A stretch of DNA of 61,981 nucleotides, counting the filler, from Rhabdomonas costata (lineage: Eukaryota), in NCBI GenBank assembly GCA_019059605.1. It is 24 parts of 24 records of this genome, joined end to end, with 100 filler letters (N's around TTAATTAATTAA, not from the genome) between each part and the next. Parts side by side here need not be neighbours in the genome. Positions count along the whole stretch, not along the records: positions 5,174 to 7,659 come from JAHMHO010003191.1; 23 more parts are not named here. The stretch is one strand, 5' to 3'. Position 1 is the first letter of the stretch. Each line of letters begins with the position of its first letter. The translations under genes were made by a program, and so were the position numbers. Under the pieces are notes generated by a model. That model had not been told where the DNA came from. It did no database searches and saw only the letters and a program-made list of their open reading frames with translations. Below, in pieces: positions 1 through 61,981 of this stretch.

Positions 1-704
1 GGGTTGGTATCCCCATCTTTGGAGCTCCAATTTTGGTGGAGTTAAGTTAGGCACCGCCAAAACATGTTCCCCTCACCCGCCGTATATCTTAGGTGTCTCC
101 ACGAAGTGCAACAGAACGTTTGCATTCCTGCTGCTGCACGGATGTTGTGCAACTTTTTGCTTTCTCTAGGCTTTTCCTACCTACAGCCCCAAAAGTTGCA
201 GGACAGGATCCCACGCATCTGGCACTTGATCACGGGCCTTCTCCCTCATAATCCCGGGATATTTTACTGTCAATGGAATGTAACCAGGTTGAGCGGGATC
301 TCAAAAATGAGAAGAGAAAGACGGAAGACAAGCACCGGGAGGCAACCGAACGTGCAAAACAACCGTGGTTTAGGTGGTTGTGAGGAGAAGGAGGAGAGGG
401 GAGATACTGGAAAGATCACAAACATACACGCATACGAGCCGCACACATGGAACCACAAAAAATCGGGATTGCCACTCGCCGATGCACAACCCAAGACGAA
501 AATTCAAGCCTAGAAGGCAGAGCATGCTGAGGGTGGCTCTACACATAACCACGGGAGATATGACATAATAGAACATGATAGAAAAAAGGAAAAGGCAGGA
601 TGCGACCCACAACCCTGGCGGAGCACCATGTACACGACCCACTCAGTGCGCAGAACGTAATCCAAGCCTCATGAGTGTTCACACGACACTTCCTCCGGTG
701 GTCC

Positions 705-2477
705 TCAAGGCTTGTTCTCACTCGAAGGGGCGGGGGCCGCGGGGCGGGCACTGGGCTGGGCCTCGTCCTGCTCCTTCAGAAGCCTCCACTGCTCACGGTT
801 GGCCTTCACGTTGTCCAGCAGGGGCTGCAAGCTAGAATTCCATCCCGCCAGCATGGTGTAGTGGGGAAGGGCCACGAAGTCGATGAACCCCATCTGGTCC
901 TTCGCCAGCTTGCTCTTGGCCCGGTCAAACATCGCGGCCACCTGAAGGCCCTTCTCCGCCTCGAGGTCACCCTGGCGGTGGAACTCCTCCGTGACAGCAA
1001 CTCCCCACTGCCGCGCCAACGGAAAGGGCTTCGCCACGTTGGATAGGTCCGCGGTGTGAATGATCATCTTCATCAGCAGCTCCTGCAGCGACATCGACGG
1101 CAAAAGTTGCACAGCAATGCACGCTTGAAAAGCAACGCGATTCAACACCAAGAAGCTAAAGCGGACGACCACAGGGAATGAACACAGAAAGCGTGACATA
1201 TGTCACGACGCAAACTTCTAGTCACGTCCCTATCAATAAAAGGCTGCCGCTGCAAAAATCGTGCCAACCAGTCCTGCCGCAGTGCTTTGATCGGTATTGA
1301 AGGGCATGCCTTCATATTGGGGGCCTCAGGGTTTGCCGCGGCTTCCTTGAACTGCGCCAGCAGGTCATTGTGCTTAGCCATGTCCGTGGCCAGGATGCAG
1401 TCAATCATCGTCTTGAAGGCACGGTGGTTTTGGTCCTTGGTCAAGCCTTGGAAGATGTTATACGGGGCCATGCCCAGCAGCTCCACTGCCAGCTTCGAGT
1501 GGTGCACCTCTAGCACGGACTGCGTCCCCGCAGCGGAGGACAGGATCCCCATCGGGGTGTCCGCACGGAGGTGGAAGCTGTTGTTCAGCCCCATGTGGTC
1601 CAGGTCGTGGCAAATCGCGGTGACCAGTAGCACAAACTTGTCCAGGTTATCCAGTATCCCTGCAACACAAAACCGCCAAAGTTTGAAGGGGGCAGATATT
1701 GTCCGCGTCACATGCAAATCGGTGGCGTTTGTGAGCTGATTTTTGACTTTCACCTGTGATCTCTTTCAAGGTGACGCGTGTAGCAGCAAGCTTACCCTGC
1801 ACTGAATGTGCATCTGGGCTCCCATTATTATCAGCACCGCGCTCAACAATGTTCGACCAAGCCAGAAGTGCTAACCAGGTCTTTACGCCCAAAGATGAAC
1901 TGCCAAAAGTCCAAATGCCACAGAACCTACCAAGATTATCCACCAGCTTCATCAGCACGAACACGGTCTGTGTCGCGTCCACCGCGTGGTAGAAGTTGTG
2001 GTAGGGCACAGAGCGGTACAGCTTCATCGCGGAAATCAAGAAGCGGTACAGCGTCTCCTCGTCCACCTTGAAGTTCTCGAACGCCCCAACATTCCGGAAC
2101 AGCTCCACCAGCAGCGGAATCAGCTTCTGCTGCATCTCTGGGTCGGGGGAGAGCTTGTACTCGAAGATGTCGAAGTTGATGGTCTTCACGCGATCCAGCT
2201 CGTCCACGGTGACGTTCAGACTCATGTACATCTTCACGGTATTGCCATCCACGAGACCCATCTTCGCCAGCAAAGGATTCGCGCGGCGCCGGCTCGAGTC
2301 TCCACCTTGTCCAGCCTGCAGCAGCTGCATCGCGTCGTGGTTGGACTGCAAGACAAACTGGTACAGCTTCGTGTTCTCCAGGCTGATGGCGGCGAACATG
2401 CAGAAGTCTGTCAGCAACTGCTCGTCGTCCCTCGTGAAGCATGCCGTGCCGTCCGTCTTGTTCACCGCTTGAATCAC
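705..2477 (-). CDS. GAF-domain class I 3',5'-cyclic nucleotide phosphodiesterase, 5'-truncated, 3 exons (~2477-1931, 1659-1310, 1082-705)
   Basis: GAF tail (QAVNK...FTRDDEQLL), then PDEase motifs YHNFYHAVD, HDLDHMGLNNSF, LEVHH, ILATDMAKH, HTADLSNVAKP, EEFHRQGD and DQMGFIDF. Intron 1930-1660 is GT-AG and intron 1309-1083 is GC-AG; both are phase-compatible. Confidence 0.95.
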
Positions 2478-2487
2478 ACCAACCCAC

Positions 2488-2587
2488 NNNNNNNNNNNNN
2501 NNNNNNNNNNNNNNNNNNNNNNNNNNNNNNNTTAATTAATTAANNNNNNNNNNNNNNNNNNNNNNNNNNNNNNNNNNNNNNNNNNNN
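2488..2587. other. Artificial contig-joining spacer (first of 23)
   Basis: 44 N + TTAATTAATTAA (stops in all six frames) + 44 N. Identical 100-bp spacers start at 2488, 5074, 7660, 10245, 12887, 15472, 18057, 20643, 23227, 25813, 28398, 30983, 33568, 36151, 38734, 41316, 43901, 46484, 49065, 51649, 54231, 56813 and 59401. Contigs between them are 2481-2488 bp (one is 2542), i.e. roughly length-sorted. Confidence 0.98.
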
Positions 2588-2627
2588 TTGTGTGTGTGGC
2601 CTCACGCCTGCTCCCCTTTCTGCAGAC

Positions 2628-4944
<2,317 letters not shown>

Positions 4945-5785
4945 CTGTTCCGGTTCCCAAGGAAGCCCCCAACCGTTCCGTTGAAAGGAATATAACGAGG
5001 GGAGGGGAGGGGTATTTCCGCAACCTCAGGGTGTGCAAGAAAAAGCCGTTTCTTCGGAAGGAGACCAAAAAACNNNNNNNNNNNNNNNNNNNNNNNNNNN
5101 NNNNNNNNNNNNNNNNNTTAATTAATTAANNNNNNNNNNNNNNNNNNNNNNNNNNNNNNNNNNNNNNNNNNNNTCTGGGGGGTTTGAATTGACTGTTTTA
5201 TTGCCTGTTTATATATCGACTGTTTTGTTTATTTGGATGCCGATTATTTATGTTTAAAAGACTTGAATCATTTAATGGTGTGAAGCGTTTAACGGCCCAC
5301 TCCCACAAGTACAGCAGGCCCATGTTTGCAAATCCGAATGTTTGCAAACCTATTCAAAGCCCGACTACGTCGCCTGAAATTCTTGAGCTCGGGGACAACT
5401 CGTTCAGGAATAGCGAGATATTGGGAAGAACATTTGCGTTATCAGCCACGTGCTTTTTTCTTCGATTTTCCCTAATGGAAAAGTGATAAGCCGGAAAACA
5501 GAGGATTTCTGACCACATCAATGCCCCAGCTCCGGCCATAATCCACTGTCATGGCGAGCCTGTACTCGTCCACTTGGCGACAAACAAGCCGATCAAAGTT
5601 TACTTTGCAATGTTGCCAGTTCAATATCATAGCAGCCCTTGCTAACGACATGTATCGGAACAATAAGGATTTTGACTGAGGTGAAGAATATCCAGAGAAC
5701 ACAGTCAGGAGAGGAGCACAAGCTCGCACTGAACCTTGTCGCCAAAGGCCAACAAAGGTGCAGGTGGGATTCAACAAAGCACACG

Positions 5786-6260
5786 GCTTGCAGCTGTAAA
5801 GTGGCTGCAGGTATGATGCCAAGGTAAGAGCTCAGATGCGCTGAATTTGAACTGTCCGAGGAACACAGCATACAAAGCAGAGGTGAGGTGAGGTGACAAA
5901 CCACTCCTAAGGGTGGCCTGAAGAACATAACGGGGAACAAAGCGATAAAAGGAAGGAAGAGTAACGAAGCAAACCGATGACGGAACCGAGGGGCGAGGAA
6001 GAAAAGTACTCCGTCACACGCAAGAGAGGCCCCCGCACAAAGCTTGCAGCTGTGAAGCTGGTGCAGGGAGAATGTGCCAGGGTAGGAGCTCAGACGCGCT
6101 GAAATTGGACTATCCTGGGCACGCAAGCAAAGGTGAACATAAACCACTGCAAAGGGTGGCGTGAAACACAATAACAAACGGTGAGAGAGGGAAGAGGAGC
6201 GAAGCAAAGGAAAGAGGGAAGCCAGGAGCTGTACCGAGGGAGAACAGCACACCGTCCGAC
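5786..6260. repeat. Diverged ~250-bp tandem duplication downstream of the Met-rich gene
   Basis: GCTTGCAGCTGT...GAGCTCAGAYGCGCTGAA...AAACCACT..AAGGGTGGC.TGAA...GAAGAG...CGAAGCAAA occurs from 5786 and again from 6042. Confidence 0.75.
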
Positions 6261-6282
6261 CTCTTCGCCATTGATGCATCGC

Positions 6283-6714
6283 CTAAAATCCGATCATGCC
6301 GCCCTTTCCCATCCCTCCCATGCCCATTCTCATGGCCCCCATCGCTATATCCATCTCCCCCAGGGCCATCTCCCGCTGCCCCATGGCGATGTCCCCCACG
6401 CCCATCGCCATCTCGCGCTGCCCGAAACCCACCTCTTGGCGCCCCATGGCCATCTCTCGGCGCGCCATGGCCATCTCCATCTGCCCCAGGGCGTAGTTCC
6501 CCTTGGCCATGTCCCGCGCCGCTTGGGCCATCTCGGCCTGCCCCAAGGCCAGCTCCGCCTGCCCCATGACCATCTCCCTCTGCCCGATCGCGACTTCGGC
6601 GCGGCCCATTCCCATCTCTGCTGCGCCGAAGTTCATCTCTCGTTCGCCCATTCCCATCTGGGCCATGCCCATGCCGCCATGGTGGTGGTGGTGATGCCCG
6701 TGGTGCCCAAACAT
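6283..6714 (-). CDS. Intronless 143-aa His-tract, Met/Gly-rich heptad-repeat protein of unknown function
   Basis: ATG at 6714, TAG at 6283. Strong third-position GC bias like the other exons. Sequence is MFGHHGHHHHHH followed by 16 heptads of consensus G-x-x-[ED]-[MVLI]-[AG]-[MLFI]. Confidence 0.85.
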   Translation of the reverse strand: MFGHHGHHHHHHGGMGMAQMGMGEREMNFGAAEMGMGRAEVAIGQREMVMGQAELALGQAEMAQAARDMAKGNYALGQMEMAMARREMAMGRQEVGFGQREMAMGVGDIAMGQREMALGEMDIAMGAMRMGMGGMGKGGMIGF

Positions 6715-8225
6715 TCTCACAATGTAAGAAAATGGAGTGAGGCCTGCCAAACAACAGCATGGGTGTGACACTCTCCCAGGTTGGTGAAAACCAGTTCAGA
6801 GGATGCAAAGTTGAAGGGTGACAAAAATTAAAAATTTGTGAACACTGCTTATAATTTTTAGGTGGCTCTATCAGTTTCGTGGCAATGGGCGGCTACAAGC
6901 GAATTGTGCGGAATGGATGAGCAAATTCAAGAGGATTCAAGCAGCTAGCGGGGGGTAGTATCCGTTTTAGGAGAGGGGTGAGCGTAATTTCTGGGAGAGG
7001 TTGTTGATCTCGAAGGGTGTGATAGAGCAATGAATGAGTTCTATGGACATCTTATTATGGTATTTGTCTGAAAGGGAGTCAGAAGGCGTCGCAAGTGTCC
7101 CCATGCCAATTGTGAACTGTGCGCAGATGGAAATGTTGAGCTGTGGCTGCACAACCGGACGAATCCGATGTGAAATCATCAGAATCTCAAAAGAAACCAT
7201 ATGTGTGTAAAAACTTCTGACACAACTCCGATTCACACACAAGTCCAGTGTTAATAGTCCGGCGCACACAACAGCCGCACAGATGCAAAGAGAAGAGGAG
7301 AAGGTGAGTGCGGGAAAACAGTACAGTTTGAAGGAGGAAACACTAACAAAAGCTTTCAAGCAGTCACTGAAGGAACACACTGGTGAAACAAGACAACAGC
7401 AGCAATGTATAACTGTGTGTAAGTATTCTCCCGATTACGGGGAAGGTTGGATGCACACTGCAAAAAAAAAAGAAAAGGACGAAACCAGACCCTGTCATCC
7501 TGGGGGTAATTTGAGAAACATTACCTGTGCGCATGTGCGTCGTCCGCTGTTGAGCAATGGCAGAAACGGCAGAAGCAAAAAACCAAACAATAAAAGAGAA
7601 AAGTGACAGACAATTGCAAAAGAAGAGATGCCGCTAAATTTGAGTAGTACAAAACAACANNNNNNNNNNNNNNNNNNNNNNNNNNNNNNNNNNNNNNNNN
7701 NNNTTAATTAATTAANNNNNNNNNNNNNNNNNNNNNNNNNNNNNNNNNNNNNNNNNNNNGTTGGTTGGTCATGTTAACTTTTGGACGTTCATCGATTTGC
7801 GGGTTGGCGAAAGCGAAAAATCGGTCGATGTGGAGATTGGACAGAGCAGGCAGAAAGGCAGAAGATGGACCGTTTGGTTTGCTTTCTTACTGTAGCCATT
7901 TTTCTGGCCGCACACAATGTCACATTGCCGTGAGTTGCAGTACTTGCTGCTTCTGCTGCTGCTAGTTTCGTTTTGGGGGGTTTATGGGGGCAAGGATGGA
8001 TTTCAGCGATGTGGGCTCAGATTGTCAAAGGCTATTATCCAATTGGTGCACATGGCTGACGGAACCACGACGGAGAGTTATGGAAGCTGGCAAATAAGGT
8101 GTCCGTATACTCAGCATCACCTGCGGATCCGAACAGGCAGCACAGGACTGAAACCGCGTGCCTGAATGGCGCGAGACAACGCCAGAACAAAAGCTGGCGT
8201 TCAAGCTCTGCGCAAATCGCCGCGC

Positions 8226-9279
8226 CTAGGAGGCAGTACAGGGCTGCAGGAGGCGATGCATCTGGATTAGCTGCCGGCAGACCTTCTGGTAAACCCCGAG
8301 CTCCTCCACCTCGCGACCATCTTCAGTCACCCGAAAGACCTTCTCCAGGCCCCCTGCGGTGTAGTGAATCCCATCCAGAGTGTCATTGGCATGCCCCACA
8401 GATAGCTTGAACGCGTCTAACCACCCTAGCCCGGCTTCCACAGCGAGCTCCTTGCTCAGCCGGTTCCAGAGCACAACACGCTCCGGGGTGAGCCAGACCT
8501 TCTTGGAGCTCACCAGGCGGTGTGGGTGCACAGCGAAGCTGGAGACGAAGGTGACGGTTGGAGGCAGTGCAACGGCATTGGTGAGCCGTACAAGGACGCG
8601 GAAGTATTGTCTTAGGAAGTTCGAGAACTGCGAAGGCTGAAGAGCCTTGAGATTCCAGTGTCCAGTGTGGGCCATGATGTCCGTGGTGGTGTTAGGAAAG
8701 GCAGTGAGGTTGAGCATCTGCGGGGCCCACATGAAGTCTACCTGCAGATTATGTCGGGGCAGCAGGACGCTGAAGTTGCGGTGCCCAAACGTGGAGTCCA
8801 CCACACGGTAGTCCGACAGCTCGAAAACCTGTGCGTAGAAAGTCCTGAAGAGGACCCTTTAGCCTGGTAGCTATCCTGACAGTCGAATTACCCTCTCTCG
8901 AATCCATCAGTGAGACCATCAAATCTAATGAATGGATTCCTCAGCTAATGAAGATATAGCAAGCACGAGCACAGTGTGGCATTAATGGAGGGCATTATGC
9001 GTTGCAAAATACTGATAGATTCAGAGCAGTGGGTAAGAGTGAAAGGCTGCACCTTAAATCGCATGGAAAACCCAACAGTAATCATGGGGAAGGGTGGAGG
9101 TGTACCATCAAGTGGTACAACCACCGTATGCTGGAGTCCCCCAGGAGCACCACATGCCGGGGGGTTGGAGGGCGGCACAATCCCTCCCGCGCCGGCAGGT
9201 GGTCCCCCAGCCACAGCGGCACCTGCATCCCCACACACACAGCCGCCAGCACGGCGACTGCACGGAGAAAGGGCCGCAT
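8226..9279 (-). CDS. Secreted or membrane-anchored SGNH-hydrolase (PC-esterase/NXPE-like); exons 9279-9106 and ~8828-8226
   Basis: N-terminal hydrophobic segment, VVLLGDSSIR (GDS block), HTGHWN, and C-terminal WLDAF...DGIHY (DxxH). The acceptor of exon 2 is somewhat uncertain. Confidence 0.8.
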
Positions 9280-10636
9280 CGCGCGCTTCGCCCAGCACGG
9301 GGTGGGCGACCCATACCCCTCACTGCCGCCGCTTTCGCTGGGGGAGGCGTCCCCCGAAAGCATCCATTCAGAAGAGCGCAAAAACACAAGCCTTTTCAAC
9401 GAGCAAAACGCGAACTCAGATCCCACAACTACAATGGAAGGAGGGGTGCAACATGACCAATGCGGCCGAATCAGAGTTCAATTGGCTATGTCCTGGCTCT
9501 TCCCATTCGATATTACCCTGCAAAATAGGTATCTCGTGTATCTGCATGCATATTTATCTTTTGCGTTGAACGAAAACCTTTCTCTCATCAACAATTAATT
9601 TGCGTTCAGGTTGTTACTTGAGGAGAACGTATTTGAAGGCTGCATCCGACGGGGCTAACGTATCTCAGCTGATCGATGTCGGTGGCTGTTCCACTCACGG
9701 GGTCAATTTCAAAAACCCGCTTTGCCCAAGTGGATGCAGAATGGGCACGGCCTAGCCGCTTTGCCCGCTTGTCACACCCGGAATAACCCCCAAACGAATC
9801 AGGAGAGCGTAGCTGAGTTGGCGACCGCAGGACCAGCCCTGGCCTTTTGACAGGAGAGGAGCCATGAACAATTGGGATACACTCACCCTTAACACTGAGA
9901 ATCCCTGGCTTCACATTCCAAATACACGCGAGCGCTCCCGCATCTCACTGAGCTTCCTTCTTTTGCTTCCGACAAAAAGCTGACGGAAAGCACAACAGAG
10001 GAAGCTTCTCCAATCGGGAGGGACGTCGTCCCCGTTCGCGGCATCCCCCAGTAGTGACCTGCAGCAGTCTGATGGGCACAGGGACGAGCTCCCGTCACCC
10101 ACACTCACCGCAAGCACAGAATACATAGCACAAACAGGTTTCCACATGCGCACTAATTAACCTGAGCGAGGCAAAGGTGAGGGGTTCTGGGCAGCCACGG
10201 CACCGCTCCGCTCCTGGAGGCGAGCCCGCGAGAGAAAAGAAACCNNNNNNNNNNNNNNNNNNNNNNNNNNNNNNNNNNNNNNNNNNNNTTAATTAATTAA
10301 NNNNNNNNNNNNNNNNNNNNNNNNNNNNNNNNNNNNNNNNNNNNGGGTTGGGGGAAGCAGAGAAAAAGATTGAAATCCCGATAGAGGCAGAAAAGGCACC
10401 ACCGAAACAATGCCCTGCTGATGTAGTATGTGTGCGTGCGTGCTTGTCATTGAGGTTTTCCAAGAATCTCCGTCCAGCAGCAGAGGTGATTCGCACAGAG
10501 AAGCGGCCCAGGCAGCGGGAGAGGCTTGAGGCAGAAAAGTCCTCCATGTGTGTGTGTGTGTGGGACTCGTCCAAAGGAAAAATAAACAGGGGTTTCTGCG
10601 ATGAGGAGTTGGGACGTTTCTGTTGTTCTGCAACAG

Positions 10637-11870
10637 AGTCGGAGGGAAGACACGGCGGCGAAGTCACTGCTGGGGGGCCGTTCTGGAGAGTCCCCCCGCC
10701 CCGCGACGCGGAGGACCCGCCGCACAGGGTGTGCTGGGCAGGGAGAGCAAAAGTTGAATTTTATCTTTCAGAGTCACACACCTCACGTTGTTCATTTCTC
10801 GCTGAGTTCGCTGAGTTGACCTGTGGAGCTCACCCTTCACGGTACTGCATGGTTTAGGGCCGTTGTAAACGTAGCTAATGGTGGTGATAGCATGACGAGG
10901 GTTGGGGAAAATGTTCCAGTACCCTTCAAACGTTTTATTAATCTCGAAAAGAGAAGAGAACTTGGGGGCTTTTTTATTGTCTGCGTCACCTCAAAAACTC
11001 AAAACCGAAAAAGCAAAATCTAAATCAGGCATTTTTGGACTTTGAAGCTACAAAGGGGTGGTGAAAAAGCTTTTTTCCTGGTGTATATGTTTCTTTTCGA
11101 CCGGTGTGAGTCGACCCCTAGCTCTTAGTTTTGAGATGACGCGTGCCAAGGTAACAAGGTGCTTCCGTTTCAGCCGAATGAATGTTTCCGGGTCCATTGT
11201 TGTGTGTGAGCCTAGCTGGCAGTTCTCTGGAGGGTGTGGGTTCCTTGGGTGGTGTGGACGTTTCGATTGTGGTGGGTGCTTCCGATGCTATGGGTGTCCT
11301 TGGGTGTATTGCTGATTGTACGGTGGGTTGGGGTATCTGTAGCTTGGCCCAGAGGCTTTCAAAATGCTGAAAAATCAGGCAGTTTTGGATAAAAATGTGG
11401 CATGCTGAAGGGCAGAACTTGTGCCATCCTGCTGCACCACAGCTTTTTGCGCAGTGTTTCGCATGTTATTGCATGTGTTTGTCGGCGTACTGAATCGTTT
11501 GCGGTGCATCGGAGTTCATGTTTTCAATGTGTGTGTAATGCCGGTCTCCCTCCTCCTCTTACATAATGTGGCTTCACCTCTCCCTATCTATCTCTGTCTT
11601 TATTTGCCCCAATCTCTTTATATGAGAAAGATCATCGAAATCTCGCAAAGGAACGGCGCAGATCACGCCCATAAAACTGCCTGGGTGCCCATTGTCCGAC
11701 AATGCTGGAGGGGGTGCCACGGTCCTGTTAAAGGCTTTCAGCGTGGTGACCTAACGTGCAGATGCGTTTGTATGTGTGTGTGTGTGACCAGCGTGTTAGA
11801 CCGTGATATGGATTCGAGCCAACTTCGGTGCCCGACATTATCCGTACCAGTGTTTACCCTTTACACCCAA

Positions 11871-11935
<65 letters not shown>

Positions 11936-12669
11936 CGTATGCCCAGGCCCTCAGTTGCCGGTGCTCCAGGTGGAACCCCGCGTGGCTCCAGTCCATCCCT
12001 AGAGGTGTTTGAACTTCCGCTTCCACTCACTTCCCTCGCTCCCTTCCCCCTTTTACTGATTCTATTTCCTGGTGCATAATTGGTTTGTTTGTAGATTCTG
12101 CGTTGCTAGATGCTTGAGTCTAAATCCCTCTTAAAAGAAGAAGGTTGTTTTTACCTTCTTATTTTTTTTGGATGGAGTGGAAAAAAGGACTGGTTACACT
12201 CTGGAAACTCTGAATGTAGCATGTTTTTGAATCGTTATTGGGAGACTTATTTCCCCCCACATGAGATCCTTCGGATCCCTGTTTTGTTTTGGGCATCGTT
12301 CTCAGGAAGTTGGCCGGTGCAACACACACACACACACACACACGCACACGAACACCAATTTCTCTCCTCTTAGGAGCCCCACGTCAGTGGGTCTGCAATG
12401 CCTGTCCGTCGCGGACGTCCGCGGCCCTCCTCCGCTCCAACCCGCAGCGTCTCCTCGAGGCCACCACCCCCTGTCATCACTGTGCAGCTCCAGGGGATTG
12501 CTGATGAGGGCACAGGAGGGGGGGGCACCACCCCCGCCCCTGTGCCGTTCACTGCGGACAGCCTGCTGGCGACGCAGTACACCTCCCACCTCTTCTTTGA
12601 GATGGCCCAGCTGGCCAGCGTACGGGGCTACGACATCCCCAAGCCCATCACAGCCGTCACGCGGTCTGA
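10637..12669 (+). CDS. Hypothetical low-complexity Ser/Pro/Arg-rich protein fragment; exons 10637-10728, 11947-12004, 12374-12669
   Basis: Three GC-rich segments flanked by AG/GT join in one open frame (…RRTG|PSVAG…PSLE|EPHVSG…QYTSHLFFEMAQLASVRGYDIPKP). No domain recognised. Confidence 0.55.
11871..11934 (+). repeat. Compound microsatellite (CT)14(GT)18, intronic
   Basis: Read directly; lies 12 bp upstream of a predicted acceptor. Confidence 0.97.
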
Positions 12670-13715
12670 GTACGTGTGTGTATGTATGAATGAAGGACCT
12701 TGGATACGGCATCCTCTCGCTCCTAAAGCGTGTGATACATTAAGGGCACGTGTGGAGTCCTCCGTGGGTCGCCTGCCATCTGCATGGTTCCCGTGTTCCT
12801 GTACAATACTCATTGACAGTTGCCATCCCATTCCCTCTGACAACCCCCGCTTGTGTTGCTGTGGACTGCTAGCTGTCCACAACAAANNNNNNNNNNNNNN
12901 NNNNNNNNNNNNNNNNNNNNNNNNNNNNNNTTAATTAATTAANNNNNNNNNNNNNNNNNNNNNNNNNNNNNNNNNNNNNNNNNNNNGTGTTGTTGTGGTC
13001 AAGGACCGCGCTGCTGTGACTGCGGAAAGTGCACATGGGATCTTGAACACTCACAACTTCGGGAACCTGGCAGTTCCTGGCTGACCCTAATGGCTCCTTA
13101 CGTAATGACCTGCAGTGCGAGCACCATAGCCTGCCACTCCATACTTTCTGTTGTGAGACTTTTACAGGGAGGCAAAAGGGTGATAACATGGCTCGGTCTT
13201 TGTCAACAGTGAGTGGAATATGTAAAGAAGAAAACATAGCCTGTCAAGGATTACAGCAGTTCAAGCGGGATTTTGAAATCATTTGGACAGAAGGGCACAT
13301 GTGTTGAACCTGCTGGAACGGTGCGGACCTTTGGACTGTTGAAACAGTGCTTCCGCGAAGGGCGCATGGTACGTGATAGGAAGTGACGAATTTGGCTCCA
13401 GAGCTATTTGCTCCGCTGAAAATTGATTGTTGGCTGTTGTTTCTTGAGTACAAAACACTAGCGGCCCATTGCGAGGACACTGCTGATGGAGGATGGCAAT
13501 CCACATCAATGAAGACACGTGATTGGTACACTTTCTTTTTCGACCAAAACCACCCCGCAATGCAAATGGTCCTTTTGATACCATTTCTAGCACTCAAATG
13601 TTTGCAAGAGCCGGGCGAATGTAGTCGAAGACACGTGCGCGGGTGCGTACACTGAATATTTGGACTGGGGTGTTTATTGCCGCCATCCTCAGTGGCGGAA
13701 GAACAGTTATGGTGA

Positions 13716-13970
13716 TTGGAAGATCATCCCCCAGAGGACGAGGTTTCTTCATTCGCACAGAATGACGACGGGTGCAGCAAAGAGTGCACTGTGGAGGAGT
13801 TATCGTCCTGCTCTGGGGAGCTGCGGGGCCGATCTGAATGCGTGAAGGCGGCTAGTTTGAACGCCAAGGCTCTGCTGTACTGCGTTTCGCTGGTGATTGT
13901 GCTGTCTCCAATGGTGTTCTACTGTGGGGTAGTGATGTGGTACCGCCGCAAGGACGTCCAACAACTCTGA
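13716..13970 (+). CDS. Possible terminal exon of a single-pass membrane protein
   Basis: Acidic/Cys segment, then a hydrophobic stretch (LLYCVSLVIVLSPMVFYCGVVMWY), basic stop-transfer RRK and a stop. Upstream exons not resolved. Confidence 0.4.
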   Translation: MEDHPPEDEVSSFAQNDDGCSKECTVEELSSCSGELRGRSECVKAASLNAKALLYCVSLVIVLSPMVFYCGVVMWYRRKDVQQL

Positions 13971-14710
13971 ACTCCAGGGCGCCGCGTCCTGCCTTCGTGG
14001 AGCCACCGTGAAGGCTGATCTCATGAGCGGAAGCCGTTTTCTTGGTTAGCAGTGGAAGCGTCTTAACGGTTTGTGTACATTAACGCATCGGCACACAGGA
14101 ACGGCCCTTTCACCTGGTTGCTACGTTTGAGCAGCGGGTTTGCTGCCTCTTGGAATTCGGGACTATTTTGTCTTCATTGGGCATTGGTGCATGCCAAAGC
14201 TCCGTTGTTTTCCGGCGTTCATTACTGGGTTTGCTCACACTGTGTTGCCTTTTGAGATGTTGGGGCCTGAACCTGTATATTCGCAGTTTTCCAACTTTTT
14301 CTGATAGTGAAATCAGCGTATTCGTGGTGTTATCATCGCTGCTGTACACAAGAACGATTGCAGCATGTTTAAATTTCGTTTTTTATACATTTTTCTGCAT
14401 GCCAGTTGTTTTCTGCGCCATACACATTTTCTTCTTCCGCTGGACAACTTTATGGTGCCCTACTTTTTGCAGAGGCATTCCGGAGCTGTAGTTGATCGAT
14501 TCGTACCCACCCGATATCTGGGCATCCGTGTGTGAAGTTGGGACAAAGGGGCAGTTGTTGCCATTGCGGAGAAGTTTTCTGTTTTTGGCTCCATATGTGC
14601 GTGCGCTTGGCATTTGCTGCCTCAGAGAAAGAGTGATTTTTGCTCCTCACTGCAGCCGGAACATTGTCCGGCCTCTTCTTTCCCTCGCTCTCACTGCTCT
14701 TTTGGAAGCG

Positions 14711-15333
14711 ATGTCCCTGGCGGAGGTTGTCCTGACGGCTCGCGTGTACAGCTCGTGCATTGCCCACGCTCTTTCCACAGAGAAAGAAGAGATCATGGGC
14801 CTTCTGCTTGGGGACACGGAGTGGTCTCTTGCAAACACCCTGCACCCCTCGTTGCTGCGTCTTCCACCCCCACCGTTTGCATCCGGCGTTGTTCTGTACG
14901 TTCCTTAAACCTCTCGCATCAGTTTGCTTTGCGTCATGAAAGGTTGTGTCTATATGTTGAGGCCCGTCCGCCCATTTGTTTGAAGGATTCAACCGCCGTT
15001 AAAAGGTAACTCCATCTGCCCCCTAGGATCGCAGCGATATGCCAGTGAACACAGTGAACACGCTGGCCCTGACCCCAATTGTAGAGAGAGTTTTCCAATG
15101 CAATGTGATAGAAGGGAAGAAAGAAAGAAGGCCAGCTCTATGTCCCGTTGCTTCCCACCACTCAAGGATTACCCAGGAGGTGGCCTTCAGGACCCTGGTG
15201 TGGTCCGTCGTTCTGCTCCCGAGATCGGAGAGAAAAACTAACCGAGTGGAGATCGAGCCCGAGGCTCTAGTCAAGGCCACCGCAACTGCTGAGGAGCTCA
15301 GCGTGGCGATGAAGCGAAGGGTTCGCGTGATTG
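14711..15333 (+). CDS. BRCC3: BRCC36-like JAMM/MPN+ deubiquitinase, 3'-truncated; exons 14711-14820, 15167-15333
   Basis: CIAHALSTEKEEIMGLLLG, RSERKTNRVEIEPEAL and RVIG| (just before the expected WYHSH). GT-AG phase-2 intron. Confidence 0.9.
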
Positions 15334-15898
15334 GTGTGCGTGGGGAGCTGGTTTAATCTTTTTGCGTTTCATATTTTCGTATTGATTGCAATGGCATCTA
15401 CACTGGCGCAGTTTCCAAAATCATAGTCCGAGGCCCCCAAGTTTCCATCTGAGTCACTCCCCCCACCCACCNNNNNNNNNNNNNNNNNNNNNNNNNNNNN
15501 NNNNNNNNNNNNNNNTTAATTAATTAANNNNNNNNNNNNNNNNNNNNNNNNNNNNNNNNNNNNNNNNNNNNGGTGGGTTTGCTGATAACAACAAAGAGTT
15601 GGTCCACGTTATTTCGAACTTCCAAAGCGAATAAACCAAGTTGAACCTGCGGAGAGCGCAGGAGCCGGACAAAGTGATGCAGTCTTTGCGGCGAAAAAGG
15701 ACAACAGATGACCAACGGCGAGACATACGGACGACCGGCGACCGAAAGCGAATTCTACAGACCTACAAAAGCTGTTCCGAGAACGAAAAAAGTTCACAAC
15801 AATGGAGGGGAACGGAAACAGAAAAGATAGTTAGACAAGAAGTGAGAAGTACGTGAGAAAAGGAGGGTGAGTTCAAGAATGGAGTGGGGGGGGGGCAC

Positions 15899-17553
15899 CG
15901 TGTGGGACTCCCCGCAGGCCACCCCAAGGATGGCCCGCCCGCACAGCACCTCCAGCCGGGAGGGGCTTGGGGTGTTCTCGTCGTGGCCCAGCTGCCCGTC
16001 AATGCCCAAGCCAAAGGTGAAGAGCTGGTGCCCTCCCCCCCCCCCCGAAATCACCACTCATGATGACATTCCCTCCCAGCTTTGGTCTGCCTCCTTGACT
16101 GTCTTTCTCACGTCCTGTTCTGTGCGCCGTGAACTTGCTTGGTTGGCGAAGGTGGCTGGCGAAGGTGCATTCTCCGCTAAGGCTATTGAAGGTTGACCAG
16201 AAGGCTGTTTGGAGCCAGCTCGAATTCCGCGACCCCCTCCGGGTCAGGGGCCACAATAAAGCACCAGCGCTGTGTCTGGGCCTCCTCAGGCACGGCTTTC
16301 GTTCACAGCCTGAGACATGCCGTATAATCGTTTTATCTTGACATACACGCATCTGTATGTGATTGCACCGTCTCTGAGCAAGGGGCCTTCCCTTTCCGCC
16401 GATAATTACTTGCCATGGCATTTCAATATGCCTTGTCCCAAACCGTCTTTCTTCGTTTTCAGTTTCGCCTCATTTCCTGCAACTTGACGGAAGCCTTGAT
16501 CTTGGACGGTCGGAAGGGAAGCAAGCGTGTGCGTGGGAGGGGGGAGAGGGGTCGGGCTCTTGCCTTTTGTCCAGACACAGGTGTGGAAGCCCCCGGCAGC
16601 AATTCCAACCACCGCGTACCCCCGCAGCGCGGTGACCAGCATTGGCTCGGTGCAGTCCTTGCGGTGCGCGTGGCCGAGCTGGCCGTAGTATCCTGACCCA
16701 CAGCTGTACACCTCATCGTCTGAAAAAAAAACCAGGGCCCCGTAGGAAAAATGGGAACAAGGAAAGGGATCTCTATTCTTTTGAACGGAAGTGAACTTGC
16801 TGGGTTATCAACCATGGAAAAGCGAGTGCCGTTTTCAAAATGACTTTTTTTTTGTAAAATCAGTGAAAATTCAACAAGCGTGCCGGACCAGGTAAATCGG
16901 CGTTCCATTGATAACACTAGAGTCAGATGAAAGTGGGCTTAGCCTCCCTATTCTACACACTCTTTTCCCGCGCCCACCAACTTAGCTTTTTTGCCCCCCC
17001 CCCTCATTTTTGGGAAAAGGATTTTCTTTCTTGTTAATTAGTATTTTCCTGCATCACACAATCCGAAGACCAAAGCGAACCGAAATGAAGGTTGTTATTT
17101 TAAAACACTTAACCTCAACCCATGATTAAAAATAATCTGGCATAACCTGGAGGCGTGTCAGCCTTGTATATTTGCACGAGGGGTAGACAGCTGCGCATGG
17201 ATGGTGTGGGGTACAGGTCCACTCCACAACACCTCAACCGGTCAAAGCCCTCACCCCGGGTCACACCGACAACGGCTCGGAGAAGGGAAAAAAAACAACC
17301 CTAACCCTAACCCAAGCCCTTTTTTGTGGGAGCGCAAACAAAGCATCTGGCAAAGGGCACAACGTGGAAGCGTCGGGGGGGGGGTGCAGGCGGCTGCCCT
17401 CTGTGCAGAATAGGGTGTGGTAGTGCCCGCAGCAGGCACGGGTCACCACCTTGCCAGCCAAGGCTTGGACCCGGGTTGGGGAGAGCTTCTGCTCCTGATC
17501 GCCGTGGCCCAGCTGCCCGTACTGCGAGCACCCGAAGCTGTACACCTCGCCCC
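15899..17553 (-). CDS. RCC1-repeat protein, internal fragment; exons 17553-17398, 16719-16564, 16032-15899
   Basis: Three RCC1 blades (VYSFGCSQYGQLGHG…ACCGHYHT; VYSCGSGYYGQLGH…AAGGFHT; LFTFGLGIDGQLGH…ACGESHT), one per exon. Both internal introns are GC-AG. Confidence 0.92.
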
Positions 17554-20500
17554 CTGCGCGCACAGTTGAGCACAAAGGTGAGCTGGCGGACGTGAGCGAG
17601 TCCAGCCGACATCAACTGCTTGAGACGCTTGCGAAGTAGCGGCAGTTCAGTGATAGGAATTTGTTCACAAAGCAGCCTGAAGCCCGTTGTCTCTTCTTAC
17701 TCGCATTTACAATAATGGAACTACGACCACCTCCCTTCACTAGCGATCGATCTGTCAGCTCTGTCAGCGCCGGCTTACTGTGATGTTTCGCTTACCGCAA
17801 TACACGCGGTAGCGGCATTGCCCAGCAAAGGCACCGACTGCATCGCACGTGAGTGGTAGCTCAATGCGCAGTTGTCTACTTCTCGTGTTCTCACTATGCC
17901 TACTGCTTCTGCTATGCCTTTGTGCCCGAAGCGAGCCCTTGCAAGTACGTATATTGAAGAGCAAAGCTGCACAGCGAATTATTAAACGGTGCCTGCGTGA
18001 ATGGTGAGGAACCTTGCGGCATTTGACCCAGGTTCTCGAGAACGTACACACAACACNNNNNNNNNNNNNNNNNNNNNNNNNNNNNNNNNNNNNNNNNNNN
18101 TTAATTAATTAANNNNNNNNNNNNNNNNNNNNNNNNNNNNNNNNNNNNNNNNNNNNGTGGTTTTGGGGATTCCAAAAAAGACGAAGATGGTTCAACCAAT
18201 CACTGCAGCAACCAAAAACAGGAGCATGTTGTGAATGACATACTCTTAGATCATCACCAAAATAATGCCTCCAGGCGGCACAAGCCACAGAGCAATGGCG
18301 GTCTTCGCGTGGTCTCACACATTCTGCAAAACGCTGGTTCTACGTTTGCTCTTTTTTCGGCAGCGGTTGATCCACCGCATCGAAAAACGAAGCTAATGAA
18401 CGCTTAAACAAAATTAGTGGAAATGGGTGACATCGCGAAGCGCAAAGCACAGTTCAGGCGTGAAACGTTCAGTAGAAAGTGAGTAGTGCAACTGAAAAAC
18501 ACAAAGGCTCTAACTGCAGTGGTGAAGCGACGCATTGCGGTGGCAGACGTGAAGCAACCTTTCCAAAGTGAAGGTCTTCTCAACAGAGAAAACCAAGATA
18601 AAAGCTGTGTACCCATGGTAAAAGAAACCATCAAGAGTGGTGATGCAAAAAACACTGACTTAATGGCGACAAGCCGCCAATAGTATTATGGAGACTGCGT
18701 ATGAGGCTAATTCGTCAAAACACTTTGGCACAGTTTGCAAATTCCAAGCAAAAAGCGTCTACGTTCAAAGTGACTAAGACAAAGCAGGCCTAGTGGATTT
18801 GTATATACAAAACGCCTCATAAACGCTTTCTGTCCGGTGATTTGTGTCAGAATTATCTTTCACCATTGGGAGGTTTTGGTGCCTTTGGGGGGCTCTCAGC
18901 GGATTGTTTTCGACAGAACACACATCTTATTTGCATAAAACAAAACCACTCCCAACTGGGCCAGACACCTGGCTCTTGACCTAAAGCACTCAAAGATCAA
19001 TTGGCAAGTCATAATCCAGAAAGCCCGTCATTGCTGGACATATAATACATAAAACAACTTGAAATGAAATGAAATCTCTGAAGCATTCCTCACGAAAACC
19101 ATCCTCTAGTGATAATTCAGATCAAATTTATCATTGTTTCACCAACGCAATTCTCCTTGGAGCGGTGTGCTGTAGAGTGTCCTTGTGCTCAAAATTATGC
19201 ACATCTGTTTAGTTGGTGTTGGAGCTTTGGCGGTGCTGCTGTCCGTGCTGAAGGCCAATTCGTGCGTTGCGGTATCGACCTCAATCAACATTTGTCGCTA
19301 CACACACTTGGGGCACAATAACCAAGCGTCCAGTCAACGGCAAGCGCAATGCGCCCAACGCACACTTGGAGCACTTGAAAAGGATGAATTTTTCACTTTC
19401 AGAGTATGGGAAGGAAGAAAAAACTGGTGTACTATAAGCCTTCCGATGCATAATGTGCATAAGTAAAAAGTAAAGGACAATGAGCTGTAGCGAGGCGGCA
19501 GCATGAATAACAACCAGGATTGTAAGCCTTACGGAAACAGGAGCTGACTTTCCAGGACACGTCTCGGTACCGCGCAGCAGCTACCGGTCCAATTCCTGAG
19601 CCACTGCACTGGAGAGGCGCCTCCACAGCGGTTAAGATGAGATTAAAAGCTTCTCCACGAGCACTTTTTTTTGGGCAGAACCAGGATGGCCTTCCTGGCA
19701 CGGTAACCATTCACCTGTATTCTCCGCACCTTTTACGACTAACCGCATACGAAGCCTGGTGCACTTACGCGCCGCGTCGGAATCAGCTTTCCCGTCTCGG
19801 GCTGGGCTGCCTCTGCGCCAGGGGTGACATCCGCTGTGGAAAATGTATGGTGCAGAGTGTTCACCACTGACACACCAACATGCCTGGGAGCGGTTTCGCT
19901 GGGTTCCGGCACAAAAAAGTTGGAACGAGCCGAGAGCCATAGGGTAGGAGTGGCTCGAGGCGGTTCGTAATACCAGCGCCGTTGTAATAATACCACTTAT
20001 GGCGCGCATACTGGCCTCACGTTCGGTGCTAAATTCCGTGTGTGTATTTGGATGTGAATTTTGCACTCGGTGTGTTTCTGAGTTCTGTACGGTGGTTCTT
20101 GGCTTAGGAAGTAGCGGGTATTTTGGAGAGCTGAATTTACTGGTCGAACAAAACGTTTTCATTTTGGTCGCGTAGTCCAGCGTTTTGCTTACGTTCGATT
20201 TAACGGAGCTCTGCTCCCACAGCTTTTTAAAACGTGGTTAACGCAGGTTGTATACATGTTGGTGTTATTCGTACAAATAAAGCACTTTCACACTTTTCTT
20301 TGTCTTTACCACTTCAGTTTTTTGTCTGGCATCTAACGTGGTTGTACGGCTTCCAACGAGTCATTTCATTCTGCTGAATGAACAACAAGGAGAGACTCCA
20401 CATACGTGTTTCCACTTGTAGCTATGCGCCGTTGATTTTTGTGTGCGCGTGATGGCCTAGCATACTCTGCAGTTTTCCCATACAGCCAAAAAGCAAACTG

Positions 20501-21395
20501 ACCAAACAAAAGGCAACAACACCTCAGTAACAACACACAGTGCACAGAGGTCAAGAGCCAGCACCAGTTTTGTCATTCTGAGTCGTTCCTACCTTCCTAA
20601 AATAACAAACTCCCTTCAAACAACTCGACAAAACAGAGGCTANNNNNNNNNNNNNNNNNNNNNNNNNNNNNNNNNNNNNNNNNNNNTTAATTAATTAANN
20701 NNNNNNNNNNNNNNNNNNNNNNNNNNNNNNNNNNNNNNNNNNCCTACTATTTCGGTGTGCATGGTTCCTGTGGGGTTTCTAGCGACTCTTGTAGCAAACG
20801 CATTTACGGAGCACCACGCTGGGTCGCTTGAGCAGCAGTGCAAAGCAAGTGTAAAGGAAAAAAGGTACTTGCTTCCAATTTTTACTGGTGGGCTGTCACC
20901 GTAGAGGAAGGGTGAACAACAAGTCCACCTCGATCAGCCTTAGTTCAAGGGGGCATGCGGTTGAAAGTTCATTAAATCCTTTTCTTTCCTTGCGTGCAAC
21001 AATTACGGGCGGAAGCGTCACACAACACTGGAGCTGAGTTGACAATGCTATGATGGACCGCACAAGGTGTGCGAATCGCTTAGTAAGTCGGAACAAAGGG
21101 ACAGACAAAGGGGGTTGGGGAAACCCAGGCAAACGGGTTCATAGTTAGTGGTGCGGTTTCTCCCGTTCCGTTTGCATGATAGGAAAAGACAAGGACATCA
21201 CAATTTTCCTGTTGACCTTTGTTTTTCTTCTTTTTTATGTTCTATTTTTTTTGAGGAAAAACGAGTAAAGCAGCCGCGCACAGAGTGTTCAGGTTCCGGG
21301 AAAAAGGCAATGCGGCAATGAGAGGTGACTTCTCTAGTTTCCTTTTCCTTACCTTCTTTCTTCCATCTCTCTCCCACACAGTCCACCGCGCATAC

Positions 21396-23119
21396 CCAGG
21401 AGCGAACCTTCCAGGTTCGGGGTCCAGAATCCGCCGAACATTCTCGTCCTCCTCAGAGCCAGAGTCATCGTCACGCTCACCAGCTTGCCGGGGAAGCCGA
21501 GCGGCCAAGTCCTGTGAAAACGACATTCCCACCCACCCTCACGCAGGCCTTGCATCTAGCATTCTGGTGTACTAGTGCGGGGTGGAGGGCGCAAATTGAA
21601 AATCTTGTCTTGAAAAATTTGTCAGCACAACTTTTCAATCTCAGGTCTCCGAAGTAACAGGAAAAATCGAGTCATGGTTCCGTGATTTGACATTACTTCC
21701 ACCTTCCTTCATGAAGCCCCCTCAAATAGAGGTCCCTGGGGGGGGTTGAAAAACCTGAGCGAGCTGATCCAGGTAAGCTGCGGGCATGTTTGCATCGGGA
21801 GACCTTGCGACCAGTTTTGCGAGCCTGCGTCGAATGATGGGGTACTCCAAGATTTGCGAGACCTTCGGCCGCTTGTTGGGCTCCTTCTGCAGCAGTTTGG
21901 CTGAAAGGAAAAGCGAAAGCCTGGCCACCCAGCGCACACAAAGGTAAACTCTGTCGTCTCAGCGGTCTCCGTACTCAATACAAGTGCATTTAAGTTCAAG
22001 TCCCAGTCCAAATTCAATCTACGCAAGTCATGCGGCCTCACCGCGATCTCGAAGAAAAAAGGGCGAGGATCACGAAATTAGGAGGGCAATTGAACGGCAG
22101 CCAAGACTTCGTTCAAGATGAAAAACCACGTGGTGTGGTGGAGCTGAGCTACGTTGGAAGCGTGTGCAGGAGCAGAGGGGGCATACAAACGATGGCTCGA
22201 AGCTCGCTGGAATACATCAGGGGAGGGGGATCGTAGATCACCCGAAGAATTTTGTACATCAACCCCTTCATATCTGCGCGACCCACAAACATGACGAACG
22301 AATAAAGGTTGACCGGAAAACTGCAGAAATGCAGAGCTATCTGACTCTGCGATTGTGAAGTACGGATGTTGAACCTGTTGCATTGAAGGGATGTTTGAGA
22401 GACATCAGCTCGTACAAAACAACCCCAAGGGCCCAGCAGTCGCTCATGTTGTTGTACGGCTTCTCCTGCAGAAAAGAAAGCAACGTAGGCGACAAAACTC
22501 GCTGAACTTCACGACGGGAAGGAAGGGGCTGGACACACACCTGGACAAGTTCGGGGCTGAGGTAGTAGGGAGTTCCGACAAAGGTGTGCGCGCAGTCGCA
22601 GGTGTTCTGCAGGAACCTGGAGATTCCGAAGTCTCCGACCTGAGAAGTGGGGGAAGCGTGAAGAACTCGCAATAAGGAAGAGGGCTTCGAAATTTGGAAG
22701 GATAAAGAAGAACAATTCTATTCCCAAGCAAAAACCTTCACAACGCCTTCATCAGTGAGGAAGATGTTTTGACTCTGCGAAAAAGCATGAACACCTCACT
22801 CAGCAAACGCGCATCCAAGTTGAGACAAGGGGTTCTCCCCTACTCACTTCCTCACTGATCCGAATGAAGGCCAATGTTTTTTTTGCGGACAGGAAACTAT
22901 TTTGCGCCAAACAACGTTTATAGAGACCCCCCTAGAATCACTGGAGTGCGAATGGGGGTGGGTCTGGGTGGGGACGAACCTTAATGTCTCGGTGAAGCAC
23001 CCGTTTCTGGTGACAGTACTCAACGGCGAGACAAATCTGAAGGAACCAGTCCAAGATCTGTTCTTCGGAGAAGTGCTTTCCCTTCGTCTTGGCCTGCTTG
23101 ACCTTGTCCGACAGGTCAC
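21396..23119 (-). CDS. NIMA-related (NEK) Ser/Thr kinase fragment; exons 23119-22980, 22774-22736, 22639-22541, 22465-22375, 22273-22187, 21900-21755, 21511-21396
   Basis: [70 protein letters not shown]. Six phase-compatible GT-AG introns. Confidence 0.95.
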
Positions 23120-23432
23120 CTATGAACAGAGGGTGGCGTTTCTCCGCCACTCTCTTTACCGCATAACAGCAAATAGCGCAATGAAAGCGTTCACCCACCT
23201 CCTTCTGCAAAGAGAAACACACCACCNNNNNNNNNNNNNNNNNNNNNNNNNNNNNNNNNNNNNNNNNNNNTTAATTAATTAANNNNNNNNNNNNNNNNNN
23301 NNNNNNNNNNNNNNNNNNNNNNNNNNGGTGTTGGTTTGGTTGTTTTGTCTCCACCGTTTGCTCCGCTCGACCACGCAGTGCGAAGGGTAGCGGTCAGGGT
23401 ACTGGAGGTCGGGTGGGGAACGGGAGGCACCA

Positions 23433-25800
23433 ATGGCTCTGCTGGGGTTGAACCACAATGTCGCGCTGGTGCTGCTGTGCACGCTGTTCTCTGGTATCTC
23501 CATGGGAATGATGTATTTCGGGGTGCTGCCGGCCTACCTCTACCTGCTAACGGGGGGCTCTAACACCAAAGTGGGCGCTGTGGAGGTGAATGCGGCTGGG
23601 AGTGTGGAAGGGATTGATGGGGGGCAGGGAGGAATTTATGCGCGTTTTCCTTTTTTAATTGTGGTGAGCCGGCACCCCGCTTCACTTGGCAGTGCCGTAG
23701 CACTCCCTCCCCTCCGCGAGCACCCGTACGCTGCGCGTGTCTTGATTAGGACATCTCTGTCTTTCTTTGCCTTTTCTTTTCCTCTTTTTCTCCTTCGCCT
23801 CTGTCTTTTTCTTTCGTTTAAGACTCACGCACTGTCCCTATCACCAACATCAAAGGCACTCCCTCTTTCTCGGTGACGGATGTCGCACATTTTATTTCAG
23901 AGCCCGACCCATCTCCGATTTCAAATGGGAAGACCCCCACGAAAAGCTGACATGAATTCCCAAGTTTGCCAGAACCCGACGAACTAGTCCAAAGCAGGGA
24001 CCACTCTGCCGAGGGGTCGAAACACCAGTCGCTCCAGTGGTGCATGACATCAATTAGCTGCTCAGCTGAGCTTTCACCCCTTTCACTCTTTTGGTGAAGT
24101 GTGCGGGTTTCGCTGCGGTGCTTTGATGAGTATTACTTTCCCGTTTAAGGGTCGCTCGACTTTTGGTTGGCTGCTAATTCCATTTAAGAGTCACTCAGCT
24201 CCCTCTAGTGCACCTTCCAGTCAGTAGAGCTTCTTCATTCTCTCGGCTTGTCATTTCTGTGACGTTTGGAGCACCAGACCATCATCCGAGACGAGAACTG
24301 TGAGAGCTGCAATTAGAACAGTTTGTTAGCTGGTTTACCGTGGTCTGGTCGGTCGATGGTATCCTCAATGGCGGACATTGTTCACACTGCAATACTCACC
24401 ACAGCCATTCCAAAACACCATTCCACCACAATATTCGCGGAATTCTAAAGCTTAACAGGGACCCAAAATGATCCTATGAACATTTCAGGTTAGTATTGTT
24501 GACCCCGTGATATCAACAGACGATTAATGAAATACATCGATCCGTTTGAACCAAGGTTGTGGTGTGTGTTTTGTTTCCCACCGCCTCAGCCATGCCCTCC
24601 ACCTGTGTTCACCCCTGAGTGTGTGTGTGTGTGTGTGATCATTTTCCAGCCGCCATCTCAAGTTTCGCCACGGAACGAGACGGTCAATTATGTGCGAGGC
24701 AACTTGTGCCTCCAACTAGCCACTTGCTGGGCCCCATTGTTCCGCAGGGGAAGTCTTGGTTGGGGTGGGGCAAAGTTGCCTTCACCATCGTTCTTGAGCG
24801 AGGCCAGCGCACCCAACTCTTTGTTTGGGTGTCTGGTGGGATGGGATTTTCAGGGTGTGCAGGGGATACTGACCACCCTAACCTCAATTGTGATCGGGTA
24901 CTACACGGACCTTCCCGGGGTGAAGCGCCAAACCATTCTCCGGATTGGTGGGGTGCTTGGTCTGCTGGGCACCGGGGCGATCTACGGCGCGCTTTTTGTG
25001 GAGAACTTTGCTTCGGTGATCACTCCCCCCCCCCCCCCCCCCCCGCCGCCGCCAATTTCGAGTGCACACAAAGGATATTTCGCTATAATAGAAGAGATGG
25101 CATAGTTTGATTTGAAAAAATTCCCCAGCTCGAACACCCCTTTCTTTCCCCATTGCGTCAATGTTAACTCCATGTGCTAGGTGCCCCATTGTGAAACAAC
25201 GTGGCCTTTTCAATCCAAAAAGGACCCAATTTTGGGCTAAACCGTGGTTTTTAGGCCAAGGTTTAATCCTTTGATGGGTGTGACAAGAAGCGGCGCAAAA
25301 TGTATGAAAGGCAGAGGTGGCATGGAGCAAACGGACCGGCTGAAAATAAACAAACAGCAAACAAAAAACCTATCTTACCGTATTCACGAAGGTTGTGCAC
25401 CTGACAAAAATCCGTCTTTTGCCGTTCCCCACGTTTTGCATTTGGGAAGAGAGCAGCAATGCCTAGGCCGGCTTTGTCTTTGCCCGCACACTTCTTTGTG
25501 TAATCCGGAGAAGGGCTCGTAATTATTGTCCGCTTCGCTGTAAATGTGAGAACTGTTCCTAAAGGCGACGTGGTGAGGAAAGAGAATTGAAGAAAGCTGA
25601 AATTTGAGCCGAAATGGACATTTGCTCCCAGCTTTGTATGGGTGCTTGGCTGGTTCACAAGCTTTTCTTTGTTGGATGTCCAAAATTCTCACTTCTAATC
25701 TCAATAATCTCAAGCGGGTCATACTAGATCTTTACCGGACCCCTCCCACAGATGTGTGTGGCGCTGTCCCTGCTTGGGATTGTCGGGGCCTTCTCATGGG
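23433..25800 (+). CDS. Major-facilitator-like membrane transporter, 3'-truncated; exons 23433-23585, 24854-25015, 25752-25800
   Basis: Successive TM helices with an MFS-like TM1/TM2 (LPAYL…SNTKVGAVEGVQG) and a motif-A-like GYYTD…KRQ. Additional small exons may be missed. Confidence 0.7.
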
Positions 25801-26146
25801 GTCCCACAAAAANNNNNNNNNNNNNNNNNNNNNNNNNNNNNNNNNNNNNNNNNNNNTTAATTAATTAANNNNNNNNNNNNNNNNNNNNNNNNNNNNNNNN
25901 NNNNNNNNNNNNGGTTTGGTGGGGGGTGGTTTCACTTTCATTATTGGCACGGACTCGTCGAATAAATCTGATGTCGTGGCCTCAGGCGGGGCCTGGTATG
26001 TCCTGTGCTCTTTAATTGGATCCTTTCCTTTCTCTGCCCCTACATATATTGCACTTGCCCCCCTCGCCCTCCCCGAAGATGTCTAATGCGGTGCGTTGAA
26101 CTGGACCATTCCAAGATTCCTACACTTCCATTCCATCGACCCTCAG

Positions 26147-27883
26147 GGGGACGTCTGCTTGGGTTCTGGGGTTCCGTACCTCGTCCTTGGGCTTCGCTGC
26201 AGTAGTTTCGCGTCATTTGATTTCAGACCTCTTCGTTGACTTTGCAAAGATTGCGGCCGGTACTCTTGTGCTTTCTGCCCTTTCAGCTGTATAAATTCTG
26301 GCTGCACCACCTGCTGCTTTTCCGCATGTTGCGAACGGTGAGCTGTCTTCCAGATGGAATTTCATTGCGCTGGACGCGCATATGTGTTTTATGGCGAAGG
26401 TCTTTCATTCTGCAGAGGCAGTGCTTGTTTCTCCCAGTTTTCACAGACCCGTCTTCAAATCCTTGTCCTCGCTGATGGAAGTCAGCTTTCCAATCGGATA
26501 CTTCCTGCCCCTCCTTCCTGCCTTTTCTGCTCCCGATTGCTTCCTACTTTAGATGCATTCTGCCTTTCTTTGTTTCCGTGCCATTTGCCTTCATAGAACA
26601 CTGTTGCAATCCAGTTGTTGTTCCATTCTAGTCCCGTCTGTTTTCCACAGGAACGACTACTTGGGTTATCCTGGTTCGGTTTGGCCGGATGGCACAACAG
26701 CCCCTTCTACTAACGTCATAACGGCCAACGCTGCGCGCAACACTGTCATCAACGGAGGCTACAACTGCCAGCAGCTTCCTGACCGTGACTCTGGGCTCCC
26801 CGTGTGCTTTACTTGGCCAATTCAGCCCTCCACGATCACCCCCACTGCCTTCCGCGTGACGCTCTCCGACGGCCGCGTGCTCACGCCCGTGTGCGCTGGC
26901 TTGACCCCAAACTCCGAGATGAACGAGCGGGCCTGCACGGTAATCTTCGGCCCCTGGGGAAACCGCATTCCTCCGGGAAGTCCCAGTGCTGTGTGGGTCA
27001 CCTCCGTTGAGGTGGTCAGCGACCTGAACCTAGTTGGGCCTGGTGCGTCTGCCTTTTGGGATGTTCTGAAGGAATTCTCAGAGGCTTTGTGCAACTTTGA
27101 AAACGTTGTCCGCAAAGGCTCCCTTCTCCCCCTAATCTCGCTGATTTGAAACGCTTCTTTCACCCATCCCATCCCTCAATTTTTTTTCGTACTCTCTATG
27201 GTTTTTTTTTACCGCCTCCATCCCCCTGTCCATATTAGCACCGTTGTTTGCAGCGCTCTTCCTAACGGTGGACATCTTCTGCTTGCGATTACTGGTTGGG
27301 GTCTGCAGAGTGAGTGTAGGATTGCCTTTTGCTGGACATTTTTGCATTTTGGAACACATCGTTGCACCGTCTTAAACCTGATGTGTGTGGTTTCTTGATC
27401 AGCTGATTTTTGTGCGCGCTGAATGCGACCTTTTCGTAGGTGCTTTTGCTGTTTTTGCTTTCATCAGGTGGTCAGATTGTATCTGCAGTTGGAATGGTCA
27501 TTCGCAACCCCGACAATGCCTCCCCATACACCGCTGGAGACGGCCCCCACTTCATCTCCGCCACCGTAGCTCGCCTTCAGGACACTTTGGTTGGAGAGGG
27601 GGTGTACGGAGTTTTCAACCAGACCGCCTATTTTCCCAACTCTGGGGCTGTGCTATATGGGCCGGGGGGTACCGTTGCCGGGGTGCCCATTTCTGCGGGG
27701 CCAGGAAAAAGTGGTCAGCTTGAAGTGTGGAGGATACGGATGTTCCTCAGTGGGGGAATGACCTTGGATGGGGTCCGGGGGCTTCGGCCGGGGCTCTTTC
27801 CCCGTTTCTTCTCTCTTGTGCTGAGGGATTCCTCTCCGTTTGTGGTGCAATATGTGGGGCCCCAGGATTCCTGGAGCGTTTAG
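26147..27883 (+). CDS. Uncharacterised protein resembling a bacterial family sometimes labelled 'phospholipase'; exons ~26147-26201, 26651-27042, 27468-~27883
   Basis: Spliced frame GLPVCFTWPIQPST…PNSEMNER…FGPWGNR…LVGPGGQIVSAVG…GPHFISA…PNSGAVLYG…RIRMFLSGGMTLDGVRG…FF. The similarity is recalled from memory, not searched. The 3' boundary is uncertain. Confidence 0.65.
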
Positions 27884-29170
27884 CCCGCTGTGACGGGCGC
27901 GCTAATCGGGAGAGATGACCCTCTGGTCTTGAGGTTTCCTGTGCTGTGTGTTTAATTTTTAGTTTTCCGGGGCAGACGTCTCCACATTAATTTTGTGCAT
28001 TGAGCGGTCGTCCGACACCGGGATGCAAGTATACACCGGAAGTCAGGTTCAAAAAGCTCTACTCCCCCGACATTGCTATTGTGCAAGCTTGTATGAGGCG
28101 GTTTGTCTCTGGACCGTTGGTAAGAAATTTTCTGGGGCTCTCTTGGGCTCTTCCTGTCAATACTCGTTGTGTGCATTATGTGCAACACACGTTGCTATTC
28201 CTTTTGTTACGTTTTTGGACTCCGGAACTCCGTTGGCTCTTCATTACTTTTCTTTGCTCGGTTGCTGCGTATGCTCCGCTGCTTCACTCTCTCTGTTCAA
28301 GCATGAAAGAAAGACGGCACGTCTACGGTATGAAGCTTGTACAGACTTCCAAAATTGTTATTGTTTGGCCCAGTAATGAGAAATTAGACAAACCAACNNN
28401 NNNNNNNNNNNNNNNNNNNNNNNNNNNNNNNNNNNNNNNNNTTAATTAATTAANNNNNNNNNNNNNNNNNNNNNNNNNNNNNNNNNNNNNNNNNNNNGTG
28501 CGCTGTCTGGCTGGCCAAGGTTGCAATGTTGTAATGACTCTTAGGGGCAAGTGGGATAGATTGGGCTCCGCGGTGGAGACAGGGGGAAATAAAAGGAGGT
28601 CAGTACTTTTCCGTCCCTAAAATAGACCCATCCCACTTGTTTGCCGACTCCCGGCAAAAAATGAGTTGCCACTAACAATAATGATCTGTGAATGACCCGT
28701 GAAAGGCATTGTTTCTATATAAGCATTGTTTCTGACTTTTTCGCATAACCTTTTTGTATTGAAATAACGATTAACACTCGCCCCCCCCCCCTCGGCCCGG
28801 CGGAGCCGGTCTGAGTCGGAACGTTGTCACATGGTGATGCACGTCAAAAGCAAAGCATGTACACTTGTGCAGACGTGCCGGGCCCCTTTGGTCCTTCAGC
28901 ATGTGAAACGTTGCCGTACGTGTAAGGACGTACGTGTAGCTTCTTGTGGTGTGAAAGCGCCATACGTGGCAATGATGCGTTGGATTTCCAACAGCTGTTT
29001 TTCTCAGACCGTGCGGTCTTTTCTGTGCTTCTGTACATTTTTGGGTCATTTCACTGCCGATGCGGTTTTTCCGCACTTTTGGCAAGTGAAGCCCTAATGT
29101 TTCGTCTTACCTGAGAAACTTCATCCCCCCCCCCCTGAGTTGCAATTCGGTGGTTTGCACCCCCTGGCCC

Positions 29171-30957
29171 ATGTCACTGCCCAAAGATGACAGCGGGAGC
29201 TCTAAGAAGGCGCTCGAGGTCACTCTGGAGGACTACCACGCCCTGCGATCGAAGTTCAACTTGGTTGACCCCTCCGGGAGTGGGCTGTTGTTCCTCCAGG
29301 CCTTGAGGAAGGCCCCGGTTTGCCAAGCCACCCTGCCCATTGTCCATATCTAACTGCCCAGTCCCGTTTGAAGCTTTTATGCGTATGATTCTGTTGGAAT
29401 GCAGCAGTGACGAATGGTTCGTTTTATTGGGCGATAGAACTTGCTTGTGCTACATCCATGACTGTGGGGTGGAGGGGTGCCGTCAGCGAAGGTGGTAAAC
29501 GTCGGTCGCACACTTTTCGCTTTCGACACCCTTCCCCTCTTGCGAGTGCATATTGGTGGTTTTGTGCAGAATGACGACTCCGCAGTCATCTCGGTGGAGC
29601 TCTTTGAGCAGGTGGACACCGAGAAGCGAGGATACCTCACATTCTTGGACGTCTTCAAGTGCGTGCAGTGCTGTTCGCTTTTGCTATCGGCTCGGCGCTG
29701 AGAATAAAGTACCCTGCCTTACGGTGGTGGCCATGTCGCCAACTCTGTGAAAGCGAAGGACTGGCAATTTTGCTGTGTGATCTCCAGCTTAAAAAACGTT
29801 TCCCCAAAGGATTGTTAGGCTGATCGCTTTCTGTAGGGCTTGTGTAGGATGGTTGGGGATATTAACTTATGACGAATGTTTAGTGAATTCTTCTCCTTGG
29901 CTCTGTCGCTATTGCCTTAAGAATGATTTGATTGCAATGTGAGTCTTGAGCTTGGATTTTGCCACAGGGCGCGGTATCCCCTGGTGAAGGAGCGTGAGCT
30001 GAAGCGGGTGTACGCCACTTACCTCTCAGGTGCGGCTCTAGTGGCGTGCTGTTTCAAAACTCAATGGGTCAATGGGGAGTAGTTCATTATTTTCGCCTCC
30101 GTATTTCCCATGTATCTCCATTTCCTGAATGGGGAGTCAGTCGCGCTTGTGGGAGCCAGGAGCCATAGAGCACGCGGGAGAAAAGATCAAAAAGTGGGCA
30201 CCCCCCCCCTCGGATCTGTTATTCAATCACTTGCCTACGAGACGTCGGGAACCCACTTCTATTTCTTGCTTACTCATTTTCTCAGCTTCTGAAGTGCGTG
30301 CACTGCGCCGGTCCTTCTTGGAGATCACCCATGGAAGCGACAAAATGTACTCTGAAGACTTGCTCACAGGTGGCTTTCACAGCGTGGGTGGTTGTGTTTG
30401 AGTAGCTTCTCTTCGGTTTAGTCATTACCGCTCACTCTCTTGATGGGTGAACATCACTGTAACAGGACACACAGTGTGCAGCAGGGGGGATAAGGATGGG
30501 GTGAGGAAGTCAAACTCATGGTATTTCATGGCTCTGTGAACGCCCATGATGGTGGGGGCAGCCAACGTGCCCAAACCGCTCTAGCCGCAAGCAATTGCCC
30601 GGCCACACTGACGGAATGAGGGGAAAGAGGTGTGGTAAAGCTTCCATCAGCCAACTTCGCCCCAAACAAAGGGCGCGTCCGCCGGGAGCCGGCTGGCGCT
30701 GCCAGCCTGCAGCCCTCTTACTGCTCCGGCACAATACAGCACCTCACAGCACAGACCCATGCCCTTCCAAGCAGCACCCACACATCCTGGGGCCTAGAGC
30801 AATCTGCGCCCATCGTCCTCTGCCTCATTGCCTTACTGCCACATTTTGGATTCTGGCGCACCACGGGGGGCGTTTTTGTATCATCGCGTCATTTGTTGAC
30901 TGGTGTGTGTTTCTCAGCGGGAGAGACGCTCGATGGGATGCGTCTCACTGTACAGCG
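29171..30957 (+). CDS. EF-hand protein, 3'-truncated; exons 29171-29279, ~29547-29658, 29968-30029, 30286-30369, 30918-30957
   Basis: EF-loops FNLVDPSG… and FEQVDTEKRGYLTFLDVF; phase-compatible GT-AG joins. The acceptor of exon 2 is ambiguous. Confidence 0.75.
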
Positions 30958-31414
30958 GTTTGAAACCACCCCTAACTTTCGGNNNNNNNNNNNNNNNNNN
31001 NNNNNNNNNNNNNNNNNNNNNNNNNNTTAATTAATTAANNNNNNNNNNNNNNNNNNNNNNNNNNNNNNNNNNNNNNNNNNNNTGTTTTGTGTTGGGGGTA
31101 TATCTGCCGTGTGGTTTCTGGTTTCGTTCAATTGGACTTTTAGGGCCTTTTATGTTCAAAGCACATAGTCAGGTACCGGAGTGAGGCGGTGGACCTTTTA
31201 CTTGCTTTTACTCGCTGTACTGAGGACAATCACACTTATATAGGTTCCCGCGTCTGCAGGCTGAAATGCGTCACATACAATCCTCTGAGTTTCGGAGTGT
31301 ATTTATCCGTATCTTGTATGGCATCATCCCCCCTGGGGTTTATTGCCTGTCTGGCTGTCTGCCTTGTCTGACTGATCGAAAGTCCAACGAAACCTCTGCG
31401 CTGCACGCTGTTAG

Positions 31415-32772
31415 GCGTGATCTACAAAACCGACGATGACGGGTTGGTGCAGATGAGCATCGGCCTGGCGACAGGCTACGCCAACGCCCAGAACGACCTC
31501 GACCAGAGCACCATGGAGCTGATGCTGGGGCGACCCTACCCGGTCTCCCAGCCCCTGGGCTCCCACATACAGTACCTTTCCAACCTCCGCGAGGCCACCG
31601 GGAACTGCTCCACGGACTCCAACTCTACGCGGTGTGTGTACCCCAGCACGGCGGCCGAGGCGATGGTTCTGGCCCTGCGCGGGGAATCCGGGATTACTGT
31701 GGGCACGGACTACGACGGGGATTCTGTGTACGCCGCCTATGCCTACTCCACTGAGGTGAGGGAGGGGAACAGTGGTCTGGACGCCAGTGCGGGGATCCCG
31801 TAGATCGTTCACCGAATTTGTACAAGTCAAGAATAGAGAAAATATACACAATTTTGCGTTTTTTCATGAACCAGATAGACAACTTCCCTGAGCTGCGGTC
31901 CGCAGCTTTGCTATCACGCGAATTCAAAAAAAAAAAAAAGGACAAAAGATGCACCCAACATCCAACACCCCCGCGGCATTTTGGGCTTCCATCACTCCTG
32001 TGTGATGATGTGCTTGAGGTCCTCGGGGGGAGCTCTTGAGCGGGGTTAAAAGCTGCTCTTTTCCTCGGGGGCACAGCTCGACCTTGGCCTCGTCCTCAAG
32101 ATCCACCGCCATGAAGTGGAGTGGCCATGCATTCTCAACCTCTTAATTGTACTCTTCACGGCCCTCGGAATCACCGCGCTGGGTGTGGGATTGTTGATCG
32201 CCTGCTCCCGGCGCATGCTGGCCACTCTGGAGGATTCCTGGGAGAAGGGCAAGCAGGCCGTGGAGCAGCAGAAGCAGAGTTTCCATCGGCTTGTGGTGGC
32301 GATGTACCCGAAGTTCGCATCTGATGGGCTTCTTGCGGAGCAGGCGCAGATTGTGATGGAAGTTCCCGAGGTGTGTGACGTGCGGGGCGTTGGGTTTTTC
32401 GACGGGTTCCTCACCCCATAACCCGATGAAATCACCCGCCGCTTCTGTCAGTGTGCGTTTACGTTTTGTGATCGAGGTGCTACTCGTTTGTGGGGAGGGG
32501 TGCCTTCGATCCGAAGGCCTTCTCGTTGCCTGAGTCCAAATAAATTTAGTCTCACGGTATTCCGGACGCTGACTCTTGTCAGATACAAATGTTTCAATCG
32601 CCAATGGTGGCCGAGCCCGAATTCCGAAATCCCGAAAGAATGAAAACCGTCCGTAATGTTCTCATTGCTTCGCGCCCGCCCCACGCCCGTTGCTGTAGGC
32701 GACGATCTTCTTCTCGGACATCTGCAGCTTCACGGCCCAGGCCAACTCGATCAGCGCCACGGAGCTGCTGCA
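31415..32772 (+). CDS. Receptor-type class III adenylate/guanylate cyclase with Cache-like sensor, internal fragment; exons 31415-31755, 32077-32370, 32699-32772
   Basis: ALRGESGITVGTDYDGDSVYAAYAYSTELDLGLVLKIHRHEV (Cache-like), one TM helix, a coiled-coil with VAMYPKFAS, then ATIFFSDICSFT (first metal-binding Asp of class III cyclases). Confidence 0.85.
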
Positions 32773-33667
32773 GTGGCTTGGATATCTCTTCGGAGTCATG
32801 GATCACGTTGCACGGTTTGTCTCATTTTTTGACCAGTGTATCTTGAAAGTAGTTACTAATATTACCTTTGGTGATGCGTTACCATTGACGCACATCCAGA
32901 TGTGTACTGAATAGTTTTTATGGCGGCACACATCGCGACAAACGGGTTCACACGCATGTGCTTTTGAAACTCGCGTATTTTGCGCTTGCCCTGTGAAGCT
33001 GGCCACTTTGCAATGAATACTTTAAGGGATAATTAATTACGTTGGTCACTGGTCACAAAGACTCTTCGTTTAACAATTGCATACTGCGTTTTTCCTGAAT
33101 TAGCAGATGTGGTAGGTGTAATAGGTGGGAATACCCGGTAGGAGCGACCTTTCTACGAACCCCTCCACTGCTACTTGCATTCTCAGCCACACACATGCGC
33201 CATCAGGCGTGCGTTGTCCCCACGATGCCCGAATCTCTAACTCTCTGTTCGTGGGACGGCGCACCACTGCTCCCATGCGGACCGATGTGATCTTATCGCT
33301 TTTGAGGCTGAATTTGGTTGGGGGGGGGGTAGCCCATGCCGATGATGGAAGCACATGAGCTCCAGCCAGATTTGCACACCTATTCTTCCCCACCTGGAAA
33401 GAACTACCCAATATCACACAAACCAAATACCGGCCTGGACATCGATACGCGTTTTCTGCCAATAGAAACTATAAAAACTCAGAAATCTGAAATGGCACGT
33501 TTTGGCCGCTCGTAGACGGTGGCTGTTGACCCAGCCGCAGGAACAACGTATCACCACCAACCCCCCCNNNNNNNNNNNNNNNNNNNNNNNNNNNNNNNNN
33601 NNNNNNNNNNNTTAATTAATTAANNNNNNNNNNNNNNNNNNNNNNNNNNNNNNNNNNNNNNNNNNNN

Positions 33668-33969
33668 TGTTGTGGGGAACATCTGGTGGAGTGGGGCTTC
33701 TACAAGCAGGTGGTAGGTACAATGTGGCTTTTGGCGGTGGTGGACATTCCGGTAACAAGTTACCAAGCCGATTCGTGAAACACTGCCACACTGCGAGGTT
33801 ATTTCATCTTAAGTGGATTGGTAAGGAGTTATTTTTACGACTATAAATTTAAATACAAACTCCTTGAAGGTGTTAAATTTGCTGCTGGTTTGGTGTTGTG
33901 AGGAACATCTGGTGGAGTGGTGCTTCTACAAGCAGGTGGTAGGTACAATGTGGCTTTTGGCGGTGGTGG
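33668..33969 (+). repeat. 76-bp direct repeat (33668-33743 and 33894-33969)
   Basis: The copies differ at 2 positions. Confidence 0.95.
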
Positions 33970-33986
33970 CTCCGCCTGGACACCAC

Positions 33987-35058
33987 CGCCATCATGTGGT
34001 GCCCGAGTGTCTGTGTGGTGCGGAGCTGCTACCTGTGGCTTCTTGCCTTCGCCCTTATGCTGCTGCTGCTCCATGGCATAAACCATCATTAGTCGTGGAT
34101 GCTACAAGTCTTCCAAGGAGGACGTGTGAAGAGGTTGTTGTGAACTCGGGTTTGTGTATTGCTTTAGAACGATTTCTATCCAGTTGCTTTCATCAAACTG
34201 TATACAAAAACACAATTCTTGAATGAGAAAGATATGAATACACTTCTAGATGTGGAATGGAAGCACATACTTGAATGAGAGACGCGCCTTCCATAAAAAG
34301 ACTTGGTGATTATTGATACTGTGACCGTGTACTTGCTTTCTTTTGGTTGAAGCCCAAAATGTCCTGAGCAAATATGGTCCAAAGGAAGTGCTATAGGCAC
34401 ATCACTGTAGCAATTGTTTACTGCAACTGCATCCAAAATGTTTTGTACTTACATTTGTGTGCATATCTTACGTAAGATTTCCACAAAACGTCCATATATG
34501 ATGATAATGTGACCATTGTTTGGTGGCATTGCTGCATAAGGCCTTGGTGATTTCATTTTTATGTACTCCATCCAGAAGCAGAATGTCCATCAGTCTCGAA
34601 AAGTGAGAAAGTTCCGAAAACAATTACACTATTCATACTAAATGTCACTAACTGGACGTGTGCATATGAGTAGCAGATATTTTACTGCAGAGGGCAAAAG
34701 GCGCCAACTTTCTTAAATTGATGCACATGAGCAAAACATGCCTTTCACTTTCATACACTGCTGTTCAATTAATCAACGAGACAAACGTTTACACGAATTT
34801 CGGAGCTTCAACGTGCCATTTTGTTTTCACAAACAGCGGTTGCTTTCATTACTGCCGATATCGCCTCGTTCTTCCCATCGTTTTATACCATTAGGCATCC
34901 TGAAAGTAGGGTCCAACATTCAACGTTCTCCTGGATAGCCGTGTCGTCCCCCCAACCATTGATGGATTATGCCATGGAGCAGCAATAGCAGCAGCAGCAT
35001 TACAGAGACAGAGACCGAATCCCACACCACACAGACACTCGGGAACCACATGATGGCG
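33987..35058. repeat. Diverged ~100-bp inverted repeats (33987-34088 and 34960-35058) around an ~870-bp AT-rich spacer
   Basis: 33987-34020 is the reverse complement of 35025-35058 with 1 mismatch in 34. TGCTGCTCCATGGCATAA in the left arm matches TTATGCCATGGAGCAGCA in the right arm. Confidence 0.85.
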
Positions 35059-37774
35059 AAATGTGCCAATACCCGCAAACTTCCATGCATGTGGACTCTT
35101 TGTAAACGCACTAGGTCGATTTCATACTATTCCAAAGGCTAATTCACTACATTCGCTCCGCAATTTGTCTTAATTCGTCGAAATACCAGACAGACTTGTT
35201 TGCTTCGTTTCTCGCTTCACGCATCACCTCGAATGTAACTTGACTGCTTTAACTTCGCCCTGAAACACTAAGAATGTGACGGACTAAAAACATTCCACTT
35301 TACGACATCGCATGCCAGTGGACCTTGTAATTCACACCTCCTGAATCTCCCACTTGCAGGGACTAATTTGTTGTGAGTGTCTTCTGCTTCACCGCTTTGC
35401 TTCTCTAAACCTGTGTGTGTGACTTGTGGTGAAATTGGACGTCTTTTGAGCAGTAGAAAATTCCAATGTTAATCTACCTCCAATGGTCTACCAACCTACT
35501 TCCTCTTTGGCTTTCCAAGAACGCGGAGGCACAGCCAACAATTACAACCTCACAGCGTCCACGAATCGTCACAAAACGCGCACAACACACTTCACCACAC
35601 CAAATCCTTCTGAAATTCCGTGATATAGGAAAAATTGGCAACATCTTGGATTCATGGCGCTCACTCATTTTTCGTTGGTTGGTTTTTCCTCGATCTATCT
35701 TTCTTCTTGATCTTCTTGATCTCCTTGATTGTTGGCGGTCTTGTTGAAGCGCGTTTTTCTTCTATTGTGCCTTCCGTAGATATGCTTGTGGTTCCTTCTG
35801 AAAACAAACTGGTATAACACTCACTTATATAGAATGCTTTATTGCCACCACCTTTTGATCTCATCAGTTGACTTCTGCCTCATGATCCCAACTGCTCTTG
35901 TGTTCAAGCCTTTCATTGCTGCACCATTCATTTATTGCATCATTTGCTATTACTCTGTAATGACATAATCTCTATTTCCCTTATGGAATAATCCACATCT
36001 ACCTACTATTTTCTAGTCAAACCCATGTGAAGGTTCTATATCTTGGAGCATGATCTAGGAAGTAAAAAATACCCTTTGCTTCAATTGACCTGGATCTAGT
36101 GAGATAAGTTTGACTGATTGAGACTTTGTTGGGTAAACGGCACCCAACAANNNNNNNNNNNNNNNNNNNNNNNNNNNNNNNNNNNNNNNNNNNNTTAATT
36201 AATTAANNNNNNNNNNNNNNNNNNNNNNNNNNNNNNNNNNNNNNNNNNNNTTGTGTTGGTGTGCCCTCTGCTTTTTGTCCTGCCCATCCCCTGCCCCTCT
36301 ATCCATTCCTCCGTGGGACTGGACGTGGTTTGGTTTGGGACCTCCAGCTCCTTCTTCCCTCCTTATTATAGTCCCCAGAACAGCGCATTCCGATAATTTA
36401 GTGCATGTCAATAGTGCAGGTGCCGCTGGAGGAGTGTAGCGACGCCACGTTTGCCAGTCGGGCGCCGCCGTGAGGGCGACCAAAAAGAACAGCACTTTTT
36501 CACTTTAGCAATTTACATCCCGTGCTCATAGGCATCTCAGCGTTGCTTTGAAAACCCATTTTTCTCATGTTTATGTTTAGATTCGTCTGTTCCCTCGGGA
36601 GGTTTCGCTCCTTCTCGTAAAAATTCCGGGGGTTAAGGGGTTTAGTACATTAGACCTCCCCCCCATAGGCTGTACAGTCTTCAAAATGTTCAAAACCGAT
36701 TCCAGTGCACAGTGTGGTCTGCCATAAGGCGCCCAAGGTTTTGGGCCGCTCCGCCGCGCTCTGCTGCCTAAGACCTCCTGAACATCCTGGAAAATACCTT
36801 CCAGTGCCTTCGGTGGGCATTCAGAGGGCATGAGCATCCCCATCTAACCCCCAGGGAACATGTGCTTCGCCCTCTAACGCGCTTAGTTGCTAGTGATCGC
36901 GGCGACAGAGTCATTAACAGGAAGGGGTGTACCGTATGATCGATCTAATGGTCGGCAGCCTTGTTAAGAACTTGCCAAAAGTTACGGCGGTCTCATAGGC
37001 TCTGTTCTGGATGACTGCGTTGGTTCTTCTGCTCTGCGTCCTCCTGGGTGGCTTCCCAGCTGCCGTGCTGCCATGGAACCCCCACATCCAAACCCGACCC
37101 GCTCCTTTCCCTCCCTTTCCCTTTCTCTTTGCCTTCCCCGATGTGGTTTTTACGAATGGGAAGTGCACGAGAGAACGGACGAACGTTGGTGGGGTTTGGG
37201 CATGCCTGTCGCCAGCTCTGCGTTGTCCTCCCCTTCAAAAACTTGCCCCCGATGAAAATTATTACCTGCCATCAAAAAAAGGACGGCGACGGCTTATCTT
37301 TTGGTTCTCTTAAATCGCTGACCTTTTTGTATGTGAGACAAGGCAAGAGACAGGAGTAATGCAGGAATTCCTCGCAGACTATTAGTACTTGGAAGCCCTA
37401 AATCTGTAGTCATGGCGTTGGTCCTTCAGTCACGCTTGTTATATATTTATGAGGCGTTTCCAGAACAGATTATGATTTTGTCACACAACGAGTTTCGGTA
37501 CGCCTTATAACTTCACATGGCGCACCCCCCCCCCCCTTTCCCGCTGCCCTTCACCGCAATCAGAGAATATTTGAGGGGGAGGTGCGCGTTATGAACATGT
37601 TCTCCTAATGGCCGAGCTGACCATTTATTTAATGGTTTTGGTTCCCGTCGGTTCCGATCGGTATATGGTTTCTTTCCAGGACTTTTTATAGAGCACGTGC
37701 ATTTTATTCCCTTCTCCCCACTCGCCCGCTCGCGGTCTTGTCGAGTTTTCACCTCCCATCCTCTCATCCTATCA

Positions 37775-38131
37775 ATGGCTAGCCCATCCTCGAAGGGTGA
37801 GAAGCCCGAGAAGAAGGACAAGTCTTGGGAGTCCAAGCTGCAGTTCTGGCGCAGCTCGGGGAGCCACCACTCCAGCGAGCACAAGTCCTCCAAGAGCTCC
37901 TCCAAGCGGGACCTCCCGTCCCGCCTCGCCGACCCCGACCCCCGAGACCGCATGGATGGCCTGCCCTCGTGGGCGGGGATCGGGGCGATCGTGGGCGGCG
38001 GTGCCGGGCGTGCGGAGCCCCCCAATCCCAACCAGAGGATTGAGGAGATGATCCACGAGAAGCAGTTCGAGAAGGCGCTGGAGGACTTCACTCTGAGCCG
38101 CGGGGACACCGACTCGTGCTGTGGCGGTCAA
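37775..38131 (+). CDS. First exon of a hypothetical protein with a Ser/Lys-rich N-terminus
   Basis: ATG after a pyrimidine-rich tract and strong GC3 bias (MASPSSKGEKPEKKDKSWESKLQFW…EKQFEKALEDFTLSRGDTDS). Donor at 38116 or 38132. Confidence 0.65.
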
Positions 38132-38851
38132 GGTGGACCGACCCCACCCCACCCCTCCAACTGCACTCCTGCCTCCTGCCTCGCCTAATGCGCAACAGCT
38201 GGCTGGTTGCAAACCTTCAGTTCCGCAAGACTGTTCTTGATTGTGTGCGGGTATTGGGTTGGTGGCCTCCTCTCCAGAGAGCGGATTTTTCAGCGTCCTC
38301 TTCACCCAAAATTTTACTTTTTTGGACGACCCTTACGCTTTTGCACGACCCTCATGCAATGTGCGAAGTTTCTTCACTTCTGCGCCGGCACCCACCACCA
38401 TTCTTCAGGGCTCTCCGGGGTTCGTCTGCCAAGCTGCTTAGGATGCGATTTCATTTTCGTTTCATCTGCAGAGCTCAGTGTTTCATTTTGTTAATCTATA
38501 GTTGTTGTTGTTTGTGTATGCGTGTGGATGCCAGCTGGGGCGATATCTGACCATAGAGTGTTTTTCCTTGAACTTCAGATTCCTCGGAGTACTCCTGGCA
38601 GCCCGGCGCGTTCTTTGCCGTGGGCCTCCAGAGCGAAGACACGTACCTCACTCCCCATTCGCCTCTCCTCTCTTCTTATACTTCGAGCAATCTGAAGTTC
38701 AAGGAAAAACACTCTATGGTCAGATATCACCCCNNNNNNNNNNNNNNNNNNNNNNNNNNNNNNNNNNNNNNNNNNNNTTAATTAATTAANNNNNNNNNNN
38801 NNNNNNNNNNNNNNNNNNNNNNNNNNNNNNNNNGGTTGGTGGGATGTTTAG

Positions 38852-41131
38852 GGTGCAACATGATCATTGCGCTGACCCACATGCGGGAGGAGAACGACGA
38901 GCGCTTCCTGCAGGCCGTTCCCCAGGTGGATCTCCTGCTTGGCGGGCATGACCACTTCTACAAGGTACGTGCCCCGTTCCCGGCGCGGCCCCAATCTCCA
39001 GCTCAAAATCCCGAGACGTACTTTTTCGCAGTACGGCTGTGAGCACTCATCTCATTGAGCTTGGGCAAGTCAGGCGGGCTACACCTTAGCCCGCTGGGTG
39101 GTTTTTCGCTGCTAAACGTGCAGCGTATCGAACCGATGCACTTGCTTCACCCCTGCTGATTGCGGGAACCTCCCAACAACCCAGTTCCCGGGGTGCGGGG
39201 TACAGAAGGTAGAATTATGAAGGGGAACCGAATACGTGGGGATCTCAGCCGGCAGGCTGCACAAGTTTGAGGGGTAGGCGTTTGCTTCAGCTTTGTTAGA
39301 GTGTTTGTCATTCAAAGTTTTGGGGCGCCTTCCATCGGACGTCTGACCAAGCCTCCTGCCCACTTTTTTTCCAGAAAAATAGGAACTTCAAGGGAATGCC
39401 CGCACAAACGAGGTGCCAGCCGGCCACATATACACACAGGGCAGACCGTGGTGCAAAAGTAAATATCTGACGGCGATCCCAAAGGCTCAGGGCAGGCGAC
39501 GACACCCCGACCTGGCCCACCGTGCCCAGCCAAGCAGTCCTTGAGTCCATCCATATCCTGTCCTAAAATCGCCGCGTCAAAGCCCGCGCGAAACGCGTCC
39601 AGTAGCGCGTCTCGTGAAACCTCACTGGGGCGGAAATGACAAGCCGGAAACCTTGCGCTAACGCCGTTGCCTCGATTCGATCCATGCTCGGAATCGAGGC
39701 GTTGATCTCCTCAAATGCGGTCGAAACGTCCTGTCAACCCGCCAGAGCCAATGCCATGTTCCGCCACACCTAGATGTATCACCCTGAAAGGCACTAGTGC
39801 GCAGTCGCGCAGGATTCTGATATTGTTCCACTCGGCAGCGTTGAAAAAACCTCCCCTTACGTTTAGTGTTATCGATGTGACCGCGCAGGTCGCAGACGTG
39901 GACGGGGTGAAGCTCATCAAAAGCAGCGCGGACTTCCAGAACACTACGTATATTCAGGTCAGTGGGAGTGCGTGTGAGGGTGTGGGTGTTCTTTCCCGCA
40001 CAGTAGTGCGTGCCCCTGTCGGTGAACTGTTTTTGTCCATCGCCATCTCTTGTCTCTTTTTTCCTTGGCTGACTTTTGTGCACAACCCCGAAAACCGCTG
40101 TTTCTCCTGGGCAGGCTGTTCTTTTTTGCCAATTGCCTTTTGAGCTGGTGTTTGTCTCCGCAAAAAGCCAGCGGAGTACCCAAAAAGAGATGTATAAACC
40201 CTCCTGTCCGGGTTCCTCAGGCCCCCCGTACACTGGGGGTTGGTGTTAGCAAGAGAGAGGAGAAGCTGTGGCTATGATTATGCTGCGCGGGGTTGCGCTC
40301 AGGTGTTTTTGAGTGGTCCGGGCACCCGGCCAATGGTGATGCACGAGCGCATCGCGCTGACGGCGGACATCGAGCAGGACCCAATGCTCACGGAAATCCT
40401 GGGTAGCTTCGAGCAGGATCTGTTGGAAAAGTTTGACAAGGATCTGTGCCGGCTGGGCTGCCAACTGGTGTGGTGTTCTTTTTTCACCAATGTGGGCGCT
40501 TTTATTTTGCTAAATTGTGACGCTTTTTGTTTTTTTCCGCCAGCCACCTCTTTAGTAATATTTTGAGAATTGCAGTTCAAACCCCGACGATCGTATTGAC
40601 CGAACACATGGGACACCACAGGGATCGCTGTGCTTAAAGGAGTACGTTTAGAGTGAAAACGACCGGTTCAGTGTTCAATGTGGGCAATTCACTTCAGCTC
40701 AGCTGAGCTCAGCTCAGCTCAGCTCAGCTCAGTCATCTCAGTTCCGCATGTTTTCATGGAGTGTTTTGTCGATGGCGCGGCAATTTGTAAAAAAAAAAGT
40801 TTCAGCACCCCCCCTATCGGTATTCCTTAAACCCACCCTGATTTCCTGTTTTTCGATTGCATAACTATCGATTCGGCTTTCAGTGGTGTGGTCTGCATGC
40901 AGCCCAACACGCTCATTCGTTCGCGTAAGGGGCCGCTATGAACTTGCATTGCATTTGTGTGGGCAGGACGTCGTCCCAAACACCGTGCGGACGGGGGAGT
41001 GCGCGGTGGGCAACTTCATCGCTGACATCATGAGAGAGGAGATGAAGGCGGACTGCGCCGTGCTGAACTCCGGGCTGCTGCGCGCCAACATTCTCTACCT
41101 CCCCGGGATCCTGAAGATCAAGGATCTGTTG
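38852..41131 (+). CDS. 5'-nucleotidase/apyrase-family metallophosphoesterase fragment; exons 38852-38964, 39889-39957, 40303-40467, 40967-41131
   Basis: IIALTHMR, VDLLLGGHDH, LIKSSADF, VRTGECAVGNFIADIM, AVLNSGLLRA. Three phase-0 GT-AG introns. Confidence 0.93.
40695..40732 (+). repeat. (AGCTC)n pentanucleotide repeat, intronic
   Basis: CAGCTCAGCTGAGCTCAGCTCAGCTCAGCTCAGCTCAG read directly. Confidence 0.9.
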
Positions 41132-41418
41132 GTCTGCGCCGATGTGTTTGGCCTTATCTTGGTTATGTACGTATAGGACCTTTGGGTGCTATGTATATTT
41201 TCACTTCTCCAGTTTAGTTTTTCACCCAAACACACCACTTTCCCTCTCCTCTGGCTTTCTCTCTCTCCTGCTCTCTCTCTCTCTTTTACTCTCGCACATA
41301 ACCCCCACCCCCAGTNNNNNNNNNNNNNNNNNNNNNNNNNNNNNNNNNNNNNNNNNNNNTTAATTAATTAANNNNNNNNNNNNNNNNNNNNNNNNNNNNN
41401 NNNNNNNNNNNNNNNGTG

Positions 41419-41652
41419 TTTTGTTGTCACCGCATGATGTCTTGCCATTCAGTCATGGGCGTACGGGAGTACGTCCTCTGTGAGTCATTTGAAATCTATC
41501 CCGGAATAAAACGACAACCAGCGCCGCGCTTTCGCCCACTGTCTCCAATGTTGTGCAAACTTATTCTTGGGGGAGATTTCAAATGACTCACAGAGGACGT
41601 ACTCCCGTACGCCCATGACTGAATGGCAAGACATCATGCGGTGACAGCAAAA
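41419..41652. repeat. Long inverted repeat: 73-bp perfect arms (41425-41497 and 41574-41646), 76-bp loop
   Basis: The arms are exact reverse complements, extended by 5 more pairs after one mismatch. Confidence 0.97.
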
Positions 41653-44035
41653 ATGCCATCATCCCAAGATGCTAAGGGAAGGGTAGTACTTTGCTGACCA
41701 ACACAAAGAGAGCTCCAGTTTCCGTGTAATCGCCGTCAAATTGACCGGTGTGCCGCAAACATTCGATAGATTTCGGAAACTTCCGCTGACAGAAGAAAAT
41801 CAGTGCTGAAGAGACCCTTCTCAAGGAGCACACATCACTTCTGCTGAAAGCCGATGACTGATGCGAAATCCAACACTCATGAAAACAGCGGTAGTCAAAG
41901 CGGAGTAGTCAAAAGACCAGCGGAGAAGTCAAAGAGCGTTCCACGATACAAGGGAAACGTCAGGGGATGTCCTGTACTCCTGCACCAAGCTCGGGTCACA
42001 AAGAACTTGGAGCTCGTGCTCCCGGTCCTTGTTGCACGAAAAATCGTCGTGCCAAAACTGAAAGAAAGCGTCATCTGACCATCGACCCTCTGAATCATAA
42101 CAAATTCCAAACGCGATGTATCAATGTGCGCAACAGACCACAAAATCGACACAAGCAGTGGGCATCGTCCAGGACCTCCAGGACCCTTTTCTAATCACAC
42201 ATTGACTGTGACAGGTTACGTTTTATACTGGTTTGAAGAAGTAAACTGTGCCACTAAGTGCAGTCCGAGCGCTACGGATGCTCCAAGTCCGTGTGAGTAA
42301 GTGCATTGTGCTGTGAGATGTTTTAAGATTTAGACGTAGTTGCAGAGCTGCCGTGGGTAGACCCTCTGAACCCCTTTCATGAATTTTTCAAGAGTGGCAC
42401 AGAAGCCGAACTTTCCGATTCCAGCATCCTCCCAAAAATACTGTTCCCTTTTCGGAGCATTGCAGGTTCCCAAGATAAATGTCGCAGACCTCAGCACTTC
42501 TCGCAGAGGCAGGGTAGGCCCCACCAGGATGAGCCATGAACTCCACGGTTGTGAGCGACTGACTCTTGGCTTTTAAAGAACTGTAATCTGTGTGAAGAGC
42601 AAGGACCCCCGGAAGAATGGAGCCCTTAGGATGCAAGTCCTTTCCATGGTTCAAAAGCTAGTATTTCGCTGTGGTCCACACCATGGCCAATATCCGTGGA
42701 CAGGAACCCCGAGCGCAGTAGCAGTTGCATCTTATTGACTGTATTGTTCTGGCCCATGAGTCCGATTCCCAGGAAGAGGTCTGTTGACAGAAGCCCAGCC
42801 TCGAAAAACGTTCGTCGCGCCTGTGCATAAAACCGATAATGACAGCAATCAAGCAAAACACAAGTAATTCAGCGAAAGTACACTTGACGATGCTTGAAGC
42901 TGCTCCCCAACTCACTTCGTACTGCAACAGCAACCAAACAAGGCTGAAACGTCCATCGTCAGACCACTGCACAACACTGCCCAAGAAAAACCATCGCCTC
43001 ACTCCGCCACAGAAACGAACCAAGGCAGCTTCCTGAACTATTCTCAAAAACATGGTCGGACCACTCCAGCGATGCGGCCCGCTGACTTGAAACGCGGCGC
43101 CTTAGTCTTCGGCTGACTAAGAAAAAACAAAAAACCTTAAGAATTCAAAGCAAATTAGGTGTGCGCGTGGGGGGGAGGGTCAGCGAGTGTGGCTGGTTCT
43201 TTTGAATCTTTGCATCTGCTTGTTGTCACAACGATAGGATGGTGGTTAGATTGTCTCCGGGTTCTGGCGTCGCAGAAGGGAAGAGTGGTTGGAACGGGGA
43301 AGAAAGGGGCTGTTGACAAGAAGACACCGCAGAGTTGGCCAGGACTACATCAAAAGGGATCCGCACAGTGCGCGCCCCGGCCTCAGCAAAGGCCGAAGCG
43401 AAGGCTTCCGCGACGGCGGAAAAAACGTGAACGTGCATGTGCCCGTCGACATGCGTTGCGGGCTTTCCCAAAAGCTGTGGAACGAAAAAAAAAGCCATTT
43501 TTATCACAGCAGACGAGTTTTAAAGCCAAAACAAAGAAAGGCAGACGCCGGTCAGAGCACCACGATTTCCATGTATTTCACAAAAACCCGCCCATGAGTT
43601 GCGTCGACAGTGCAGCAGATGAAGTGAAAAAGGATGAAGTGAAAAAGAAAGTAAAGTTAAAAAATCAATCCAACCTTCTGAAACTCCCCGAACTGTGCCT
43701 TTATCTCCGCCTTCAACTCAGGCATAGAAACTCGACCGGTGTGTGCTGCCTCCAGGAACCCTTCCTGTAAGTAACAGAGCAGCGTCAACTAACATTGGAA
43801 GACAACGACAGCTACTTCTTGAAAGAATGGGATATGCCGCAAGCAGCAGGACCCGTCCAAGAAATCGGCCGTTGCCGTCCACCAATGAGGGAACACTTCT
43901 NNNNNNNNNNNNNNNNNNNNNNNNNNNNNNNNNNNNNNNNNNNNTTAATTAATTAANNNNNNNNNNNNNNNNNNNNNNNNNNNNNNNNNNNNNNNNNNNN
44001 CTGCCGCGGAACCGAAACAGCAGCTGGCGGACCTG

Positions 44036-46155
44036 CACCAGGGTGCTGCGCTGGATCAGGAAGTCCACGCTATTCAGACAGAAGGGGGTGGAGGTGGCGC
44101 ATTCCAATTGGACAGAGCAACTTTGGTCGAAACGTGACGACTTTCTGGCCTTTGAAGCAAGCAGTACTGGGGGATTATCAGGCGATTGACCTCCAGCAGG
44201 CGCTTCTTCCGCTTCCTTGGAAACCAAAAAATTTGGTCTACATGGCAGGGTTTTACACCCAACCTGCGGGTCGCCTCCCTGATGGGGCAGAACCTAACTT
44301 CGACGCCCACCGAAGGTTTTCTAGCTTTCTGAAAAGCCTGTCGAAGAAACAGTCCACGGTATTAACCCAGAAGGGAAGGGAGTGGAATGTGGCAGTGCGC
44401 ATGCGGCGCTGAACAGAGCAACTTCCGGTCGAAACGTGACAACGTTTCTGACCTTCAGAATAACGATCTCCAGTGGAGGGGCATACAATCGAAAGAGGTG
44501 AACTGTGTGAAACTTTGGGGTTCTGTTGTGCCAAGATGTCCCAAGATTCTTTGGCTTCTTTGGGGAGGAGGATCAAGAAGATCATGTGGAGGCTTACAGA
44601 ACAATCCGGGTCTGCCCTGAGGTATGCTAATCTAGGCAGAAGCTTAGGCACTACAAGCAAACCTGAACAGGACAAAAACGGAAGGAGAGTCCGGGACACA
44701 GCGCATTGAATATGCGTTTTATTTTGAAAAGGATGGATGTCGTGACAGCAACGGTAAGCAAAGGGAACAAAAGCAAAGGGAAGACATTGGAGGAGAGGGC
44801 TGAGGGAGGTGGGCTGCCCTGCCCCGACGACTTTCTGGTTGAGGATTCCGACGTGGCTGTCCAACAGCGAGCGCAGGTGGGAGTGTGCGGTCTGCAAAGC
44901 CTCCAGTCGCTCCTCATCACTGGCGAAGCGGTGTTCACTGAAGAACTTCTGGAAGTTCGTGAAGAACGCGGCCACCTGTGGCGATTGAGATGGGGCGGTG
45001 TTTACAGACACACGTTAGGTCACCTGCTAGAGCTGCTGACAGCTTGAAACGGATGTATAACGTATCCAGGGGGGGGGGCACATGGGTCAGGCTCCTCCCT
45101 GCCTTTGATGGACATCTTCTTTTTGGTCTGTAAGGATATACCTGATTTGTCCCGACGAGACCCAAGGTGCCCAAAGTGCCGAACCAACTACAGTCGCCGT
45201 ATCGCTTTTGCAGCACCATACAGGTTATGTTCTGGGATCAGGTGCAGAATCACACCATGCACGTGAACAATGGCACTGAGTGTGACCCACATTTACCAAG
45301 ACGACTGTGAGAAAGGCAAGCGATTCACAGGAACATCCGAAGACTGGCACTCCAGAGGCAATGGCGCACCTGAGCTTCACCCAAGGGAGTCCTGCGGGGC
45401 CACATGGCATGGAAGTTTAAGACTCGCTTAAGCAGTTGTGCAGGGATAGTGTGGCAAAAGGACAAGACGGGAAAGCAAAAAATAAGGTGCGATTCTGGAG
45501 GGATAGGAGAAAAAACAGACACAGGGGTAGGTTAGGGAACAGGGGTGGGTGGGGTACAAGTTCATGCGCACATACCTCCTCAGAACTCTCCTGGATCTGA
45601 GCAGGCTGACCTGCGGCGGTACGGGCGAGACCCTGCGGACGGATCGAACGTGACAGGGCAAACGGAGATTCTATTTAACCACTCTCTGTTGCGTTTGCTG
45701 TCCCGAACCAATGCTGTGATGCTGGCTGTTTTCCGGCGAAACTTGTAACGCAGGAGCAACAAACCACCGCAAACTTCTTCCCTGCAATGCACCATACAGC
45801 ACAAAGCTGGCCACAGAAGAAACGAAAACAAACAAAGAAGGGGTGAAACAAATATCGACACACCAACCTCAGCATTTGCAAGAACAAAAGGTATTGAAAA
45901 GGGCTCACCTCCTGCTTCGGTTGTGGCACCCTCGCCGCTTTCTTTGCGGGCCTTCGATCCTCCCCAGGCGCAGCCCCTTCTCTCCCTTCACCGTTGGCCT
46001 TCTCTTCAGAGGGATTCCGGGTCACCCGCCTCCTCTTTGTTCTCCTACCCTTCTCCGCGGCTTCGGGCACAGCTGGGGCGCCGGAAGAGGACGCACTGCG
46101 CTTGCGCCTCGCGGGCCCTCGGCCACTGGGCTGAGGTTCCTTGGACTCCACCACC
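44036..46155 (-). CDS. Hypothetical multi-exon protein fragment (basic low-complexity region, then helical region)
   Basis: GC-rich exon-like blocks with AG/GT flanks: …RRPAKKAARVPQPKQE|, |VAAFFTNFQKFFSEHRFASDEERLEALQ…ILNQK|, …VDFLIQRSTLVQ|. Several joins are ambiguous. Confidence 0.5.
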
Positions 46156-46774
46156 ATGAAGTGTGAGAGGAGCAGTACCTCTGTTCTCGGGGTCCACAAA
46201 ACAAACACTGCAAAACACTAAACACTGGATGAAAGAAAGACCTGAACCGCTGCTTACATCAAAACGCTCCTTGGAATATGATTTATATCCCCATGGATAT
46301 TTTTATTTCATGAACTAATTGATCTTACTTACCGCATAATGCCAACCAAATGGGGGGCTGGCTTGATAAAACCATGAAATCATACCAAGAAAAACTCTTT
46401 TCTGCCAAGCCTGCAGTCTACAGTCTACCACACTATTATGCATGATAAAACTTTACACCCCCCACCCCAAACACACCCACCACNNNNNNNNNNNNNNNNN
46501 NNNNNNNNNNNNNNNNNNNNNNNNNNNTTAATTAATTAANNNNNNNNNNNNNNNNNNNNNNNNNNNNNNNNNNNNNNNNNNNNTGTTTCATGATACCACA
46601 AGACGTGGAGCTGACAGCAACCACGAACCACATATTGTACAACATTCATGAAGAAGCAGCCGCGATTTAGCATGGTGCAACGGAATTCCGGCGGCCACCG
46701 CTTCAAAAGAAAGGCCTCAGAAAAAACAACGGTTCCATAAAGAAAGCGCGACAGGACTTTTGCCGCCGGGTGAC

Positions 46775-48558
46775 CGCTTTGGTGAACTCCGGGATGCGGC
46801 TGTGGTCGTCGGTGCAGATATACACCGAGGAGAGCCCTAAGATGCCTGCGGCAAGTGCGGTAGCCGCGGCGTACTCCCGGACGGAGGGAAACCGAAAGTG
46901 CAGCTGCTGCTGCCGCCGCAGGCGGTTGTCAGCAGGCCCGACGTACCGCGTGCCCAGCCGCATGTGAGTGGTGAGGTACGGGCCGGCCTCCACGGTGAGG
47001 TTGAGCAGAGCGCGAAACCGACGCAAACTGTCCATCAGCCTGTCGTTGGGACGGATCAGATACCGAAGCAGGTGGCGGGTCACCTTGGGCTCTGACCACC
47101 GCGAGACCACTGTGAAGGTAATCCCCACACGCACGATACATTCAAGTTACACAGCACAAGGAGAAATAGATAGCACCTACACGACTTTTTGGAACCCCTC
47201 GCTAACATTACTTCTCGTATCGAGTTGTCCAAAGCGAAAAGCGAAACGCCATACGACCAGATGAACCTACATCCCATTCCAGTTCCAAACCACTGCAGAA
47301 GGCGCCATTCACACTTGTGAGGGCATCTCGGGGGCGCTCAGGACATGTGGTATCCCCGTCGAGAAAGATCGAGCCCGGCGGGGGCGAGGACGGCGCAGGA
47401 CACCCAGAGATGGACTGGAAGTAGCAACCAAAGTATTGTCGCGAGGGGCACAGCAGCGGGTTCGCGAACAGGGCTTCCCCAGGCTGCATTTCAAAGAAGA
47501 GTAGGTGAAGAGAACGTGATAAGGTACTAAAAAAGGTACACTATTTAAAAGGGGAATCGGGTTAACCCTTGCTGCCCGTCCAGTGATTACCTGCAAATAA
47601 TGTGGCAAACTCGCCGCGCCCAAACCCGTGCACGACAGTGGCACCATGGAGTGCTACCTCTCAGCCCATGCTTGGCAATAGATCACCAAAAAAACAATGC
47701 ACTAAGACCGCAATTTTTTTGAAACTCCCTCCCTCTCTCTTTCCCACAAACCTCTGCTCTTTCTGTTGACACGTGTCACCGCCCGCCCAATCACTTTTAG
47801 AGATATGAACGGCGCAATCCCGCCCATTGCATCCCGTGGTGCTGTGCAGTTCCCTTGTGTTGCCTTACGGGTAGATAGAAAAACGAAGGTTTCCTCAAGG
47901 AAACTGGCAATTCGGAGGAAGGGGCTTGAGACGTGCATGTGCAGGAGAATGCATGTCGCCCAGAGAAGAGCCCAATTGCCTCTCTAGCCCATCCGGGAAG
48001 TGAATTCGAAGGTTTTTGAGACCCCCAAATTGCAGGAGAGAGCCGCGTCCCACAAACCGGTTCGACAAACACTCTCCGAGCGAGCAGCGCGCAGCGCAGC
48101 GCCCGGGCCGCCAGCACCAAGTTCGATGCGATTCCCGCACTGTTTACCGCCCACACAGCCAGGCGCCCACAAGCCTGGGTCTCCGCACTGCCCAAGCCCG
48201 GCCGCCGAGCGAAGGATCTCCTGTCCTTCGCAGAAGAGCTGGAGCGGTTGCCCCGAAACTGAGAGCGCTGCACCAGCCCATGCAAAAGCGAGCGGGGTGG
48301 AAGAAGGGCTGTGACCAGGGCGAGGTCCGAGGGATCGGGGAAGGTGGAGAGAAGCCTGCGCTGCCTGTGAATCTCGGCCACGGTGCCGCAAGTCCGGATC
48401 AGGGTGACCAGCCGCCGCCACAGAACTTTGCCCTCCATAGCAGTGAGGGACAGAAGCTTTTGCTTTGCAGTCAGATGGTCGGCGAAGGCGAGGGAAAAGG
48501 CAGAAGCTATCAGAGTCAAGACAATGCACACACACGACAGTGAGAGGTTCCTTGCCAT
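46775..48558 (-). CDS. FUT8/GT23-like (alpha-1,6-fucosyltransferase-like) glycosyltransferase, 3'-truncated; exons 48558-48058, 47483-47315, 47109-46775
   Basis: Type II signal-anchor; SAGIASNL…ALLARRVFV; CYFQSISGC; YLIRPN; THMRLG and VYICTDD, resembling the HVRR and YLATDD motifs of this family. Confidence 0.7.
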
Positions 48559-48850
48559 GCAAAAACTAAGATAAAATCCGTCCTGCAGAAAAAAAGAGAT
48601 CGCGGAATAAAAACCATGGGAGACCAAAGCTCGTCACCAACTCATCCGTAATGCTTGTATATTTCGTACAATTTAAGGGGTGGAGAAGAGGACCACACTC
48701 TTGGTGCAAGGACCAATGGTCCCATACCACATCCGTCATCCTGCACAAAAATGAATCGTTCGATCCAATTTCAAAGGGCGGCGCGTAAATGCTCAGCTGC
48801 ACATCAACAAAACAATCAGAAAAATGTCACGGCCAGGTCACATCGGTCAT

Positions 48851-49057
48851 TCACGGAGCTGCTGCTTTTGTGCTGCTTGCAGCGGCCGTAGGAGTTTCCA
48901 GCGAGGGCAAGCCTTCCATGAAAACATCCGTGACATCCAGCTGCGCGATCTCCGCGCGACACTGCAACATTGAACTCAGCGAAGGCGCGGTGCGGCCACA
49001 GTCCCCATGAATGAACTCCTTTACGTACGTGCCCGAGGACGTGATCAGGTCAACCAC
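48851..49057 (-). CDS. PUS10: tRNA pseudouridine synthase Pus10, last exon
   Basis: TSSGTYVKEFIHGDCGRTAPSL…AEIAQLDV is the conserved Pus10 C-terminal signature. Confidence 0.9.
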   Translation of the reverse strand: MVDLITSSGTYVKEFIHGDCGRTAPSLSSMLQCRAEIAQLDVTDVFMEGLPSLETPTAAASSTKAAAP

Positions 49058-49164
49058 AAAACCCNNNNNNNNNNNNNNNNNNNNNNNNNNNNNNNNNNNN
49101 NNNNNNNNTTAATTAATTAANNNNNNNNNNNNNNNNNNNNNNNNNNNNNNNNNNNNNNNNNNNN

Positions 49165-50448
49165 GTGTTGCAGTGCCTGGCAGCGGCCGCGGTTCCGTAC
49201 AAAGCCGGGATGCGTATTGGGATGCATGTTAGCTCTGCGGCCAGCGGTCTTGTTGTGACGCCGGCGTTTGTGAAGCAAGCGACGCTTTCATGTGGGCAAG
49301 TCACAGCTCAACGTCTTGCGAGGTTGGAGGAAAGCAAGGGAGGCAGCGACGGGAAAGAATCTTTGATGGTTGTGCGGGTTTTGCGATCCACGCTTGGGCT
49401 CACGGACATTCCCGAGAAAGAGGTCCGGTTTATTGAAGCCTCGGGGATGCAGTCGAGCGACACTGCGGAGATTGTTGCGGTTGTTGATCTGGAGCCGATT
49501 TCCTGCTCGCAAGCATCGCCGCCCCCCGGAAAGGAGTCCTCGCCGGAAGATGCGGGGGAGGCGATTTCGCTTCTGATGACGCTGATGTCGGATGCCGCGG
49601 TGACGCATGATGAGCACCAGCTTGGCCCTGTTCCGGAGATGAGGTTGCGGTCTGTGTTCCGGAAGTCTGGGTTTTGCTTCGAGTACGAGTTCTTTGAGCG
49701 GAATTACCGAGATTTCGTGCTGTACACGCTTCCTGAGCTTTTCTACGTGCTTGTGGGGTGCCAGTTTTTCTGCGGGCTATGGTGCATTGTTGGAGTTGTT
49801 TCGGTGATTCTTCCGTGCCATCCCGTGAGGCTTCCCGGGGGTGTTTTTCCATGGATTGGTGCTCTTGGTTTCCTGTTGATTTTGAGTGTGATTCCGTCGA
49901 AGGAGCTGATACAAGAGTTGCGTCGTGCGGTGATTCGACGGAGCAAAGTGAACCGGATGCTTGGTTGCCTTCTTGGGATCATGCTTGGGTACTATGGGCT
50001 ATGCCTAGTCCTGCTTTACGTTCAACCTGACCTTTCGAAGAGCAGCAACTGGCCTGACCTTGTCTCCGGTATCACGAAAGGTGAGGGGCAATGGACAGCG
50101 TTTGCCGGCCAGGATTGTGTGAACATGCTGTACAACATCAGCTTCTTTGCACTGTTTGCGATGTACTTTTGCATCTCTGTGATTCCGTTGCACATCAGCT
50201 CCACGATACGTACGGCTGGGATTTTGGGACTATACCTCTCCAGCACGGCGCTCGCCACTGCTATCATCCACCACACGGATCTTCAAGAGAATGGTTCGCT
50301 CATCGTTCTTATTTTTCTCCTGGCTATTTTCTGCTTTCCCGTGGCTTGTATGGGCGCTTTTTTTTGGCGTTTTTTATGCGAAGCTTCACCAAGCATCACC
50401 AAATATTGCAAAAAAGAAAGGAGAACAATTATGACGAGGGTGGACTAG
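49165..50448 (+). CDS. Multi-pass membrane protein, probably a transmembrane adenylate cyclase-like fragment (degenerate cyclase end + ~6 TM)
   Basis: 427-aa open frame from the contig edge. MRIGMH…SGLV…ARLEES resembles MRIGIH…AGVV…ASRMES; then F.F…FERNY and about six hydrophobic helices. The true exon probably ends near 50370-50385. Confidence 0.6.
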   Translation: MLQCLAAAAVPYKAGMRIGMHVSSAASGLVVTPAFVKQATLSCGQVTAQRLARLEESKGGSDGKESLMVVRVLRSTLGLTDIPEKEVRFIEASGMQSSDTAEIVAVVDLEPISCSQASPPPGKESSPEDAGEAISLLMTLMSDAAVTHDEHQLGPVPEMRLRSVFRKSGFCFEYEFFERNYRDFVLYTLPELFYVLVGCQFFCGLWCIVGVVSVILPCHPVRLPGGVFPWIGALGFLLILSVIPSKELIQELRRAVIRRSKVNRMLGCLLGIMLGYYGLCLVLLYVQPDLSKSSNWPDLVSGITKGEGQWTAFAGQDCVNMLYNISFFALFAMYFCISVIPLHISSTIRTAGILGLYLSSTALATAIIHHTDLQENGSLIVLIFLLAIFCFPVACMGAFFWRFLCEASPSITKYCKKERRTIMTRVD

Positions 50449-51768
50449 AAAACAACTCTCTACTGTAATTTAGTTCCCTATCTAATTGGCCCTTTCTTGT
50501 TAATTTTGCTTTTGACGGTTTCTTCTCTCTCTGTTATATTGTTTTGCCCCCAGCCAAACTTTGAACGAATCCCTTCTCCCCCCCACCTCCCGACGAAGAA
50601 TATAGTGATGTTTGTGAGCTTCAGGCGGCAAAGAGCCGGTGGCTTGGCCCGGTTCGGATTGGTTTGCTTTATTTTGTGTAAATACGTTGTGGATGCTGTC
50701 GTAAACCCTCCGCTGCGCGGGGCAAAAAACGGCACAAAAGGGATACCATAGAGCCGCCCAAGGGCACCACAACCGGCCGAGGGTGAAAGGTCAGAAAATT
50801 CTGACCCCAAGTACCGGCCGCGCTGCATTTCGGGAGGTCTGTTGTATATACAAAAGACCCCAGGCCTGCTTCGGCTTAGCTCTCTTGGTTATCGACTCAT
50901 CATCACTGTGAATGTTGCTTTGCTATGGGTGACTGGGACAGCATGTAAGTTTGTATATGTTTGTATATATTTGTGCACGAAGGAAATTTTGTACTGAAGA
51001 CGTTTTGTTAAATCAGTCAAGGCGAAATATTACTTTTTCCAGCCGCAGACGATGACTTCCCGCTGAATTTTCCCCGGAGCGAACCAAAGTGTTGTGGAAA
51101 CGTTGTGTAAAGTGGATTTCAGTATGCAGGACAAATGTGTGTGTATCTCCGTCCAAGCTTCGAGTCTCCTGGTTTTGGCCCACCCCAATTTAGTGCGACA
51201 GCGCTTTCTAGTAATGCTAGTTCGGACCGACCACTGCAAAGCCATGTAGTACTGGCGAAATGTGGTCAGCTTTCTTCCTAAAAATTGAAAAACTAAAAAC
51301 TGTACGTTTTGGAGGTCGGGGGTGGAAACAAACGCTTCTATTTTCATTTTGAGCAGTTTTTCAATTTTTTTTCGATTCAGATTTCGCCTTGAAAACAGCC
51401 TAGTTTTACCCCTTGAAAGCTTGAAAGGGTCGAAAATGGGGTCATTTCTGTGAAAAAAATGATTCCAATTGATCCAATTGGTTACCCACGTGGGAAGCTC
51501 CAAAAAATAGTGTTTTTAGCATCAGGTTTTTGACAGATAGTCCTTCCAAAGCCGAAGTATCGGCACGGCGGTGGTCGGCTCGTCTTTGATTTTCATTTTG
51601 GGAGGAAAACTGCCTGCGGGGGGATCTGACGTGAATGAACCAACAACANNNNNNNNNNNNNNNNNNNNNNNNNNNNNNNNNNNNNNNNNNNNTTAATTAA
51701 TTAANNNNNNNNNNNNNNNNNNNNNNNNNNNNNNNNNNNNNNNNNNNNGTGGTGGGTGGGGGTCCTAG

Positions 51769-53737
51769 GCCTGGCCAAGCACCCCACGGCGAAGGATGTG
51801 CAGGACAAGGCCACAGCCTACGCCGACGCCTTCATGAAGGCCTACCGCTCTTCAAGCCCTGAGAGTTCGGACAGCTTGCAGCTGGGGGAGAACCTGAGCT
51901 GGGACGGCGTGGCCGCGGTGCACACCTATACATTAGAAACGGAGATATACTCCAAGGTTTTTTGGCCCCACACAAACCTGCACTCTGTAGCGGTTGCCTC
52001 TGTTTTGTTTTTCTCTTTTTGTGAAAGATGGAGAGATTTTTACGCTGACGGTGACCAGCCCTGTATGGTCTGCTCACCCCTGTCATGCCCTATATGTATG
52101 CATGTATGCATGTTTCGTTCTTGGCAAGACTAGAGCAATGTATGCACCTCGGCCCTTGACAGGCGCCGTTTCAGCCGTTTGGGTTTGTTGCTTGCGACAG
52201 TTGGCTTCCGATGGGATGAAAGTCTTTGAGGAGCTCGGCAATGATTCGCTCCGCACTCCCCTAAGGGGACCGATTCCTCTGGACAGGATACCTCATTTGT
52301 CATTTTGCAGATGAACGCCGCTCTGCGAGGGAAGGACAAGGCTGCACTGAAGCGGTGGCAGAGCCTTGCACTGCACTTGGACGCGGGCCTGCAGGAGCTG
52401 CCCCCGGTGGAGACCCGGGGGCATCCCCTGTACCGTGGCATTACGGCCAAAGTGGACCTGGTATGTCCCCCACACATCTTTACCACCATTTTTCATGGCT
52501 TCACCACTGCATAGTCAAGGAAGACCAATGTTTTTGGGGTCAAGTTTTCAGACGGCATCGTCGCTTCATTCCCATTTCTGAGAAAACCTCTGAGGATGGG
52601 CGAATCAGCCTGGCCTTCTTTCTTCAGCGCCGTTATACCCGTGAGCAACACCATTCTGACTGTCATCACCTCAAGAGATCCTGACCCCTTTTGGCAGAGG
52701 TCAGCCAGTCACCGTTTGCGAACACGCGCAATAATACCGAGGCCAAAACACACATCTACTCTGAACTTTTGAGCTGAGTGAACCAAACACCAACACTGTG
52801 CACCGGATGGATCCGGTCAGGCCAGAGGGCCTCCCCTCGAACTATGCTGTTCCCCCCACACTCTCCTGTGCTCCTCTCCTTTTTGTATCTGTGCAGCTGT
52901 TGTGTGCGCCGGACTCTTAACACTAGACAATGTTTGTACATTTTGTTTTGAATAGACGTGACCTGTCGTTGTTTTTTAAATCTACTCGAAAACTTTGGGA
53001 TGAGTGATGGTGGGCACTGGCCTAAGAGAGCTATACCCCCTCCTCCGGTCCTCTTTGCTTTCCCTTTTCAGGCGCAGTACCAAGAGGGGCGCTACCTGGT
53101 GTGGCCCGCCTTCAGCAGCACCACCATGGACGCCAAGGTGGCGAAGGACTTCCTGAAGGGCACGAAGGACGGCCACGCCGCCCGAGGGACGCTGTTCATG
53201 GTGAACCCTCTGAAAGGGGGGCGAAGCCGAGCCCGCGCAATTAGCAGGCTCTCTGCCTTTGGGAAGGAGCAGGTCCGCTTTGCGCCCACATTTCTTGGGA
53301 GGCTTTTTTCGAGGGCCATCGCGAGGTGCCCATCTGTTCTCAGTGTGCCTCACCCATTCGCCTGCATGCACTCGCGCGCTGTGCCTTTCCATTGCGGGCA
53401 GCATGTCAGGTGTGCTGGCCCTCCCTTCCATTACCCTCCCTTCTCTACTTTTGAAGAAACCTCGAGTCTGATGGCACACCTTTTCCCCATGTTTAACAGT
53501 TTAACGTTCATCAACTCATGGCGCACGAGATATTACCGAACGGTGCTGCTGGGCACCTGTTAGGTGGTTGGCATACCCTTCGCTTTTTTTTGGTCAACTT
53601 TTCCGTTTCCTTATTTTCGTTTGACGCAGGAGGTGCTCTTCCGCAACGACACTTGGTTTAAGGTGTCGCAGCGGTTGGGTCCAGCTGCCAAGAAGTTCCT
53701 GGAGAGCCAGCTGGGTCGCTCCCTGGACAACGTCGAG
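51769..53737 (+). CDS. NAD+:arginine ADP-ribosyltransferase-type (R-S-E, ARTC-like) domain; exons 51769-51956, 52311-52460, 53072-53272, 53630-53737
   Basis: AVHTYTLE..IYSKMNAALR, LYRG, WPAFSSTT, GTLF, SAFGKEQEVLF (ExE). Three phase-0 GT-AG introns. Confidence 0.9.
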
Positions 53738-54625
53738 GTGTGTGTGTGTGTCTCTGAGCCACGGGGAAATTCCTTAGAGGATTTGCAGGTGGGAAAAGGC
53801 CTGAGGAGGGCAAGGAAAAGTCGGCGCAGAAGAAGAATACACACACTCTCACTTCCACACACTTAACTTGTTCAGCTTTATGATTTTGGGCAAGCCCTGC
53901 GGCCATCGCAAGCGCATGTAGTGGACATAAAGGAATCAATGAGTGTAATAACTATTTCGGTTTGTACCCTGAAGAACTTGCTGTTTTTCTACTTTTACTT
54001 GGGTGGTGTGAAAGCCGTGGTGAGAAAAGGAAACATTTCTCTCCGTTGCTTAGGCGCAAAAGAAAAGACGACAAGACCGTTCCAGAATCCGTGGGGAAAA
54101 GTCGGGGGAGAAGCACCTGAAGCATGTGTGGAATCTTGGGACCGCTATGCCCCTCTCCCAAAGCATCCTGAAACTTGGAATCTGAAATTCTGTGCATCGC
54201 ATCCAAAATCTTATGTTGGAAACTTAGGGCNNNNNNNNNNNNNNNNNNNNNNNNNNNNNNNNNNNNNNNNNNNNTTAATTAATTAANNNNNNNNNNNNNN
54301 NNNNNNNNNNNNNNNNNNNNNNNNNNNNNNGTTGGGGGTGTGGAAGAGAGAGATAGCGGAGGACTGGGGGGCAACGGAACGCCTTTACCGAAAAACAAGG
54401 TGCTGTATGTGTGATTAGAGTGCTGAGTTTAGGTTTGATGCGGGCTTCCTTTTCTGTTTAAGTGTTGGGTATGATGTTTGCTGGTGTGGGTGGTTGTGCA
54501 CAATTTTTCTGATAATTTATGTTGTTGTTGCAGATATATTGCGCCATGGTTTGGTTTGCTTCTCAGGATGTTGTTTGTTGGTTTGCGTTGTTGCGCATGC
54601 TTTCTCCCTTTTGATATCGTGGCAG

Positions 54626-55018
54626 ATGTTGGGTCCCAGCGGGCCTCTGCAGACGACGTCGGTGTGGGGGTTGCGGTACACTCCGTCGGAGCGGGCGTAC
54701 TACAGCGGTGCGCAAGACTACAGCGGCTTCCAGGCGGTATGTGTTCGTGTGTTCGGTGGATTTATGTTTATTCGGAGTTGGTTCACACTGAATTCTGTGA
54801 GCATAGCATTTCTCTCGCTGCTTCTCTTGCTTTTTGTGCGTGTTTGTTATTAACGCGCTCTTTTTTTTCGGGTTACATTATATGTGTGATTCTGTTTGAT
54901 TCTGATGTGTGGTTGTGCACAGCCTGCTCAGAGCGCTGCGCCGGCGTACGGCGGGGGCTATGGTGGGCAGGCGGCGTACCCGCAGGCGGGGTATGGCGGC
55001 TACGGGGGCGGGTACTAA
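54626..55018 (+). CDS. 68-aa Gly/Tyr/Ala-rich microprotein, copy 1; exons 54626-54736, 54923-55018
   Basis: MLGPSGPLQTTSVWGLRYTPSERAYYSGAQDYSGFQA|PAQSAAPAYGGGYGGQAAYPQAGYGGYGGGY*, phase-0 GT-AG intron, GC3-rich. An upstream coding exon cannot be excluded. Confidence 0.7.
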
Positions 55019-56747
55019 GGCGGGGCGCCGCTGCCACCCCCCTGTGCCACATTGGAGGGCGAAAGCTCTCCCTCCGATCGGCCACCATCCCTCTCCTTCC
55101 ACTCCCTGTGCGAGGCACATCTCAGGTGGTGAAGTGTGCAGTTCGTGTTGCGGGCGGTCTGCCCCAGGATTGGGATTGCGTTTGTTTTGTCTTCGATTTC
55201 TTTGATGAATGTTTGTTAGAGCTGAGGAGACGCTTTGGTGACGGACTTTGCAGTGTGTAGGAAGCTGTGTCTTTTGTGCTTCCGCGGGAGCTCGGTTTGA
55301 CATATGCTCAATGACATTTTGTGCGCTGCTTCGGGTCACAGGTCCTCCCATTCGGTCACCGCACTGCCATTGAGGCTGACCCCCACGAGCGACGAAACGG
55401 GGCGTTTGGCTCTGGTGCGCATCGCTTTGCACAGCGAAAATGAAGTAAGAGCCTAAAAGGGCACACGCTGTGTGTGTGTTTGTCTTTGTGTGCAGGGGTT
55501 CCAGCCCAGTGGGCTGAGCTGTGGCCAGTGGGCTGCATCACTGTGCTTTGTGTGCACCTCCGTCTTTCTCTCGCGCGTCTCTTTCTCCTATTCGCCATCG
55601 CTCTCTCCCCATACCGTAGCGGAAGGGGGGTGCGGTTGTTTTCACTCTCACCTCTCACACTCAGTCTTTCACTTTCTGCTCGTGCGACCTGAGAAGTGTG
55701 TTCGCTCTGCTGTTGCCTCCTTGCTGTATTTCTGAAACGACTGTGCCTGTTGTGCTGCGTACCTCGGAGCGAGTTTCCCACGGATCCTTGGGAAAGGCGA
55801 GAGGTGAAATGGGTAATGGGAGGGTGGGGGTTGGGGGTAGGTTTTATTTGAATGTTGCCCACCCCCGTCGTGCGCATACCGGCCGGAGATGGCTCCCGCA
55901 GCCGATGCAGCTGTGATTTCCAGGAGGTTTCGCAACGGTGGGTAGTGGCAGTGATTGCGGGGGTCATAACTTTCCGGGGTGCGGAGTTGCGGAATTCGTG
56001 GTGGATGGGGCTGTATCGCTTGGGGAAACTTGGCCGATATGGGAATGGGTTATTTGATTGCCGAAGGGAACGAGAACCTTGGCGAAGCATTCAGTTGAAG
56101 TGAATGCTTGCTTTGCTCGTCGACCGATCTCTTCCCAAAGAGAACGTCACGTCGGCGAGCTTTTTGTATGCATGTATGCGTGTGTGTTTGCAATAAGTCC
56201 CTACCTTGTTTAGGTGTGCTTGGACACTGGGATCAGCTCTCCATGAGTAATTATAGGACGTGAGAGAGAGGCAAAGCGAACGAAGGAACCATTGCGAGGG
56301 AAAAGGATTGAGGAGTCGTTCTAGTTTCAGTTTTGGTGGTTGTGGTGTATGCGTCACAGTAAATCGGAGCGTTCTCTGTATGTGCCGGTATGATTTCTGG
56401 AGCCTCTGTTCCGGCTTTTTGGCGCTATCCCTCCCTCGCTTTGCTGCCTGCCGTTTTGCTTTGTTTCGCAATAGGTGCCCTGCTCTTCTTGCGAAACCTC
56501 AGCCTTTCTTTGCCCCTTCTTTTTCGGTACACAAAGGCCTCCTTCCTGCAACATGGGCAACGCTCCTCCCGGGGTATGCCTCGCGTGTACGTGTGGGTGT
56601 ATAAATGGGTAGGCCTTTAATCATGGCGATGGAGGTGCGGAAGAGAGAGATAGCGGAGAACGGGGGGCAACGGAACGCCTTTACCGAAAAAGAAGGTTGT
56701 TGATTTGCATTGTTGCGCATGCTTTCTCCCTTTTGATATCGTGGTAG

Positions 56748-56797
56748 ATGCTGGGTCCCAGCGGGCCTCTGCAGACGACGTCGGTGTGGGGGTTGCG
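56748..56797 (+). CDS. Second tandem copy of the Gly/Tyr microprotein, truncated by the contig end
   Basis: ATGCTGGGTCCCAGCGGGCCTCTGCAGACGACGTCGGTGTGGGGGTTGCG is near-identical to 54626 onward (one synonymous change). The upstream flank is also duplicated. Confidence 0.7.
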
Positions 56798-57058
56798 TTG
56801 CCCCCCAACAACNNNNNNNNNNNNNNNNNNNNNNNNNNNNNNNNNNNNNNNNNNNNTTAATTAATTAANNNNNNNNNNNNNNNNNNNNNNNNNNNNNNNN
56901 NNNNNNNNNNNNTTTGTTTTTTAATCTCTCTGAAATTTATGATGGTTTCTGTGGGAACCTACATCGGTAAACTTGAGGAAAGTATCTCCCAAAGAATCTT
57001 TTAAAGCAGGGTTTTGGCGAATTGAATTGGGAAGAAGTACTATTTTGACAGCCACACA

Positions 57059-57061
<3 letters not shown>

Positions 57062-57089
<28 letters not shown>
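57062..57089 (+). repeat. (TC)14 microsatellite
   Basis: Read directly. Confidence 0.95.
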
Positions 57090-57092
<3 letters not shown>

Positions 57093-57878
57093 TTGCGCAG
57101 ATCTTGATTTCAAACCTCTCTGAGCAGCAGAGCCGATCCGATCGGGATCCCCCCTTCAGAAAGCCCCTTTTGCGCTTCCTCAAAGGCTAGGTCCAACCCT
57201 GCACGGTCAAAGGCATCCAGCGACCCCGGCGCTGACATAATTGTCCTCGTAAGGCAGATAAGGTATCAAATAAAGCTGACGAATACTCATCAACCCAGGA
57301 GGAATCCTGGAACCCACAACTACTTGGGCAGCGGGTCATTGGCCCACAATTGAAGGCCCTTTCCTCCCGGAATCAATATAGGTGAATAAAGGTCACACCA
57401 CCGGGATGACATTCAAACGTGGAACCACTGTCGTCTGTTGGAAACTCTCGCGACGCACATGTGCACAACGGCAACACTTGCCACTCTTCCCCCGCTCTTA
57501 AGGAAAAAAACCCATAACACAACCAAGTTGCCAGTACTGACTCACCGCCATTGGCCCATGCTATTCTCAGACAGTCAAGCCTCACTTCCAAAAGCGGCCG
57601 GACAATAAGGTGGCACGGAGAGCACACGATAACACAGCACCGGCTGGTTGCTCGCAGCAGCTGCGGCGTCTTTCCAAAGCAAGACAAAACAAGCTGCACA
57701 TACTGTCAACAAAAAACCGCCCCGGACGACTTGCAGGGCACGCCCAGCGATGCTGGCACCCTTGGGACACAACACACGGGCATAACCCGCGGCCAAATAC
57801 CGAAGCAAAACACGCTGGGTCTGCGTGGCACTCAACACAGTTACAGGTTTGCAATACCCCTCACACAAATCCGCCCTG

Positions 57879-59009
57879 CTACGGTGCGATAATGGTTTCC
57901 AAGCTGTCCCCTAATTTGCGAGCGATCCACTGCTCGCGGTTCCGTCGCACAGCCTGGCTCCAGGGCTCCAGCTCTGGGCGGCACGCGGCGACCAAGTCAA
58001 AAAACTTCACCCCAATGGCGTCCAGGAACCCAACTTGCTCATCGGGAAGTGTCACGCCCCCAAAACGGTCAAAGGCGGAACCACCAAGTATTTCCAGGCC
58101 CTCAGCCCTGTCCTGAAAAAAGGCACAAAAGAAACTGTGAAAACACCTATTCACATAAGTATACCCACCAAATACACGACTTCATCATGGGCATTGCTTG
58201 CGACTCGTGCGTGGTTTCCTCTTCCGCGAGAGGGGGGGGGGATTAATTGTAAGACTGAATGAGAGGGGAGCAGCGCGGTGGGTCCTACCATGTCGCCTTG
58301 GAGGAAGAACTCCTCGCGGATCGCCGCCCCCCACTTCTCGCTGATCGCAAATGGTCTGGTGAGGCTGGAGAGGTCCGCAGCCTTGATAAGAAGCTGCATC
58401 AGCACAAGCCGGCCCTCGGAGTTCAAAGAAGAGGACAGTGGGGAGGCCTCTGGCGAAGTGTTGGAGCTGGAAAAGTCCGACGACGCGGTAAACCCGCCAA
58501 GCACTGAAGAGAAGGTTGGGCAAAGCTCTGCATGGCGAGCCATGTCCGTCGCCATGATGCACCGAAACAGGATCTCGTGTGCCCACGCCGCCTAAAGCAA
58601 GCAGAGGCAAAAGGGAACTTGAGTTCGGATGGCCCCACAACAGCAAACACTGCGGGAATCACGGGCGTGGTTTGCCCCAACGCAAGTGACCTCTGCACCT
58701 TTCATAAGTAATGGGACTATAGTTGCCGTCTGAAGATTCAAGTGGCACTAATTCGCATAGCTTCTCGGATAAAGGATCATCAATTGTAGAAACTGTGCAT
58801 GTTGACAACCCAGCAGCAGCACAGAGTCAAACCCCCGCGACTGGCGGGAGGGGGGGGGAGTGTCTGACCTGGGTCTGGGTCAGCGAATGGAAGGGGTTGG
58901 TCAGCGGGTCGGAGAGAATGCTGGCCGCCACCGCACAGTGATAGTGCTCCATCACCGAGGTAAGCCCAGAGACAGAACACAGGATGCCCAGAGGGGTGCG
59001 GCGCTTCAG
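57879..59009 (-). CDS. Second class I cyclic nucleotide phosphodiesterase, 3' part; exons 59009-58869, 58591-58289, 58112-57879
   Basis: TPLGIL…SVMEHYH, IMATDMARH, IKAADLSSLTRPF, EEFFLQGD, EQVGFLD. Phase-0 GT-AG introns. Confidence 0.92.
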
Positions 59010-59808
59010 CTGATCTGATTTGGCGGTGGTGGAGGTGGAGGTGGAGGTATCGGGTCAGTGTTAGCTAATCTACGCAACGGGCTTTGTTGCGAGAAAGTGC
59101 GGCGTACACCTGTCAGCATGCTGGCCGTTTTGAATTGGAAACCTTCAGAGATGATCAACTGGTCTTTTGTTGTTGTTATTACCACTGCAGAACCTGAGTT
59201 GGACAGGTTTCCAGTCCCAGACATAAAAATGCCATGTATTCGCCATCGTCAACACAAGGAGTCAGCCATGCAAACCCGGTAGCAACGCGTTACAAAATCA
59301 GATACAAAAGTAGAAGTGCAACAGACACGGCTCAGCAGCAATCGTTCCCATTAAAAAATGACGACAACCCTTGAAGCCCTAACCCACTCTACCCCACAAA
59401 NNNNNNNNNNNNNNNNNNNNNNNNNNNNNNNNNNNNNNNNNNNNTTAATTAATTAANNNNNNNNNNNNNNNNNNNNNNNNNNNNNNNNNNNNNNNNNNNN
59501 TGTGTTGGGTGTGGGTGGTTGTGGGTTGGTTCATTCGCAATTCGGATATGTATATATACGTTTGCAGCTTCACATCTGCTTTCGATTGGGCGAGCGGCCT
59601 TGCCCACCCCAGGATTTTTCATTTTTCATCTCAGACGAAAACACACACACACAGCGCTGAAACCCACCGTTGACCAACCCAACCCTACTCAAACCATTCC
59701 CAGTCATTGATGCAAACATTTCACTATAATTTATAGTTCCGTTTGTGTTCTGAATCTGCTCTGCTCTTTCGTGCACAAACATACTCTTTTTTGCGCATAT
59801 GCACGCAG

Positions 59809-61625
59809 AGCTCTTGCTCATTTATATGGGCGCCCGCTGAACATAAGGGAGCCGAATCCGCCTGAGACTCCTGTGACTTCCTTGACAGGCGGGCGATGGG
59901 CACATTTCCGCCAGGTGGGTGACGCGTCGCGTGCGAAGCGCTTCAACGCGGCTCCGGGCTTGGAGGCGTGGAGGTTGTTTCCCAGCGCACTGGTGCAACC
60001 AGTACCATTGCATACGCTCTTTTCTGTCGCTTCGCCGTGGCCGCTTCATTTGCCAATGAGGACCTTCCATTTCGTAATACGGGCCAGAATATGGACTCTC
60101 TCGCTCATCGGCCGACTTCCATTGGTTCGCAGCGTCACAGAGCTACACCCATTGCCACTTAATGTCACAACAAATCAGCAAGTGAACGTTGGTTTACCAC
60201 TATTCCCGGAAGCGGGTAACCTGCATTTCTTGCTGTCATCAATCAATTGATCCGAGGAGGTGTCCGAGTGCCTGAATGGGCAAACCCCGCAATATCGATT
60301 CGAAAGTCGCTCTTTGGCACTTTCGTATTCCATGTGCACATTTTTCCTTCTGTGGTGATGGAAGAACCCTCGGTGTCAAGTTCGTGTCATCCCACTCGGA
60401 GGAGACTCTTCTCCGCCCTGGTTCCATGCTGTCACAGCACCCTTCCCTCTCATCATGCATTACCACCTCGTTTTTTTGTTTGCGTGGCACCCAGGAACTA
60501 AATTCCTCCGCGTATGGGTTTGCTGAGGTGGGCCACATATTCGCTCCGGATCGTTGTCAGTACCACCTTGGGGCCGCCTCCGATTCTCGACGTTGTCGCC
60601 TGCACATCTCCTTCCATGGTTGTGGGATGTACGCCACCCACCCCAGGTCTCGCTTATGCCGGTCACATAGCTGTTCTATTTCTGTGCTATCCTTGCATCA
60701 TCCCGCGCTAGCTCTCAAGAAAGAGGTTGGAAGGGGATACAAAGTCACACCATGGGACCGGCTCGAATTTCAGTCTGTCAACCGCACGTTATAGGTGGAA
60801 CGTGTGCAGTAACGGCTGGCTTGTTTGCAAAAGAAACGGGCTCTCTTTGCTGAAACGGCATGTTTTGTTGCCTACTCATTCTTTTTTCTTGTCGCACCCG
60901 TTGAGGTTTCCTGAATTTTTCGTATTTGACGTTCCTTATTTTGCAATTTACATCCTCTTTTTCAGTATTTTTGGATGTTTTTTTGGTGGCATTTTGCAAT
61001 TGGTACGCCACACACCATAATTTTGGGTTTGATGTTCCTTAGTTCCTCGTGCCTTACGAAGACTTTGATGAATAATAGAGTCGAACCCGCGTAAATCACA
61101 TTCACTTCACATCACCCTTGTTTTCCACTTTGCTGTGGCCACAGGTTTGGAACAAAATATCTCATACGCAGTGGGTTTGCTGGGTGGGCGTCTGCCCACC
61201 GCCTGGTGGTGATGTTTCCCCAGCTCCGAGGGAGCCCTTCTCTCCCGACCCCCTTGCGCCACCGCTGCTGGGACAGCTATGGACTTACAGGTCTTTGTGG
61301 CTGTGACGCAAATGTGAATTGCGGGCTGTCCATCTATTAGAAGTGAATCTCCTGAAATTGTTTGAAGGTTGGGGCTGGGCTTTTTTCAGCCGAAGGGCGG
61401 TGTTAGGGAGGCGTTTGATCTTTTCGTTGGGTGATAGCTACTCCCCATGCCACTGCCTGGATTCTTGAAATCATTGTTCTGGTGACTTGCCATGGTCTCT
61501 CTGCTCGGTTTTGTCGGTAGTTTCGGCAGCTGCTCTTTGTGCTTCGCACAGGCACTTCCTATTGCCTGAAGCGGGGCCGTCAAATGGCGTCTGTGCGCCG
61601 TCTTCTCGCAGCGCTGGGGTACTGA
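59809..61625 (+). CDS. Poly(3-hydroxybutyrate) depolymerase-like esterase, 3' part; exons 59809-59914, 60495-60628, 60795-60839, 61172-61290, 61552-61625
   Basis: LAHLYG…HFRQ, GHIFAPDRC…CRLHISFHGC, GFAGWASAHRLVVMFPQ, CWDSYGLTG, YCLKRGRQMASV, in the order typical of the circularly permuted (fungal-type) PHB depolymerase family. Confidence 0.85.
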
Positions 61626-61981
61626 GAAGGACCTCCCACTTGGTCGTCGGAATGTACCTTCGAGCCGAAATTGGCCGCTGTGTGGTGTGTAGCCAGCGTG
61701 ACAAATGAAGCCGCGGTATCAATGTGTGCTTAAGGGAAGCGGCGAGGATAGTACCGATCAAGAAGAAACAGTGTTGGAAGACAGGCGAAGGTTAGTTGCA
61801 TTAGTCGCATTGGCATTATAGACGACTGATAGGCGAGTGATAGCCCTTTCGCGAATTGGAAATGGGATTGTTCCGCCTGCTTTCAACCGTCCTGGGCAAT
61901 TTCACAATTACCCTGAAGCATAACCCCGCTAGCTCGCTTCAAGCTCCATTTTGCACGGCTTATCCCATTGGCCAACAAACC

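Follow-up and report, generated by a model that had tools for sequence, protein, structure and literature searches.

Mets motifs (MxM/MxxM) are found in the Ctr1 copper transporters, and CusF carries an M-x-M Cu(I) site. The YadA-head repeat (Hep_Hag, PF05658), found in the trimeric autotransporter adhesins of bacteria and in fibre proteins related to them, is a unit of seven residues in which position 1 is Gly, position 4 polar, positions 5 and 7 hydrophobic (φ) and position 6 Ala. The grass ice-binding protein, of about 118 amino acids, consists of 7-residue units that end in Gly and are arranged two per turn. SilE, according to PMC5008109, is a disordered protein of 143 amino acids whose folding is induced when its His and Met residues bind Ag+, by way of repeated HxxM/MxxH motifs in which His is interleaved. 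We compare here with these systems an open reading frame (ORF) of Rhabdomonas costata, whose predicted product, P0001, is a repeat protein rich in Met that carries a His tract.

The window, that is the whole stretch of DNA analysed (61,981 nucleotides), is composed of 24 contigs of about 2.48 kb and of 23 linkers (2488-2587, 5074-5173, 7660-7759, then every ~2.58 kb), each 100 nt long and made of 44 N, a 12-nt sequence with stops in all frames and 44 N. As the pieces were joined artificially, neighbourhood across linkers is meaningless, and the real context of the ORF is its own contig, JAHMHO010003191.1 (5174-7659, 2486 nt, bounded by the linkers at 5074-5173 and 7660-7759), on which it is the only exon-like stretch. 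At least nine of the ten first letters are G/T in 19 of the 24 contigs, and at least nine of the ten last ones are A/C in 18 of the 24, against a background of 3.3%; these biased ends extend over ~10-30 nt (for example 5174-5190, 7760-7772 and 59501-59530). G/T starts and A/C ends fit the degenerate stretch of ten K in a primer for whole-genome amplification quoted in PMC10781638, and this indicates that the contigs derive from amplified DNA. Telomeres were considered as the cause of the G/T starts and rejected because the polarity is wrong, 5' ends being G/T-rich on both strands. A phosphodiesterase (PDE) gene that runs off the end of contig 1 speaks against telomeres too, and against whole chromosomes, so that the contigs are genome fragments. 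The case shows that concatenated contigs, linkers and remnants of amplification primers can pass for genomic context.

The PDE fragment of contig 1 (756-2483, minus strand) corresponds to a cyclic-nucleotide phosphodiesterase and is 50-58% identical to GAF-PDE proteins, some of them named from Trypanosoma; its best relatives (53-58% identity) include such Trypanosoma proteins and transcriptome entries, the gene being most similar to enzymes of euglenozoans, which points to a eukaryotic and possibly euglenozoan source. Its exon matches are separated by a gap of ~240 nt, and the boundary of the alignment shows no obvious GT donor. A second, different cyclic-nucleotide phosphodiesterase fragment is present at 58289-59009 (minus). 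RCC1-repeat exons (16409-16804 and 17264-17611, minus) and a protein-kinase exon (22340-22717, minus) are found on other contigs and served only as references for codon usage. Rfam and tRNA scans of the whole window gave no match. A dispersed repeat of 95 nt is shared, at 81% identity and on opposite strands, by 7243-7334 and 52834-52928, which places the ORF contig in the same genome as the contig holding the second copy. The earlier note had described the ORF as intronless in an intron-rich genome: the ORF is indeed uninterrupted and the PDE gene contains at least one gap, but the contrast with the genome is weakened by the window being an artificial join.

The ORF lies on the minus strand at 6283-6714 and comprises 143 codons from its ATG, with a TAG stop at 6283-6285. 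Its translation agrees exactly with what had been described before (143 amino acids, 28 Met, 8 His at the N-terminus, and no Ser, Thr, Pro, Cys or Trp), the most frequent residues being G30, M28, A21, E13, R10, Q9 and H8. Met thus represents 19.6% of P0001, and 16 acidic residues stand against 12 basic ones. After an N-terminal MFG comes the His tract HHGHHHHHH (residues 4-12; 6679-6705, minus), encoded mostly by CAC codons, which holds all eight His of the protein. The repeat region is composed of heptads 1-8 (residues 16-71; 6502-6669, minus), a 5-residue unit, GNYAL (residues 72-76; 6487-6501, minus), whose length is a multiple of 3 nt, and heptads 9-16 (residues 77-132; 6319-6486, minus), a parse identical to the one listed earlier. 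It is followed by a Gly/Met-rich C-terminal tail, GGMGKGGMIGF (residues 133-143; 6286-6318, minus).

The general form of the 16 heptads, the 5-residue unit being set apart, is G-[QR]-x-E-M-A-M. Position 1 is Gly in 14 units and Ala in two, position 4 is Glu in 11 and Asp in three, position 5 is Met in 11 and Val, Ile or Leu in the five others, position 6 is Ala in ten and Gly in four, and position 7 is Met in nine and Phe, Leu or Ile in five. At the DNA level, Tandem Repeats Finder reports a 21-nt period at 6337-6585 (12.1 copies, 63% matches, score 99). The 62 kb of the window contain no other such array. The array in the ORF is bounded by the ATG and the non-repeated His tract at one end and by the stop at the other. 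GNYAL reads best as a heptad that would have lost two residues and kept the polar-φ-A-φ ending; it aligns to ..NYALG of a YadA-head protein. As for the 8+8 symmetry formerly emphasized, the position of the break is real, but in-register comparison of one half with the other gives 60% identity, as compared to 59% for any pair of units. An ancient duplication of eight units is rejected on this ground, and the symmetry adds no information, the halves being no more alike than any two units.

Searches for relatives of P0001 agree with the earlier statement that no known family could be recognised. In Pfam, hmmscan at E<=10 listed GAGA_bind (E 0.34) and LigXa_C (E 6.3) and nothing else, YadA_head being absent; NCBIfam gave adhesin matches of at most 17.8 bits, as compared to cut-offs of 600-3000 (800 for the match at 17.8 bits), and no family. 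Word-indexed searches for homologues of near and longer lengths found none, the ESM Atlas gave no usable match, scans of metagenomes by protein pattern and by exact DNA found no relative, and no paralogue is present on the other 23 contigs of the window. phmmer, run against 1.84 billion representative proteins, produced 1506 matches at E<=0.001, the best at 1.5e-36. Among the 150 listed of these 1506, identities range from 22 to 40%, the proteins are mostly long and rich in G/A/S/T/N, and Met never exceeds 4.3%, versus 19.6% in P0001. Judged by sequence comparison, P0001 has no close homologue or orthologue-grade relative among these 1.84 billion proteins and appears at present as a well-formed orphan ORF. 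Three unrelated database proteins among the phmmer matches, P0025, P0029 and P0108, display near-perfect tandem heptads (GRIELAL, GQEDLAM and GLEEMGE types) that are close to the ORF consensus; they have the look of GC-rich minisatellites that expanded recently or are translated.

Our preferred reading, to which we give a probability of roughly 0.3, is that P0001 would be a real, lineage-restricted orphan protein acting as a metal-binding "sponge", with folding induced by binding. The ORF would be a single-exon protist gene, and its product a soluble protein of 143 amino acids serving as a Cys-free metal buffer. Borderline ions (Ni, Zn, Cu(II)) could be held by the His tract and soft ones (Cu(I), Ag(I)) by the thioethers of the ten M-x-M pairs, and Glu/Asp at heptad position 4 could act as counter-charges; the chain, as a helix or as a beta-roll, would become ordered only upon binding or self-association. 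We infer expression and folding behaviour as well as metal binding, the latter from composition alone. P0001 contains ten M-x-M and three M-x-x-M motifs. The single HxxM (position 12) and the single MxxH (position 1) border on the His tract and neither falls within the repeats, His not being interleaved with Met. For a chemistry that combines a terminal His cluster, M-x-M pairs, a regular acidic position and no thiols, metal sponges such as SilE are the proteins that are best documented. As HxxM/MxxH motifs are nearly absent, P0001 may act like SilE and yet not belong to the SilE family.

This reading requires that the ORF be translated; an alternative that we consider just as probable is that there is no gene at all. 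The locus would then be a GC-rich 21-nt minisatellite beside a (CAC)n microsatellite, non-coding and giving no protein, and several frames would be open since the consensus contains no stop-prone triplets. Three of the six frames are open across the array, as expected under this explanation, and under neutral substitution 7-23% of simulated arrays keep the Met frame open, so that openness is weak evidence of coding. The locus is rich in repeats, a 250-nt tandem duplication abutting the ORF; the protein, metagenome and contig searches yielded no homologue or paralogue; P0025 and P0029, whose near-perfect heptads are similar, may be translated satellites; and the excess of entropy at third codon positions is not significant (permutation p 0.097).

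Divergence between the repeat units points the other way. When the units are compared with one another, the Met frame shows a pN/pS of 0.62, versus 0.82-1.32 in the other five frames, and this value is rarely reached under neutrality: in star-tree simulations conditioned on an open frame, pN/pS was 0.62 or less in none of 400 runs with uniform composition, none of 400 with the composition of the ORF and none of 400 with kappa 2, in 5 of 400 with kappa 4 and in 8 of 400 with kappa 8, all these repeat-based statistics amounting to a resampling of a single 7-codon consensus. Nor is the reading frame interrupted at any point, as all 16 units are exactly 21 nt long and the odd unit 15 nt; units diverge from each other by ~41% without any frame-breaking indel, whereas the adjacent 250-nt duplication has many. 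A non-coding minisatellite would also have to explain why an ATG with its non-repeat His tract and a stop codon sit exactly at the two edges of the array, and why there is no second array of this sort in 62 kb. The earlier claim that selection acts on the protein is upheld as to the frame-specific pN/pS and its rarity under neutrality, but only at the level of a plausible proposal.

Composition and codon usage complete this picture. GC at the three codon positions is 0.69/0.43/0.85 in the ORF, which is exon-like when compared to the Pfam-confirmed exons of the window (0.54-0.65/0.30-0.51/0.73-0.85), while the flanks of the ORF are flat at ~0.5. Synonymous codon choice in the ORF scores +0.28 bit per codon against a reference of 517 confirmed codons; an antisense frame containing a stop scores +0.30, that is, as good as the ORF. 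The A/T skew of the contig strand agrees with that of minus-strand genes elsewhere in the window. The two other fully open frames were considered and rejected: the Arg/Asp/Gly-rich sense frame has a pN/pS of 1.03 and a codon score of -0.48, and the His/Leu/Pro-rich antisense frame a pN/pS of 1.32 and a codon score of -0.22. On these features of the DNA, coding is likely, and we estimate at about two in three the chance that the ORF is a real gene.

On the 3' side, directly after the stop, are two diverged tandem copies of ~250 nt (5779-6034 and 6035-6282, minus), which are 69% identical and whose alignment needs several gaps, mostly not multiples of three. They are non-coding, as indicated by GC at codon positions and by frame-breaking indels; they sit on the pyrimidine-rich strand and could be a 3' UTR repeat or a satellite. 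Readthrough of the TAG into an in-frame open frame of 229 codons (5593-6282, minus) was rejected: GC by codon position is flat there (0.52/0.48/0.53), the strand is pyrimidine-rich with 15% A, and the frame spans the two 250-nt copies with their frame-breaking indels. The TAG and a single codon are all that lies between this frame and the ORF; it has no Pfam match and, on a strand poor in A, has probably stayed open by chance. All three stop codons are used at the ends of long ORFs in the window (TGA 26, TAA 15, TAG 12). On the 5' side, the ATG has an A at -3 and is preceded, one base before, by a pyrimidine tract followed by AG (6716-6741, minus), a pattern that could represent a splice or trans-splice acceptor. 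An out-of-frame ATG, 46 nt upstream of the ORF (6758-6760, minus), begins the alternative frame that is rich in Arg/Asp/Gly; for translation to bypass this ATG, the transcript would have to start, or be spliced, downstream of 6758-6760. About 750 nt upstream, the stretch 7459-7524 (minus, ~65 nt) has an intron-like pattern, GTAATG followed by a long T-tract and GCAG.

The earlier note had proposed that P0001 folds as an antiparallel helical hairpin, and our models do not support this. AlphaFold2 run without alignment predicts one continuous helix over residues 18-132 (mean pLDDT 84, pTM 0.40), which passes through GNYAL with no turn at the central break; Foldseek searches with this single-helix model gave no PDB match. 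Packing of such a hairpin is not favoured either, as the hydrophobic signal at the coiled-coil harmonic of 102.9 degrees is weak. Kyte-Doolittle power in the two halves is 0.39 and 0.29 at this angle, as compared to 0.88 and 1.27 at 51.4 degrees and to 0.84 and 0.87 at 154.3 degrees, a helical heptad comparator of LxxG type reaching 0.86 at 102.9 degrees. P0001 is not an amphipathic coiled coil. Its residues are strong helix formers by propensity, and we give roughly half of the weight to a helix or a disorder-to-order transition and a third to a beta-roll.

The second alternative bears on this latter fold. P0001 could be a left-handed beta-roll similar to the YadA head, with two heptads per turn, about eight turns and a core of Met, Ile, Leu and Phe, and hence a rigid self-associating or surface-binding module instead of a helical metal sponge; we consider this unlikely. 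Its hydrophobic spectrum resembles that of a YadA stretch, with peaks at 51 and 154 degrees and not at 103. The strong phmmer scores are consistent with such a roll, as seven of the ten matches that were scanned for domains, out of the 150 listed, are YadA_head (PF05658) proteins, several of which also carry Peptidase_S74 or C1q domains. In BLASTP, the heptads of P0001 are in register with a YadA-head protein over more than 110 residues (E 2e-14), and the best PDB sequence match is the head of BpaC (1.2e-5). Order within the heptad is essential to this likeness: against seven YadA-head proteins, the real sequence averages 91.9 bits and its full shuffles 0, while 25 fixed permutations within the heptad average 6.3 bits (maximum 38.1) and cyclic rotations give 76-94. 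The match is lost on permutation within the heptad and is therefore not just an effect of composition or of 7-residue periodicity. What P0001 and the YadA head have in common in sequence seems to be the order G-x-x-polar-φ-A-φ, and ancestry or convergence could each account for it.

When AlphaFold2 is given an alignment of 32 YadA-type rows, P0001 is modelled with short strands at a mean pLDDT of 55.8 (72-81 for residues 80-130, below 50 for most of residues 1-72), and the model matches the head of BoaA (TM 0.55, E 3.5e-4), an outcome steered by the alignment. This strand model of low pLDDT has to be weighed against the helix at pLDDT 84 predicted without alignment, and helix is also what the residues favour. 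Furthermore, the Pfam YadA_head model is silent at E<=10 and NCBIfam adhesins stay far below their cut-offs, position 4 is occupied by Glu/Asp and not by Ser/Thr/Asn, and neither a signal peptide, a stalk nor a membrane anchor is present in this ORF of a eukaryotic host.

A third alternative, quite unlikely in our opinion, keeps the Met residues at the centre and changes their role: P0001 would be a sacrificial sink for oxidants that methionine sulfoxide reductases regenerate, or a self-associating low-complexity domain switched by oxidation. Known Met-rich prion-like domains are rich in Q/N/S/Y and are not strict charged heptads, which counts against this role, and the His tract is left unexplained by it. 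A Met content of 19.6% without any Cys, in a low-complexity sequence based on repeats, would suit a redox element, and Met-rich low-complexity domains regulated by oxidation are reported to exist (PMC8394241, PMC9312190). The sequence has nevertheless no feature that separates a redox role from metal binding.

A combination of the metal-binding and beta-roll proposals is also conceivable, and we regard it as a long shot. P0001 would be a eukaryotic, Cys-free, YadA-type beta-roll that folds or polymerises only with metal bound. A core stack of ~30 Met, Leu, Ile and Phe side chains and a Glu ladder on the turns could hold, respectively, soft ions on thioethers and, together with the His tract, harder ions, by analogy with Ca-dependent RTX rolls. 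If true, this would be a metal-gated solenoid whose chemistry has no described precedent, and no YadA-like repeat would have been known before beyond bacterial and viral surface fibres. Finally, we hold it very improbable that the ORF belongs to a larger gene, as one exon or a fragment, or stems from an error of amplification or assembly, and that the 143-amino-acid protein does not exist as read: the contig is only 2.5 kb long and comes from amplified DNA, to judge by the G/T starts and A/C ends of the 24 contigs, an acceptor-like AG lies just before the ATG and the GT...AG stretch at 7459-7524 is intron-like, but the contig has no other exon-like stretch, the frame has its own ATG and stop, and the dispersed repeat places the contig in the same genome.

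Returning to P0001 as an orphan metal-binding protein, its expression would make it an unusually clean natural heptad protein, with ~20% Met, a built-in His tract and no close relatives among 1.84 billion proteins. It could then be a model for thioether-only ligands, or for the control of folding by Met oxidation. The ORF also bears on whether the YadA-type heptad G-x-x-polar-φ-A-φ is a convergent structural solution.

Among known systems, the more distant comparisons are with the grass ice-binding roll and with designed helical barrels. Two of the YadA-type matches also fit the family of the grass ice-binding beta-roll (PF21300, LbR_Ice_bind), whose size class is that of P0001; P0001 itself does not match this family, and its surface would be charged (Glu, Arg, Gln) in contrast to a flat ice-binding face. 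Designed alpha-helical barrels (8qae, sc-apCC-6; 7bim and 7a1t, CC-Type2-(GgLaId)4) have E-φ-A-x-G segments that align with P0001 (phmmer E 4.4e-5 for 8qae, partly via its His tag, and 0.47-0.61 for 7a1t/7bim, E-values of short peptides being near chance), and the long helix predicted for P0001 without alignment is in keeping with them. In P0001, however, the second hydrophobic residue sits one heptad position away from its place in these designs, which results in the weak signal at 102.9 degrees.

With Ctr1 and CusF, P0001 seems to share, as far as the presence of motifs goes, MxM/MxxM clusters that would be thioether-only ligands of soft metals without Cys. In those systems the motifs belong to the ectodomain of a transporter or to a small chaperone of beta-barrel fold, whereas in P0001 they would form a free-standing repeat and occur once per heptad; the Ctr1 family moreover needs transmembrane helices, which are absent from P0001. 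The YadA head appears similar in its 7-residue unit with Gly1, polar 4, φ5, Ala6 and φ7, which can be aligned in register along the whole repeat region of P0001 (Gly1, φ5, Ala6 and φ7 fitting seven Pfam-confirmed members), and it tolerates units short by a few residues. P0001 differs from it by scoring below the gathering score of the Pfam model (25 bits), without a match, by having Glu or Asp at position 4 in 14 of 16 units where YadA heads have Ser, Thr or Asn, and by its Met at positions 5 and 7. It differs from a trimeric autotransporter adhesin as a whole in that it has no signal peptide, stalk/neck or C-terminal anchor, nor any other Pfam or NCBIfam domain.

SilE and PcoE, the periplasmic Ag(I)/Cu(I) sponges, resemble P0001 in being small, Cys-free, rich in His and Met and of low stable structure (PMC5008109). 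They differ by their repeated motifs, P0001 having one HxxM, one MxxH, all its His terminal and no export signal; SilE for its part has no heptad regularity, and Pfam and PDB searches reveal no sequence similarity between SilE/PcoE and P0001. All these comparisons indicate that P0001, if it is a real gene product, would be a variant close both to Met/His metal binders and to YadA-type heptads, and a member of neither.
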